Shown here: positions 1-61,839 of the stretch, piece by piece
How positions within the stretch are numbered: position 1 is the first letter of the stretch
How the letters are laid out: each line of letters opens with the position of its first letter
IMG/VR virus record: IMGVR_UViG_3300021185_002489
Coordinates: 1 to 61,839 of that record
Length of the DNA: 61,839 bases
Strand: one strand, 5' to 3'
Source of the DNA: a virus
Lineage: Duplodnaviria; Caudoviricetes
Program-made: the position numbers and the translations under genes
The notes under the pieces: generated by a model
The model's input: the letters and a program-made list of their open reading frames with translations, nothing else
The model's database searches: none
Told to the model about the DNA's origin: nothing

Positions 1-9766: not shown

Positions 9767-11008
9767 ATGGAAGAACAAATTAAAGTTAACGCTGTAGAAG
9801 ATAATACACCTCCTGCAACACCACAAGAAAAAGAAGCTGCTGTTTTAGAACAGGCTATTAATGAAGGTTCTGTTGATGAATCATATGGTCTACAGGAAGA
9901 TGGCGTTTACAAAGTAAATTTAGACAAACCACCAACAACCAAAGAAGATGCCATTCAAGAGCAAGAAACAGAGAGCGTATCTGTGGGCGATGGAGCCGAA
10001 GATAGCCCGGAAGTGGACGAACAAGTACGGGAGCAAGATACAAAAGAAGAAGACAAAGAAGAAGAAGTAAATGATGATTCACCATTAGAATTAATTAATG
10101 ATGAACCAGAACAAGAAGTGCATCAAGAAGAGCAAGAGATACAACAAGATGTACAGCAAGAAGTAAAACAGGAAGAACCCAAAGTAGTTTTACCTGAAAA
10201 CATAGAGAAGTTAGTTAAGTTCATGGAAGAGACTGGAGGATCGGTAGAAGACTACGTAAGTCTTAATCGTGACATTTCTAAAATGGACAATACAACTTTA
10301 CTAAGAGAATACTACAAGAGTACTAAACCTCATTTAGACGCAGATGATGTTGATTTTTTATTCAATAAAAATTTTGCGTATGATGAAGAGACGGATGATC
10401 CGTCAGACGTTAAAGCTAAGCAATTAGCTTTTAAAGAAGAGTTATATAATGCTCAGAATCACTTTAATACTAGTAGGGAAAAATACTACGCTGATCTTAA
10501 GTTAAGGAAGCAAGATAGTGTTGCTCCTGAATATATTGAAGCAATGGACTATTATAATAACTCTAAGCAACAATCAGAAGAATATAATAATCTTCAAAAA
10601 GAGTTTATTGAAAAAACAAATAAAGTTTTTAACGATAATTTCAAAGGTTTTGATTTTAAGGTCGGAGAAAACAAATACAGGTTTAAAGTAGATAACACAG
10701 AAAAAGTTAAACAATATCAATCAGATATTTCAAATTTTATTAATGAATTTGTCGGTGATGATGGAGCTGTAGCTGATGCCTCAGGGTATCATAGAGCTTT
10801 ATTTGCTGCTAAAAATGCAGATAAGATTGCAAATCACTTTTATGAGCAGGGCCGTGCCGATGCTGTAAGAGAAGCTGCTAAGCGAGCAAATAATATCAAT
10901 ATGGATCCTCGCGTTGATAATTCAACAATTAAAACCGATCAAGGTGATAAAATTAGAGTAGTATCTGGAAATTCATCTGATAAGTTGCGCATTAAATGGA
11001 ACAAATAA
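9767..11008 (+). CDS. Capsid scaffolding protein (putative)
   Basis: Acidic low-complexity N-terminus; lies between portal and major capsid genes. Confidence 0.6.
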   Translation: MEEQIKVNAVEDNTPPATPQEKEAAVLEQAINEGSVDESYGLQEDGVYKVNLDKPPTTKEDAIQEQETESVSVGDGAEDSPEVDEQVREQDTKEEDKEEEVNDDSPLELINDEPEQEVHQEEQEIQQDVQQEVKQEEPKVVLPENIEKLVKFMEETGGSVEDYVSLNRDISKMDNTTLLREYYKSTKPHLDADDVDFLFNKNFAYDEETDDPSDVKAKQLAFKEELYNAQNHFNTSREKYYADLKLRKQDSVAPEYIEAMDYYNNSKQQSEEYNNLQKEFIEKTNKVFNDNFKGFDFKVGENKYRFKVDNTEKVKQYQSDISNFINEFVGDDGAVADASGYHRALFAAKNADKIANHFYEQGRADAVREAAKRANNINMDPRVDNSTIKTDQGDKIRVVSGNSSDKLRIKWNK

Positions 11009-11029
11009 CACAACTTAAAATCAAACAAA

Positions 11030-12562
11030 ATGGCTTTTACTAGTGGCATACCTGCCTCATTACAACCAACCCAGTCTAAAACACTTTATTCTGGAAACTA
11101 CATTGATTTCACCTCAGCGGCACATGATCAATGGACACAACAATTTTTACCCGATGTATACGAAAAAGAAGTAGAGCGCTACGGAAATCGTTCAATCGGA
11201 TCATTTTTAAGAATGGTATCTGCAGAGATGCCTTCAACATCAGACCAAATCATTTGGACTGAGCAAGGACGTCTACACACTCGTTACGCAAATGTACTTC
11301 CTCAAGGAACTGCTGCTGCTTTACCAGCTGTAGGAGCTGCTGCTGTTATTGCAGCTGATGCTAATGCAGGAGGGCGTTTAAATTTCGCTATCCCAGCACA
11401 ACCAACAAGCGTTGGATTAACATCTGCTACTACAGGAAACTGTAACTTCAAAGTTGGTCAAACAGCTATGATTCAAGTACAGTCAAATGCAACTTCTGCT
11501 GTAGGTGGAACTGCTGCTGTAATTAAAGGTGTAGTTACTTTAGTTGAGGACACACGTTTTCAAATTAAAGCATACAAAGCTCACGCTGGTGTAACTGCTG
11601 CACAAAGAGTAACAGCAATGGTATACGGATCTGAATTTGCTAAAGGTACTGGAAACTTTACTGAAAAGCTAGATCCTAGCTATGCTACATTTACAAATGC
11701 TCCAATCATTATGAAAGAGCACTATTCGATCAACGGATCTGACACAGCTCAGATTGGATGGATTGAAGTGACTTCAGAAAATGGAGCTGATGGATACTTA
11801 TGGTACCTAAAATCAGAGCACGAAAATAGACTACGTTGGGAAGACTACGTAGAGATGGCAATGGTTGAAGGTGTTGAAAAAAGTGCAGGAGGAGCTAATA
11901 TTGCTCTTGGAACTTACGGAGGTAGCCTAGCTGCACAAAATGCACGTGGTACTCAAGGTTTCTTTGATGCAATTGAAGAAAGAGGTAATGTATATTCAGG
12001 ATTTGGAGCGCAAGCTGCAGGTGGTGGAGCACTTACTGACTTTGATGCTGTTCTTAAGCAATTAGACAAGCAAGGAGCAATTGAAGAAAACATGCTTTTC
12101 TTAAATCGTGATCTATCATTAGAAATTGATGATATTCTTGCACAACAAAACGGTGGCTACGCTGGTGGTACTTCTTATGGGGTATTTAACAACAGCGAAG
12201 ATATGGCACTTACTTTAGGATTTACTGGATACCGAAGAGGATCTTATGACTTTTACAAAACTGACTGGAAATACTTAAATGACTGGTCAACTCGTGGAGG
12301 TTTTGGAGATATTGAAGGTGTATTAGTACCTGCAGGTACCTCTACTGTTTATGACCAACAGTTAGGAACAAACATTAAGCGTCCATTCTTACACGTACGA
12401 TACAGATCTTCAGAGACTGACAACAGAAAAATGAAATCTTGGATTACAGGATCTGTTGGAGGACCAACTAGTTCAGATATTGACGAAATGAGAATGCACT
12501 ATCTTACTGAAAGATGTCTTGTTACTCAAGCTGCAAATAACTTCGTGTTATTCAAAGCATAG
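11030..12562 (+). CDS. Major capsid protein
   Basis: 510 aa, strongly biased codon usage, follows the scaffold and is followed by a terminator hairpin. Confidence 0.85.
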   Translation: MAFTSGIPASLQPTQSKTLYSGNYIDFTSAAHDQWTQQFLPDVYEKEVERYGNRSIGSFLRMVSAEMPSTSDQIIWTEQGRLHTRYANVLPQGTAAALPAVGAAAVIAADANAGGRLNFAIPAQPTSVGLTSATTGNCNFKVGQTAMIQVQSNATSAVGGTAAVIKGVVTLVEDTRFQIKAYKAHAGVTAAQRVTAMVYGSEFAKGTGNFTEKLDPSYATFTNAPIIMKEHYSINGSDTAQIGWIEVTSENGADGYLWYLKSEHENRLRWEDYVEMAMVEGVEKSAGGANIALGTYGGSLAAQNARGTQGFFDAIEERGNVYSGFGAQAAGGGALTDFDAVLKQLDKQGAIEENMLFLNRDLSLEIDDILAQQNGGYAGGTSYGVFNNSEDMALTLGFTGYRRGSYDFYKTDWKYLNDWSTRGGFGDIEGVLVPAGTSTVYDQQLGTNIKRPFLHVRYRSSETDNRKMKSWITGSVGGPTSSDIDEMRMHYLTERCLVTQAANNFVLFKA

Positions 12563-12574
12563 TACTTTTAACTA

Positions 12575-12612
12575 TAGGATACGGGCCCTTCGGGGCCTTG
12601 TATTCTTATTTT
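12575..12612 (+). terminator. Intrinsic terminator-like hairpin after the capsid gene
   Basis: AGGATACGGGCCC-TTCG-GGGCCTTGTATTCT with a cUUCGg loop, followed by T-rich sequence. Confidence 0.75.
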
Positions 12613-12625
12613 ATATTATTTAATT

Positions 12626-13396
12626 ATGACAACAAAAACAACAAAAGTCCCATCTATTGAAAAAGAATGGGAAATAAAAGACAGAACATACGTGCTTACA
12701 AATAATAGAGCACCTATATCTTGGACAATACAAACAAAACACACAGCTAGAAAGCCATTGCTTTATTTCGATGAAGTCTCTGGTATAAATAGAGAGTTAC
12801 GATATGCTACAAATCAAAGATCCTTATTCGTTGATGAACAAGATGGATCTGCAACTTTAGCTCATATTGTATTTTTAGATGGTGTTTTAAATGCTCCAAA
12901 AGAACAACAAAATTTACAAAAATTACTTTCTTTATATCATCCGGAAAAAAATCAATTATGGATGGAGATTGACGAAGTGCAAGAAGCCGAAGATGAAATT
13001 GACGTTTTAGAGATGGAACTTGAAGCTTTAAATCTTGTTAACGAAATTGACATTGAACATTTAGAGGCTATTATGAGAACTGAATTAGGCTCTACAGTAG
13101 CTGGACTTTCTTCCAAAGAATTAAAAAGAGATGCGTATAGATTTGCTAAATCGCAACCTGAATTATTCTTAGAGCTTGTTCAAGACGAAGATATAAAATT
13201 AAGAAACTTAGCTAATAGAGCTGTTGAAGTTGGAATTTTACAACTAACTGATGATAATACTGTTTTTAAATTTGCCAACGGTAAAAAAGTTTTAACAGTA
13301 CCATTTGAACAGCATCCGTACGCGGCTTTAGCACAATACTTTAAAACTGATGAAGGCGTAGATTTAATGAAATCTATAACAAAAAAGCTTTCATAA
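12626..13396 (+). CDS. Hypothetical protein of the structural operon
   Basis: Position directly after the capsid gene. Confidence 0.55.
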   Translation: MTTKTTKVPSIEKEWEIKDRTYVLTNNRAPISWTIQTKHTARKPLLYFDEVSGINRELRYATNQRSLFVDEQDGSATLAHIVFLDGVLNAPKEQQNLQKLLSLYHPEKNQLWMEIDEVQEAEDEIDVLEMELEALNLVNEIDIEHLEAIMRTELGSTVAGLSSKELKRDAYRFAKSQPELFLELVQDEDIKLRNLANRAVEVGILQLTDDNTVFKFANGKKVLTVPFEQHPYAALAQYFKTDEGVDLMKSITKKLS

Positions 13397-13456
13397 ATAC
13401 TTGGCGTAGAGTAAGAAATTAACTCTATGCCGTCTAAACCAATACAACAGATATAA

Positions 13457-14200
13457 ATGGTAAATATAGATAACGTCTACAATTCTGTACTAGTAATAAC
13501 TAATAAAGATAACCGTGGATATATAACACCAGAGGAGTTTAATAGATTAGCATCTCAAGCTCAAAACGAAATATTTGAAAGTTACTTTAGGAAGCAATCT
13601 TCTTATGAACTTAATGCAAATATAACCAGCGACTTTGCAGATCCTGTTTTAAATACTTCTGAGAAAATAAACGAATTTTACGGTAATGCTGATTTAGCAT
13701 TAAGTAATGGCGTTTTCAATTACCCTAATGACTTTTATAGACTAGGAGTTGTGTCTGCTAATAATAAAATAGCAGACTTTGCACATCATTCAGACATAAA
13801 ATACATTAACCAATCACCTTTAACTTACCCCGTTGACAGTCAACCTGTATACACTTTAGCTCAAAATGGAGTTAAAGTATATCCCGGCACTATAACAACT
13901 GGTGTTAATATAGATTATTTAAAAAAGCCTAATAGACCTAAGTGGGGTTACATAATGCCAACAGCTGCACAGATATCTGCTGGGATTCCTAATAAGCCTA
14001 TTTATGATCCAACAGTTTTCAACCCTGCAACTGATGATTACAGTGAATCAGCAAAGTCCTATAACTTTGAACTACATCCATCTGAAGAATACGACTTAGT
14101 GGTAAAAATATTAACTTACGCAGGGGTGGTTATAAAGCAAGCAGATGTAGCAGGCTTTGCACAAGGAAAAGAACAACAAATAGCAGCAACTGAACAATAA
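13457..14200 (+). CDS. Tail ring/head-tail adaptor (P22 gp4-like)
   Basis: GYITPEEFN, YPNDFYRL and DYLKKPNRPKWGY motifs; position in the operon. Confidence 0.6.
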   Translation: MVNIDNVYNSVLVITNKDNRGYITPEEFNRLASQAQNEIFESYFRKQSSYELNANITSDFADPVLNTSEKINEFYGNADLALSNGVFNYPNDFYRLGVVSANNKIADFAHHSDIKYINQSPLTYPVDSQPVYTLAQNGVKVYPGTITTGVNIDYLKKPNRPKWGYIMPTAAQISAGIPNKPIYDPTVFNPATDDYSESAKSYNFELHPSEEYDLVVKILTYAGVVIKQADVAGFAQGKEQQIAATEQ

Positions 14201-15123
14201 TGGCAATATCAAGAAGACCTTTAGACGTAGATAATTATTCCGCATTAGATGGCGGAACGGGATTAGCTATACCAGGATATTACAGTAGAACTAACTTGAA
14301 CGATATAATTAACAACTTTATGGTTGCTTATATTGGAGATGGTAAGGTTTTAACAAAAGTACCTAGATATGAAGTTGCTTTTTGGGCACAAAGATCTGTT
14401 CAGGAATTTAGTTATGATATTTTACATTCTGAAAAATCTATAGAAATAGAGTTAAGCCCTACTAAAAGTATATCATTACCTTCGGATTACGTTAATTATG
14501 TTAAAGTTTCATATACTGATTCTAATGGCGTAATGAGACCAATACTTCCAAGCAGAACAACTACAGCTAATAAAGCTGTTGCACAAGACCAAGATTATAA
14601 ATATTTATATGATCAGGTAGGTGATATAGTTTTTAAGGAAACATCTGAAACTATTGATAAGTATCAATCAGCAAGTAGACCATTAGATGCTGAGCAAACT
14701 CAAGACTATTATAACGGATATTTTGATACAGATGACTACGAATATTATGGCAGTCGATACGGCACAACTCCTGAATATCAAAATATTAACGGTACTTTTG
14801 TTTTAGACACAGAGGCTGGTAAAATTTATTTTGACGCAGCATTTAAAGAAGGATGTTATATAACATTTACTTATATTTCAGATGGATTAGGAAATAACGG
14901 TGATTTTGACAACGTATATGTTCCTAAATTAGCTGAAGACGCAGTGTATGCCTCTATGCTTTACAATCTTTCTAAGCTTCGAAGTTCTGCCGCAGGTGCT
15001 GCTGGTCTTTACAAAAAAGAAGCTTCTTCTAAAATGCGAAACGCAAAAATAAGATTGTCTAATATGAAAACCAACGAAATGGCGCAAATTATGCGCAATA
15101 AAGCAAAATGGATTAAACACTAA
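14200..15123 (+). CDS. Second tail ring/tubular protein
   Basis: LPSDYVNYVKVS motif; coupled to the preceding gene. Confidence 0.6.
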   Translation: MAISRRPLDVDNYSALDGGTGLAIPGYYSRTNLNDIINNFMVAYIGDGKVLTKVPRYEVAFWAQRSVQEFSYDILHSEKSIEIELSPTKSISLPSDYVNYVKVSYTDSNGVMRPILPSRTTTANKAVAQDQDYKYLYDQVGDIVFKETSETIDKYQSASRPLDAEQTQDYYNGYFDTDDYEYYGSRYGTTPEYQNINGTFVLDTEAGKIYFDAAFKEGCYITFTYISDGLGNNGDFDNVYVPKLAEDAVYASMLYNLSKLRSSAAGAAGLYKKEASSKMRNAKIRLSNMKTNEMAQIMRNKAKWIKH

Positions 15124-15132
15124 TAAAAATCT

Positions 15133-18100
15133 ATGCCAGAAATTAAAAGAACGTTCAATGTTGGGAAAATGAATCGCGACTTGGACGACAGATTAGTACC
15201 TCCTGGTGAATATCGGGAAGGTTTTAACATTACCGTTGGTCGATCTGAAGGATCAGATGTAGGGGCTATTGAAAATTTATTAGGTAACGAAGCGGTTGCA
15301 CAAAGCAATATAGCAAACGCAAAATGTATTGGCTACGTAAGCGATACTGGTACTGAAAAAATATATTTTTTTGTAACTAGTAACTCTTCTTATAATGAAG
15401 TTAATACTGGGCAGCATGGTTTATTTGAATATGATCAAAAAACAAAGCAAACTACTGCTCTTGTTGTTTCTGCACAACTTAATTTGCATCAAAGTTATCC
15501 TATAACAGGTATAAATATCGTAGATGATTTATTATTTTGGACAGATAATAGAAACTACCCTAGAAAATTAAATGTAGTAACTGCTAAAAACAACACTTCG
15601 TACTATACTGCATCTAATGATATTGATAACCTAATATCTGTTGCTAAATTTGCACCTTATCAATCACCTACATTAGTGTCGGCAACAAAAGAAGCAAATA
15701 TATCTTCCACATTTATGGAAGATAAGCTAATTAGGTTTTCTTATAGATGGCAATTTGAAGATAACGAATATAGCACTTTAGCTCCATTTAGTCCTATAAT
15801 TTTTTCTAGACTAGATGAATCGGATACTATAAGCACTTCATTGTCTAATTTTGGTGAAATTGAAACATTTGTTAACGCAATTAATCAAGTTCAACTTCAG
15901 ATACCAACGCCTACTGGTTACGGTATAAAAAACGTTGAATTAATATATAAAGAATCAGGTTCAGGAACATTATATGTTGTTGACGATCAAGATGTTACAA
16001 CGGAACCTTTTGTAAACTTTACATATTCATCTACAGATCCTTTTAGAACACTACCAAGTGATCAGCTTACAAGAGTTTACGATGCTGTCCCTATAAAAGC
16101 AAAAGCGCAAGAAGTGGCTGGAGGTAGATTAGTGTATGGTAATTTTTTACAAAATTATGATATTCCTGATATTGCTTTTACAGTATCCAGAACGGGTGAA
16201 ACATCCGCTAGAAATAATATATTAGAAAATCAATCGGTTAAATCAAGAAGAACTTACCAAGTAGGTATTGTTTTAGCAGATAAGTTTGGAAGACAATCTC
16301 CTGTTATATTATCAAGCTCTGGTACAGATACTGTTTTTATAGATCCAGGAAATGGTGATTCTAGTGCAATAACTGCTTTTAACGCGTTACGAATTACTTT
16401 TACGGATGCAACGCAAATACCTTCGTGGGCTTATTCATACAGAGTTGTTGTAAAACAACGTGAGCAAGAATATTATAATTGGATTTCTACAATTGACGCA
16501 GCTAATGTTGTTAATCGTTTTGGTGATAGTATTAATAAAGTACCAAGAGATCAAACTGCAACTATACCACCTAGTACATCCGCAACTATATCACCTTGTG
16601 ACGTATCTGTTTATCCTAAGTTTTTGTCTGGGGGGAATGTTTATACAAAACCCTATGCTAATTTAACTAAGATACAATCTATTGCAAATCCTTCAGGCGA
16701 TGCTTTAGTAACTACTCTTGATAATTCCGGATCTTCTGTTACAAGTGGACTTTGCGTTTTTGAAACAGAGCCTGTGTCTTCTGAATTAGATATATTTTAT
16801 GAAACTTCAACAGGTGGATTAATATCAGAAATACCAGCTACTACAATAGATATTTCATTTTTTAACTGTATATTATTAACTTTTACGTCAGGTAATCACA
16901 TTGAAATAAATAGGATACGAGCTGGATATAATGAACCGTTTTTTGATGTAGGAGTTAGAGCTTTTGTTGTGCAAGAAAATTTTACACAAGAAAGAAGAAA
17001 AAACACATTAATACATTCTAGCGGGCTTTTAAACTCTAGAACAGGTATTAATTATATAAACCAATTTAACGAGTCTGAGGGCGGCTTAACAATATCATTA
17101 GACCCTTTAGATGGCTCAATACAAAAGTTATTTGTTGATGACACTCAAGTAATAATATTTCAAGAAGACAAAGTTTCTAGGTCTCCTGTAAATAAAAACT
17201 TTATATACTCAGCAGAGGGCGGGGCTATACCTGTTACAAGTAATACTCAATTTTTAGGTACAGTAGCTGCTTATGCAGGTGAATTTGGTATTTCACAAGA
17301 CCCTCAATCTTTTGCTAGTTATGGTTTTGCAAAATACTTTACAGATAAAAATAGAGGAACGGTGCTTAGACTATCTCAAAATGGAATTACTGAGATAGCC
17401 AAATTAGGTATGGGGGATTTTTTTAGAGATGCTTTAAAGCAATCAACCAAAATTATAGGATCTTATGATGAATATAATAGATGCTACGAATTAACTATTA
17501 TAGGCCAGGGGCTTGACAGCAATAAAGATACAAATTCTGAAACAGCAAGCGAAGGATATATAACATTATCTTTTGATGATAGATCAAATGGTTGGACTAG
17601 TTTTAAAGGATTTAAGCAAGCTGGCGGGGTTTCACTAAATAATTATTATTATACATTTAGTGGTGGCGCATTATGGGAACATCACAGTGAGAATGTAACT
17701 CATAATAATTTTTATAACTCCGGAACTCAACAATCTTATGTAATACCAATATTCAACGATGCTCCTTCTCTAGTAAAGCAATATAACGCTTTAAGTTATG
17801 AAGGTGATGAAGGATGGGGTGTAGAATACATACAGACGGATATAGGAAATTCAGGCGAACTTCCTCAAGTGGCAACCTCGTATTCAACTACGTTGCAATT
17901 ATCAGGAGCTGCAGACAATTCTGTTTTTAATGGGGCTACTACGGTTATAGCTAAAGAAAACGAAGGTATTTCATGGGCTATATTTGTTAAGCCTTTAAAT
18001 TCACAATTTGAATTTACAAATGTTAATAATATAACTTTAACACAAGATGTTGGTAGCAATATTAATGTAGTTAATCCTCAATCAATAACAAGCGATGGAC

Positions 18101-19131
18101 AGCTAGTTTTTTTAGCACAGCATACTGTAGGCGCATTAAATTCAATACAAACTTTAATTATTGGTGGTGATGGAGCTGGCTTAGCTTTTACAGTTGCATT
18201 ATTAACTGTGAACACAATAGACGCGGTTGCATTAGCAGACGTATCTCCAGCATCACAAATATTTAACACAGTAGGAGGCAATAATATTAATTTTAATATT
18301 AATGCGGTTTCAAATCACTATATAGATCCTTCTGATATAACTATAAACACAGGAGGATTGCCTTCAGGTTCAAACCCAGGCGTTGTTACCAATGTTAGAA
18401 ACGGTGATAATTTAACGTACACTATACCAATAACAGTAACTGATACCGCTAATGCAGGAACAGTAACAGCTACAGGTACAGCTACTTTAAAGCCAACATT
18501 AACTTGGGCCGCTTTAACTGGATCAACTGGAGGAGTTTTAAACACTCCTATAGACACTACTATAGGAAACCTTTATTATATATCTCCTTTTGATAATTCA
18601 ACAAATAGATTAGCAACTATAGTTTTTACAGCTGGAGCTAACCAAATTTTTAAATTAAATTCTTTTAGTATTATATATGATGTTGCAGGTTCAACTATAA
18701 CTAAGCAATTAGGAGCAGGCGTTGGTGGTTCAAACCCAATGGATGGTATCTTAACAGCTAGTATACAGCTACCTATAATAACTGCAGATACTATTGCTAC
18801 TGCAACTATTACAGGTGCTGGGAGCGAAGCTGCTACGTTGGGTTCTATACCTTCTACAATTTCATTAAACCAAAATGGCGATGCAATTAGCATTCCAGGA
18901 AATTGGAATGTAGAAATACAAGTGCAACCAACACAAGGTAACACATGGGTAGAGTTTAACAATAACAACGGAACATCTATTGTTAATGCTAACACCGCAT
19001 TTTTTATAGGAGGATCCGTTAATTCAACAGGGTCTTCAAGAAGTGTTGTAGCAACTATAACAAATAGAAACACTAGAGTTGTCACATCTCCAGATGCAAG
19101 CGCAACAATAACAATAACACAAGCAGGGTAA
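15133..19131 (+). CDS. Tail stabilisation/nozzle protein (P22 gp10-like) with a C-terminal Ig-like extension
   Basis: GKMNRDLDDRLVPPGEYR N-terminus; LFWTDNRNYPRKLN and GISQDPQSFA motifs; T/G/N-rich beta-type tail after about 17850. Confidence 0.7.
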   Translation: MPEIKRTFNVGKMNRDLDDRLVPPGEYREGFNITVGRSEGSDVGAIENLLGNEAVAQSNIANAKCIGYVSDTGTEKIYFFVTSNSSYNEVNTGQHGLFEYDQKTKQTTALVVSAQLNLHQSYPITGINIVDDLLFWTDNRNYPRKLNVVTAKNNTSYYTASNDIDNLISVAKFAPYQSPTLVSATKEANISSTFMEDKLIRFSYRWQFEDNEYSTLAPFSPIIFSRLDESDTISTSLSNFGEIETFVNAINQVQLQIPTPTGYGIKNVELIYKESGSGTLYVVDDQDVTTEPFVNFTYSSTDPFRTLPSDQLTRVYDAVPIKAKAQEVAGGRLVYGNFLQNYDIPDIAFTVSRTGETSARNNILENQSVKSRRTYQVGIVLADKFGRQSPVILSSSGTDTVFIDPGNGDSSAITAFNALRITFTDATQIPSWAYSYRVVVKQREQEYYNWISTIDAANVVNRFGDSINKVPRDQTATIPPSTSATISPCDVSVYPKFLSGGNVYTKPYANLTKIQSIANPSGDALVTTLDNSGSSVTSGLCVFETEPVSSELDIFYETSTGGLISEIPATTIDISFFNCILLTFTSGNHIEINRIRAGYNEPFFDVGVRAFVVQENFTQERRKNTLIHSSGLLNSRTGINYINQFNESEGGLTISLDPLDGSIQKLFVDDTQVIIFQEDKVSRSPVNKNFIYSAEGGAIPVTSNTQFLGTVAAYAGEFGISQDPQSFASYGFAKYFTDKNRGTVLRLSQNGITEIAKLGMGDFFRDALKQSTKIIGSYDEYNRCYELTIIGQGLDSNKDTNSETASEGYITLSFDDRSNGWTSFKGFKQAGGVSLNNYYYTFSGGALWEHHSENVTHNNFYNSGTQQSYVIPIFNDAPSLVKQYNALSYEGDEGWGVEYIQTDIGNSGELPQVATSYSTTLQLSGAADNSVFNGATTVIAKENEGISWAIFVKPLNSQFEFTNVNNITLTQDVGSNINVVNPQSITSDGQLVFLAQHTVGALNSIQTLIIGGDGAGLAFTVALLTVNTIDAVALADVSPASQIFNTVGGNNINFNINAVSNHYIDPSDITINTGGLPSGSNPGVVTNVRNGDNLTYTIPITVTDTANAGTVTATGTATLKPTLTWAALTGSTGGVLNTPIDTTIGNLYYISPFDNSTNRLATIVFTAGANQIFKLNSFSIIYDVAGSTITKQLGAGVGGSNPMDGILTASIQLPIITADTIATATITGAGSEAATLGSIPSTISLNQNGDAISIPGNWNVEIQVQPTQGNTWVEFNNNNGTSIVNANTAFFIGGSVNSTGSSRSVVATITNRNTRVVTSPDASATITITQAG

Positions 19132-19132
19132 T

Positions 19133-19372
19133 ATGGCAGATATAATTTCATTTCCTTTTGAAAAAAAAGAAGGTAAATATTTTACGCCTATAGTTTCAGA
19201 ACAAACTAAATATAAAGTTGAAAATGGAGTTATAGTTGAAAATGGCAAAGAATTAATCTCAGGCATAAAAGGAGCTTTTGCTATAATAAAGTTAATACTT
19301 CCTGTAGATAAAGCGAGTACTAAAAAAGAATTATTTGCTTTAAACTCGGAAGCAGTAAATTCATCGAATTAA
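19133..19372 (+). CDS. Probable detached C-terminal segment of the nozzle protein
   Basis: FEKKEGKYF...GIKG...ELFALNSE...SS; starts 2 nt after the previous stop. Confidence 0.5.
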   Translation: MADIISFPFEKKEGKYFTPIVSEQTKYKVENGVIVENGKELISGIKGAFAIIKLILPVDKASTKKELFALNSEAVNSSN

Positions 19373-19377
19373 ATTAT

Positions 19378-19818
19378 ATGCAATTACAAGTTAGAAAATT
19401 ACAAGAATCCGATTGGGATTTAATACCAAAGTGGTGGGAAACTTATGGTTCTGAAGGTTTCCCACGTGACTTTTTGCCAGGAGCTTTTCAAATAGGCGAC
19501 GAACAAGAAAAAAAACGTGAAGGACTAGGTGGCTTTATGGTTTGCAAAGGAGACGATCCTATTGCAGCTATGTGGCTATGGATGACAAATAGTAAGATGG
19601 CAATTCCAGCTGTTGTAGTGAGTGATAAATCTTATCGTGACACAGACAGAAGTGATGCATTGCAACTCTTAGTAGATTTTACAACTGATTTTGCTGAAGA
19701 CTTAGGTTATAAGTATGCTTTTGCATGGGCAAAGCCAGGTAAATTATTAGAAAAATATAAAAAAGCGGATTATTATTGCGATGAAACTCCGTCATATGAA
19801 TTAATACTAAAATACTAA
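19378..19818 (+). CDS. GNAT-fold protein (T7 gp13-like position)
   Basis: VRKLQESDW...VVSDKSYR...AEDLGYKY...YKKADY pattern; precedes the ejection proteins. Confidence 0.55.
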   Translation: MQLQVRKLQESDWDLIPKWWETYGSEGFPRDFLPGAFQIGDEQEKKREGLGGFMVCKGDDPIAAMWLWMTNSKMAIPAVVVSDKSYRDTDRSDALQLLVDFTTDFAEDLGYKYAFAWAKPGKLLEKYKKADYYCDETPSYELILKY

Positions 19819-20996
19819 TGGGAGATATAGTAAAAGGTGTAGCATCACTTTTTGGAGGTAGAAAAAGAAGGCAGGAGCAAAAGGCTGCTACTGCGGGTTT
19901 AAATGCAGCAACAGGAAGGCAAGATGCTTTTGATTTACAAAACGTATACGCAGGAATGAATGCTCCAGATATTTCAATGTCTGGGTATGACCCTTCTCAA
20001 GCTCAAGTTGGACAATTAGGTCCAGCACAACAAGCACAGTTAGCGCAATTAGGGCCTTCGCAGGGGTATGAAGCTCAAGGATACACAGCGCAAGGATATG
20101 ATCCAAGAACAACATCAATAGGTGGCTTGGCTAGGGGTGCGGATACAGGTTTAACCAACACTATGGCTAACTTGCAGGTATCAACCGCTGGTGCAGAAAT
20201 GCAGGCAAGAGAAGCTGATCAATCTTTAGCGGCTTCGCAGGATTTAGCTGCACAAGCTGGTACGGGTGCGGGTGGAGCAACGGCATTAGCTGCCGCAGCT
20301 GCAAAATCAAAAGCTGGAGTATCAGCTTCTATAGACGAACAAGTTAAAAGAAATGAAATGCTTAGAGCTCAAGGGGAAAGCGAATTACAAAGATCCCAGT
20401 TAGCTCAAGGCAATTTAGCGTCTAAATTTGATTTAGGTCAAAGCCAATTCAATGTTGGTGCACAAAACCAAGCAGCTCAGTTTGGAGCACAGGCTCAAAA
20501 TCAAGCGGCGCAATTTGGCGCTCAAGCGCAGAACCAAGCAGCAAGATTTGGTGCTCAAGCTGAGAATCAATTTTCATTAGCTCAATTTGGCGCAGCAAAT
20601 CAAATGAATCAGTTTAATGCTGGTCAGCAAAATCGTTTTGCTCAAGCACAATTTGGTGCAGAAAATCAATTTGCTTTAGCTAATCAACAAGCTCAAAACA
20701 ATGCCGCTAGATTCGGGGCTACGGCTGCTAATCAAGCACAAATGGCTGCTGCTGACTATCAGTTTAAAACCGATACTATGGCTAGACAAGGTGAAGCTGC
20801 TGTACAACAATTTGAATTTGATAGATTACAGGATCAAACAAGTAGAGCAATGGCAAAAAGTAATGCGGCAGACGCAGCAAGAGCTCAAGCTAAATCAGAC
20901 CTTATTGGTGGTATAGCTGGAGTAGCTGACGCTGCTGTAAGTGCGTTCACGGGGGGAGTGGGCGTATCAAATTTATTAGGTAAAGCAGACGATTAA
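19818..20996 (+). CDS. Internal virion/ejection (pilot) protein
   Basis: A/Q/G-rich, 11-aa repeats, hydrophobic termini. Confidence 0.6.
   Translation: MGDIVKGVASLFGGRKRRQEQKAATAGLNAATGRQDAFDLQNVYAGMNAPDISMSGYDPSQAQVGQLGPAQQAQLAQLGPSQGYEAQGYTAQGYDPRTTSIGGLARGADTGLTNTMANLQVSTAGAEMQAREADQSLAASQDLAAQAGTGAGGATALAAAAAKSKAGVSASIDEQVKRNEMLRAQGESELQRSQLAQGNLASKFDLGQSQFNVGAQNQAAQFGAQAQNQAAQFGAQAQNQAARFGAQAENQFSLAQFGAANQMNQFNAGQQNRFAQAQFGAENQFALANQQAQNNAARFGATAANQAQMAAADYQFKTDTMARQGEAAVQQFEFDRLQDQTSRAMAKSNAADAARAQAKSDLIGGIAGVADAAVSAFTGGVGVSNLLGKADD
20446..20745 (+). repeat. 33-bp coding tandem repeats (QFGAQAQNQAA), about 9 imperfect units
   Basis: Visible in the translation. Confidence 0.8.
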
Positions 20997-20997
20997 T

Positions 20998-22569
20998 ATG
21001 GCAAACTATAATTACGACTTTTGGTCAAAAGAATTTGAATACAAACCTGGGGGTGCTAAAAGCCAACAGATGATAGGGCAAGCTATAGATTCGTCTATAG
21101 AAGAACGCCGATTAATGGCTGATAGAGCTGAAGCTAAAAAAGATAGGCAACTTAAAAGAAATATTTTAAATTATAACTATGCGCAAAAGATGGCGCAAGA
21201 TATGGATGATTTAAATATTATGCCTACTGCAGGTGTGCAGGGAATGGATCAAATAATGACAGCCGCAGGAAGATCTATTGCTGACCAAGCTGCTTATTTA
21301 AATAAAGAACTTAAAAGAACCGGGGATATGACATCATATTCTGCGGCTATGGCTAAGTTAAAAGGAGAAGTTAGTAGTATTAAAAACATGGACAAAGAAG
21401 CTAAAGCTTTTTTAGGCGGAGTTAATACAGCTATAGAAAACGGTACATTTTCAGATTATAACTCACCTGAGTTACTAGGAATGGCTGAGGATATGCGAAG
21501 AGGATCGCCTAAGGGTAGATTTGAAAATATCGATGGCGTTACTACTTGGGTTTCTGAAACTGTTGATGGTAAACCATATCAAGTTGCTGCAAGTCAATTC
21601 AGCGAGCTATCTAAAAAACTTCAAGTTAAAGATGATGTAGACACTTTATTAAAGTCATCTATAAGTTTAAATCAAGGGCGTGATGGTAACATATTAGGCT
21701 TTAATCAAAGCCCATCAGGTATTGGTGGGCAAGGTTTAAGTGCAGCTGATTTAGCAGCGGACAGTTTAACTGACCTTATAAATACTGCTGGGCCTGGAAA
21801 TAAAGAAAGAAAAAGTGCAGCTTTATTAGTTGATCATTTTGGTGTACCATCAAGAAAAGCTAAAGAACTTATGGCTCAGGTTATTGATGAAGATCAATTA
21901 ACACCTCAAGAAAAAGCAGACGGTATTGTAACAGAAGGTGATAGGTTGTTGCAAAACAAATGGCTACAAAAAGCAGAGTCTATGTACGGTATCAACCAAA
22001 AAGCTGTTAGCACAGAGCGTAGAGCAAGGCAAGATCAGTATGAGCAACACAAAGAAAAAATTGATAACAGAAGAGACGTTAATAATACAATAGAAAATTT
22101 ACCTTCAGCTACTGTTAACAATAATAATGAAAACGATCCGCTTTCAAAAAAATATCAGTTTAGAAATGAAATTCAAGATAATCCTGGGAAGTTCTGGAAT
22201 GATATAGAAACAAGCTTTATAGAAAAAGGGTTTAACAATCCTAAGCGCCTTTATTCTGAAGCTAAAACAATATACGATCCTAAAGATCCAAACGCTAATG
22301 AAGATGGAACTGTAACTATTCCATCTAGGTTTATAGGATATCAAATTGTTAATGAAAAATTGCCTGCAAACAGAAGAACGCCTGTTACAGTTTATGCAGA
22401 AGATTTTAACAATTTAGATGATGTATACAAAAAAATATATGCAGCTACGGGAATGGAGTCTTTTGGAAGAAAACCAATTTCTGCAAAGACTAAAACAGGA
22501 ACTAATGACCCTATAACTGAAATGCAAGGTATAGGACAAAGCAATCTTAGATCACAATTTGGATACTAA
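20998..22569 (+). CDS. Internal virion/ejection protein
   Basis: Lies between the pilot protein and the giant protein. Confidence 0.5.
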   Translation: MANYNYDFWSKEFEYKPGGAKSQQMIGQAIDSSIEERRLMADRAEAKKDRQLKRNILNYNYAQKMAQDMDDLNIMPTAGVQGMDQIMTAAGRSIADQAAYLNKELKRTGDMTSYSAAMAKLKGEVSSIKNMDKEAKAFLGGVNTAIENGTFSDYNSPELLGMAEDMRRGSPKGRFENIDGVTTWVSETVDGKPYQVAASQFSELSKKLQVKDDVDTLLKSSISLNQGRDGNILGFNQSPSGIGGQGLSAADLAADSLTDLINTAGPGNKERKSAALLVDHFGVPSRKAKELMAQVIDEDQLTPQEKADGIVTEGDRLLQNKWLQKAESMYGINQKAVSTERRARQDQYEQHKEKIDNRRDVNNTIENLPSATVNNNNENDPLSKKYQFRNEIQDNPGKFWNDIETSFIEKGFNNPKRLYSEAKTIYDPKDPNANEDGTVTIPSRFIGYQIVNEKLPANRRTPVTVYAEDFNNLDDVYKKIYAATGMESFGRKPISAKTKTGTNDPITEMQGIGQSNLRSQFGY

Positions 22570-22580
22570 TAATTTTATAT

Positions 22581-25500
22581 ATGCTAACAGAAGAACAAAA
22601 ATTAGAATTAGATAACTTAGTTGCTTCAATGCAAACTAAAGGAGCTTCTAATGAGGAAATCCAAGCTGCTGTAGATGCTAGAAAATCACAAATGCTTTCA
22701 TCTTCAGATATGGAAAAGCCACAACCTGTTGCGGAGACAACTGCACCTGCAGCAGGTCAAACACCCGGTACGGAATTGCAGTTGGAAAGTGGTTCTTCGG
22801 AATTACAAAGTGAAGAGGAAGAAGACGAACCTAATGTATTACAATCATTAATAGCTAGAACAGGAAGAGGTGTTGTAACCGCAGCTAAAGGCTTGTCTTC
22901 TTTTAAAGATGGATTAATATTTGGTGCTATGAATCTATATGATCCTGATAAAAGTACCGAAGAAAAAAAAGCTCTTTATGATGCTATTGAAAGAGGCAGT
23001 GCTACTGACATGCTTCCCTCTACTGATGACTTTGAAACAGCTGAAGATTGGTTAAGTAAATACGTTAGAAGAACAGATAACGAAAGTATAACTGATGCAA
23101 TAACAAATGGTAATTATGCTGAAGCGGCTGAAATGACAGTAGGCGGAGCTTTAGAATCTGTGCCTTCTGTATTAGCTGCATTAACAGGCTACGGTGGTAT
23201 TGCTTTATTTGGAGCCAGCGTTGCTGGAAATAAATTTGACGAAGAACTTGAAAAAAATCCAGAAGAAGCGATAGGAACTTTAGCTTTAAACGCTTTAGGT
23301 TCAGGTGCAACTGAAGCTGGTTTTGAATTAGTTACTCGCGGTATATTAAGCAAAGCTGGATTTATAAACAAAGAAATGGGAGCTAAAGCTGCTAAAGAGT
23401 TTTTAAATCAAAGTGCCGGAAGCATGGCAAAAAAGCTTGGTTTAGGTTATTTAGGGGAAGCTGGATCAGAGGCCGCTACAGAGCTTACGCAAACTATTAA
23501 CGATGCTTATGGTTTTTTAGGGACAGGGATAGGTGAGTTAGAAGGTAGAGCTGACGAAACTTTAGCTAAAACTGTTGGAAACAATATAAAAAATATTGTT
23601 GACGCTGGTATTGTTGGTGGTTTTATGGGAGGTACTATATCTACTGTAGGTGCTTTAGGCAACAATACACCAGCAAGAAATAGAGCTGAACAAATATTAA
23701 CTCCTGAAGTACAAAAACAGCAGATGGAAACTTCTGCTAAAAATATATCTGAGTATGTTAAAGACTTAGAAAAAACAGAAGATGAATACGAAAGATCTTT
23801 GCTTGAAAAAAAAATAGTAGAAGAGGAAAATAATATTGTTAAAACGAAGAAAAAAGTTTCATTAGGGCTTTCTTCTTTAAAAGGCGATAATCTTTCTAAA
23901 TATGCTAAAAATCAAGATGAAATAACAAAAGCAAAAGCTTCTATTGAATCTGATACAGATGCTGAGAAAGCAAAATCTTTAGCTAGACAAAGATATGATG
24001 AGCTTGTAAATGAAAACAATGAGATTCTTGAAAGCTCAATAAAACAAAAATTTGAAGATATTACTGAATCTGCAGAAAAGCAGGCTGGAGATTTAGGTGT
24101 AGAATTTAAAAGATTTAAGACTTCAAAAGAGGTTGAAGATTATATACTTTCTAAAGACAAAAGAAAAACAAAAAAATCTAAAGTATTAGCAGAGTCTAAT
24201 GACGGTTTTATTATTCAAAACTTTGATGGTACTCAAGAAATTATAATAAATGAAGAGGTTGCTATGGATCCTGAAAATCAGGCTGTAAATGTAGCTTCAC
24301 ACGAATTATTACATGGAGTATTATATAATACCTTAAAAGGAAATCCAGATACTGCCGAAAATTTAGGAATTGAATTAGGTAAGGAGATAGCTAAAATTAA
24401 CGTTGAAGAAGTAGCTGATTCTAATTTTAGAAAAAGGCTTGAGCTTTATGCGGATGAATCAATAGCTGTACAGGGCGAAGAAGTTCTTGCTTTATTTTCT
24501 GATGCTGTTGCTACGGGTGATATAAAATATAATGAAAATATTTTTACTAAGTTAGGAGATGGTGTTAGGCGTGTATTAGAAACCGTAGGTCTTAAAAAGA
24601 AATTTAACACAGGAAGAGATGTATATAATTTTATAAAAGATTATAATGCGGACATTGCTAAAGGTGGCTTAAGGCAGTCTATAATACAAGGAGCTAAAGA
24701 GGGATTTGAAGGTAAATTAGTTAAAGATGCAGAAAAACAAGCTAAATCTGTAATTAAAGAATCTCGCTCAAATTTAAAAGGCTTATTAGATAAGTATGGA
24801 GATAAAAAAACTTTAATACAACAAAGTTTACTTAAAACACCGCAAGGTCAAGAAACATTTGATTTTGTAAAATCTGAATTTGGACAAGAAGTTGCGCCCA
24901 TAGTTGAGTCTGTAACTAAAAGACTATATGACCCAATACCTCAAGATGCTAAGCAGGGTGTTAGTAGAGAAGATTATAAAAACGCTATGATTTCTGATTT
25001 GGCTACTATTGTAGACCGGGAATATGATCCTGCTAAACAAGATTTAGACAAATTTGTAGGAATTAGAGCTTTTCAAAGATCTAATAGGTTAGCTAAGCAG
25101 CTAGGTATTGAATCAGTTGCTGAACGAGGTGGAGCTGGTATTACAACAGACGTTACAGAAGCTAAAGCTATTACAGCTGAAGAAAAAGCCCCAGATGAAG
25201 TTTCAACTAAAAAACCAATTGCAGAAGCTTTAAAACTGCCTAAAGAAATTTCAGAAAAAACAAATAGATTAGCTGAATTAGCTGCTATAAAAGCTGATAA
25301 ATCTTTAGAAGGAAAAGAAACATCTGATGTTAAAAAACTTTCTGCTAGAAATAAAGCTTTTAATGATATTTTTAGTAAGCAATTATTTAATGATATTAAA
25401 ACTGAGCTAGGTAAAAACACTAAAAACTCTAATGATTTTTCTAAATATTTAGATAAAAACTACGAGGGTTTATTAGATGCTGCTTTAGATAATATAGACT

Positions 25501-28500
25501 TTCAAAAAGGGGGTGGTGTATCTGCAGATTGGAATACAAATCCTCCAACAAAACAAGAGTTTGTAGATTATTATGAAGCTACTAATGAAAAAGCTTCAAC
25601 AAGAGCTGATCGCAAAAAGTCTTTAAATAATGCTATAGCTAGACAATTAGCAAATGAGGCTAGAATTGAATTTGCCAAAAAAGATCCTGCAACTGCTCAA
25701 TTATTTAAAAAGAAGCATGGAGTTGTTTTAGCTAGTAAATCTTTAATTCCTTCAAATGAAAAATTACAAACATTATCTGGAATTCCAAATTTTAATGAAT
25801 TAGGCGGTATGCCTGCAAGAAATGTTTGGAAAGGTTTAAATGCTGAAACAAATATAGGATTTAATTTAAGTACAGAAAGCGGGAGAAAAAGAGCAATTTC
25901 TTCTATGAAAAAAGCTTTAATTAAAGGGCAAGTGCCTATTGATGCTTTTTTAACAGCAGAAATAATAATAAATAGTAGTCCTAGATTTTTTGTAGAACAG
26001 GAAAAAGCGTATACAAATGCTAAAGCTAAACTTGGAAAAAATAATAAACAAACAATAGCGGCAGATAAAGAGCGCATGCGTGTTAAAAATGAATTTGTAA
26101 AAAACATGAACACTATGCTTTCTGAAGTTAAAGATAGTGGAAAAGCTGTTTATTTAACAGGCCCAGCTAAAGGATGGACTAAAAATAAATATTCATTTAA
26201 TACTTTAGGAAAAAACTTAACACAAATTGCTGAATCTTTTAAAAATGGAAAAGTTGCTAAAAACAATTTAGCTAACCTATCTATGTTTGAGCAAACTATG
26301 CGCCCTCTTTATAACTTAATTTCTGATGCTAAAACTACTTCAGAAAAAACAGAAATGGTTAATTTAATTATGATGTTAACCAACACTAGCAATGGAGGCT
26401 CTAATTTATGGTTTAGACAAGGAGCAGAAGTTGTTGGATTTTCTAAATTTTTATTACCAGGAAAAGAGGGTAAAAGAGGTATTGAGTGGGAACATGCAAT
26501 GCAGGCTAATAATGCTCGTTTATTTTTACTTAATTCTGCTTTAAACAATGTGCCATGGACCACCGTTTATCCTGCTGTAAAAAGAAATTATAAAGTAATA
26601 GCATTAGATAAATCTTTAGATGATATTTTAAAATCAGCTAAAAGAGGCAATGCAATGGGAGAAGGCTGGAACGTTTATAAAAGTCATTGGACAGAAAGGT
26701 ATTTTCATCCAGATGTAGTTGTTTTTGGGGGCATTGACCCCTTTAGTATAATTGATATTAGCGGGCAAACAATGTCTGAAAAATATAATATAGATGCGGC
26801 TGGCCAATCATTAACTGAAATTAAATCATCAAAAACTTTAAATAAAGAGTTTAACGATATTATTGAAAGAGTTAAAGGTGTTGCTTCTGATGCTACATAT
26901 TCTGAAGCTAGAGCTATAAAACTTGGAAAGAAAAATAATCCTTTTAAGTTTTTTGTTCCTTATTCAGCTGAGGATTATATGGGATTGGTATATCCTACGC
27001 TTGGCAAAGGTGCTGAAGGTGATAAAAATCTTAAATGGTATAAAGATAACATTACTGATGTTTATGCAAGAGGGATTCGTGATTTTGAAATAGCTAAGCA
27101 GCAGTCTATGACACAATGGACTGAACTTAAAAAACAAATTAAAAATTCTCCTGCTAAATTAGATAAAGAAGCTGTAAGAGATTTTACTAATGAAGAAGCT
27201 ATAAGATTATACTTATGGGATCAGCAAGGTATGCTGCCTGATAATGTTGCTAAAAAAGATATTGAAGCAATAAATAAATATATTGATAGTAAGCCTGAGT
27301 TAAAAAGTTTTGCAGAACAAATACAAGGATTGACTTCAGACGGCTACCCTGCACCTACAGGTGATTGGTTAGCTGGCACAATAACTACTGATTTAGTTAA
27401 TTATACTAATACAGCTAGTAGAGAGCAGTACTTGAAGCAATGGCAAGATAACGTAGATGTTGTGTATAGCAAAGAGAATATGAATAAACTCCGCGCTATT
27501 TATGGTGAAGACTATACCGAAGCGTTAAGTGATATGCTTTATAGAATGAAGACTGGTCGCAATAGACCATCTGGTGCTAATAAGCTTACTAATCAGTTTA
27601 TGAACTGGGTTAATGATTCTGTAGGTACGATAATGTTCTTTAATACAAGATCAGCATTGTTGCAAACAATATCAGCTGTAAACTATTTAAACTTTACAGA
27701 TAACAATCCGTTAAGAGTTGCTGCTGCATTTGCAAATCAAAAACAATACTGGTCTGATTTTTCTGAAATATTTAATTCTGATTTCTTAAAACAAAGAAGA
27801 GGTGGGTTAAAAACTGATGTTAACGCAGATGAAATAGCACGAGCTGCTTCGACATCTGATAATAAAGTTAGAGCTGCGTTAGCCGCTATATTAAAGAAAG
27901 GATTTTTACCAACTCAACTTGCGGATAGTTTTGCAATATCAGTTGGGGGCGCTGCTTTTTACAGAAACAGAATTAATTCTTTAATGAAAGATGGTCTTAC
28001 TGAAGAGCAAGCTAAAGAGCAGGCGTTTTTAGATTTTAAAGAAACAACTGAAGAGTCTCAGCAATCATCAAGACCAGATAGAGTCTCCATGCAGCAAGCG
28101 AGCCCATTAGGACGCGTTGTATTAGCCTTTGCTAACACACCTATGCAATATACTCGTTTAACTAAAAAAGCTGCCTTAGATCTCTTTAATGGACGTGGCG
28201 ACTGGAAGACTAATCTTTCTAAACTTGCTTATTACGGAGCTGTGCAGAATATTATATTTACTGCTTTACAGTCTGCAATGTTTGCAATGTTATTTTCTGA
28301 CGAAGAAGACGACAAAGAAAAAGAAAAGATTGGTAGAATTGGTAACGGTATTGCTGATACTTTACTAAGAGGTTCTGGTGTATATGGAGCTGGCGTAGCA
28401 ATGATTAAAAACATTGTTATGGAAGCTATTAAACAATATAATAGCGGAAGACCTGATTACACAAAAGCTGCAGCTAAGATAACAAGTATATCACCTCCTG

Positions 28501-29258
28501 TAGATTCTAAAATAAGAAAGCTACAGTCTGTGGGTAGAACGTTTACTTATAAGCAAGAGATTGAAAAAATGAGAACAAAAGGTTTTGATATTGACAATCC
28601 AGCTTATATGGCTGTAGGGCAAACTGTTTCTGCATTAGCCAACATACCTTTAGATAGAGCAGTACGTAAAATGAACAACTTAAAAACTGCAGTTGATCAG
28701 GATACTGAATTGTGGCAATCTATTGGTTTAGCTTTAGGATATAGTGAATGGGATTTAGGGATGATACAAGCTCAACAAAAAAAGGATAAAGAGCAAAAGA
28801 AAGCTGATAAAGTTAAAAAAGCTTACATGAAAAAGTTTAGTCCTAAGCTTGATGCTAAAACAAAAAGAATTATATCTTTTAGTAAAATGTCTAAAGACGA
28901 AAAAAAAGAATATATTCAAAAAAGAGCAAAAGCAGGACAGCCTTTATTTAAAAAAGATTTTTCAAATAGTTTACCAAAAGGAGTATTAGGTAGAGCTAAT
29001 AAAGATGGCACTATTGAAGTTGCTAATGGACTATCACCTACAAAAAAGAAACAGGTTATAGCTCATGAAAAAAAGCATCAAGAAGACATGAAGTCTGGTA
29101 AATTAAACTATGATAAGAATTTTATTTATTGGAATAATGAAAAATATAAAAGAACTTCTAATAAAAAAATAAATTACAAAGGAAAATTATATATTGAAGG
29201 CTCGCCGGCTTTGCCTTGGGAAAAAGCTGCAAATAACGCTGAAAAACAAATTAATTAA
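22581..29258 (+). CDS. Giant multidomain internal virion (ejection) protein with two zincin motifs and a sigma70-like segment
   Basis: 2225 aa; A/G-rich hydrophobic N-terminal part; HELLH at aa 574; HEKKH at aa 2162; sigma region-2-like segment at about aa 770-841. Confidence 0.65.
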   Translation: MLTEEQKLELDNLVASMQTKGASNEEIQAAVDARKSQMLSSSDMEKPQPVAETTAPAAGQTPGTELQLESGSSELQSEEEEDEPNVLQSLIARTGRGVVTAAKGLSSFKDGLIFGAMNLYDPDKSTEEKKALYDAIERGSATDMLPSTDDFETAEDWLSKYVRRTDNESITDAITNGNYAEAAEMTVGGALESVPSVLAALTGYGGIALFGASVAGNKFDEELEKNPEEAIGTLALNALGSGATEAGFELVTRGILSKAGFINKEMGAKAAKEFLNQSAGSMAKKLGLGYLGEAGSEAATELTQTINDAYGFLGTGIGELEGRADETLAKTVGNNIKNIVDAGIVGGFMGGTISTVGALGNNTPARNRAEQILTPEVQKQQMETSAKNISEYVKDLEKTEDEYERSLLEKKIVEEENNIVKTKKKVSLGLSSLKGDNLSKYAKNQDEITKAKASIESDTDAEKAKSLARQRYDELVNENNEILESSIKQKFEDITESAEKQAGDLGVEFKRFKTSKEVEDYILSKDKRKTKKSKVLAESNDGFIIQNFDGTQEIIINEEVAMDPENQAVNVASHELLHGVLYNTLKGNPDTAENLGIELGKEIAKINVEEVADSNFRKRLELYADESIAVQGEEVLALFSDAVATGDIKYNENIFTKLGDGVRRVLETVGLKKKFNTGRDVYNFIKDYNADIAKGGLRQSIIQGAKEGFEGKLVKDAEKQAKSVIKESRSNLKGLLDKYGDKKTLIQQSLLKTPQGQETFDFVKSEFGQEVAPIVESVTKRLYDPIPQDAKQGVSREDYKNAMISDLATIVDREYDPAKQDLDKFVGIRAFQRSNRLAKQLGIESVAERGGAGITTDVTEAKAITAEEKAPDEVSTKKPIAEALKLPKEISEKTNRLAELAAIKADKSLEGKETSDVKKLSARNKAFNDIFSKQLFNDIKTELGKNTKNSNDFSKYLDKNYEGLLDAALDNIDFQKGGGVSADWNTNPPTKQEFVDYYEATNEKASTRADRKKSLNNAIARQLANEARIEFAKKDPATAQLFKKKHGVVLASKSLIPSNEKLQTLSGIPNFNELGGMPARNVWKGLNAETNIGFNLSTESGRKRAISSMKKALIKGQVPIDAFLTAEIIINSSPRFFVEQEKAYTNAKAKLGKNNKQTIAADKERMRVKNEFVKNMNTMLSEVKDSGKAVYLTGPAKGWTKNKYSFNTLGKNLTQIAESFKNGKVAKNNLANLSMFEQTMRPLYNLISDAKTTSEKTEMVNLIMMLTNTSNGGSNLWFRQGAEVVGFSKFLLPGKEGKRGIEWEHAMQANNARLFLLNSALNNVPWTTVYPAVKRNYKVIALDKSLDDILKSAKRGNAMGEGWNVYKSHWTERYFHPDVVVFGGIDPFSIIDISGQTMSEKYNIDAAGQSLTEIKSSKTLNKEFNDIIERVKGVASDATYSEARAIKLGKKNNPFKFFVPYSAEDYMGLVYPTLGKGAEGDKNLKWYKDNITDVYARGIRDFEIAKQQSMTQWTELKKQIKNSPAKLDKEAVRDFTNEEAIRLYLWDQQGMLPDNVAKKDIEAINKYIDSKPELKSFAEQIQGLTSDGYPAPTGDWLAGTITTDLVNYTNTASREQYLKQWQDNVDVVYSKENMNKLRAIYGEDYTEALSDMLYRMKTGRNRPSGANKLTNQFMNWVNDSVGTIMFFNTRSALLQTISAVNYLNFTDNNPLRVAAAFANQKQYWSDFSEIFNSDFLKQRRGGLKTDVNADEIARAASTSDNKVRAALAAILKKGFLPTQLADSFAISVGGAAFYRNRINSLMKDGLTEEQAKEQAFLDFKETTEESQQSSRPDRVSMQQASPLGRVVLAFANTPMQYTRLTKKAALDLFNGRGDWKTNLSKLAYYGAVQNIIFTALQSAMFAMLFSDEEDDKEKEKIGRIGNGIADTLLRGSGVYGAGVAMIKNIVMEAIKQYNSGRPDYTKAAAKITSISPPVDSKIRKLQSVGRTFTYKQEIEKMRTKGFDIDNPAYMAVGQTVSALANIPLDRAVRKMNNLKTAVDQDTELWQSIGLALGYSEWDLGMIQAQQKKDKEQKKADKVKKAYMKKFSPKLDAKTKRIISFSKMSKDEKKEYIQKRAKAGQPLFKKDFSNSLPKGVLGRANKDGTIEVANGLSPTKKKQVIAHEKKHQEDMKSGKLNYDKNFIYWNNEKYKRTSNKKINYKGKLYIEGSPALPWEKAANNAEKQIN

Positions 29259-29260
29259 TT

Positions 29261-30175
29261 ATGCCAACAGAAACTTCTACACAAAGAAGTGCACGTATTA
29301 ATGCTGCACAAAAAGCTAAAAAACAAAGACTAAAAGCTAGAAATAGCCTTGGTAATATTTTTGAAGGTACATTTACTACAACGGCTCAAGCTAAAAAAAA
29401 TAAAAAGTTTGATAATTTGCAAAAAACAATAAATAATGTTGTTGCAAGTAAAAATCCCAAAGCTGGACCTAAAACTAAGGAAGAAACATTTGATTTTAGA
29501 AATCAAGCAGCAGAAGCTTTGTCTAATACAAAACCAAATGCAAAGCCAAAAAGTAAACAATCAACAAAAAAAGATTTTGGTAAAAGTTTAAAACAATTTG
29601 ACACATCAGATATTAAATCTGATAAAGAAAAGTTATCTACTTCAAAAGCAACTGCGGCTACTTTAAAAGATTTAGGTTTAAAAAGTACAGCTAAAAAAGA
29701 GTCTAAGAAACAGCTTAGTAATAAAGAAAGAAGGCAGCAAAATAGAGCTGCTAATCTTGCTTTAAGAACGGGTAAAACTTTAGATGAAGCTTCTGCTTTA
29801 AAAGAAAAAAGAAGAACGGCTAGAAAACAGTATCTTAGAAACTTTGCTAGCCAATTAGCTAGAGGTGAACAAGCCGCGCCTATTAGAGGATTTGGAGAAG
29901 GAGAAGATGGGAAACCAGGTACGGGATCATCTTTAGTTGATAACAGTGGAGCTAAAGAAGAAGTTACTGCAAAAACAGAGCAGGCGAATCAAGATACAAA
30001 ATCTATACAAAAAAGTATAGATACATTTGGCACACCTAACTCAGGCTTTGGCTTAGGTGTAACACCTATGGGAGGTGTTGGTCAAAATTTTGGTATAGAT
30101 CTTAATTTTAACACGCCAGACCTAACATCTAGTAAATATATGCAGCAAGAATATCTGCGAAAAAAGCTGGGATAA
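29261..30175 (+). CDS. Lys-rich hypothetical protein
   Basis: Last ORF of the late operon; highly basic. Confidence 0.6.
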   Translation: MPTETSTQRSARINAAQKAKKQRLKARNSLGNIFEGTFTTTAQAKKNKKFDNLQKTINNVVASKNPKAGPKTKEETFDFRNQAAEALSNTKPNAKPKSKQSTKKDFGKSLKQFDTSDIKSDKEKLSTSKATAATLKDLGLKSTAKKESKKQLSNKERRQQNRAANLALRTGKTLDEASALKEKRRTARKQYLRNFASQLARGEQAAPIRGFGEGEDGKPGTGSSLVDNSGAKEEVTAKTEQANQDTKSIQKSIDTFGTPNSGFGLGVTPMGGVGQNFGIDLNFNTPDLTSSKYMQQEYLRKKLG

Positions 30176-30238
30176 AAAAAAGAAATAAGTTGCTTGTTAA
30201 GTATTAAAAGTTAACTTAATAAGCAGTATATTGCTTAA

Positions 30239-30280
30239 ATAAAAAAAAGGGGTAACCATTTACGGCTACCCCCTTTTTTT
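30239..30280. terminator. Bidirectional intrinsic terminator between convergent operons
   Basis: A-tract, GGGGTAACC-ATTTAC-GGCTACCCC stem-loop, T-tract. Confidence 0.85.
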
Positions 30281-30282
30281 AT

Positions 30283-32025
30283 TTATCCATCACAAGATAT
30301 GCAGTTAGGATCCATTGCTTGTGCAGCTATATCGCCGCGAAGCACTGATTCTGTCCTCATATAATATAATGTTTTTACTCCTCTTTTCCAAGCTTCAAAG
30401 TGAACCTGATTAATCCATCTAGGTTCTGCTTCCGAAGGGAAAGCTAAATTAAGCGATACCGACTGATCTATATAATCTTGTCGTATACCTGCTTGACCAA
30501 CCAATTCTAATTGGTTTATTTCTTTAAATGTTTTAAATACATTTTTTACTGATTCACCTTCTTCTTGAGTTAGTCTTCCGAGGTGGTCGTAAAACCATCC
30601 ATCGAGTTCTTTAATTCCTTGAACGGATCCACCATCTTCCAAAATTTTATCCCAAGTTTCTTTGGTATCAATACCAACTTTCTTAAGTACTTTTTTAAGT
30701 TCATTATTTTTACGTATAAATGTTCCTTTAGCTGATTGCTCTGTGAACACGTTAGCAGCCCAAGGCTCAATTCCAGGAGATGTATTTCCACTAAGCTTAC
30801 TATTAGAGACAGTAGGGGCCACAGACCGAAGATGAGTGTTACGCATACCAGTACCAACACACCATAACGGCTCCCCATATATTTCTGCAAGCTTTCTCGA
30901 TGCTCTTTCAGACTCAATCTTAATTTTACTAAAAATTTCACGTGTTTTAAATTGTGCTAATAAACCTTCAAAAGCAATTCCTTTTTGCTGCAACAAGGTA
31001 TGCCAACCTAAAACACCTAAGCCTATAGCTCTACCTTTTTCAGCGCTACGTATAGCATTCTCGAAGCCTTTCATGTTTTTAGCTTTTTGTATAAACTCTT
31101 CCATAACGCCATCTAAAAACCACGTAGCATCATAGATAAGATTAGAATCTTTCCATTCATCATACTTTGCTAAGTTTAAAGAAGATAAGCAACAAACAAA
31201 ACTGTGTGACTCATCTGTATGCAATGTTATTTCACTGCATATGTTAGTCATATGTACTTTTAAGCTATTGCTTTTGTAAGCTGGAGGATTAGCCTTGTTT
31301 GTATTTCCTTTAAAGAGGATATACGGTTCCCCAGTAGCTTTACGTTTTTGGAGTAGCTTGGACCATTTTTGCCTAGCTTCTTGATCTCCGTTCTCGAGGC
31401 TTCGCATAAACTTATCACCAATGACAGCACACTGATGTAAGTTAAGTGATTGCCTGTTGACATCTCCTTTAGGTTCTCTAATTTCCAACCATTCATCAAA
31501 ATCAGGGTGTTCGATATTGAGATTAACGGATGCAGCCCCTCTTCGTACTGATCCTTGATTGGTCGCGAGTATAGTTGAGTCATAGATTTTGCAAAAAGGG
31601 ACAACTCCGTCTGATGTTCCATTACCTGTAATTTTAGCTCCGGCGGGTCTTATCATATTAATGCCTATACCTACACCCCCACCGTGTTTTGCAAGCAGCA
31701 TCATTTCTAAATTCTTTTGTCCAATATCATTTATGCTGTCTGCTACGTCAATACCAAAACAACTTATAGGTAAACCTCGATCTGTACCCGTATTAGACAA
31801 CACAGGAGAGGCTAAACAGAGCCAACCCTTCCATATATATTCAAAAAACTTTTCAGCTAGTTCTGGCTTGTATAAACGCCTCGCTACTGAATTAGATACA
31901 CGCCAATAAGCATCTCTAGGTGATTCTCCTAAAAGTAAATAACCACCTGTTATAGTTTTTTTATAAACCTCAGTGTCTCCCCATGTTGGGTAATCCTTAC
32001 CCTTTTTCCATTCATTATTCCACAT
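30283..32025 (-). CDS. nrdA: Ribonucleotide reductase class I alpha subunit (short, no ATP cone)
   Basis: PISCF, TNICSEI, APTVSNS and KTLYYMR motifs; C-terminal CISCDG. Confidence 0.95.
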   Translation of the reverse strand: MWNNEWKKGKDYPTWGDTEVYKKTITGGYLLLGESPRDAYWRVSNSVARRLYKPELAEKFFEYIWKGWLCLASPVLSNTGTDRGLPISCFGIDVADSINDIGQKNLEMMLLAKHGGGVGIGINMIRPAGAKITGNGTSDGVVPFCKIYDSTILATNQGSVRRGAASVNLNIEHPDFDEWLEIREPKGDVNRQSLNLHQCAVIGDKFMRSLENGDQEARQKWSKLLQKRKATGEPYILFKGNTNKANPPAYKSNSLKVHMTNICSEITLHTDESHSFVCCLSSLNLAKYDEWKDSNLIYDATWFLDGVMEEFIQKAKNMKGFENAIRSAEKGRAIGLGVLGWHTLLQQKGIAFEGLLAQFKTREIFSKIKIESERASRKLAEIYGEPLWCVGTGMRNTHLRSVAPTVSNSKLSGNTSPGIEPWAANVFTEQSAKGTFIRKNNELKKVLKKVGIDTKETWDKILEDGGSVQGIKELDGWFYDHLGRLTQEEGESVKNVFKTFKEINQLELVGQAGIRQDYIDQSVSLNLAFPSEAEPRWINQVHFEAWKRGVKTLYYMRTESVLRGDIAAQAMDPNCISCDG

Positions 32026-32375
32026 TATAAATTATATAAATAAATTAAGTAACCTATCGCTACATTTAAATTTACAGCCACAAGGTTCCATTGTTTTAAA
32101 ATAAAAACTTGAGGCGTTAGTAATACACCTGCTATTACATATGTTACCGCTCCCATGTTTCCATGACTTAGCAGATGTGGGGACATCATCATAAAAGCTG
32201 TCCCCATATATCCTAATCTAAATGCTAGTCTTTCTTTAGCTGTTAGTCTTTTATCTTGAACTAAACTCCTCAAGAATCTTTGCTTCCATCTATATTCGCA
32301 CTTTTTACAAGTACGCTTGCCATATCTAAACTTAGATACTTTTCTTTCTTTACTGCATTTATTACATTTTCTCAT
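32025..32375 (-). CDS. Zn-ribbon plus membrane protein
   Basis: CNKC...CKKC followed by three hydrophobic segments; coupled between nrdB and nrdA. Confidence 0.55.
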   Translation of the reverse strand: MRKCNKCSKERKVSKFRYGKRTCKKCEYRWKQRFLRSLVQDKRLTAKERLAFRLGYMGTAFMMMSPHLLSHGNMGAVTYVIAGVLLTPQVFILKQWNLVAVNLNVAIGYLIYLYNL

Positions 32376-33344
32376 TTACCAAATATCTTCAAAATCTTCT
32401 CCTTCATTCGCTTTAGAATAGTCCGTGGGACGTACAGCAAAAAAGTCAGTATGAGTGTGGCCACCAGTGAGATGGTAAAACCAGTCGAGCCTACTTGCGG
32501 CTGCTTCTTCAAATTTAAAGTATCCCCCGAGGTCGAAGTAACCAAGTTCTTGTAATTTTTCATTAAGTCTTTTTCTAATAAATTGTTTGAGATCGTAGGC
32601 TTTAATACCTTCAACGTCTCCTGATTCAAACATTTTGTCAATATAGTTTTCTTCGGCTTTAAGCATTGTTGTTGCTGCTGCAATAATATCTTCTCTGCAA
32701 TCATCTAAAAGTTTGTCATCTTCTTCACACATGTGCCTAAACAATTTGCATCCCATTTTAGAATGTAATGATTCATCTCGTACAGACCATTTCATTTGTT
32801 GACCAACACCTTTTAATAAATTCCTTAACTGAAAAGAATATAATACCGCAAAAGCAGAATATAAACTAACTCCTTCAGCAAAAGCACTAAACACAGCCAG
32901 CGATTTTCCAATACCAACTTTATCAGTTCCTTCATAGCTTACTAAATTATTAAACCGTTTCATTGTAGCATCATCCTGTAGAAAAGCTTCAAAGTTTTCA
33001 AGGCCAAGTGTTTCATTTAAATAACTATAAGCTACTGCATGAATTGTTTCTTGTGAACCGAACATCATAGCCATTTGTTGAATTTCGTGTTTAGGAAACC
33101 AACTAACTACTTTTTGCGTCCAGTAATCCGAAACTGCGCACTCCGTCTGAGCAAAGCCCAGTAAGATATTTCCAACCAGGTTTTTTTCTGGGATCGTAAG
33201 CTTTTCGTTCCAATCCTTGACGTCACCTGACATTGGTATCTCGGTATGTAGCCAGAATGCTTGAGCTTGTTTAAGCCATCCCTCAGTATAGTATTCGGGA
33301 TATTCAAATGGTTTGTACGGTATTCTTTCATCAAATAGACTCAT
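32376..33344 (-). CDS. nrdB: Ribonucleotide reductase class I beta subunit
   Basis: ETIHAVAY, EGVSLYSAF, RDESLH and TDFF motifs. Confidence 0.95.
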   Translation of the reverse strand: MSLFDERIPYKPFEYPEYYTEGWLKQAQAFWLHTEIPMSGDVKDWNEKLTIPEKNLVGNILLGFAQTECAVSDYWTQKVVSWFPKHEIQQMAMMFGSQETIHAVAYSYLNETLGLENFEAFLQDDATMKRFNNLVSYEGTDKVGIGKSLAVFSAFAEGVSLYSAFAVLYSFQLRNLLKGVGQQMKWSVRDESLHSKMGCKLFRHMCEEDDKLLDDCREDIIAAATTMLKAEENYIDKMFESGDVEGIKAYDLKQFIRKRLNEKLQELGYFDLGGYFKFEEAAASRLDWFYHLTGGHTHTDFFAVRPTDYSKANEGEDFEDIW

Positions 33345-33542
33345 TTATTTATCTTTTTCTTTTGCAGTTAAACTTTCTTTTAATTTATCTAATGCCAATT
33401 GATAATCAGGAAACTCTTTAATTAATTCCATGGTACCTATTGATAAATCTTTAAGATTAGTTAACTCCTGCACAACCCTATTCATAGCTGATCCTAAAGT
33501 GTCTATTTTATTAGACATTTCTATTAATTTATTTTCTTTCAT
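33345..33542 (-). CDS. Hypothetical protein
   Basis: ORF packed in the operon. Confidence 0.55.
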   Translation of the reverse strand: MKENKLIEMSNKIDTLGSAMNRVVQELTNLKDLSIGTMELIKEFPDYQLALDKLKESLTAKEKDK

Positions 33543-33691
33543 ATAAATGATTTTTTAGATAAAAAAACTGGAGATTTATCTTTAGCATAAGCGATATAAT
33601 GGTTTTCTCTTTCTTCTACTATAATAGGTTCTCCCTTTTTAAATCTTGTTGGATATTGTTTTAATACGTAATCTTTAATTTTTTCATTCAT
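33539..33691 (-). CDS. Hypothetical protein (50 aa)
   Basis: Read manually: MNEKIKDYVLKQYP...; ATGA overlap with the next gene. Confidence 0.45.
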   Translation of the reverse strand: MNEKIKDYVLKQYPTRFKKGEPIIVEERENHYIAYAKDKSPVFLSKKSFI

Positions 33692-33821
33692 AATAAACTG
33701 TTAATACTAATTCAATAAAAGGTAAATATAAAACATGCTCTGTAAACAATGTCTCTGGATAGCTTCTTAAACCTATAAGAATACCAGGATATAATCCTAT
33801 GCTAACTTCCCATCCGGTCAT
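33684..33821 (-). CDS. Hypothetical protein (45 aa)
   Basis: Read manually: MTGWEVSIGLYPGILIGLRSY...HVLYLPFIE. Confidence 0.45.
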   Translation of the reverse strand: MTGWEVSIGLYPGILIGLRSYPETLFTEHVLYLPFIELVLTVYYE

Positions 33822-34003
33822 GATTTTTGTTCTAAATAATAATTAAGCATTTTCATATGGAAAGATATTCTTTCCTTATAGTGATTACGTAGTGTAAAAC
33901 CCGTGTCCTCTTGCGATTCTGTCAATTTCTGTGTATTTAATTCCACCTTCTTGTTTTTTAATGTATTGTTTAATGTCTCTTTCTAAAACTCTTCTTGTGT
34001 ACA

Positions 34004-34462
34004 TTAACCTCGATTTCTTTTTCTGTTCTCTTTGATCAGCATCACCGTCCGGTCTACTTCCTTCTGGTTTTGCGGCTTGTAAAGCGTCTTTCCAATCTTG
34101 TTTTTCGTAAGCCATAATTTAAATAATTTCCATCTTAAAGGGAAGGACTCATTAGCCCTTCCTTTACATTCTATTATATAGTCTTTTCCAACGAAGTCAG
34201 GTGTATACTTAATTCCCAGGATTTTTTTTTGCCCTCTGTTAATATATTCACCTTTCCCATTTGATTGTTTTTCGTAAGATTCATTGTTAAAATTAAATCC
34301 CTCGATAAGCTGGAAAACTTCATTTTCATATCCTTCAAATAGTTTTTCTTTCTTAAGTGCCATATAAGTATATCGCTCCAAACCTGACGCAAAGTTTATT
34401 CCGTCGTAAGATATTTTTTTAGCCTGTACTGGCCCTCGCTTTTTACTACGCTTTTTTACCAT
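34004..34462 (-). CDS. PD-(D/E)XK endonuclease (T7 endonuclease I-like resolvase)
   Basis: FASGLE...YTPDF...IIECKG motifs. Confidence 0.75.
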   Translation of the reverse strand: MVKKRSKKRGPVQAKKISYDGINFASGLERYTYMALKKEKLFEGYENEVFQLIEGFNFNNESYEKQSNGKGEYINRGQKKILGIKYTPDFVGKDYIIECKGRANESFPLRWKLFKLWLTKNKIGKTLYKPQNQKEVDRTVMLIKENRKRNRG

Positions 34463-34740
34463 GTCTTATCTGTGGTCCATTGATAATCTGGATCAGCATG
34501 CTTGCTAAAGCTATCAGCTTCTTCATAATCTTTAAGAATCTTTTCTTCAAGAGCATCACTTGTTTCCATCTTTAATTTTTCAATATAATTAATTGCATCC
34601 ATTAATTCTTCTTGCAAATGATTTAGCCATTTATGTAAGCTAGGTTCATCATCATGAAGTGTAACACCATATTTTTTATATCCTACGTCGCTTCGTTCTT
34701 TGAACTTATCAACTACTTGCTCAATTATTTTATCACGCAT
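34456..34740 (-). CDS. Small all-alpha protein, possibly nucleotide pyrophosphohydrolase-like
   Basis: GYKKYG...HLQEELMDAINY. Confidence 0.5.
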   Translation of the reverse strand: MRDKIIEQVVDKFKERSDVGYKKYGVTLHDDEPSLHKWLNHLQEELMDAINYIEKLKMETSDALEEKILKDYEEADSFSKHADPDYQWTTDKTW

Positions 34741-35527
34741 CTTTTACAAATGTTCCATTAACCATTTTACCCGTACGTTCAGCTATTACTTGATAAGCTG
34801 AATCTATACAGTCTTCAATATTATATCCTTTAAGTTTAGCTAAGTTTGTTAAAACAACAACCATATCTCCTATAGCATCTATAATCTCAGGCTCATCATT
34901 CTTTAGTATAGCTTGAGCTAATTCGCCAGCTTCCTCCATAAGCTTAACATATTGAGTTCTTACATCACCGGTTTTATATATACCCTTTTCTTTAGCCCAT
35001 TCTCTAATCAATTCAAATTGATCTTGATGTGAGTATAACTTTTCTTTGGTTTTTTGAAACGGTCCTGACGCATGCATTGCTTTGTTATATACAAAACTAC
35101 GACTCTTATTGAACATAGACTCTTTAACGTTATCTACTATCCAATCTATTTTATCTGTTGAATCTATTTTAACCACACCATAAGGTGTTTCCCATTCAAG
35201 ATCACCTAAAAACCCACCATCAATATCATTTTTAGATATTGCAAAGGTTGTAGTTTGATCCGTTACATTAACTTGTTTACTCATAGGTTTTTCAAATAAT
35301 TTATCGTAAGGTTTTATATCGACCTTATATCCTAAGTCTTTTTGCAACTGTCTCTCTGCGTTAGCAGCTTCTTTTATATCATCTGTTTCAAATAATATAT
35401 CATATTCACCAGGTTTAAAACCCTGCTCTTCTACAACTCTTTTTTGTATATTAGTTGTGCAGCCTATCTTCTTACCTAGTATGTGATAAACTTTATATTT
35501 GCCTTTGCTTACTGCTGAAACTCCCAT
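34733..35527 (-). CDS. mazG: MazG-like NTP pyrophosphohydrolase with a GIY-YIG-like N-terminal domain
   Basis: KLMEEAGELA...DAIGDMVV...IAERTGKMVNGTFVK; N-terminal YKVYH...KIGCTTNIQKR. Confidence 0.75.
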   Translation of the reverse strand: MGVSAVSKGKYKVYHILGKKIGCTTNIQKRVVEEQGFKPGEYDILFETDDIKEAANAERQLQKDLGYKVDIKPYDKLFEKPMSKQVNVTDQTTTFAISKNDIDGGFLGDLEWETPYGVVKIDSTDKIDWIVDNVKESMFNKSRSFVYNKAMHASGPFQKTKEKLYSHQDQFELIREWAKEKGIYKTGDVRTQYVKLMEEAGELAQAILKNDEPEIIDAIGDMVVVLTNLAKLKGYNIEDCIDSAYQVIAERTGKMVNGTFVKDA

Positions 35528-35865
35528 CTTACTATATAATATTTGTTATCTTTACCTCTAAGCAATGCATCTCTTTTTATTTCACCTGGTCTAATCATAT
35601 AATCAGATTTCCAATTAGATTCAATAACTGCATCCATATCTGATTCTGATTCAAATGAATCAACAACCTTAGCTCTTAACATTATATTTTGATAATCGCC
35701 CTCGTACCTAGGTAAATAATCAGATGTTGCTATTATCATGCCTTGTTGTACAGGTGTTATATACATATCGTCGGACATGCTAACAAACTGCGAACCTGAA
35801 TAATAAACATAATCAAATTGTGCAAATGTAAATAATGGTAATAATAATAATAATAATGTTCTCAT
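35509..35865 (-). CDS. Secreted protein with a Sec signal peptide
   Basis: MRTLLLLLLPLFTFA-Q. Confidence 0.6.
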   Translation of the reverse strand: MRTLLLLLLPLFTFAQFDYVYYSGSQFVSMSDDMYITPVQQGMIIATSDYLPRYEGDYQNIMLRAKVVDSFESESDMDAVIESNWKSDYMIRPGEIKRDALLRGKDNKYYIVRWEFQQ

Positions 35866-35875
35866 AATTTTAATT

Positions 35876-36697
35876 TTAAGTTCCTACTGATAATTCTGCT
35901 TTTATTGGTTTGTGTGGGTTATAATCAAATAACATTACATCTTCTTTTTTTGGTAATATTAATTTATCGTCTCTTTCAAATATACCACAACCTAACGCAA
36001 CTCTAGGTAATTGTCTTATATTTCTTGAAAGTTGTTCTTTAACTTGATCTAAATGATTGTTGTATATATGACAATCACCTAAACTTATTGTTAATCTTCT
36101 CGGCGTCATCAAAGCTCCTTTAGCTAACATCTTTAATAATAAACCATACATTGCAATATCATATGGTAATCCTAAAAATAAATCTGCTGATCTTTGTTGA
36201 AGCATTAAGTCTAAATTTTCCCCATCGCTATATAATTGAAAAGAGTGGTGGCAAGGAGGAAGAACCATATTAGGCATGTCAATCGGGTTCCATGCAGATA
36301 GCATAATTCTACGAGAGGTGGGATTTTCTTTGAGTTCATGTACCACGGCTCTAAGCTGATCAACACCACCAAAATTACGCCACTGATGCCCATATACAGG
36401 TCCCAGTGTTCCATCAGTTCTTTTTGATCTTTTGTAATCGGGGTCCCAATACCTAACGCCGTTAGAATGAAGATACTCAAGATCAACACGACCGTTAATA
36501 ATCCATAATGTCTCCGCAAGTGCATTTTTAAAATATATTTTTTTAGTTGTTAATAAAGGGAAACCAGCTCGCATATCATGCTGAATCATTCTTCCAAACA
36601 CTGATTTAGTACCCGTACCTGTACGATCTGGCTTATCGTATCCTCCATTTAAAACGCCAGCAAGTAATCCTAAATACTCTTCTTCTATATTAATCAT
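35876..36697 (-). CDS. thyA: Thymidylate synthase
   Basis: DRTGTGT, FPLLTTKK, LGPVYG, LPPCH and QRSADLFLG motifs. Confidence 0.95.
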   Translation of the reverse strand: MINIEEEYLGLLAGVLNGGYDKPDRTGTGTKSVFGRMIQHDMRAGFPLLTTKKIYFKNALAETLWIINGRVDLEYLHSNGVRYWDPDYKRSKRTDGTLGPVYGHQWRNFGGVDQLRAVVHELKENPTSRRIMLSAWNPIDMPNMVLPPCHHSFQLYSDGENLDLMLQQRSADLFLGLPYDIAMYGLLLKMLAKGALMTPRRLTISLGDCHIYNNHLDQVKEQLSRNIRQLPRVALGCGIFERDDKLILPKKEDVMLFDYNPHKPIKAELSVGT

Positions 36698-36969
36698 TGT
36701 TTATCATAATAATATTTACACATTTCAAACATTGCATCCCATATCTGATCCTTATCATATATATGTTTACTTTTATAAACTTTTTTATAATTATCAGGAG
36801 TAGATATACCTACATACCATTTACCAGGAGTGTTTTGTATACCTATTGGGCTTATTATAATATTGTTTTTAACACAATAATCATAATACTTTTGTTGCTC
36901 TTCGCTTGTACTACACTCTGGCAATCTATACTTTTGCTGCTCTTTTTGTCGTTTACTTAAGCTTCCCAT
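36694..36969 (-). CDS. Hypothetical protein
   Basis: ORF overlapping both neighbours. Confidence 0.55.
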   Translation of the reverse strand: MGSLSKRQKEQQKYRLPECSTSEEQQKYYDYCVKNNIIISPIGIQNTPGKWYVGISTPDNYKKVYKSKHIYDKDQIWDAMFEMCKYYYDKQ

Positions 36970-38663
36970 GGCATTTCATTTACAGCTAACTTTTCATGCG
37001 GAACATAATTACCACTTATATGATCCCATTTGAAGTGTGCTTCAGCTTGGTTTTCACCAAGGTTTTGAAATTTAACTTTAAGAACCTTAACTTTAACTGT
37101 TTTATTGTTGTAATCCCTATGAACAAGCAACCCATGATAAGAAGCATCATACCACTCACCACCTCCTTTAATAGAATACATAGTCGGTTCATCAATTGTA
37201 CCATCATCTTTTTTATACATTTTAGTTGGGTGAGCAACTATTATTACTAATACATCATATTTTTTAGCAAATGCCTCTATGCGAGTTAAATATTCCATAG
37301 TAGCATCAGGAATGCTCATCTTTTCAGCACCCTTCATTTTAACTTTATTATAAGGATCAATAACTAAGCATTTAATACCTTTGCGTTTAACAAGCTCAGC
37401 TCCTTTAGCTAAAACGGCATCTAAATCATAACGCTCATTTTCAATAAAATAAAAGTTATCATTAACAACTTCGGTTACCTTATACCATTTGTCAGTATTT
37501 ATATCTTGTTCTGTAGGCATCCAATTACCAATTTTTCTCATTAACTTATGTGCATGCAAAAACGTTGGTTTGTTTTCAGGTGAAGCAAAAGCTGTTTTCC
37601 AACCATATTTTAATTGGTATCCCACCACCATTCGATCAACAAAATCAGACTTCCCACTGCTAGGAACTCCTGTAACGGTGATGAATTGACCTGTGTAAGT
37701 AGAGAATATGCTATCAAAGTTATCAAGGCCGACTTGATACCCAGGTTTAAAACCTTCGTGAATAAATTCTTGTAGTTCATCATTTATATCATTTAAAGTT
37801 AATACATTTTCAAGAGGAACAGGAATAGCTTCATCAACAAGACGCTTGAGCATAACGCCGTCGTAAGCCATAACATATTCATTAGCATCTTTGAGGTCTC
37901 CGAAGCTAAGTGTATAGCATACTTCAGCTCCAAAGCGTCTGATGAGTTCTTGCTGTAAGTTTTGTCCGGCTTCATCTTGGTCGACTGCAATGATAATCTT
38001 TTTCTTGTCATCGAAATACTCAATGCAGTTATCCAGGTAATCAAGGTTAAGGCGATTAAGAGTAGCTCCGTTTGGTACAGAGATAACACTGTCAACCTTA
38101 GCTTCCACAAAAGATAAAGCATCCATCTCGCCTTCCACAATAACAACATACTCATGGCCGACAGTACTATCAATATTATAGAATACTTTTTCTGCCCCTT
38201 TAACAAGTTTAAAATTCTTTCTACCATCTCTATATTTTATATTTATAAGTTCATTATTAATAAAATAATTGAATTGAATTGTATTCTCTTCTTTAGATGT
38301 CTGAGGCATCCATTCGGAACCTTCAGTAATTTTCATTTTAATTAAAGTACGTTGTGATATGCCTCTGCTTTCAAACCACTTAACCGCTTTATCACTTAGC
38401 ATTATATCATTCTTCCACTCTGGTTTTGTATAAACCTTATCTGCTTCTCCTTTACGCTGAAAAGTATGCAGCTGAAAAACTTCATCACAATTCATACAAG
38501 TACCAAGACCACGTTCCCAATCATACATAGCACATTTAGCTTTGCGATTCTCGGGTTTTCTATCAGCAGAACAAAGAGGGCATACACCCTCTTTCTTACC
38601 TGCATCAAGATCATATTGATTGAACTGGTCAATCTTAAAACCATTGATCTCTGTTGTATTCAT
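36957..38663 (-). CDS. Primase-helicase (T7 gp4/Twinkle-like)
   Basis: CPLC...CMNC zinc finger; TOPRIM EGEMD and DQDEAG; Walker A GVPSSGKS; Walker B LVIDP; VAHP. Confidence 0.92.
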   Translation of the reverse strand: MNTTEINGFKIDQFNQYDLDAGKKEGVCPLCSADRKPENRKAKCAMYDWERGLGTCMNCDEVFQLHTFQRKGEADKVYTKPEWKNDIMLSDKAVKWFESRGISQRTLIKMKITEGSEWMPQTSKEENTIQFNYFINNELINIKYRDGRKNFKLVKGAEKVFYNIDSTVGHEYVVIVEGEMDALSFVEAKVDSVISVPNGATLNRLNLDYLDNCIEYFDDKKKIIIAVDQDEAGQNLQQELIRRFGAEVCYTLSFGDLKDANEYVMAYDGVMLKRLVDEAIPVPLENVLTLNDINDELQEFIHEGFKPGYQVGLDNFDSIFSTYTGQFITVTGVPSSGKSDFVDRMVVGYQLKYGWKTAFASPENKPTFLHAHKLMRKIGNWMPTEQDINTDKWYKVTEVVNDNFYFIENERYDLDAVLAKGAELVKRKGIKCLVIDPYNKVKMKGAEKMSIPDATMEYLTRIEAFAKKYDVLVIIVAHPTKMYKKDDGTIDEPTMYSIKGGGEWYDASYHGLLVHRDYNNKTVKVKVLKVKFQNLGENQAEAHFKWDHISGNYVPHEKLAVNEMPWEA

Positions 38664-38734
38664 ATTAATCTTCTATTAAGTTACCATCTCCAGTATCAGA
38701 GATCCAATCGTCGTAATCAGGACATCCTAACATA

Positions 38735-39064
38735 TTAAAATGGTAAATCAGGTTCTGGTGCTGCACCAGTAATAGACTGCAACATATCAACATTAGACTG
38801 TTGAGGTTGTCCCTCTCTTGGTGCAGTGTTTACATTTTGTCCGTTAGTCCAAACAACTTTAACATTACCTAAGTAAGACTTAGCTGCTTTAGCGTCGCGT
38901 TCTTCTTTAGTTTGTTCTGTTTGAATATAACCAGAATCTCCGTACTGTCCAACTTCGTCGTTAACAACTATTGTAATAGGATAGTACTTACCTTTTTTAC
39001 CTTCGTAAATTTTTGACTTATCAATCTTAGTTAAGTCAATGTTTGCTGAAATAATACTTGCCAT
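38735..39064 (-). CDS. Single-stranded DNA-binding protein (putative)
   Basis: OB-fold-like N-terminus and an SSB-type C-terminal DLPF tip. Confidence 0.65.
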   Translation of the reverse strand: MASIISANIDLTKIDKSKIYEGKKGKYYPITIVVNDEVGQYGDSGYIQTEQTKEERDAKAAKSYLGNVKVVWTNGQNVNTAPREGQPQQSNVDMLQSITGAAPEPDLPF

Positions 39065-39231
39065 TAGTATGTAGCTAATTGATTAAACATTCTTCTCATT
39101 TGATCTTTAGTAGCACCTGTAGTTCTACGTAGGTTGTCTACTGCTTTTGTGTGTGATTGATTGTTATAGAAGTTATCAACTCTAGTGTTAACTCCTGTTA
39201 CATCACATACTCTTTTTTTAACTCTTGCCAT
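39064..39231 (-). CDS. Small basic hypothetical protein (55 aa)
   Basis: Read manually: MARVKKRVCDVTG...RRMFNQLATY; TAATG coupling to the SSB gene. Confidence 0.5.
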   Translation of the reverse strand: MARVKKRVCDVTGVNTRVDNFYNNQSHTKAVDNLRRTTGATKDQMRRMFNQLATY

Positions 39232-39246
39232 AATATTAAATTTAAA

Positions 39247-39978
39247 TTAAAGTGTTTTGGAGATATAGTATTGGCTGAAATCTCCGTCGCCATTTACAAA
39301 AAATTCATTATAAGCCTGAACTGCTTTAGCAACTTTGTTTTGTCCAGATTGTAAAAATCTGTCGCTGCAATCAAATAGTCCAGTCTGTAATGTTTTTTTA
39401 TCTATCACTATAAATATTAATTCATAACCAAACATCTTAGAATAAATATATGCTTGACTATCATAATTATATTTATAGGCTGAATTAACAAATGAATTTA
39501 TATTGTTTGTAGTCTTAAGATCAATAACTAATTGATGACTGTGATTAACAATATCTGCTTTACCTTTCCATTGCATACCTTCTAATTCAGTTATGCCTGG
39601 TAATTCATATTCAACTGCTCCTTCTTGTATTAGATCTTTGAATAAATCATTGTCTAATACTTTCTCTCGCATCAACTCTATATTGTCAGCTTCATGTTCA
39701 AGCAGACATATATCCTCTCCAGCTATATCCTTATAAGCTTTTGTATTACGAGTTGATGATTTTACTATTTTGTATTTATCAAGCTTGTGAGGCTCTAATA
39801 TAGTTGTGTGAAAATATCCTCCGATTAAAAAAGCGGGATTAGGTGGTGAAGGTTTCTTAAAATCTAAAGGATTATTTAAGAGAGCTGATATATCACTATT
39901 GCTTAAATATGTTTTACCAAACTCTCCATAATAATCTTCGTCATTACGTAACCTTTCAATTGCTTTTTTATTATCCAT
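39247..39978 (-). CDS. Exonuclease VIII/RecE-like PD-(D/E)XK nuclease
   Basis: LSNSDI, KGKADI...IDLKTT and YNYDSQAYIY motifs. Confidence 0.8.
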   Translation of the reverse strand: MDNKKAIERLRNDEDYYGEFGKTYLSNSDISALLNNPLDFKKPSPPNPAFLIGGYFHTTILEPHKLDKYKIVKSSTRNTKAYKDIAGEDICLLEHEADNIELMREKVLDNDLFKDLIQEGAVEYELPGITELEGMQWKGKADIVNHSHQLVIDLKTTNNINSFVNSAYKYNYDSQAYIYSKMFGYELIFIVIDKKTLQTGLFDCSDRFLQSGQNKVAKAVQAYNEFFVNGDGDFSQYYISKTL

Positions 39979-40561
39979 TAAGTTGTTTTAAAACATCATC
40001 TTTAATAGTATACTTTTCTTGTAAAGTTTTAAGTAAACCACCATTAGCCAAAAACTTTTTAGCTTGATCAATATTCTTCATATCTATTATAGGTTTTTTA
40101 TCTGCTAATATCTTATTTTCAAGATTATTAACTTTAGCTTTAAGTGTTTGCTCTCTGTGATCACGTCCGTGTGTATTAGTAGCATCAGCGTCAGCTGTAT
40201 CGTCAATAAGTAATAGATTACCTAAAGCATATTTTTTACCATAAGATGATGCTGAACCAAACTTTTGTGGCATTTGCATACCCTTTTGATTAAGATCAAC
40301 ACCTACAATAGCTGTACCTTCTATTTGATCACCAGTCTCTGCATCTACAATTGTAGCTGTGCTATGAATTATAGGAAAGTCAGAACCTAATGTTAGGTTT
40401 TCTTTAATTGTAACATATATATTATGTTTATCATTATAAGGTTTCAATGCTTCTAGTATATCTTCCGCAGATCGAAACATGTAATTACCAAAATTGTTTT
40501 TTCTAGACTTCTTGGCTTTAAAGTCTGCCTGAATAGCGCTAAGCTTCTCTCGTATGTTCAT
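39971..40561 (-). CDS. ERF-family ssDNA annealing protein
   Basis: NNFGNYMFRSAEDILEALKP and QKFGSASSYGKKYAL...DDTADAD; the ATG at 40561 is the likelier start. Confidence 0.85.
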   Translation of the reverse strand: MNIREKLSAIQADFKAKKSRKNNFGNYMFRSAEDILEALKPYNDKHNIYVTIKENLTLGSDFPIIHSTATIVDAETGDQIEGTAIVGVDLNQKGMQMPQKFGSASSYGKKYALGNLLLIDDTADADATNTHGRDHREQTLKAKVNNLENKILADKKPIIDMKNIDQAKKFLANGGLLKTLQEKYTIKDDVLKQLNG

Positions 40562-40666
40562 TAGATTCAATTATTTTATAGTTAATATAAATTCCGTTTT
40601 TGTAGTATGTTACAATGCCATCTCCTGTGACTTCTGTAACCTCGTCATTAATAAATCCATCCATAA

Positions 40667-41017
40667 TTAAAATGTTAGATCGTAAATGATGTTGTCTTTT
40701 TTAAATAATCTTCTTTTATTAAATTTTCTTATTGTACCGAAGACTGTTTGTCCATCTACTAAAGTATTGTTGTGATAAGAATGTTCGTGCCATATTTTTT
40801 CTTTTTGATTTACACCGTTACCGGTTAGTTGTTGATTAGTTATTGGTATATATTTGCCACCTGATACTGCATTAACAGTACTTAAATTATAATTAGGTTG
40901 CTTTTGTTTAGGTGCATTATCTTGATAAGAGGAAGGTGCTTGATCACCTGGTCTTACATATTGTAATTCATCTATTGTCGATAGACAATATTTATATTTA
41001 CTCTTAAATTTATACAT
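40667..41017 (-). CDS. Hypothetical protein
   Basis: Open frame; the start is uncertain because it abuts the motif at 41019-41049. Confidence 0.4.
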   Translation of the reverse strand: MYKFKSKYKYCLSTIDELQYVRPGDQAPSSYQDNAPKQKQPNYNLSTVNAVSGGKYIPITNQQLTGNGVNQKEKIWHEHSYHNNTLVDGQTVFGTIRKFNKRRLFKKDNIIYDLTF

Positions 41018-41018
41018 A

Positions 41019-41049
41019 ATATTATAGTGCAATTTTACGTTAAAGGGAC
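41019..41049 (-). promoter_or_regulatory. Class II motif GTCCCTTT-N8-ATTGCACTATAATAT (copy 1)
   Basis: Both boxes and the spacer length are identical to 48077-48107; faces the replication genes. Confidence 0.65.
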
Positions 41050-41050
41050 C

Positions 41051-41827
41051 TTAATCTTTATAAATTTTTAATTTATTTTCTGCCCAATCATATACTTTTG
41101 ACGATGACTTGATACCATTGGTTACTACAAAGTAAGCCAACTCATCTAAAGCATCATCGTTGTTTTGTAGTCTAGTTAATAAACGTTGTTTTTGTTTCTT
41201 AACATTCTCTACATTCATACTAAAGTATGAAGCTATGTCCTTGATTTTCTTAGGTTTAGAATATATATCATCTAAGCCATAAAACATTTCTATCATAACA
41301 TGATACTTAGGAACATGCTTTAATAACCAACCTTTTAAAAAGTCTCCTAGTTTTTCATAATCGTAATCATATACTTCTTCATCTATAACAGATAGTACAT
41401 CATTATCAAACCATTGAGGAAACAATACAGTAACAAAACCAAAGCCATTTGAATAACGTTTTTTATCTTCATTATTCCATACACCTTTTATTGGTCGCTT
41501 TGATCCGTCTACATTTTTTTTAACTTCATCGTTAACTAAACCTTTTATACTTATACTTAAGTATTTAGAAATAGCTTTTTTACGATCTAATTTAGTTTCT
41601 AATGAGTTTATTAAATCCCAGTCTATATTAGACCATGATTTTAACAAAGCATAATAACCTTCTTGATGTAGATCATTGATGTTTACAACCCCTATAGCAG
41701 AATACTCTTTTGAAAAGCTATTTGCAATTTTAGATGCCATTTTAAAATAATCTAAAGGTATTTCAGATTTTAAATTAGAAACTGATGACTGGTTTAAAGC
41801 ATATATTTTTTTATTAAAATTTTTCAT
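41051..41827 (-). CDS. Phage sigma70-family factor
   Basis: Region 2-like DLHQEGYYALLKS...ISKYLSISIKG; region 4-like KKIKDIASYFSMNVENVKKQKQRLL. Confidence 0.75.
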   Translation of the reverse strand: MKNFNKKIYALNQSSVSNLKSEIPLDYFKMASKIANSFSKEYSAIGVVNINDLHQEGYYALLKSWSNIDWDLINSLETKLDRKKAISKYLSISIKGLVNDEVKKNVDGSKRPIKGVWNNEDKKRYSNGFGFVTVLFPQWFDNDVLSVIDEEVYDYDYEKLGDFLKGWLLKHVPKYHVMIEMFYGLDDIYSKPKKIKDIASYFSMNVENVKKQKQRLLTRLQNNDDALDELAYFVVTNGIKSSSKVYDWAENKLKIYKD

Positions 41828-42039
41828 ATGCGTAATAATTTTAAGCGTCTACTGTATTTTTTTATAAGCTTAGCTTTTATTTTTAATTCTTTAACAGGTA
41901 TTCTATTTCTTATTTCACCCTGTAATACAATATCAATAATTTCAGCTCTTAAGCTAATTATTTCATTAAGCAAAAATTCTCTGTGTCTTTCTGTTCTGCT
42001 TTTAGTATCAATTCTTATTTTTCCTATTTTTATTATCAT
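41824..42039 (-). CDS. Small basic hypothetical protein
   Basis: ATGA overlap with the sigma gene. Confidence 0.5.
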   Translation of the reverse strand: MIIKIGKIRIDTKSRTERHREFLLNEIISLRAEIIDIVLQGEIRNRIPVKELKIKAKLIKKYSRRLKLLRI

Positions 42040-42687
42040 TTTTCGGTTTTCTAAAGTCTTTTATTTTTGTAGCAATATTAAAACTATTGCTAGATACTAA
42101 GTGTTTGTATATTTTGTGTGATCTCATATTATTTTTTCAAAGTGAATGTCCACATCTGGTGGGAATTGTTTTAAAATGTGTTCGCAAGCTTGTTCTTGCA
42201 CGTGTATAGCAACTTGAGTGTTAATCATATATTTATGTTGCTTACCTCTATCGTTTATAATCATATATTCTAGTATACTCATTAGTACAAAGGTTTAGTG
42301 TGTTCCGGATCTGTTTGCCAGTGCTCCATAATGTGTTCGCCTGTTGAATTATCAATGTAATACGTTTCAGTACCTATTGTTATAAACACGCTATTTTCTG
42401 TTCTTATATCTACTATCATACGTAATTCCAAAATGAATCAATCTTTTCGATATATGTTATACCTCCTTGATTAAAATGTAAGTTTTTATGTTTATCAAAA
42501 CTTGGTGGTATATTACCAATATTATAAGGTTTAAATTCAATTACTTCGCCAGTTGTTAAGCTTCTTAGTTTTTTTGTTTTCATATTTGTTATTTGATTAT
42601 ATAATACATATCTAATATTTTGTGCATTGCGTCTTCACTAATCTCATTAGAAAGAACCATACTGAATAATAATTTTCTCATAGCTGT

Positions 42688-43524
42688 TTATTCGTAATTG
42701 CGAATAGATTTGAATAGAGGGTGTCTATATGATCCAGAAGGTGTACGTTGGAAGTATGTGAATGTAGCAGTCTTGCCAATATACCATTCAGCTATATCGT
42801 ACATTTTTTCTAGTACAGGCATTTTGTCCATTACTGGCATTCCGAATTCGACACCGTTAGCGTCTCGTGCAAGAAATTTGCCGATCGTGCCAGTACGTTT
42901 GCCCTGACCCTCCACCCAGCCGGTGATCGTTGCTTCGGTATCGTGGAATTCTTTGTATTTTTGTAAATTGTAACTGCGTTTGTTTTCATATGGTTTGTTA
43001 TTACGTAATATTGCGCCTTCATAGCCTTGTTTAGTAGTAAACTGATGATACATTAGTCTTGCTGTAACATCGTTTTGAACTTGATAAGTCTCAACTGTTT
43101 TACAGTATTGTAATGTAAATTCTTTGTGTAAGTTTTTAATGCTTTCATTGCGATACCCAAAACTATTATCAGGCGTATCAGGCATGAATATATCATAGTT
43201 GTGAAATTGTATTGCTTTAGCTTCGTTACGCTCAGCATCAGATGGTGATTGTTTACGTACGAGTGAGATAATCTTGTTGAAGTTATCTTTGTAATCGTGA
43301 TTGTATAGCTCACCGTCTAGCACAACGTTAGGATACTTAGTAAACAATGGCACAAGTTCATCTGTTATATGCTGAGCGTTCATAAATTGTTTATGGTTGC
43401 GTGAAAATGCACCGTGTTTAGTAATGTAACAACGTACGCCGTCAAGCTTCGGTTGAATGAAAGAATCTTTATCAAATTCTTTTTTACCTACAGGATGCGC
43501 TAGCATTACATTAAAGTTTGTCAT
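42688..43524 (-). CDS. ATP-dependent DNA ligase
   Basis: QPKLDGVRC, VLDGELY, EGAILR and RHPLF motifs; start at 43524 or 43545. Confidence 0.92.
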   Translation of the reverse strand: MTNFNVMLAHPVGKKEFDKDSFIQPKLDGVRCYITKHGAFSRNHKQFMNAQHITDELVPLFTKYPNVVLDGELYNHDYKDNFNKIISLVRKQSPSDAERNEAKAIQFHNYDIFMPDTPDNSFGYRNESIKNLHKEFTLQYCKTVETYQVQNDVTARLMYHQFTTKQGYEGAILRNNKPYENKRSYNLQKYKEFHDTEATITGWVEGQGKRTGTIGKFLARDANGVEFGMPVMDKMPVLEKMYDIAEWYIGKTATFTYFQRTPSGSYRHPLFKSIRNYE

Positions 43525-43828
43525 AGTCTGTTTTAATTTTTTCATATATTTCTTTTAATTCTTGTAATAATTCGTATTTTTCTTCGCTTAGTAGCTTTTT
43601 TGCTGTTTTTTCTAATTCAATTAATTGTTCTTTTAATAAATCTTTTTGATTAAATTCTTCTGAATATTTTACATTACCAAATGCATCAACATCTTTTGTA
43701 AAAAATTCTTGAGGACTCATAGTGTCAAATGATACTATTGTTTTATTAGAGTCTAAATAATCTTTTAATCTATTAAATACTTTATCAGCTATCATGTCTG
43801 ATAATAGCTCCATTTGATCTTGGGTCAT
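43511..43828 (-). CDS. Hypothetical protein with a UVR-like C-terminal motif
   Basis: EEKYELLQELKE; downstream of a class I promoter. Confidence 0.55.
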   Translation of the reverse strand: MTQDQMELLSDMIADKVFNRLKDYLDSNKTIVSFDTMSPQEFFTKDVDAFGNVKYSEEFNQKDLLKEQLIELEKTAKKLLSEEKYELLQELKEIYEKIKTDYDKL

Positions 43829-43865
43829 ATTCTAATTCTTTAAACATATTATTAATTTCTTCACT

Positions 43866-43899
43866 TATATTATCACTTTGTGATGGTGTTTGTAACGTA
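43866..43899 (-). promoter_or_regulatory. Class I early promoter motif TACGTTACA-N14-GTGATAATATA (copy A)
   Basis: One of six copies with invariant boxes and a fixed spacer length. Confidence 0.75.
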
Positions 43900-43908
43900 T
43901 TTTTCATA

Positions 43909-44139
43909 TTATTTTATGTAATTATTTGTTGTGCATAGCATTTCCATTGTACGCCATACTTTTAAATCTCTTATTGCACCATAAGCTAAGTCAAAAGTTT
44001 GTTGGCTATCAATACCTGCAAGACCTTTATGTCTATTTTTAAAATAGTATTGAACCTCATGCTCGCTATGATGAATTTTAGAATAAAGCTTATTGCTTAT
44101 TCTTTCATCAACATATTTTTTCATTTCTTTTTTATTCAT
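43909..44139 (-). CDS. Hypothetical early protein
   Basis: Open frame; start uncertain. Confidence 0.5.
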   Translation of the reverse strand: MNKKEMKKYVDERISNKLYSKIHHSEHEVQYYFKNRHKGLAGIDSQQTFDLAYGAIRDLKVWRTMEMLCTTNNYIK

Positions 44140-44455
44140 CTTCATCTTCTGTATGTTGTTCAACGTAATCTTCTATTTCATATTCATTAAAGAATTGTTC
44201 AATATCTGAGCAGTATATTACTGCCTGCTCGTCATCATAATCGTAACTTACGTCTTTAATGCGTTCAATAATATCATCAAAGCTTGGTTCATAGTAATAT
44301 ACATCTTCTTCCCAATTTATTTTTTGCTCGTCATTAGTTATGACGAATACTTCATAGCCGTCAACAGTGCTTTGAGTATATATACTTAGCTCTGGGTTGC
44401 GTGGAAAATCTTCTGAGATCTTTACATTTAATAGTTTTTCTAGTTTTTCAATCAT
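44132..44455 (-). CDS. Highly acidic early protein
   Basis: D/E-rich, 107 aa. Confidence 0.6.
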   Translation of the reverse strand: MIEKLEKLLNVKISEDFPRNPELSIYTQSTVDGYEVFVITNDEQKINWEEDVYYYEPSFDDIIERIKDVSYDYDDEQAVIYCSDIEQFFNEYEIEDYVEQHTEDEDE

Positions 44456-44475
44456 TATATTTAATTTAATATTAG

Positions 44476-44548
44476 TTGCGGTGACAGGATTCGAACCTGT
44501 GACCTCGAGTTTATGAGACTCGCGAGCTGACCACTGCTCTACACCGCT
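44476..44548 (-). tRNA. tRNA with CAT anticodon, initiator-like
   Basis: Cloverleaf AGCGGTG...GAGC/GCTC...CGAGT-CTCATAA-ACTCG...ACAGG-TTCGAAT-CCTGT-CACCGCA-A; no encoded CCA. Confidence 0.9.
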
Positions 44549-44554
44549 AAAAGT

Positions 44555-44666
44555 TAGGGCCTCACCATTGCTTTTCGTTTACCCTTGCAAGAGGTACGCC
44601 GGTTTTTTTGGCCCTATTTGTGCTACGTGAGTCTTTAACCATTAAGGTGCCTCATTCATCTAACAC
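44555..44666 (-). ncRNA. Two structured hairpin elements between the tRNA-like genes
   Basis: TAGGGCC/GGCCCTA and GTGTTA/TAGCAC closing stems with internal stems; GC-rich relative to the flanks. Confidence 0.35.
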
Positions 44667-44673
44667 TATTTTG

Positions 44674-44749
44674 TGGACGTGGCAGGAGTCGAACCTACGT
44701 TTGCTGATAGTGTACTTTTGAACTTTGTCAGCACTTGCCCATCACGCCC
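44674..44749 (-). ncRNA. tRNA-like RNA resembling the tmRNA tRNA-like domain (G3.U70, A73)
   Basis: Acceptor stem GGGCGTG/CACGTCC-A; T arm GTAGG-TTCGACT-CCTGC; no D stem; TGCTGA/TCAGCA stem. Confidence 0.65.
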
Positions 44750-44751
44750 GT

Positions 44752-44943
44752 TTATTTGCGTCGCCAAGATCGGTGCACTGCTGCACTTGTTGCTTGGTCA
44801 ACGACTTGTATTTCTAGTACTTGTTTGCTACCAATGATCGGTACATAACTATATAGCTGTGTATCAGAGCATTGCACGCAATTTTTGTAGCCCATTTCAA
44901 TTCTAACAGGATGAACTTTGCTGCCACATTTACAATATTTCAT
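44752..44943 (-). CDS. DksA/TraR-type C4 zinc-finger protein
   Basis: CKCGSKVHPVRIEMGYKNCVQCS. Confidence 0.6.
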   Translation of the reverse strand: MKYCKCGSKVHPVRIEMGYKNCVQCSDTQLYSYVPIIGSKQVLEIQVVDQATSAAVHRSWRRK

Positions 44944-45072
44944 AATTGTTGTTTTAATATATGATCAATTATGTGTTGAGCATTACCTTCAACTGTAATT
45001 TCTGTGTCGTATAAACCCGTGTATAGCAACTTGTATGTTGCGGGTTTTACTTTTTTAAATTGTGTATCAAAT

Positions 45073-45303
45073 TTATTTCCCGCCATCTTCTTCTATTTTT
45101 GTTGGTTCATATTTATTTTCAAGATAATCAACTAAGTTTACAGTAAAATATTCAACAATATCTTGTGCTTCAAAGCCATCATCAATTGCTGGTTTAAATT
45201 TTTCAATTGCATATTCAATTTGCCAATGGTCAATTAATTTTTTCATTCTATTGAATTTATTTTGTAAATCAATATAGTTTTGTACGTTTGTGTTTTTATT
45301 CAT
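45073..45303 (-). CDS. Hypothetical early protein
   Basis: Directly downstream of promoter copy B. Confidence 0.6.
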   Translation of the reverse strand: MNKNTNVQNYIDLQNKFNRMKKLIDHWQIEYAIEKFKPAIDDGFEAQDIVEYFTVNLVDYLENKYEPTKIEEDGGK

Positions 45304-45327
45304 ATTATTATTTATTTGTTATTCATA

Positions 45328-45361
45328 TATATTATCACGTACAAATTAATTTTGTAACGTA
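45328..45361 (-). promoter_or_regulatory. Class I promoter motif (copy B)
   Basis: TATATTATCAC-N14-TGTAACGTA on the + strand. Confidence 0.75.
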
Positions 45362-45503
45362 TTTTGTTTAAAATATTCACGTATTTGATTCATAAGTGAT
45401 AAACCAATATCATATTTATTATAAACGTAATTTACTTTTTCGTCAATATTAAGATCAGTTTTGTTTTCATTTACATAATCTAATATATTTGCTATTGATT
45501 CAT

Positions 45504-45698
45504 TCATTTTGTAACTTTTTTAATTAAACTAAATAATAGTTGTTGTTTTATTTGTAATTCTAATTCGTATAAGTCATCAAATTCATCTAATTGAAATTCC
45601 GATGGGTCCAATTGCCAGTGTATTGTATTGTCAATGTGTTCATTAACTTCTTCAATAATATCATTAGCTATATTTGCTATTAATTTTTTGTCATACAT
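45504..45698 (-). CDS. Acidic early protein
   Basis: ORF in the early operon. Confidence 0.5.
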   Translation of the reverse strand: MYDKKLIANIANDIIEEVNEHIDNTIHWQLDPSEFQLDEFDDLYELELQIKQQLLFSLIKKVTK

Positions 45699-45701
45699 AA
45701 T

Positions 45702-45902
45702 TTATACTATTTTTATATATTGGTTTTCTTTATTCCATGCTTTACTAGTCATATATCCTGTTGTGTAATAAGTATTATTTTCTAATAAGTGCATCATTTC
45801 TTTGTATTCACTTGTAGCTTCGGGACGTTTGCATTGTTTAATGTAGTGAATTGTTTTAATTCCGCTATGGTCGTTGCCGTAAAATATCCATGTGTTTTTC
45901 AT
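45702..45902 (-). CDS. Hypothetical early protein
   Basis: Likely start at MKNTWIF. Confidence 0.5.
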   Translation of the reverse strand: MKNTWIFYGNDHSGIKTIHYIKQCKRPEATSEYKEMMHLLENNTYYTTGYMTSKAWNKENQYIKIV

Positions 45903-46016
45903 ATTACCATAATTTAATTCCGCAGTTTGTGCAAAGTGGCATTGCATCTACTTGTGTGTTATAAAATTCTATTTCTTCTTCGTGCAATGGTTCATTACAG
46001 TAGCTACATTCATTTA

Positions 46017-46223
46017 TCATGCTTTTATTCCGTATTTAGTGTAATGTTTAATTGTTTCAACGCTTGCGGTGTTAAAATCACGCACTCGTTGTCTGTATTT
46101 TTCGTTAGTACAATACTTTTTCATTGCATTTACGCTAGTAATACCATGATCAGCACCGTGTTTTTGTTCAAAGTTAGCTATTTGTAGTAACTTTTCTTCC
46201 ATCATTTGTTTAGTTATATTCAT
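46017..46223 (-). CDS. Hypothetical early protein
   Basis: Directly downstream of promoter copy C. Confidence 0.6.
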   Translation of the reverse strand: MNITKQMMEEKLLQIANFEQKHGADHGITSVNAMKKYCTNEKYRQRVRDFNTASVETIKHYTKYGIKA

Positions 46224-46238
46224 ATTGTTTTATTTTAT

Positions 46239-46272
46239 TATATTATCACGGTGTTTTGTATTTTGTAACGTA
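46239..46272 (-). promoter_or_regulatory. Class I promoter motif (copy C)
   Basis: Exact boxes, N14 spacer. Confidence 0.75.
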
Positions 46273-46399
46273 TTTATGTATAGCAATTACAAATATTTTT
46301 GTTGTTGCCATTGAGTTATCTCAGAATTAAAACGTTTATAATATTCTAATTCTAATAATTCAATTTGTGCTTTTGATATTTTTAATATTTTATTTCTTT

Positions 46400-46744
46400 T
46401 TACTTTACGATTTCGCATTCTGTTTCAATTTCTTTAATATCTTCATTTAAAACTTCTTCCATTTCATTCCATCTTACAACATCATCATCATCATTTAATA
46501 AATCATATAAGGCACAGAAACCTGCTTGAGAGTAATTTTCAGCTTTGCCAAATAAATCATGCTCTTGAAAGACATCATAATTTAATTCATCACAAATTTT
46601 TCTTCCTTCATAAGTATATATAACTTTATTATCAATCCAGGAATGCTTGAAATTATAAAAATCATCAGCATCATTTATTTCACCTTGATGAAAAGCTAAC
46701 CAAGCCTCTTCACTAAAATCTTGTACTATATTATCTTTATACAT
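46400..46744 (-). CDS. Ocr (T7 gp0.3)-like acidic DNA-mimic anti-restriction protein
   Basis: [20 protein letters not shown] resembles Ocr [36 protein letters not shown] resembles WEDAEDLLNEYLEEVE; similar length (comparison from memory). Confidence 0.6.
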   Translation of the reverse strand: [114 protein letters not shown]

Positions 46745-46746
46745 AT

Positions 46747-46935
46747 TTATTTATTTATTAATTTGTTAATTTCTTTTATTGCTAAGAATTTTCTTGCTTG
46801 ATAGTCTTGATAATCAAGTAATAACTCTTCTTGTTTATTTAAACTATTACCACCATTATTTATTGCTAATTCAATTTTAGCCATTGTATGGTCAAATTCT
46901 TGTACTATTGTATTTAATTCTTTTATACTATTCAT
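46747..46935 (-). CDS. Hypothetical early protein
   Basis: ORF in the early operon. Confidence 0.5.
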   Translation of the reverse strand: MNSIKELNTIVQEFDHTMAKIELAINNGGNSLNKQEELLLDYQDYQARKFLAIKEINKLINK

Positions 46936-47174
46936 ATATCATTGCTAATAATTCAAATTCATCTTTTGTTATTAAGTTTTCCCACATTGCTATTACTAAA
47001 TAGGAAACATCTCTACCTGTTTTTTTATTTGTTATAATCATATTTATTTATTTTTTATTATTTTTATATTTTCTTCAATTTCTTTTATTCTATCTTTGTG
47101 ATCGGTAGAATTTTCTCTTGAATCAACTACTTGTTCAAGTAAGGTTTCGAGTGCTAAAATTATTAAATATTTGT

Positions 47175-47339
47175 TCATAATTCACTAAACTTTTTAATTA
47201 TATTTATTTCACTTTGCCAGTTTTCAGATTGTTCATCTGTTAATTCTACTAGATAATCTATATCATATAAGTTTTTAATGTAACCTTTCATTGTAAAATA
47301 AATTACATCTATTTCTTTTTGTGTTAATTCTACTTTCAT
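47175..47339 (-). CDS. Small early protein (54 aa)
   Basis: Read manually: MKVELTQKEIDVIY...; ATGA coupling on both sides. Confidence 0.5.
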   Translation of the reverse strand: MKVELTQKEIDVIYFTMKGYIKNLYDIDYLVELTDEQSENWQSEINIIKKFSEL

Positions 47340-47482
47340 ACTTCTTCTACTTTTAATATATTATCAATTCCAAAATGCTTTATAACTTTTTCAATATTAT
47401 CACTTTGCATATATTTTATATAATGTCTTATATTCCCTTTGCAATTCCAGTGTGTGGTTTTTGTTATTTTAAACATTTTCAT
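47336..47482 (-). CDS. Small early protein (48 aa)
   Basis: Read manually: MKMFKITKTTHWNC...; downstream of promoter copy D. Confidence 0.5.
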   Translation of the reverse strand: MKMFKITKTTHWNCKGNIRHYIKYMQSDNIEKVIKHFGIDNILKVEEV

Positions 47483-47516
47483 ATTATTATTTTTTTTATT
47501 ATTATTTATTTACATT

Positions 47517-47550
47517 TATATTATCACAATATTATATAAATTGTAACGTA
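47517..47550 (-). promoter_or_regulatory. Class I promoter motif (copy D)
   Basis: Exact boxes, N14 spacer. Confidence 0.75.
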
Positions 47551-47750
47551 CTTTTTTTAATTTTATTTTTATTTATATAACTCATACCTTTTATATTAAA
47601 CTCAACAACATCACAAATGTTTAACTTATCTTTTATTTTTACATCTTGTAAGTTATTAATATTAAAACCAATGTAAACATTATTATTTAGTTTAAGTTTT
47701 TTAGTGTTTAATATTTGAGATTTGTAGTGGTTTGTTTTTAATTTTTGCAT
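47532..47750 (-). CDS. Hypothetical early protein
   Basis: Between promoter copies E and D. Confidence 0.5.
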   Translation of the reverse strand: MQKLKTNHYKSQILNTKKLKLNNNVYIGFNINNLQDVKIKDKLNICDVVEFNIKGMSYINKNKIKKSTLQFI

Positions 47751-47772
47751 TTTATTATATTTTATTTACATT

Positions 47773-47806
47773 TATATTATCACTTTATTATAAGAAGTGT
47801 AACGTA
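47773..47806 (-). promoter_or_regulatory. Class I promoter motif (copy E)
   Basis: Exact boxes, N14 spacer. Confidence 0.75.
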
Positions 47807-47809
47807 TTT

Positions 47810-47998
47810 TTAATTATTTATTTCTAATTCTAGATATCTATTATAAAACTCTTCTATACTTTCATTATATTTCATTTCTATTCCAAAATCTTTAAAACTC
47901 ATATTTAAAATTAATCTTTCATTTTCTATTTGTTTCTTACTTCCATAATAGTTATAATCTTTTAACTTTTCTAATTCTAATTTTATAATCTTTAACAT
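47810..47998 (-). CDS. Hypothetical early protein (first gene of the early arm)
   Basis: Between promoter copies F and E. Confidence 0.55.
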   Translation of the reverse strand: MLKIIKLELEKLKDYNYYGSKKQIENERLILNMSFKDFGIEMKYNESIEEFYNRYLELEINN

Positions 47999-48019
47999 AT
48001 CTTATATTTTATTTACACT

Positions 48020-48053
48020 TATATTATCACTTTATAATATAATTTGTAACGTA
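48020..48053 (-). promoter_or_regulatory. Class I promoter motif (copy F)
   Basis: Exact boxes, N14 spacer. Confidence 0.75.
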
Positions 48054-48076
48054 TTTTTATAATAATTATACAAAAT

Positions 48077-48107
48077 GTCCCTTTTTGAATATATTGCACT
48101 ATAATAT
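48077..48107 (+). promoter_or_regulatory. Class II motif GTCCCTTT-N8-ATTGCACTATAATAT (copy 2)
   Basis: Matches the reverse complement of 41019-41049; faces the late arm. Confidence 0.65.
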
Positions 48108-48487
48108 AATATATAACTTTAATAACTTAAAGATATAATATAAACATTGAATATAATTCAATAAACCAAATACTATATTACATTAATGATAATTTATCAT
48201 AAGTGTAGGTATAATACAATATCTATGAGTATATGACAACAAAACATAACAATATCTACACATAATGTGACGATAGCTTCTATGTAATGAACATATGACA
48301 ATGATATATACATAAGATCAAACATAATGCATCACCATATGTGTGATAAATCATTGATATTACTACATTATTAATGATAAATGCATTGAATTACTACTAA
48401 TATGGGGGTACTTTATTAATCGACTTTCTTAAGTACTTGATTATCATATACATATATGTAATACAAAACCTCTATATATAAAACATT

Positions 48488-48646
48488 ATGAAAAAGAAAC
48501 GAAGTGTACATACGATATCACCTTTCTTAAAGAAGGATGCTTGTTACCACAGTGTTAAAGCAAGGTACGATGTATTCCCTTCTGCATATGCTTCTGGAGC
48601 TATAGCGAAATGCCGTAAGGCTGGGGGACCAAAAAAGAAAAGATAA
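48488..48646 (+). CDS. Small basic protein (KDACYHSVKARYDVFPSAYASGAIAKCRK)
   Basis: Read manually; motif recalled from marine phage proteins. Confidence 0.65.
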   Translation: MKKKRSVHTISPFLKKDACYHSVKARYDVFPSAYASGAIAKCRKAGGPKKKR

Positions 48647-48663
48647 ACTAAAATTAAAAGAAC

Positions 48664-48864
48664 ATGGGAATAGGACCACAGAATTTAGGTGCTCAGGGTA
48701 TGTCTGGAAACAGTAAGCCGTGTGGGTCACCGTTGAAAAAGATTAGTAATCCATCGGATGGAGAGGGTGCAAGCCCTATAACTTTCAATGATAAGTTAGA
48801 GGCAGCTGTTGACTCAGGAAAGATCACAGGTGGATTCGCAAACGCAATTAAGAACAATAAATAA
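48664..48864 (+). CDS. Hypothetical protein
   Basis: ORF in the operon. Confidence 0.55.
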   Translation: MGIGPQNLGAQGMSGNSKPCGSPLKKISNPSDGEGASPITFNDKLEAAVDSGKITGGFANAIKNNK

Positions 48865-48870
48865 TATATT

Positions 48871-49191
48871 ATGTATAAGCAAAAACCAGGAGATCCTAAA
48901 AAGAAATTAAATACCCCGGGCACATTTAGAGAAGATGCCCCTATAACAAAACTAGCTAATGACGGATCTAACCCTATGTTTAAACTAGATACTCCTGTCT
49001 ACAAGCATGAGGCTGGACATAAAGGAAAACAAAAAGGCGATAGAATCAAGACAGAAAAACTTAAGGAAGTTGTAGTATACGCTCAGCGACCAAACCGTTT
49101 TAAACCAAAGGAGGTTGGTGGAAGAAACGCTGCTTCAGGTCCAAACGCGGGGGAAGAGTTTAAAGCTAAAAAAGGTAAGCCAGTAATCTAA
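48871..49191 (+). CDS. Basic hypothetical protein
   Basis: ORF in the operon; K/P/G-rich. Confidence 0.55.
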   Translation: MYKQKPGDPKKKLNTPGTFREDAPITKLANDGSNPMFKLDTPVYKHEAGHKGKQKGDRIKTEKLKEVVVYAQRPNRFKPKEVGGRNAASGPNAGEEFKAKKGKPVI

Positions 49192-49353
49192 ATGAAAAAG
49201 GTTAAGGCACCTGCTGGATACCACTGGATGAAAAAGGGTACTGGGTACAAATTAATGAAGCATACCGGTAAGTTTGTAAAGCATACCGGGGCTTCTTTAT
49301 ATGCTAGCTTCCCTACACAAAAAGTACATAAGAGTGGCAGTAAGAAAAACTAA
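49192..49353 (+). CDS. Small basic protein (MKKVKAPAGYHWMK...)
   Basis: Read manually; starts right after the previous stop. Confidence 0.55.
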   Translation: MKKVKAPAGYHWMKKGTGYKLMKHTGKFVKHTGASLYASFPTQKVHKSGSKKN

Positions 49354-49630
49354 AAAAGGATTAGCCCTTAAACGTTGGTTTAAAGAGAAGTGGACTGATG
49401 AGAAAGGTAATGCTTGTGGTTCCACTAAAAATAAGAATACAAAAAAATGTCGACCATCGAAACGGGTGGGTCGAAAAACGGTGAAAACCTGGGGTGAGAT
49501 GTCGCCTTCAGAAAAGAAGCGTGCGGTAGCAGAAAAGAAAAGAGTGGGGATGGGGAGAAAAACATCTCAGATAAGAAGAAAAACTACTAAAGCAAAGAAG
49601 AATGAAACTACCAAAAAACGGAGTCGCTAA
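49334..49630 (+). CDS. Basic protein (LKRWFKEKW...CG...CRP family)
   Basis: Likely GTG start at 49334. Confidence 0.6.
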   Translation: MAVRKTKKGLALKRWFKEKWTDEKGNACGSTKNKNTKKCRPSKRVGRKTVKTWGEMSPSEKKRAVAEKKRVGMGRKTSQIRRKTTKAKKNETTKKRSR

Positions 49631-50003
49631 AGAATTAAGATCCTACACAGGTTCTTTATTTATATTTTTATTCGTCATAGGTATTATAATTACTTTATTA
49701 CAATACCCAGTACTTGAGTCTAACAAAGAAGTTGTAATGGTCCTTATAGGAACCATCGCTGCTTCTATACCTATTGTTATAAGTTCTATCACAGGAACTA
49801 AACCTGATGACGTGAATGCTCTCAAGCAGACCATTGAAAAGAAAGAACATCATATAGAGCTTCTAGTACAAGCTAAAGATAATCTTGAAGCTATGGTAAT
49901 TGAGTTACAAAAGCAGATGTTAGAGAATCAGGATGCAGTTATGGATAAGATCATCCTAAAAGCCGCAATGGATTTTGACGATAAACATTATAAAAAGAAA
50001 TAA
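49602..50003 (+). CDS. Two-TM membrane protein with a coiled coil
   Basis: Two hydrophobic helices followed by a heptad region. Confidence 0.6.
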   Translation: MKLPKNGVAKELRSYTGSLFIFLFVIGIIITLLQYPVLESNKEVVMVLIGTIAASIPIVISSITGTKPDDVNALKQTIEKKEHHIELLVQAKDNLEAMVIELQKQMLENQDAVMDKIILKAAMDFDDKHYKKK

Positions 50004-50005
50004 CC

Positions 50006-50326
50006 ATGGCGAGTGTAGATATAGACGGGGATGGAAAACCAGATTTTTCTATAAACCTTAGCCAGATAATTACTTTAGGTGGTATTGTTATATCTATAGT
50101 CGGTTCGTATTATACATTGTCTTCTAAAATAGAAGCTGCTGAAGTAGCTTTAAAGAAGATAAAAGAAAACGAACAGAAGTATACATGGCCAGCCCAAAGA
50201 AAGCTTGAACAAGACGTGCAGAGAATGACTGTTGAATTTCAAGCAGCTATGAAAGATATTGAGTATTCAATGCGTGATATAGACAAGATACGCGAAGAAC
50301 TCAATAATAAAAAAAATATAAGATGA
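50006..50326 (+). CDS. Single-TM coiled-coil protein with a DIDGDG motif
   Basis: Sequence features. Confidence 0.6.
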   Translation: MASVDIDGDGKPDFSINLSQIITLGGIVISIVGSYYTLSSKIEAAEVALKKIKENEQKYTWPAQRKLEQDVQRMTVEFQAAMKDIEYSMRDIDKIREELNNKKNIR

Positions 50327-50571
50327 GTCAGAAACTTTCCCTTAAAGCCCGAGCAGCTAAAGCGGCTAGAGATTTAAGATACGCTAATTCGCCTGATAGA
50401 AAGGCAAAGCGTGCAGATAGCCAAAAGAAACGTAGAGCTGCTAAGAAGGCGGGACGTTCTCTGACAAATTTAGATTACGATCATAAAGATGGTAAGTTTA
50501 AATCCGTTAAAGCCAATAGAGGTAATGACGGTAAAGGTACTAAAAAAGAAAAACGTAAATTAATTAAATAA
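50323..50571 (+). CDS. Basic protein with a minimal HNH-like motif
   Basis: DYDHKDG...KANRG. Confidence 0.5.
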   Translation: MSQKLSLKARAAKAARDLRYANSPDRKAKRADSQKKRRAAKKAGRSLTNLDYDHKDGKFKSVKANRGNDGKGTKKEKRKLIK

Positions 50572-50574
50572 GTT

Positions 50575-50781
50575 ATGCAAATCATTGTAATCATATTATC
50601 AATTTTATTATTCACTGCAGTAGGAATCATTGTAGCAACATACCTTGGAAAATTTAAAGACTCAGATGCGGATGGTATCCCTGATGAAGTTGAGGAGTTT
50701 GTTGAAGACACTGTAGATGACGCAAAAGAAGTTGTTAAAAAGTTCACGAGAAAAAAACCGGGACGTAAAAAGAAAAACTAA
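50575..50781 (+). CDS. Single-TM protein with a DSDADG motif
   Basis: N-terminal TM helix, acidic loop, basic tail. Confidence 0.55.
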   Translation: MQIIVIILSILLFTAVGIIVATYLGKFKDSDADGIPDEVEEFVEDTVDDAKEVVKKFTRKKPGRKKKN

Positions 50782-50782
50782 T

Positions 50783-51091
50783 ATGCCAGCTAAGAAAACC
50801 ACACGACGCAAACCACCTGCTCCTTCTAAAAAGAAGTCTTTAGGATATTATGCTAAAGTGAATAAGAAGGGCGGTACGGGTAAAAAAGCTGGTGGAGGAA
50901 TGACAGCTAAGGGTGTTGCTAAGTATCGCAAGGATAATCCAGGTAGTAAACTAAAAACTGCCGTAACAACACCACCATCAAAATTAAAAAAAGGCAGCAA
51001 AGCTGCAAAAAGAAGAAAAGCATTCTGTGCAAGATCTAAAAGCTGGACATCGGAAAGAGGTCGTGCTGCTAGACGGAAATGGAATTGTTAA
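50783..51091 (+). CDS. Basic protein (GGMTAKGV...RRKAFCAR...RKWNC family)
   Basis: Likely start at MPAKK, 50783. Confidence 0.6.
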   Translation: MPAKKTTRRKPPAPSKKKSLGYYAKVNKKGGTGKKAGGGMTAKGVAKYRKDNPGSKLKTAVTTPPSKLKKGSKAAKRRKAFCARSKSWTSERGRAARRKWNC

Positions 51092-51118
51092 AAATCAAAT
51101 TAAATTAAATTAAATTAA

Positions 51119-52696
51119 ATGGCACAATTTGGAGGACCAAAGCTTGTTAAGAAACTTCACTTTAATAATGAAGCAAAAGATAAGCTTTCAAACGGAATAA
51201 ATAAAATAGCAGATGCTGTTAGCTCTACACTAGGAGCAAGCGGTAGAACAGTAATTATCGAAGATGACTTTGGTAACCCATACGTAACTAAGGATGGGGT
51301 CACTGTTGCTAATTCAATATTGCTCAACGATCCAGTTGAGAACTTAGGCGTTTCAATGATGAAACAAGCCGCTCAAAAGACAGCGAGTATGGCGGGTGAT
51401 GGCACAACCACCTCCATAGTGTTAACACAAGCCATAATCGACTGTTATAATAAAAAAGAAGGAAATCAGTTTTCTTTTAGAGATGTTAGAAGTGGGATTA
51501 ATAAATTTAAATCTCACGTAATAGACTTCTTGTCTAAAAAAGCTGTTAAAGTTGATAATAAAGAATTATACAACGTTTCTACTATTTCTGCGAATAATGA
51601 TGCAGAGCTTGGGGGTATTATTGCACAAGCTTTTGAAAACTCCGGTGACACTGGAATTGTTGCTATGGAAACTTCTCCAAACAATCAAACGTATGTTGAC
51701 ACTGTAGAAGGTACAAAAGTTGGTAGCACTTGTAAGACACCTCATTTTTATACTAATAAAGAAAAAGAAATAGCTGAGCTTGACAAGCCGCTAGTTTTTA
51801 TTAGTGTATCTGAAATACCAAATGTAAGAAAAATTCAAGACATACTGGAGCATGCTATTAAGTCCAACCGTAGCATTCTCCTTATTGCTCCTTTAGAGTC
51901 GCAGCCGTTAACCGCGCTTGCAATGAATAAAGTAAAGGGTAATATTAAAGTCAACGTAATAGATCCACCCAGCTTTGGGCTTAAGCGAAAGGACATACTA
52001 GAAGATCTTGCGTTGCTTGTCGGGGCTAAAGTTTTTGACGAAAGCCTTGGGGATTCGATTGATGCGATCTCCCCTGACATGTTAGGATCGGCCGATAAGG
52101 CTCTCTCAGATAGTGAAGGTACAGTTTTAGTTATTTCTGAAAAATCAGAAGAAGCTTTAGAACGTATCGAATATTTAAAAACTGCTCTTGATGACGAAGA
52201 CAATAAGATATTGTCTAAGCATTTAAATGAAAGGTTAGCATTGTTATGTGGTGGTGTGTCCATTGTTTATGTAGGTGCTGATACTGAAGTTGAGCTTAAA
52301 GAAAAACAAGACAGAGTAGATGATGCAATCCATGCTGTTAAAGCAGCAAGGAAAGAAGGTATTTTACCAGGAGGTGGCTCTGCATTAGCATATGCAGCAC
52401 AAACTGATTGGAAAATGGAATTAACACAGGATGAACTTACCGGTGTTGAAATATTAAAAGAAGCTTTAGTTGCACCATATACAAAAATATTATCCAATGC
52501 TGGTTTACAGCCCGAAAACTTCAATCTAACAGAATGGGGTGAAGGTGTTAATGTAACCTGTGGATGCGCTAGAAATATGCGGGATGAAGGAATTATAGAT
52601 CCTTTCCTAGTTACAAAAACTGCTTTAAATAATGCTGTTTCTGTAGCTACTACTATTCTATCAACTGATTGTGTAATTAGTAATATAAGAGAATAA
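51119..52696 (+). CDS. groEL: Phage chaperonin GroEL
   Basis: TKDGVTVA, AGDGTTTS, ISANND, GILPGGG and GIIDP motifs; no GGM tail. Confidence 0.95.
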   Translation: MAQFGGPKLVKKLHFNNEAKDKLSNGINKIADAVSSTLGASGRTVIIEDDFGNPYVTKDGVTVANSILLNDPVENLGVSMMKQAAQKTASMAGDGTTTSIVLTQAIIDCYNKKEGNQFSFRDVRSGINKFKSHVIDFLSKKAVKVDNKELYNVSTISANNDAELGGIIAQAFENSGDTGIVAMETSPNNQTYVDTVEGTKVGSTCKTPHFYTNKEKEIAELDKPLVFISVSEIPNVRKIQDILEHAIKSNRSILLIAPLESQPLTALAMNKVKGNIKVNVIDPPSFGLKRKDILEDLALLVGAKVFDESLGDSIDAISPDMLGSADKALSDSEGTVLVISEKSEEALERIEYLKTALDDEDNKILSKHLNERLALLCGGVSIVYVGADTEVELKEKQDRVDDAIHAVKAARKEGILPGGGSALAYAAQTDWKMELTQDELTGVEILKEALVAPYTKILSNAGLQPENFNLTEWGEGVNVTCGCARNMRDEGIIDPFLVTKTALNNAVSVATTILSTDCVISNIRE

Positions 52697-52950
52697 TGGA
52701 AGCAATAGGTAATTATGTAGTCTTAGAAGAGATCTTAGAGACTTCTACAAAGACACAGGGCGGCTTAGAACTAGCCGAAAAGCATAGAGAGGACATTAGG
52801 TATAGAAGAGCAAATATAATCTCTTCTGGGCCAGATATATTGAAAGAAGGTCAAACAGTACTTTTTGATAGAATAGCTGGTTATCCTGTGGAGCATGATA
52901 GTAATATTTATAAAGTTATTAATTTACGTGATATTGTAGCTATACTATAA
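52696..52950 (+). CDS. groES: Co-chaperonin GroES
   Basis: AIGNYVVL...KTQGGLEL...LKEGQTVLF...DIVAIL; coupled to groEL. Confidence 0.85.
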   Translation: MEAIGNYVVLEEILETSTKTQGGLELAEKHREDIRYRRANIISSGPDILKEGQTVLFDRIAGYPVEHDSNIYKVINLRDIVAIL

Positions 52951-53396
52951 TGGAAAGAACTGATTTTGCTCAAAGAGGTGAAGTTAAAGTTGATTTTCTT
53001 AAATATTATAGATTAGTATCCAGATGGGCTTGTAAAAATAATGATTTATCTGTAGCGGATTTAGAATTATTATTTTATTTGGACCCTATTGTTTATTTTA
53101 CTATAGATGATTTTAAAACAGGTACATTATTTTACACTTGGGATAAAGAAAGATTTTATAGATTACAAAAACAAGGCTGGATAAATAAATCACATAACGG
53201 AGGTGGTCGCAGAGGCGATCATAATAAATATAAAGTTAGCCAAAGAGGTAAGCTACTTATAAATAAAGTATATAGAATACTGATAGGCGAAGAAGATCTT
53301 CCAACTTCAGCGAAGAGAAATAAAATAATGAAACGGGAAACGTACATAGATAAAGTGTACAGCCAAGCTATAAAAGAGTTTAACAAGAAAAAATAA
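52950..53396 (+). CDS. Winged-helix (MarR-like) DNA-binding protein
   Basis: DLSVADLELLFYL...RLQKQGWI...YKVSQRGK. Confidence 0.6.
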   Translation: MERTDFAQRGEVKVDFLKYYRLVSRWACKNNDLSVADLELLFYLDPIVYFTIDDFKTGTLFYTWDKERFYRLQKQGWINKSHNGGGRRGDHNKYKVSQRGKLLINKVYRILIGEEDLPTSAKRNKIMKRETYIDKVYSQAIKEFNKKK

Positions 53397-53400
53397 AAAA

Positions 53401-53751
53401 ATGGCAATAAGATCAATTGTAACTACTATTGACGATACTACAGGAGCTGTTACAAATACTGTTCAGGGACTGGTTAAAAACGAAACTATCACAGGAGTAG
53501 TTTTAAGGGAATTTATGACAAATGGACCAGATCAATTAGCTGATGGTACTTATAACGACACTGCTTCTGAATTGAAGTATAACGTTAAAGTAAAACCAAA
53601 TAATTGTTTAGCTAATATTACATTTGGTAGCGATACTTTTATATTGTATAGTGCACCAACAGGTATTACGCAAACAATTAAAGCTCCAAGTGCTACAGCA
53701 ACTGTTAATGCGGTTGTTAAAGCAGTAGTTACAGATACAGACACTCCATAA
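53401..53751 (+). CDS. Putative virion structural protein
   Basis: T/V-rich beta-type protein at the start of the fibre module. Confidence 0.5.
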   Translation: MAIRSIVTTIDDTTGAVTNTVQGLVKNETITGVVLREFMTNGPDQLADGTYNDTASELKYNVKVKPNNCLANITFGSDTFILYSAPTGITQTIKAPSATATVNAVVKAVVTDTDTP

Positions 53752-53763
53752 TAAAATAAGAAC

Positions 53764-53904
53764 ATGAAAAAAAGAAAAGTTAGCTTATACGATACTCTAC
53801 CTGGAGTAACTATCGAACCTTCTAAGGTTGATAATCAAAATATGAATATGCCTATTACAGCAAAAGTTAAATCTTCTGCGAAAGGAACAAAATTAAAGAA
53901 ATAA
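53764..53904 (+). CDS. Small basic protein (46 aa)
   Basis: Read manually; fills the intergenic gap. Confidence 0.4.
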   Translation: MKKRKVSLYDTLPGVTIEPSKVDNQNMNMPITAKVKSSAKGTKLKK

Positions 53905-53905
53905 G

Positions 53906-56020
53906 ATGGCAAGAATTAGCACGTACGCAATTGACTCTACTATAGAAGGAAGCGATAAGCTTTTAGGTACTGATGCAAATTCTAATTCCTCACTAGCAAC
54001 TAAAAATTACACTATTGATAGTCTAAAAGAATATATCAATGGAGCTAGTGCAAAAAATATACCTGATGAAATTCCTTTAGGATTTGCTTTAACAGTAAAT
54101 AGAGAAGGAACGGATTATGAAAGAGCCTTAGTTAGAACATTAGCAAGTTCTGTTGAAACTAATGTTGTGCTTAAAAGTGCAACAGTGAATACAGGGTGTG
54201 ATGTTTATTTAAACACTCTAGGTACAGGTCAAGTATTTTTAATAATTAGGGATTATAACGACGGTCAGTTTGCTGTTGATTATGACTTAAATGATTTTGC
54301 AACAAATTCAGCAACCTTTACAGGGGTTATTGGAAATGTTACCCATAATGGTACTGTAACATCTTTTAATAATCCAAACTTTGGAAGCGATAGTCCAGCG
54401 GCTAACGATAGTCAATATGTAACAAATGGAAATAGCATTTACACTGAGTGGATGTTTAATGTTACACTGGATGCGGGAGAGGTTTATACAGGAGGCCAAG
54501 TGGCTTTTACTGAATTTACTTTTTTAACAGGTTCTCAAAGAATTGAAACTCAAGCTGTAGGATCTTTAAAAATAACAAGAAATTTAAATGTACCTGATGG
54601 TGATTTAACTGTAGGTACAGAAAGCCCAACTACGGACCCTAGAAGTCTTACAGTGTATGGGGATATAAAGTTACCTACATCTGAAAGTCGCATAAAATTT
54701 GGAGGTGATAATAATAATGTATTATTAAGCACCGATGGGTCTGATTTAACTGTATCAGGAACAGGGTCAGGCTCAAATATAGTAACTAACGCTACTAGAT
54801 TTACACAAGATATAGTAAAAGATGATAACACCACTTCTGCGGATGGCAGAACAATAATGGGTCAAAATACTTTTACTGCTATTGCGACAGATGGCACTAG
54901 AGGTGTTTTGTCTAATTCAGGTGTCGAGCTTCAAGATGCTAGTGGAAATGCTTTAGCTCAGCAGCAAGTTTCTGGTAATGCTTCTCAAGGAGGATTAAAT
55001 AATCAAGGTTATTTAACATCTTTAAAAGTTGATGGAAATTGGTATCAATTACCTGCTTTATCCTCAGGTGTAGCAGAAGCTTTACCGGGTCTAAGCGAAA
55101 CTTTAGCTGGTCCACCAACCTCTATAACTACAGGACGTTTCTTTTACGGTACGCAAAACGCCGCAGGAGCTTTATTTCAAGCAGCCACTTCCCCAGCCTC
55201 TTTATCATCTGCGGAAACAATAGGACAAGATGTAACGTCTATAACTATATCTGCAGGTAATCAGACTGATTTTGCGTCAATATTCGCTGCTGTACCTACT
55301 GGACAGAATTTATATTTCGTTGACAGTACATATACAGCTGCTTTTCCAGCGCCCGGCGGTCAAATACTAGATGCATCAGTTAATATATATTTAGTTGTTG
55401 CATACGATACAGGTACTTATGTAACTGTATTTGGCAGACAAGGCTATGGTACATTAAACGTGTCTACAAGTACTTTTAATATAGATTCAGAGGTTGTAAA
55501 ATTAAATACAATACCTACTGGAGCTAAATCAAATTTTGTGTACTACGACACAGCAACTAATGCTTTATCTCATAATCCGCTAACTGTTTCTGGTCTCGCC
55601 AATGGTGCTACGTATGATTACGGTGGTAATACAGACGTGCCTGTTGTGTCAATTGATTTTGATAACTTAGTTATATCAGCACCAGCAAACGGTGTTGTAA
55701 CTTTAAAACAAGGGCATACTTTTGGTGGTGCGTTAGTGGATAATACAATAGCTACTAATTATAATCATTATATATTAAGCAATATAACTGCTGATAAAAC
55801 TTTAACACTACCAGCAGGAACTGTAGGTGATAGTGTAAAGATAACTAACATGTCTTCTTTAGATGCTTCTGGTGCGTATGTACAACCTACGTTTACCTGG
55901 TCTATAGCTACTAATGGTTCAGATAAAATAATGAGAGCTACAAACTTAACACTTGATGCCTCTACAGAATCTTTTGAACTATTATATACAGATGCTGCTA
56001 ACGGATGGGTAATAAACTAA
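53906..56020 (+). CDS. Tail fibre protein
   Basis: MARISTY...DKLLGTD...TKNYTI N-terminus shared with 58984; C-terminal TLTLPAGTVGDSVKI...ELLYTDAANGW. Confidence 0.65.
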   Translation: MARISTYAIDSTIEGSDKLLGTDANSNSSLATKNYTIDSLKEYINGASAKNIPDEIPLGFALTVNREGTDYERALVRTLASSVETNVVLKSATVNTGCDVYLNTLGTGQVFLIIRDYNDGQFAVDYDLNDFATNSATFTGVIGNVTHNGTVTSFNNPNFGSDSPAANDSQYVTNGNSIYTEWMFNVTLDAGEVYTGGQVAFTEFTFLTGSQRIETQAVGSLKITRNLNVPDGDLTVGTESPTTDPRSLTVYGDIKLPTSESRIKFGGDNNNVLLSTDGSDLTVSGTGSGSNIVTNATRFTQDIVKDDNTTSADGRTIMGQNTFTAIATDGTRGVLSNSGVELQDASGNALAQQQVSGNASQGGLNNQGYLTSLKVDGNWYQLPALSSGVAEALPGLSETLAGPPTSITTGRFFYGTQNAAGALFQAATSPASLSSAETIGQDVTSITISAGNQTDFASIFAAVPTGQNLYFVDSTYTAAFPAPGGQILDASVNIYLVVAYDTGTYVTVFGRQGYGTLNVSTSTFNIDSEVVKLNTIPTGAKSNFVYYDTATNALSHNPLTVSGLANGATYDYGGNTDVPVVSIDFDNLVISAPANGVVTLKQGHTFGGALVDNTIATNYNHYILSNITADKTLTLPAGTVGDSVKITNMSSLDASGAYVQPTFTWSIATNGSDKIMRATNLTLDASTESFELLYTDAANGWVIN

Positions 56021-56024
56021 AAAT

Positions 56025-56339
56025 ATGGGACTAACAATAGATTTACCACAAGCTGGACTCCTAGGGATTTCCGGCGCTCAAGCTTTTGAAATAACTGGTA
56101 ATACTAATTTAAATATTAACAGTATATATGTTTGTAAGCAAGCCTCTGATTTTACAATAACACTTCCTACAACAGTAACTTCTGATGGAGGTGAAGTGCT
56201 TGTAAAAAAAGTAGGTTCACAAACAGTAACAGTAACCTCAGCACTTATAGAGGGTACCAATCAATCACTAACAATAACTAACAACCAAGCGGTAAGATTT
56301 GTATATATCAATGCTACTTTTGGTTGGTTAATAACTTAA
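56025..56339 (+). CDS. Tail fibre-associated protein
   Basis: FTITLP...VRFVYINATFGW, paralogous to the C-terminus of the preceding fibre. Confidence 0.55.
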   Translation: MGLTIDLPQAGLLGISGAQAFEITGNTNLNINSIYVCKQASDFTITLPTTVTSDGGEVLVKKVGSQTVTVTSALIEGTNQSLTITNNQAVRFVYINATFGWLIT

Positions 56340-56342
56340 GCT

Positions 56343-56561
56343 ATGCCAGACGTTAAAACATTTTATCCAGGCGCAACAGCAGGAAATCCAATAAATAATG
56401 CCACTGATGCTGCTTTAGCAACTACAGCAACTACAGCAACTGTTGGTAATTCTGTAGATGATCAAAATCAAACTCCAAACGCTCTTGTTTGGACGGGCAC
56501 AACTGCTGAATACGCAGCTTTAGGTACTAAAGATGCAAATACACTTTATTTCGTAATATAA
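56343..56561 (+). CDS. Small tail-fibre adaptor (W.GT...Y.A...KD..TLY motif)
   Basis: WTGTTAEYAALGTKDANTLYFVI. Confidence 0.55.
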   Translation: MPDVKTFYPGATAGNPINNATDAALATTATTATVGNSVDDQNQTPNALVWTGTTAEYAALGTKDANTLYFVI

Positions 56562-57544
56562 TGCCAGTATACAAAGGAAACACGGAAGTTACCAGCGGAA
56601 ACCTATATAAAGGATCTACTGAGATTCAGGATGGCTATAAAGCTACAGATTCTTTTTATGTTAATCAAACTGTAATATCTTTTAGTGATTATCCTGGGGT
56701 TACCCCTAATCCTAAAACATTTTCAGGAGTTCCTGGTGATCCAGTTTCTCCAGCAGCAAATGTATCTTGGAGTATAACAGCACCATCTGGTCAAGCTTAT
56801 CAAAATGCTCCAACTATATCTGGATTACAATCGCCTTTTACTTACAGCGTAAGTGGATATGGTAGTGTAAGTAATACAACTGCAACTTTTACTGTATCAG
56901 GGCCAACAACATATCCATCAAATGGAGTATCTTCTGATTATGATGATCTAACAATATCAGCACCAACTTCTACGGTTAATTCAGCTACTTTAACAATAAC
57001 AACACCTAACTTTAGTGGTGGTGGAGGGAGTAGTTTTGGAAGTACAGTTACTGGAAGTATACGAGGTGCATCAATAACAAATAATACAACAGGTGGATCA
57101 GGAACTTCTTGCAGCGCTGGTGCTTATGGTTTTCAAGAGTGGAGTATACCTGGAGTTCCCTCCGCAAATCCTTCTCCATTCCAAGGTACTGTATCAAAAT
57201 CAGTGCCTAATATGCCAGCCCCTGGAAGTTACAGTGGAACAGTACAAAGTGTAGGACCCTTAACATGGGCAGCTTGGCAAACATTTACACCATATACGCC
57301 AGCGCCTGGAGATTCATGGTGTCCTTCACCTCAATATAGTGCTTGTTGGACATTTTCAGCAACTTGGACTGGATCAGGAGGTGGAACTTTAAACCAAAAT
57401 TTTAGTGCTTTAGCTCCTTATAGCTGCTCAGTATACGCAAACTATATAATAAGATGTACCTCAGCAACACCATATAAAATTCGAGGTAATTTTAGTAGTT
57501 CTGGAGGTTATGGCGGTAGTTGCTATATTGATTATACATTATAA
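56561..57544 (+). CDS. Distal fibre/adhesin, S/T/G/P-rich with a Cys-rich C-terminus
   Basis: Coupled to the adaptor; 6 Cys in the C-terminal half. Confidence 0.5.
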   Translation: MPVYKGNTEVTSGNLYKGSTEIQDGYKATDSFYVNQTVISFSDYPGVTPNPKTFSGVPGDPVSPAANVSWSITAPSGQAYQNAPTISGLQSPFTYSVSGYGSVSNTTATFTVSGPTTYPSNGVSSDYDDLTISAPTSTVNSATLTITTPNFSGGGGSSFGSTVTGSIRGASITNNTTGGSGTSCSAGAYGFQEWSIPGVPSANPSPFQGTVSKSVPNMPAPGSYSGTVQSVGPLTWAAWQTFTPYTPAPGDSWCPSPQYSACWTFSATWTGSGGGTLNQNFSALAPYSCSVYANYIIRCTSATPYKIRGNFSSSGGYGGSCYIDYTL

Positions 57545-57572
57545 TAAATTAAATTAAATTAAATTAAATTAA

Positions 57573-57800
57573 ATGAAAGTATATAAAACAACTAATTGCG
57601 AGCAATGTGCTCAAGTAGAAGTATCAGAAGAACTTAATATAAAAACTGTTTTTATAGATAGTTCAGATTATTCTGGATTTGCTCCAGAAACAGTTCCTGT
57701 ACTTCAAGTGGAGCCAGGGTTCAATGTAAATGGAGCACAATATATTAACAATTTTTTAAAAACTATAAAATCTGCACAAGATGGATTTTACAAAAAATAA
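57573..57800 (+). CDS. Glutaredoxin/NrdH-like CxxC protein
   Basis: VYKTTNCEQC...TVPVL...VNG. Confidence 0.65.
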   Translation: MKVYKTTNCEQCAQVEVSEELNIKTVFIDSSDYSGFAPETVPVLQVEPGFNVNGAQYINNFLKTIKSAQDGFYKK

Positions 57801-57936
57801 AGGTTTAGGTGATACAGTTAAAACAATGACAGATTTTACTGGTATAACTAAAGTAGTTAATGTAATTACAGGAGGCAATTGCAATTGCAATAAAAGACAA
57901 GAATGGCTAAATAAAAAAATACCATATAAAAATTAA
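57781..57936 (+). CDS. Small protein (KGLGDT...CNC..R..LN)
   Basis: Read manually. Confidence 0.55.
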   Translation: MDFTKNKGLGDTVKTMTDFTGITKVVNVITGGNCNCNKRQEWLNKKIPYKN

Positions 57937-57939
57937 AAA

Positions 57940-58095
57940 ATGGCAAATTTAACAAACATAATAGGTGGTCAACCTTACTACGATGCTGCTAATGCAAACT
58001 CAGAATCTTTATTAAGTTTTTGGAAAGGCACGCAAGCTCAATACGATGCAATAAGCACCAAAGATGCTAAAACATTATACTTAATTACAGCATAG
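57940..58095 (+). CDS. Second small tail-fibre adaptor
   Basis: Read manually: FWKGTQAQYDAISTKDAKTLYLITA, paralogous to 56343-56561. Confidence 0.6.
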   Translation: MANLTNIIGGQPYYDAANANSESLLSFWKGTQAQYDAISTKDAKTLYLITA

Positions 58096-58974
58096 ATGCC
58101 TATAAACTTATTCAATAATCCTTTATCCTCAATTAAGTTGGGAGCTGATAACATTCTAAAAGGATATATTGGTAACAGTCAAATATTTCCTAATAATACA
58201 GAAATAACAGCGGCAGCATTTACTAATTCTAATATAGCTAATACAGGAGGAAATACTCCTTATGTTGTTACAGGAGATATAGGGTCTTCATTTACTCTAA
58301 CAGGAAGTAATGGTGCAACCGCTCCTAGCGGAACGCAGGTTATATCGTCCAGCCCTGCTACGTATCAAATAGCAATAGCAGATCAATCTGCTACTTGTGG
58401 CTCTTCTCAAAGAAATGCGCAGGTTGTTATAGCTGCTCAGGGTAATACTGTTTTAGCTAGTGGCTTAAACAATACAGACACTATAGTACAAGCGGCTGGT
58501 CCAGTAAATCAAACAAATAATAATTCATTATCAATTTCTGCTGTAAATACAGTATACAATACTGTAACAGTAGGAGGGCAGTTGCAATGGAGTACTGGTG
58601 CCAAATGGAGGGTTACAATAAATTATACCGCAGGTATACAAAACGCTGTAGAACACATTAGAGCTAGATTCACTAATCCAGCTACCCCAAATCAATTTCC
58701 TGTTTACAGTCCTGCTAATCCTATATCACCAGGATTAGGCACTTGGCTTTACGGGGGAGGTGGTAATCCTGCTGGTGTAAAAACAGGTTTTGTATTTGCA
58801 TCAGGAGGTGCGGATATAGTTAACCCAGCTAGCGGAACTTACTCTTTTGATATAACAATAGGTTCTAACGTAGGCTCTCATCCTTATGTTAATTTTTATA
58901 CCGACCTAACACCAGCAGCGGGTTGTTATACCACAGCGGTTTCATCAGCGTCAACTGGACTTATATATCCTTAA
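58096..58974 (+). CDS. Distal fibre/adhesin
   Basis: N-terminal SIKLG...KGYIGNSQIF; follows the adaptor. Confidence 0.5.
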   Translation: MPINLFNNPLSSIKLGADNILKGYIGNSQIFPNNTEITAAAFTNSNIANTGGNTPYVVTGDIGSSFTLTGSNGATAPSGTQVISSSPATYQIAIADQSATCGSSQRNAQVVIAAQGNTVLASGLNNTDTIVQAAGPVNQTNNNSLSISAVNTVYNTVTVGGQLQWSTGAKWRVTINYTAGIQNAVEHIRARFTNPATPNQFPVYSPANPISPGLGTWLYGGGGNPAGVKTGFVFASGGADIVNPASGTYSFDITIGSNVGSHPYVNFYTDLTPAAGCYTTAVSSASTGLIYP

Positions 58975-58983
58975 TAAAATAAT

Positions 58984-59694
58984 ATGGCAAGAATAAAATT
59001 ATATCCCAACGATACAGTTATCACAGGTGGTGACCGTTTAGTTGGAACGGATATAAACGGTAATACTACAAAAAATTACCAGATAGAGGAAATTGCTAAA
59101 TATTTTGCGAAGTCAAGCACAGCTGATTCAACTGGTATTGGTTTTCAATTTAATTATGCCGGAAAATATACGGGAGGTTCTTTAGAAAGTGGTGACTTTA
59201 GATATGAAGTTAATCCCACTGCACCCACACAATTTGGTTGGGCAAATATTACAGGTATAGCATTTTCAAGATATACAGCTAATAATACAGATATTCAACC
59301 TATAGTTGATTTATATAAAAATCAAATTATAAAAATAACGGATATTGGAACAGCTAACCCTCAAAATTATAGCGTATATAAGATAACTAGTATAACTAGT
59401 TTAAATAACGCTTACTTGTTTTCTTTAGTTCAGCAAGGTGGTGCGGGTGAGCCTGCAACATCTGTAATAGCTTTATCAGCAACAGGTATATCAACTTCAG
59501 ATGTGTTCTTTACGTTTACACAATCAAACGCTTCGGCTGTTTGGAATGTAGAACATAATTTAAAAAAATTTCCAAGTGTTACAATTATAGATAGCGCTAA
59601 CAGCATAGTGTATGGAAATACTACATATATTGACGAAAACAACTTAACAATAAATTTTTCTGCTCCTTTTTCCGGAAAGGCATACTTAAACTAA
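58984..59694 (+). CDS. Tail fibre base protein
   Basis: MARIKLY...DRLVGTD...TKNY; C-terminal WNVEHNLKKFPSV...FSGKAYLN. Confidence 0.55.
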   Translation: MARIKLYPNDTVITGGDRLVGTDINGNTTKNYQIEEIAKYFAKSSTADSTGIGFQFNYAGKYTGGSLESGDFRYEVNPTAPTQFGWANITGIAFSRYTANNTDIQPIVDLYKNQIIKITDIGTANPQNYSVYKITSITSLNNAYLFSLVQQGGAGEPATSVIALSATGISTSDVFFTFTQSNASAVWNVEHNLKKFPSVTIIDSANSIVYGNTTYIDENNLTINFSAPFSGKAYLN

Positions 59695-59703
59695 AACAAA
59701 AAA

Positions 59704-60663
59704 ATGGCAATAAAATATTTAAACAATGTAGACTTAACGAAAAACGAGCTACAGAACGCCGTAATTCAGGTATTAGCAACAGCTCCCTCAGGAGCGGTTG
59801 AAGGACAGGTATATTACGATTCTACAGATGATGTAATAAAATTTTATAATGGTACAGCCTGGGTATCAGCGGGAGGTGATTTAACTGCGATTACCACAGC
59901 TACTGCTGACCAGTTAACAATAACGGATAGCACTGGACCAATACCAAATATCGACATTGTAACTAGCGCTGTTACAAACGCAGGTGTTGAATTAGCTACA
60001 GGTGATCAAATTTATGATTTTGTAACCACAGGTATTAATGCTAGAATACAAAATGTAACTGATCCTACGAGTGCTCAGGATGTTGCTACAAAAAATTATG
60101 TAGACACTATTGCAACTGGGCTTTTAGAATATAAGGGAGGATATGATGCCTCTACTAACACCCCTGATTTAGATACAGCTACTAACATAGCTATTGATAA
60201 AGGTGATGCGTATACTGTTACTGTAGATGGTTTATTTTTTACAGAGCAAGTAAGAGTAGGTGACTTTATTATAGCTGAAACTGCTATAGCTGCAGGAGCG
60301 GGAGGTTCATTAAGTGATTTTACAATTGTACAATCTAATGTTGATTTAGCTACAGCAGCAGCAACATCAGGTGCAGCAGTTAAAGGTATATCTGGATACG
60401 ATTCCGCAGACTTTTCTGTAACAGCTGGTTTTGTATCACTTGAAACAAAAACATATAAAGCTTTAATAGGTAATGGTACATTAACAACAATACCTGTTAC
60501 ACATGGTTTAAATAGTCAAGATTTAATTATACAACTATTTGACGCGTCTACAAACGAAACTGTTTATGCAGACGTAGTAAGAACAAGTGCATCTCAAGTT
60601 GATGTAACTTTTTCAGTGGCGCCTACGTCAAATGCAATAAAAATACTTATTCAGAAAATATAA
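59704..60663 (+). CDS. Tail fibre protein
   Basis: IQNVTDPTSAQDVATKNYVD, YKGGYDASTNTP and VTHGLNS motifs. Confidence 0.65.
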   Translation: MAIKYLNNVDLTKNELQNAVIQVLATAPSGAVEGQVYYDSTDDVIKFYNGTAWVSAGGDLTAITTATADQLTITDSTGPIPNIDIVTSAVTNAGVELATGDQIYDFVTTGINARIQNVTDPTSAQDVATKNYVDTIATGLLEYKGGYDASTNTPDLDTATNIAIDKGDAYTVTVDGLFFTEQVRVGDFIIAETAIAAGAGGSLSDFTIVQSNVDLATAAATSGAAVKGISGYDSADFSVTAGFVSLETKTYKALIGNGTLTTIPVTHGLNSQDLIIQLFDASTNETVYADVVRTSASQVDVTFSVAPTSNAIKILIQKI

Positions 60664-60671
60664 TTTAAATT

Positions 60672-61839
60672 ATGGCTAATCGTTTTCTTAATAATATAAG
60701 AATAAATGACGCCTACACTTTTCCAGATGATGATGGAACCGTAGGGCAGGCAATTCTCACGGATGGGGCGGGTAATCTTTCATTTGGAACGGTAGCCTCT
60801 GGGGAAGCTGAGGCTGCTCTTAAAATAGTGTTAACTGTTAAGAATGTATCTGGTGGAACTTTAACCGCAGGTACTATAGTTTTTGCCTCTCCTACCTCAA
60901 ACCCTCCAAGTGGTAACGTATTAGAAGTAGACGTTGCAGATAATGCGTCAGCTTCTACAATGCCTGCTGTAGGTATTTTATCCGAACAGATAGCGGATGA
61001 TGCTGAGGGAGATTGTGTAGCGTTTGGAAGGGCTGCTGGGTTTTCAACAACTGGATTTACAGAGGGAGATCCGGTGTGGGTTGGATCTAATGGAGGTTTT
61101 GTGGGAACCAAACCAACAGGAACGGCTCTAATACAAAGAGTAGGGCAGATAGTTAAGGTGCACGGTTCTAATGGTAGCATTGAAGTATTTGGTGCGGGAA
61201 GATCAAATGATGTTCCTAATATACCTCAAGATCAACTATGGCTCGGTAATTCAAGCGGTGTTGCAACAGCTACAAGTCATACTGTAGAAAACATATCTAA
61301 TGTAACTGTTTCTTCTAAAACTGACGGGCAAGCATTAGTATGGGATGCTACAAATAGCTATTGGAAAAATGGTACTGTTTCTGGTGGTGGAGGTGGTGGA
61401 ACTGTGAATGTAGAAAAAAATATATATACAGGAGACGGCTCGGATACAACATTTGATACTTCAACTGCAATTGTAAATGAAAACAATGTTCAAGTATATA
61501 TAGATGGTGTTTACCAATCAAAAGATAACTATACTACAAGTGGAAGTACTGTAACATTTTCTACGGCGCCTCCTAATACTGCGTCGGTTGAATTAATACA
61601 CATGGTAGGTGTCTCTGGTATAATAGCTAGCGACGATTTTACAGGTAATGGTTCAACAACAGCGTTTGTACTCTCTATGAGTATCACAAATGAAAATGCC
61701 ACGCAAGTATATATTGATGGTGTTTATCAAAGTAAAAATAATTATACAACTTCCGGTAGTACACTAACGTTCTCCACCGCACCACCGAACGGTGCTGCCG
61801 TAGAAGTTGTTCATATAAAAGCTGTTGATTCTTCATCAT
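60672..61839 (+). CDS. Tail fibre protein, 3'-truncated
   Basis: Read manually: open from ATG 60672 (MANRFLNNI...) to the window end; two tandem GDGS.T.F...VYIDGVYQ...TFSTAPP repeats. Confidence 0.75.
   Translation, partial: MANRFLNNIRINDAYTFPDDDGTVGQAILTDGAGNLSFGTVASGEAEAALKIVLTVKNVSGGTLTAGTIVFASPTSNPPSGNVLEVDVADNASASTMPAVGILSEQIADDAEGDCVAFGRAAGFSTTGFTEGDPVWVGSNGGFVGTKPTGTALIQRVGQIVKVHGSNGSIEVFGAGRSNDVPNIPQDQLWLGNSSGVATATSHTVENISNVTVSSKTDGQALVWDATNSYWKNGTVSGGGGGGTVNVEKNIYTGDGSDTTFDTSTAIVNENNVQVYIDGVYQSKDNYTTSGSTVTFSTAPPNTASVELIHMVGVSGIIASDDFTGNGSTTAFVLSMSITNENATQVYIDGVYQSKNNYTTSGSTLTFSTAPPNGAAVEVVHIKAVDSSS

What the first reader, a model, noticed from the sequence alone, without database searches (positions are those of the whole stretch)
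44674..44749. Miniature tmRNA-like RNA: alanine acceptor with no tag reading frame
Seen: acceptor stem GGGCGTG/CACGTCC with a G3.U70 wobble and A73 (AlaRS identity elements), a canonical T arm, a short GG-containing D region without a stem, a TGCTGA/TCAGCA stem closing a 20-nt region with no proper anticodon arm, and a 3-nt AAC linker. This is the layout of the tmRNA tRNA-like domain without the mRNA-like domain. Inference: a decoy for SmpB, AlaRS or tRNA-targeting defences, or a tag-less ribosome-rescue RNA. A degenerate tRNA is the alternative explanation.
Basis: partly seen in the sequence, partly recalled or inferred. Interest (0 to 1): 0.72.

Follow-up and report, generated by a model that had tools for sequence, protein, structure and literature searches.

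The report
Tag-less mini-tmRNA gene in phage
A marine phage carries a 76-base RNA gene that copies only the alanine-accepting, tRNA-like end of the bacterial ribosome-rescue RNA (tmRNA), and the same gene is conserved in dozens of related uncultured phages, so it probably lets them interfere with the host's ribosome-rescue system.

Summary
On the minus strand at 44674-44749 lies a 76-nt RNA gene. It has a 7-bp acceptor stem with G3.U70 and A73, a stem-less GG-containing D loop, a 6-bp helix closing a 20-nt loop, an AAC linker and a T arm. No CCA is encoded and there is no tag frame.

It is not a decayed tRNA. The same architecture occurs in 65 of 67 viral contigs found by pattern. It also occurs in 56 of 80 contigs sampled through a neighbouring gene, independently of the RNA's own sequence. 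All three helices covary, while G3.U70 (54 of 57) and A73 (56 of 57) are kept.

Rfam places it with tmRNA (27.9 bits, below the 47-bit cut-off), not with tRNA.

The phage is a marine podophage related to Flavobacterium and Cellulophaga phages. It encodes no SmpB and no integrase.

The architecture matches the "TLD-only" tmRNA of mycobacteriophage DS6A, which the tmRNA literature says inhibits tmRNA, perhaps by titrating SmpB. So the kind is known. The new part is a large conserved family in marine phages, plus an unannotated copy in Microbacterium phage Gack.

The most likely function is competition with host tmRNA for SmpB, AlaRS and EF-Tu. This is inferred, not shown.

The parts
44674..44749 (-). 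Whole RNA gene: 76 nt from G1 (44749) to discriminator A (44674). A tag-less tmRNA-like RNA (TLD-only).
   Evidence: Sequence; fold. RF00023 27.9 bits. Family model R1 68.5 bits, against 41-43 for true tRNA-Ala with the same acceptor and 27 or less for other tRNAs.
44743..44749 (-). Acceptor stem, 5' strand GGGCGUG (G3 at 44747).
   Evidence: Pairs with 44675-44681. In the neighbour-sampled set the stem is 100% paired and 4 of 7 pairs show changes on both sides. G.U at 3:70 in 47 of 50 distinct sequences.
44734..44742 (-). D-loop analogue AUGGGCAAG, with no stem. The family consensus is AAAUGGUUAG.
   Evidence: Resembles the GGUUUUGAC loop of 30 Bacteroidia tmRNAs.
44728..44733 (-). 5' strand UGCUGA of the connector helix (P2-like), which takes the place of an anticodon arm.
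   Evidence: Pairs with 44702-44707. All 6 pairs show changes on both sides across the family.
44708..44727 (-). 20-nt closing loop CAAAGUUCAAAAGUACACUA. It contains a small apical hairpin GUUC-AAAA-GUAC at 44712-44723. It has no anticodon loop and no stop codon.
   Evidence: This part is conserved in sequence within the closest subfamily (9 sequences) and is replaced by unrelated hairpins of 24-93 nt in other subfamilies.
44702..44707 (-). 3' strand UCAGCA of the connector helix.
44699..44701 (-). Linker AAC between the connector helix and the T arm; there is no variable loop.
   Evidence: AAC in most family members.
44682..44698 (-). T arm GUAGG-UUCGACU-CCUGC, with U53.G67 wobble.
   Evidence: 100% paired in the family; 4 of 5 pairs show changes on both sides. 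A variant seen in an RNA-library contig (44683 C>T) turns the U.G into U-A.
44675..44681 (-). Acceptor stem, 3' strand CACGUCC (U70 at 44677).
44671..44674 (-). Discriminator A73 (44674) and trailer CAA. CCA is not encoded.
   Evidence: A73 in 56 of 57. Only 4 of 30 Bacteroidia tmRNA genes encode CCA, so CCA would be added after transcription (inferred).
44752..44943 (-). 63-aa CxC...CxxC zinc-ribbon ORF that ends 2 nt before the RNA gene. It is a syntenic neighbour, and RNA-library contigs span both.
   Evidence: Found in 46 of 74 element-bearing loci. 412 viral contigs encode a relative. No Pfam or PHROG hit. Contigs of 4 RNA libraries bridge the ORF and the RNA gene. A functional link is not shown.
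44475..44548 (-). tRNA-Met(CAU), 125 nt downstream on the same strand.
   Evidence: ARAGORN; Rfam 66.5 bits. ARAGORN found a tRNA-Met in 16 of the 60 element loci it scanned, directly next to the element in several of them, e.g. L005, L009 and L020.

Best explanation
This is a real, expressed-type RNA gene for a tag-less mini-tmRNA. It is a tRNA-like domain (acceptor stem, stem-less D loop, T arm) closed by a short connector hairpin.

Inferred pathway: it is cut out of an early transcript like a tRNA, receives CCA from the host enzyme and is charged with alanine by host AlaRS through G3.U70/A73. Like the tRNA-like domain of tmRNA, it then binds host SmpB and EF-Tu.

It has no template and no stop codon, so it cannot complete trans-translation. 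The most likely effect is competition with host tmRNA for SmpB, and for stalled ribosomes. That would damp or block tagging and rescue during infection, as reported for the equivalent RNA of phage DS6A expressed in E. coli.

Shown here: the gene, its structure, its conservation, selection for the alanine identity elements, the absence of a tag frame, and its presence in RNA libraries. Inferred: processing, CCA addition, alanylation, SmpB binding and inhibition.

My confidence that it is a conserved tmRNA-TLD-like alanine acceptor is about 0.9. My confidence that its role is competitive interference with trans-translation is about 0.5.
For: - Structure and Rfam.
- Family by pattern: 68 matches in 67 viral contigs. 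All but L062 (ordinary tRNA-Ala) and L012 (has a D arm) share the layout. The 5' 17 nt and 3' 30 nt are near-invariant and the central hairpins are unrelated.
- Contrast with bacterial genomes: the same pattern gives 104 ordinary 72-73-nt tRNA-Ala among 115 matches. Only 7 matches have the mini form, all in MAGs; 6 lie on contigs of 0.6-12 kb and the contig size of the seventh (L126) was not recorded.
- Sampling independent of the RNA sequence: 56 of 80 loci picked through the upstream zinc-ribbon gene carry the element, at a median of 167 nt downstream.
- Covariation around a fixed wobble: acceptor pair 4:69 is C-G, G-C or A-U, and T-stem pairs covary, yet G3.U70 is kept in 54 of 57 and A73 in 56 of 57.
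- Statistics: 92.7% of cells paired against 72.7% in shuffles; covariation score 0.459 against 0.113 (0 of 500 shuffles reach it); slid controls 0.085 or less (likewise).
- Rfam assigns 12 of 15 tested family loci to tmRNA at 33-52.5 bits, and none to tRNA.
- DS6A has the same architecture (80 nt, G3.U70, stem-less D loop, connector hairpin, no CCA) and scores 40.5 bits with my family model.
[quoted passage not shown] DS6A is a CDS-less form shown to inhibit endogenous tmRNA in E. coli (PMC11915505).
- Review passages (PMC3985003): the deformed D arm is the SmpB contact, G3.U70 is the AlaRS determinant, and a 59-nt TLD fragment closed by a UUCG loop was co-crystallised with SmpB.
- The phage has no SmpB of its own, so it would depend on the host protein.
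- Contigs from 4 metatranscriptome libraries of 4 studies cover the element. Their variants keep the structure: A31G makes a GAAA loop, and G67A makes a U-A pair.
Against: - Alanylation, CCA addition, SmpB or EF-Tu binding and any effect on tagging were not and could not be tested here.
- RF00023 scores 27.9 bits, below the 47-bit cut-off.
- The window's own D loop (AUGGGCAAG) is one of the least consensus-like in the family.
- The family's D loop and the junction before the T arm (UUAGAC...GUAACG) differ from the Bacteroidia tmRNA pattern (UUUUGACAG...UUUGGACG), and the acceptor differs at pairs 4-6. Binding to the host SmpB is therefore plausible but not assured.
- 3 of 57 sampled elements lack G3.U70.
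- Of 24 sampled loci without a good hit, 17 have at least 600 nt of downstream sequence. Eight of the 24 carry only weak, reduced tRNA-like pieces without G.U. The function is therefore dispensable or changeable in some lineages.
- None of 6 cultured or named relatives has the element: MW202828, elemoF, phi19:3, phi38:1, Calle_1 and Gundel_1.
- RNA-library contigs cannot prove transcription. No DNA run or silent stretch was laid as a control.
- The DS6A inhibition experiment (Mao et al. 2009) is known to me only through two citing papers; the original is not held.
- The host is inferred from phage relatedness only.
Confidence: 0.55

Rival explanations
1. Tag-less ribosome rescue. The Ala-charged RNA with SmpB enters stalled ribosomes and accepts the nascent chain. 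The complex is then resolved by other means (drop-off with peptidyl-tRNA hydrolase, or an ArfB-type factor). Ribosomes would be freed for phage translation without marking proteins for proteolysis.
For: It has the same anatomy and the same selection for Ala identity as the best explanation. CDS-less tmRNAs persist in mitochondria together with SmpB and are thought to help with incomplete mRNAs (PMC11915505 passages). Related flavobacterial podophages phi38:1 and Calle_1 carry full-length 362-nt tmRNAs, so phages of this kind do invest in rescue.
Against: There is no stop codon or template, so no canonical release. No release-factor-like, ArfB-like or Pth-like gene was recognised among the conserved neighbours; 10 cluster representatives gave no significant Pfam or PHROG hits. 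The only experimental precedent cited is inhibition, not rescue.
Confidence: 0.2
2. A tRNA-like element with a role unrelated to the ribosome. It could be a processing or stability signal (an RNase P/Z site or 3' cap) for the early transcript, or an alanine donor for a tRNA-dependent transferase.
For: It sits 2 nt after an ORF, and contigs from RNA libraries span the ORF and the RNA. It lies next to tRNA genes or inside tRNA arrays. Some lineages keep only reduced acceptor-plus-T-arm pieces without G.U.
Against: A processing signal needs neither G3.U70 nor A73, yet these are kept while neighbouring pairs covary. The stem-less D loop resembles tmRNA, not tRNA. No transferase gene was recognised nearby.
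Confidence: 0.1
3. Counter-defence decoy. The RNA soaks up a host defence component that recognises tmRNA or tRNA-like RNA, for example systems with SmpB-like domains, rather than acting on trans-translation itself.
For: Type II and III-A CoCoNuT restriction systems carry SmpB-like OB folds predicted to bind tmRNA (PMC11090510 passages). The highly variable central hairpin beside an invariant TLD would fit an arms race.
Against: No defence system or target was identified here. No anticodon loop exists for anticodon nucleases to cut. This is pure inference.
Confidence: 0.08
4. Degenerate tRNA-Ala pseudogene, or a phage attachment site copied from a host tRNA or tmRNA gene.
For: The acceptor GGGCGUG/CACGUCC is also used by ordinary tRNA-Ala genes of Acidobacteriota and Bacillota.
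Against: The non-cloverleaf layout itself is conserved, with compensatory changes, in more than 100 contigs. Both halves of the acceptor are kept, whereas an attP core needs only the 3' part. No integrase or resolvase is found in the 94%-complete genome. The TLD does not match the Bacteroidia tmRNA sequence.
Confidence: 0.03

Closest known systems
TLD-only (CDS-less) tmRNA of Mycobacterium phage DS6A (tmRNA Website; Hudson et al. 2014; Mao et al. 2009 as cited)
   Same: Phage-encoded and about 80 nt long. It has an acceptor with G3.U70 and A73, a stem-less GG-containing D loop, a connector helix capped by a short hairpin, a T arm, no encoded CCA and no tag frame. RF00023 scores it below the cut-off (43.2 bits).
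   Different: The host phylum differs (Actinomycetota, against a probable Bacteroidota host here). The acceptor sequence differs (GGGGCCG), as do GC content and genomic context. DS6A is a single reported case, while here there is a family of dozens to hundreds of contigs with measurable covariation. The DS6A element is not annotated in its GenBank record.
Standard tmRNA (ssrA, Rfam RF00023), including the full-length 362-nt tmRNAs of Cellulophaga phages phi38:1 and Calle_1
   Same: The tRNA-like domain has the G3.U70 acceptor, A73, a T loop of the GGUUCGAnUCC type, a D loop without a stem and a helix leaving where the anticodon arm would be. CCA is often not encoded in Bacteroidia.
   Different: About 290 nt are missing. 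There is no resume codon, no tag ORF, no stop codon and no pseudoknots. The score is below Rfam's gathering threshold. The TLD sequence is not a copy of the Bacteroidia or phi38:1 TLD.
CDS-less organellar tmRNAs (jakobid and other mitochondria, Rfam RF02544; two ~65-bp Mallomonadaceae plastid genes)
   Same: They are reduced to little more than the tRNA-like domain, with no tag reading frame (PMC11915505 passages).
   Different: They are organellar, mostly circularly permuted two-piece genes that act with a nucleus-encoded SmpB as the cell's own system. Here a virus adds the RNA on top of a host that has a normal tmRNA. No sequence relationship was tested beyond the Rfam scan.
Laboratory TLD fragments used to study SmpB (e.g. 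5' 25 nt + 3' 34 nt joined by a UUCG loop, co-crystal 2CZJ, as described in PMC3985003)
   Same: The design is the same: acceptor, D loop, short connector helix closed by a loop, and T arm.
   Different: These are man-made and derived from Thermus tmRNA. The natural RNA here has a longer, lineage-specific cap on the connector helix.
tRNA-Ala
   Same: It shares the acceptor stem with G3.U70 and A73 and the T arm. An identical acceptor sequence occurs in real tRNA-Ala genes.
   Different: There is no D stem, no anticodon arm, no anticodon and no variable loop. ARAGORN does not call it. My family model scores true tRNA-Ala 25 bits lower.

Membership tests
tmRNA (ssrA, RF00023) | tRNA-like domain: 7-bp acceptor with G3.U70, discriminator A73 and a T arm | tested here: met
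   G3.U70 in 54 of 57 relatives and A73 in 56 of 57.
tmRNA (ssrA, RF00023) | D arm replaced by a stem-less loop (the SmpB contact), and a connector helix (P2) in place of the anticodon arm | tested here: met
   All 6 connector-helix pairs covary.
tmRNA (ssrA, RF00023) | mRNA-like domain with resume codon, tag ORF and stop codon | tested here: not met
   Only 32 nt lie between the D loop and the linker. The stops are only inside the helix and the T stem, and the latter is lost in relatives.
tmRNA (ssrA, RF00023) | Pseudoknots PK1-PK4 | tested here: not met
   326 model positions are replaced by 39 nt. The fold is a simple hairpin.
tmRNA (ssrA, RF00023) | Score at or above Rfam's gathering threshold (47 bits) | tested here: not met
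   27.9 bits. Relatives score 33-52.5 bits, and 1 of 12 is above 47.
tmRNA (ssrA, RF00023) | Charged with alanine, binds SmpB and EF-Tu, and enters stalled ribosomes | not testable with these tools
   Needs biochemistry. The complex predictor offered here takes proteins only.
TLD-only / CDS-less phage tmRNA (DS6A type) | [quoted passage not shown] | tested here: met
   Side-by-side anatomy. Model R1 built from this family finds DS6A at 40.5 bits. RF00023 finds both.
TLD-only / CDS-less phage tmRNA (DS6A type) | Inhibits endogenous tmRNA when expressed | not testable with these tools
   Reported for DS6A by citation only.
tRNA (RF00005), tRNA-Ala | Cloverleaf with D stem, anticodon arm and NGC anticodon | tested here: not met
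   ARAGORN makes no call. At gathering thresholds Rfam's tRNA model finds only the neighbouring tRNA-Met. tmRNA outranks tRNA within the clan.
Phage attP copy of a host tRNA/tmRNA 3' end | An integrase in the phage, and identity to the host gene's 3' part | tested here: not met
   No PF00589 or PF00239 match. The TLD differs from 30 Bacteroidia tmRNAs.

The most novel reading that the evidence does not exclude
The invariant alanine-accepting TLD may be a delivery handle, and the lineage-specific central hairpin (24-93 nt, unrelated between subfamilies but sequence-conserved within them) may be the working part. In that case these RNAs would form a modular phage system. It would use SmpB/EF-Tu mimicry to carry a variable RNA module to stalled ribosomes, or it would serve as a decoy for defence proteins with SmpB-like domains. 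Simple SmpB titration would then not be the whole story.
Probability: 0.12. Interest if true: 0.8.

Novelty: new member of a known kind. Interest (0 to 1): 0.5.

Why it matters
The tag-less phage tmRNA has so far been a one-line curiosity from a single mycobacteriophage. This window shows the same design is a conserved gene under purifying selection in a large group of marine phages that probably infect Flavobacteriia. It also occurs, unannotated, in a cultured Microbacterium phage.

This suggests that interfering with, or re-routing, the host's trans-translation system is a recurrent phage strategy. It provides many natural sequence variants for testing what a bare TLD does to SmpB and stalled ribosomes.

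There is also an annotation gap. ARAGORN and Rfam at default thresholds miss these genes.

Tried and rejected
- A hidden tag frame: rejected.
- A structured RNA, or a separate mRNA-like piece, in the 125-nt spacer to tRNA-Met: the fold is no better than shuffles (z = 0.09).
- Sigma-70 promoter and terminator scan: counts are near the shuffled expectation and not informative for a Bacteroidota-type host.
- BLAST of the window's element and of a consensus-like member against 50,697 GenBank phage records: only T-arm-level hits to tRNAs, apart from Microbacterium phages Gack and Franklin22.
- Six named relatives searched with the family model: no member found.
- A phage SmpB partner: none.
- Integrase or resolvase, for the attP idea: none.
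- Function of the conserved neighbours:
  - no significant Pfam or PHROG hits;
  - the zinc-ribbon ORF folds confidently (pLDDT 83.8) but has no PDB fold match at E <= 0.001;
  - I therefore do not claim it is a partner of the RNA.
- Coverage gap in the RNA-library contigs: they leave 44457-44646 (tRNA-Met and spacer) uncovered in all 4 runs, and several stop near the RNA's 3' end. Without a DNA run laid beside them I draw no conclusion about transcript ends.
- Original DS6A paper (Mao et al. 2009): not held.
- Supplements were not consulted. The tmRNA database files of PMC11915505 and Table S1 of PMC9004378 may list further phage TLD-only sequences. My statement that the marine family is undescribed therefore rests only on full-text searches.

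Full report
**What is there.** The window is a whole IMG/VR virus record of 61,839 bases, estimated 94% complete. The finding lies on the minus strand. Read 5' to 3' from 44749 to 44674, it is:
- GGGCGUG (acceptor 5' strand)
- AUGGGCAAG (D-loop analogue, no stem)
- UGCUGA (helix)
- CAAAGUUCAAAAGUACACUA (20-nt loop)
- UCAGCA (helix)
- AAC (linker)
- GUAGG-UUCGACU-CCUGC (T arm)
- CACGUCC (acceptor 3' strand)
- A (discriminator), followed by CAA

The free-energy fold returns exactly this three-helix structure (-23.2 kcal/mol, z = -2.05). ARAGORN finds only the neighbouring tRNA-Met at 44475-44548. Rfam at gathering thresholds also finds only that tRNA. In E-value mode the best Rfam match to the element is tmRNA RF00023. 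It aligns end to end with 326 model positions replaced by 39 nt and scores 27.9 bits against a cut-off of 47. Lower-scoring matches from the same clan were suppressed. From the helix onward, the only stop codons are a UGA inside the helix and a UAG inside the T stem. The nearest relatives have GGAGG there and lose that UAG. There is no conserved tag frame.

**It is a family, not an accident.**
- A pattern made of the acceptor and T-arm halves found 68 matches in 67 viral contigs.
  - One match (L062) is an ordinary 72-nt tRNA-Ala, and one (L012) has a D arm.
  - The rest share a near-invariant 5' end (consensus GGGCGUGAAAUGGUUAG) and 3' end (AACGCAGGUUCGAUUCCUGCCACGUCCA). Central hairpins of very different sequence and length lie between them.
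  - ARAGORN, run on 60 of the 67 loci, called the element only in L012 (as tRNA-Arg) and L041 (as 'tRNA-???').
- The same pattern in 185,579 species' genomes gave 115 matches.
  - 104 are ordinary 72-73-nt tRNA-Ala genes of Acidobacteriota, Bacillota and others.
  - Only 7 have the mini form, all in MAGs; 6 lie on contigs of 0.6-12 kb.
  - The mini form is therefore essentially viral.
- A second pattern left the acceptor free and found 27 contigs. Of these, 22 have the GGGCGUG acceptor. One (L183) has GGGUGCG/CGCAUCC, keeping G3.U70 while pairs 4:69 and 6:67 change on both sides.

**Sampling that does not depend on the RNA's sequence.** In 46 of 74 element-bearing loci, a 62-aa CxC...CxxC zinc-ribbon ORF lies just upstream on the same strand. 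In the window this ORF is 44752-44943. I searched viral contigs with an alignment of that protein. It found 412 contigs, of which the best 80 were kept. I then scanned those 80 with a covariance model (R1) built from the first alignment.
- 56 of 80 loci have a hit of 40.8 bits or more on the same strand, at a median of 167 nt after the ORF. 52 of the 56 lie within 600 nt.
- Among the 57 matches the acceptors are GGGCGUG/CACGUCC (39), GGGGGUG/CACCUCC (8), GGGAGUG/CACUUCC (6) and four singletons.
- T stems include GCAGG/CCUGC, GGAGG/CCUCC, GGCGG/CCGCC, GACAG/CUGUC and others.
- G3.U70 is present in 54 of 57 and A73 in 56 of 57.
- Pair counting gives 92.7% of cells paired against 72.7% in shuffles. 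The covariation score is 0.459 against 0.113, and 0 of 500 shuffles reach it. Slid-partner controls give 0.085 or less.
- The acceptor and T arm are 100% paired, with 4 of 7 and 4 of 5 pairs changed on both sides. All 6 connector-helix pairs change on both sides. That alignment was fitted to the model, but the MAFFT alignment gives the same picture.
- A wobble pair kept while its neighbours swap Watson-Crick partners is the signature of selection for the alanine identity element. That last statement is established knowledge of AlaRS recognition, restated in PMC3985003.

**Results that cut the other way.**
- Three of 57 elements lack G.U.
- Of the 24 loci without a good hit, 17 have at least 600 nt of downstream sequence.
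- Eight of the 24 carry only weak (19-26 bit) reduced pieces. One example is a 47-nt acceptor-plus-T-arm unit with AGUGGUG/CACCACU and no G.U.
- None of six named relatives has a member. The best hit, 26.8 bits, is an annotated tRNA-Asp.
- The gene is therefore common in this phage group but not universal.

**Who carries it.** The large terminase matches 87 GenBank phage records: Flavobacterium (68), Cellulophaga (15), Tenacibaculum (2), Maribacter (1) and one uncultured podovirus at 63% identity. The genome is about 33% GC. It encodes GroEL, ribonucleotide reductase, a primase-helicase and a ligase. It lacks SmpB, integrase and resolvase. Twenty public runs from seawater or marine samples hold the region. 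The host is thus probably a marine member of the Flavobacteriia, which is an inference from relatedness.

Thirty Bacteroidia tmRNA genes show the TLD pattern GGGG(C/U)(C/U)G-AC.GGUUUUGACAG...UUUGGACG-T arm-C(G/A)GCUCC-A. Only 4 of the 30 encode CCA. The phage RNA shares the stem-less GGUU-containing loop and the missing CCA. It has its own acceptor sequence and its own junction nucleotides, so it is not a recent copy of a host TLD. It is also unlike the host-like TLD of the full-length 362-nt tmRNAs carried by the related Cellulophaga phages phi38:1 and Calle_1.

**Expression.** Six metatranscriptome runs hold 39-64% of the sampled words of the 7-kb region. Contigs of four of them, from four studies, cover the element: 44684-44829, 44647-44874, 44652-44922 and 44680-44830. 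They bridge it to the upstream ORF. Their differences from the window keep the structure: A31G gives a GAAA tetraloop as in relatives, C13U gives the relatives' D loop, and G67A turns U.G into U-A. These are assembled contigs from RNA libraries. They show presence, not transcript ends or levels, and no DNA control was laid.

**What is already known.**
- The tmRNA literature lists 'Mycobacterium phage DS6A (TLD only)'. It says the sequence is little more than the TLD, and that a similar molecule, chargeable or not, strongly inhibits tmRNA, perhaps by titrating SmpB (PMC4131195, passages).
- The 2025 database paper groups DS6A with CDS-less mitochondrial and plastid tmRNAs. It says DS6A inhibits endogenous tmRNA when expressed in E. 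coli (PMC11915505, passages).
- I located the DS6A element at 28478-28560 of JN698994, in an unannotated gap between gp33 and gp34. It scores 43.2 bits with RF00023 and 40.5 bits with R1, and it has the same anatomy as the window's RNA.
- BLAST with a consensus-like family member also led to an unannotated 89-nt element in Microbacterium phage Gack (PP978884, 39854-39942). It lies between tRNA-Asn and tRNA-Gln and has acceptor GGGCCUG/CAGGUCC. Its T arm is almost identical to the marine consensus, and R1 scores it at 55.8 bits.
- Full-text searches found no description of such a family in flavobacterial or marine phages. Supplements were not available to me, and the original Mao et al. 2009 paper is not held.

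**How it most likely works.**
- Shown: a conserved gene with tmRNA-TLD anatomy, selection on the AlaRS identity elements, no template, no phage SmpB, and presence in RNA libraries.
- From established knowledge (PMC3985003): SmpB binds the deformed D-arm region of the TLD. AlaRS reads G3.U70 in the acceptor without needing an anticodon. A 59-nt TLD closed by a tetraloop is enough to bind SmpB in a crystal.
- Inferred: the RNA is cut out by tRNA-processing enzymes, gets CCA, is charged with alanine, and competes with host tmRNA for SmpB, EF-Tu and stalled ribosomes. Without a template it cannot finish the reaction. The net effect would be to damp tagging and rescue during infection. I put this at about 0.5.
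- Rivals: productive tag-less rescue (0.2); a non-ribosomal tRNA-like role (0.1); a counter-defence decoy (0.08); and a pseudogene or attP (0.03).

**Verdict.** The kind of RNA is already known from one phage, so this is a new member of a known kind. It reveals a large conserved marine family and an annotation blind spot. Interest is moderate (0.5).

Noticed in passing
PP978884.1 39854-39942 (L249:539-627): Microbacterium phage Gack has an unannotated 89-nt TLD-only element (GGGCCUG/CAGGUCC, G3.U70, A73) between tRNA-Asn and tRNA-Gln. R1 scores it at 55.8 bits. Franklin22 gave a similar BLAST hit that I did not inspect.
   Followed up: partly
JN698994.1 28478-28560 (L247:1501-1583): The published DS6A TLD-only tmRNA is not annotated in the GenBank record. 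It lies in the gap between gp33 and gp34.
   Followed up: yes
NC_062747.1 73061-73129 (L238:1501-1569): Tenacibaculum phage Gundel_1 has an unannotated 69-nt D-armless tRNA-like element just upstream of its tRNA array. It has acceptor GGGAGUA/UACUCCC, a small central hairpin and a T arm, but G3-C70, so no alanine identity.
   Followed up: no
MW202828.1 about 524-700 (L229): The closest named relative has two unannotated, oddly built tRNA-like sequences in an intergenic gap. The best R1 score is 18.2 bits, and neither has G3.U70.
   Followed up: no
L261:3281-3327, L263:3293-3339, L265:3290-3336, L299:3284-3330: A 47-nt unit made of a 7-bp acceptor (AGUGGUG/CACCACU), a 15-nt connector and a T arm sits where other phages of the group have the mini-tmRNA. 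It is either a further reduced derivative or a remnant.
   Followed up: partly
window 44752-44943 (-), and 412 viral contigs: A conserved 62-63-aa CxC...CxxC zinc-ribbon protein lies directly upstream of the RNA gene in most carriers. It has no Pfam or PHROG hit. The AF2 model has pLDDT 83.8 and no PDB fold match.
   Followed up: partly
L004, L028, L041, L042, L046 (central part of the element): One subfamily's central domain contains a direct repeat of about 10 nt (GACAGUAUCU) flanking a small hairpin, which is unlike a plain stem. Another motif, ACACUA, recurs on the 3' side of the central domain in several subfamilies.
   Followed up: no
L027:341-434 and 825-914; L302:2982-3050 and 4644-4737: Two contigs carry two copies of the element. 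In L027 they flank a tRNA-Thr. The second L302 copy has G3-C70 and U73.
   Followed up: no
L030:2344-3513: In one contig the element sits inside an array of 11 tRNA genes, between tRNA-Ser and tRNA-Ala.
   Followed up: no
L059:2399-2463: A type II hammerhead ribozyme (RF02276, 50.1 bits, cut-off 37) lies in a high-GC viral contig that also carries a mini-tmRNA.
   Followed up: no
window 44475-44548 (-): The phage tRNA-Met(CAU) has a non-standard 1:72 pair (A opposite A) in the Rfam alignment. Whether it is an initiator, an elongator or a tRNA-Ile2 type was not examined.
   Followed up: no
NC_021796.1 26803-27164 (-), NC_062744.1 42950-43311 (+): Cellulophaga phages phi38:1 and Calle_1, distant relatives by terminase, carry full-length 362-nt tmRNA genes (87.6 and 86.6 bits).
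   Followed up: partly
window 51119-52696 (+): The phage encodes a GroEL-type chaperonin. The closest named relative, MW202828, is annotated with both GroEL and a 10-kDa co-chaperonin.
   Followed up: no
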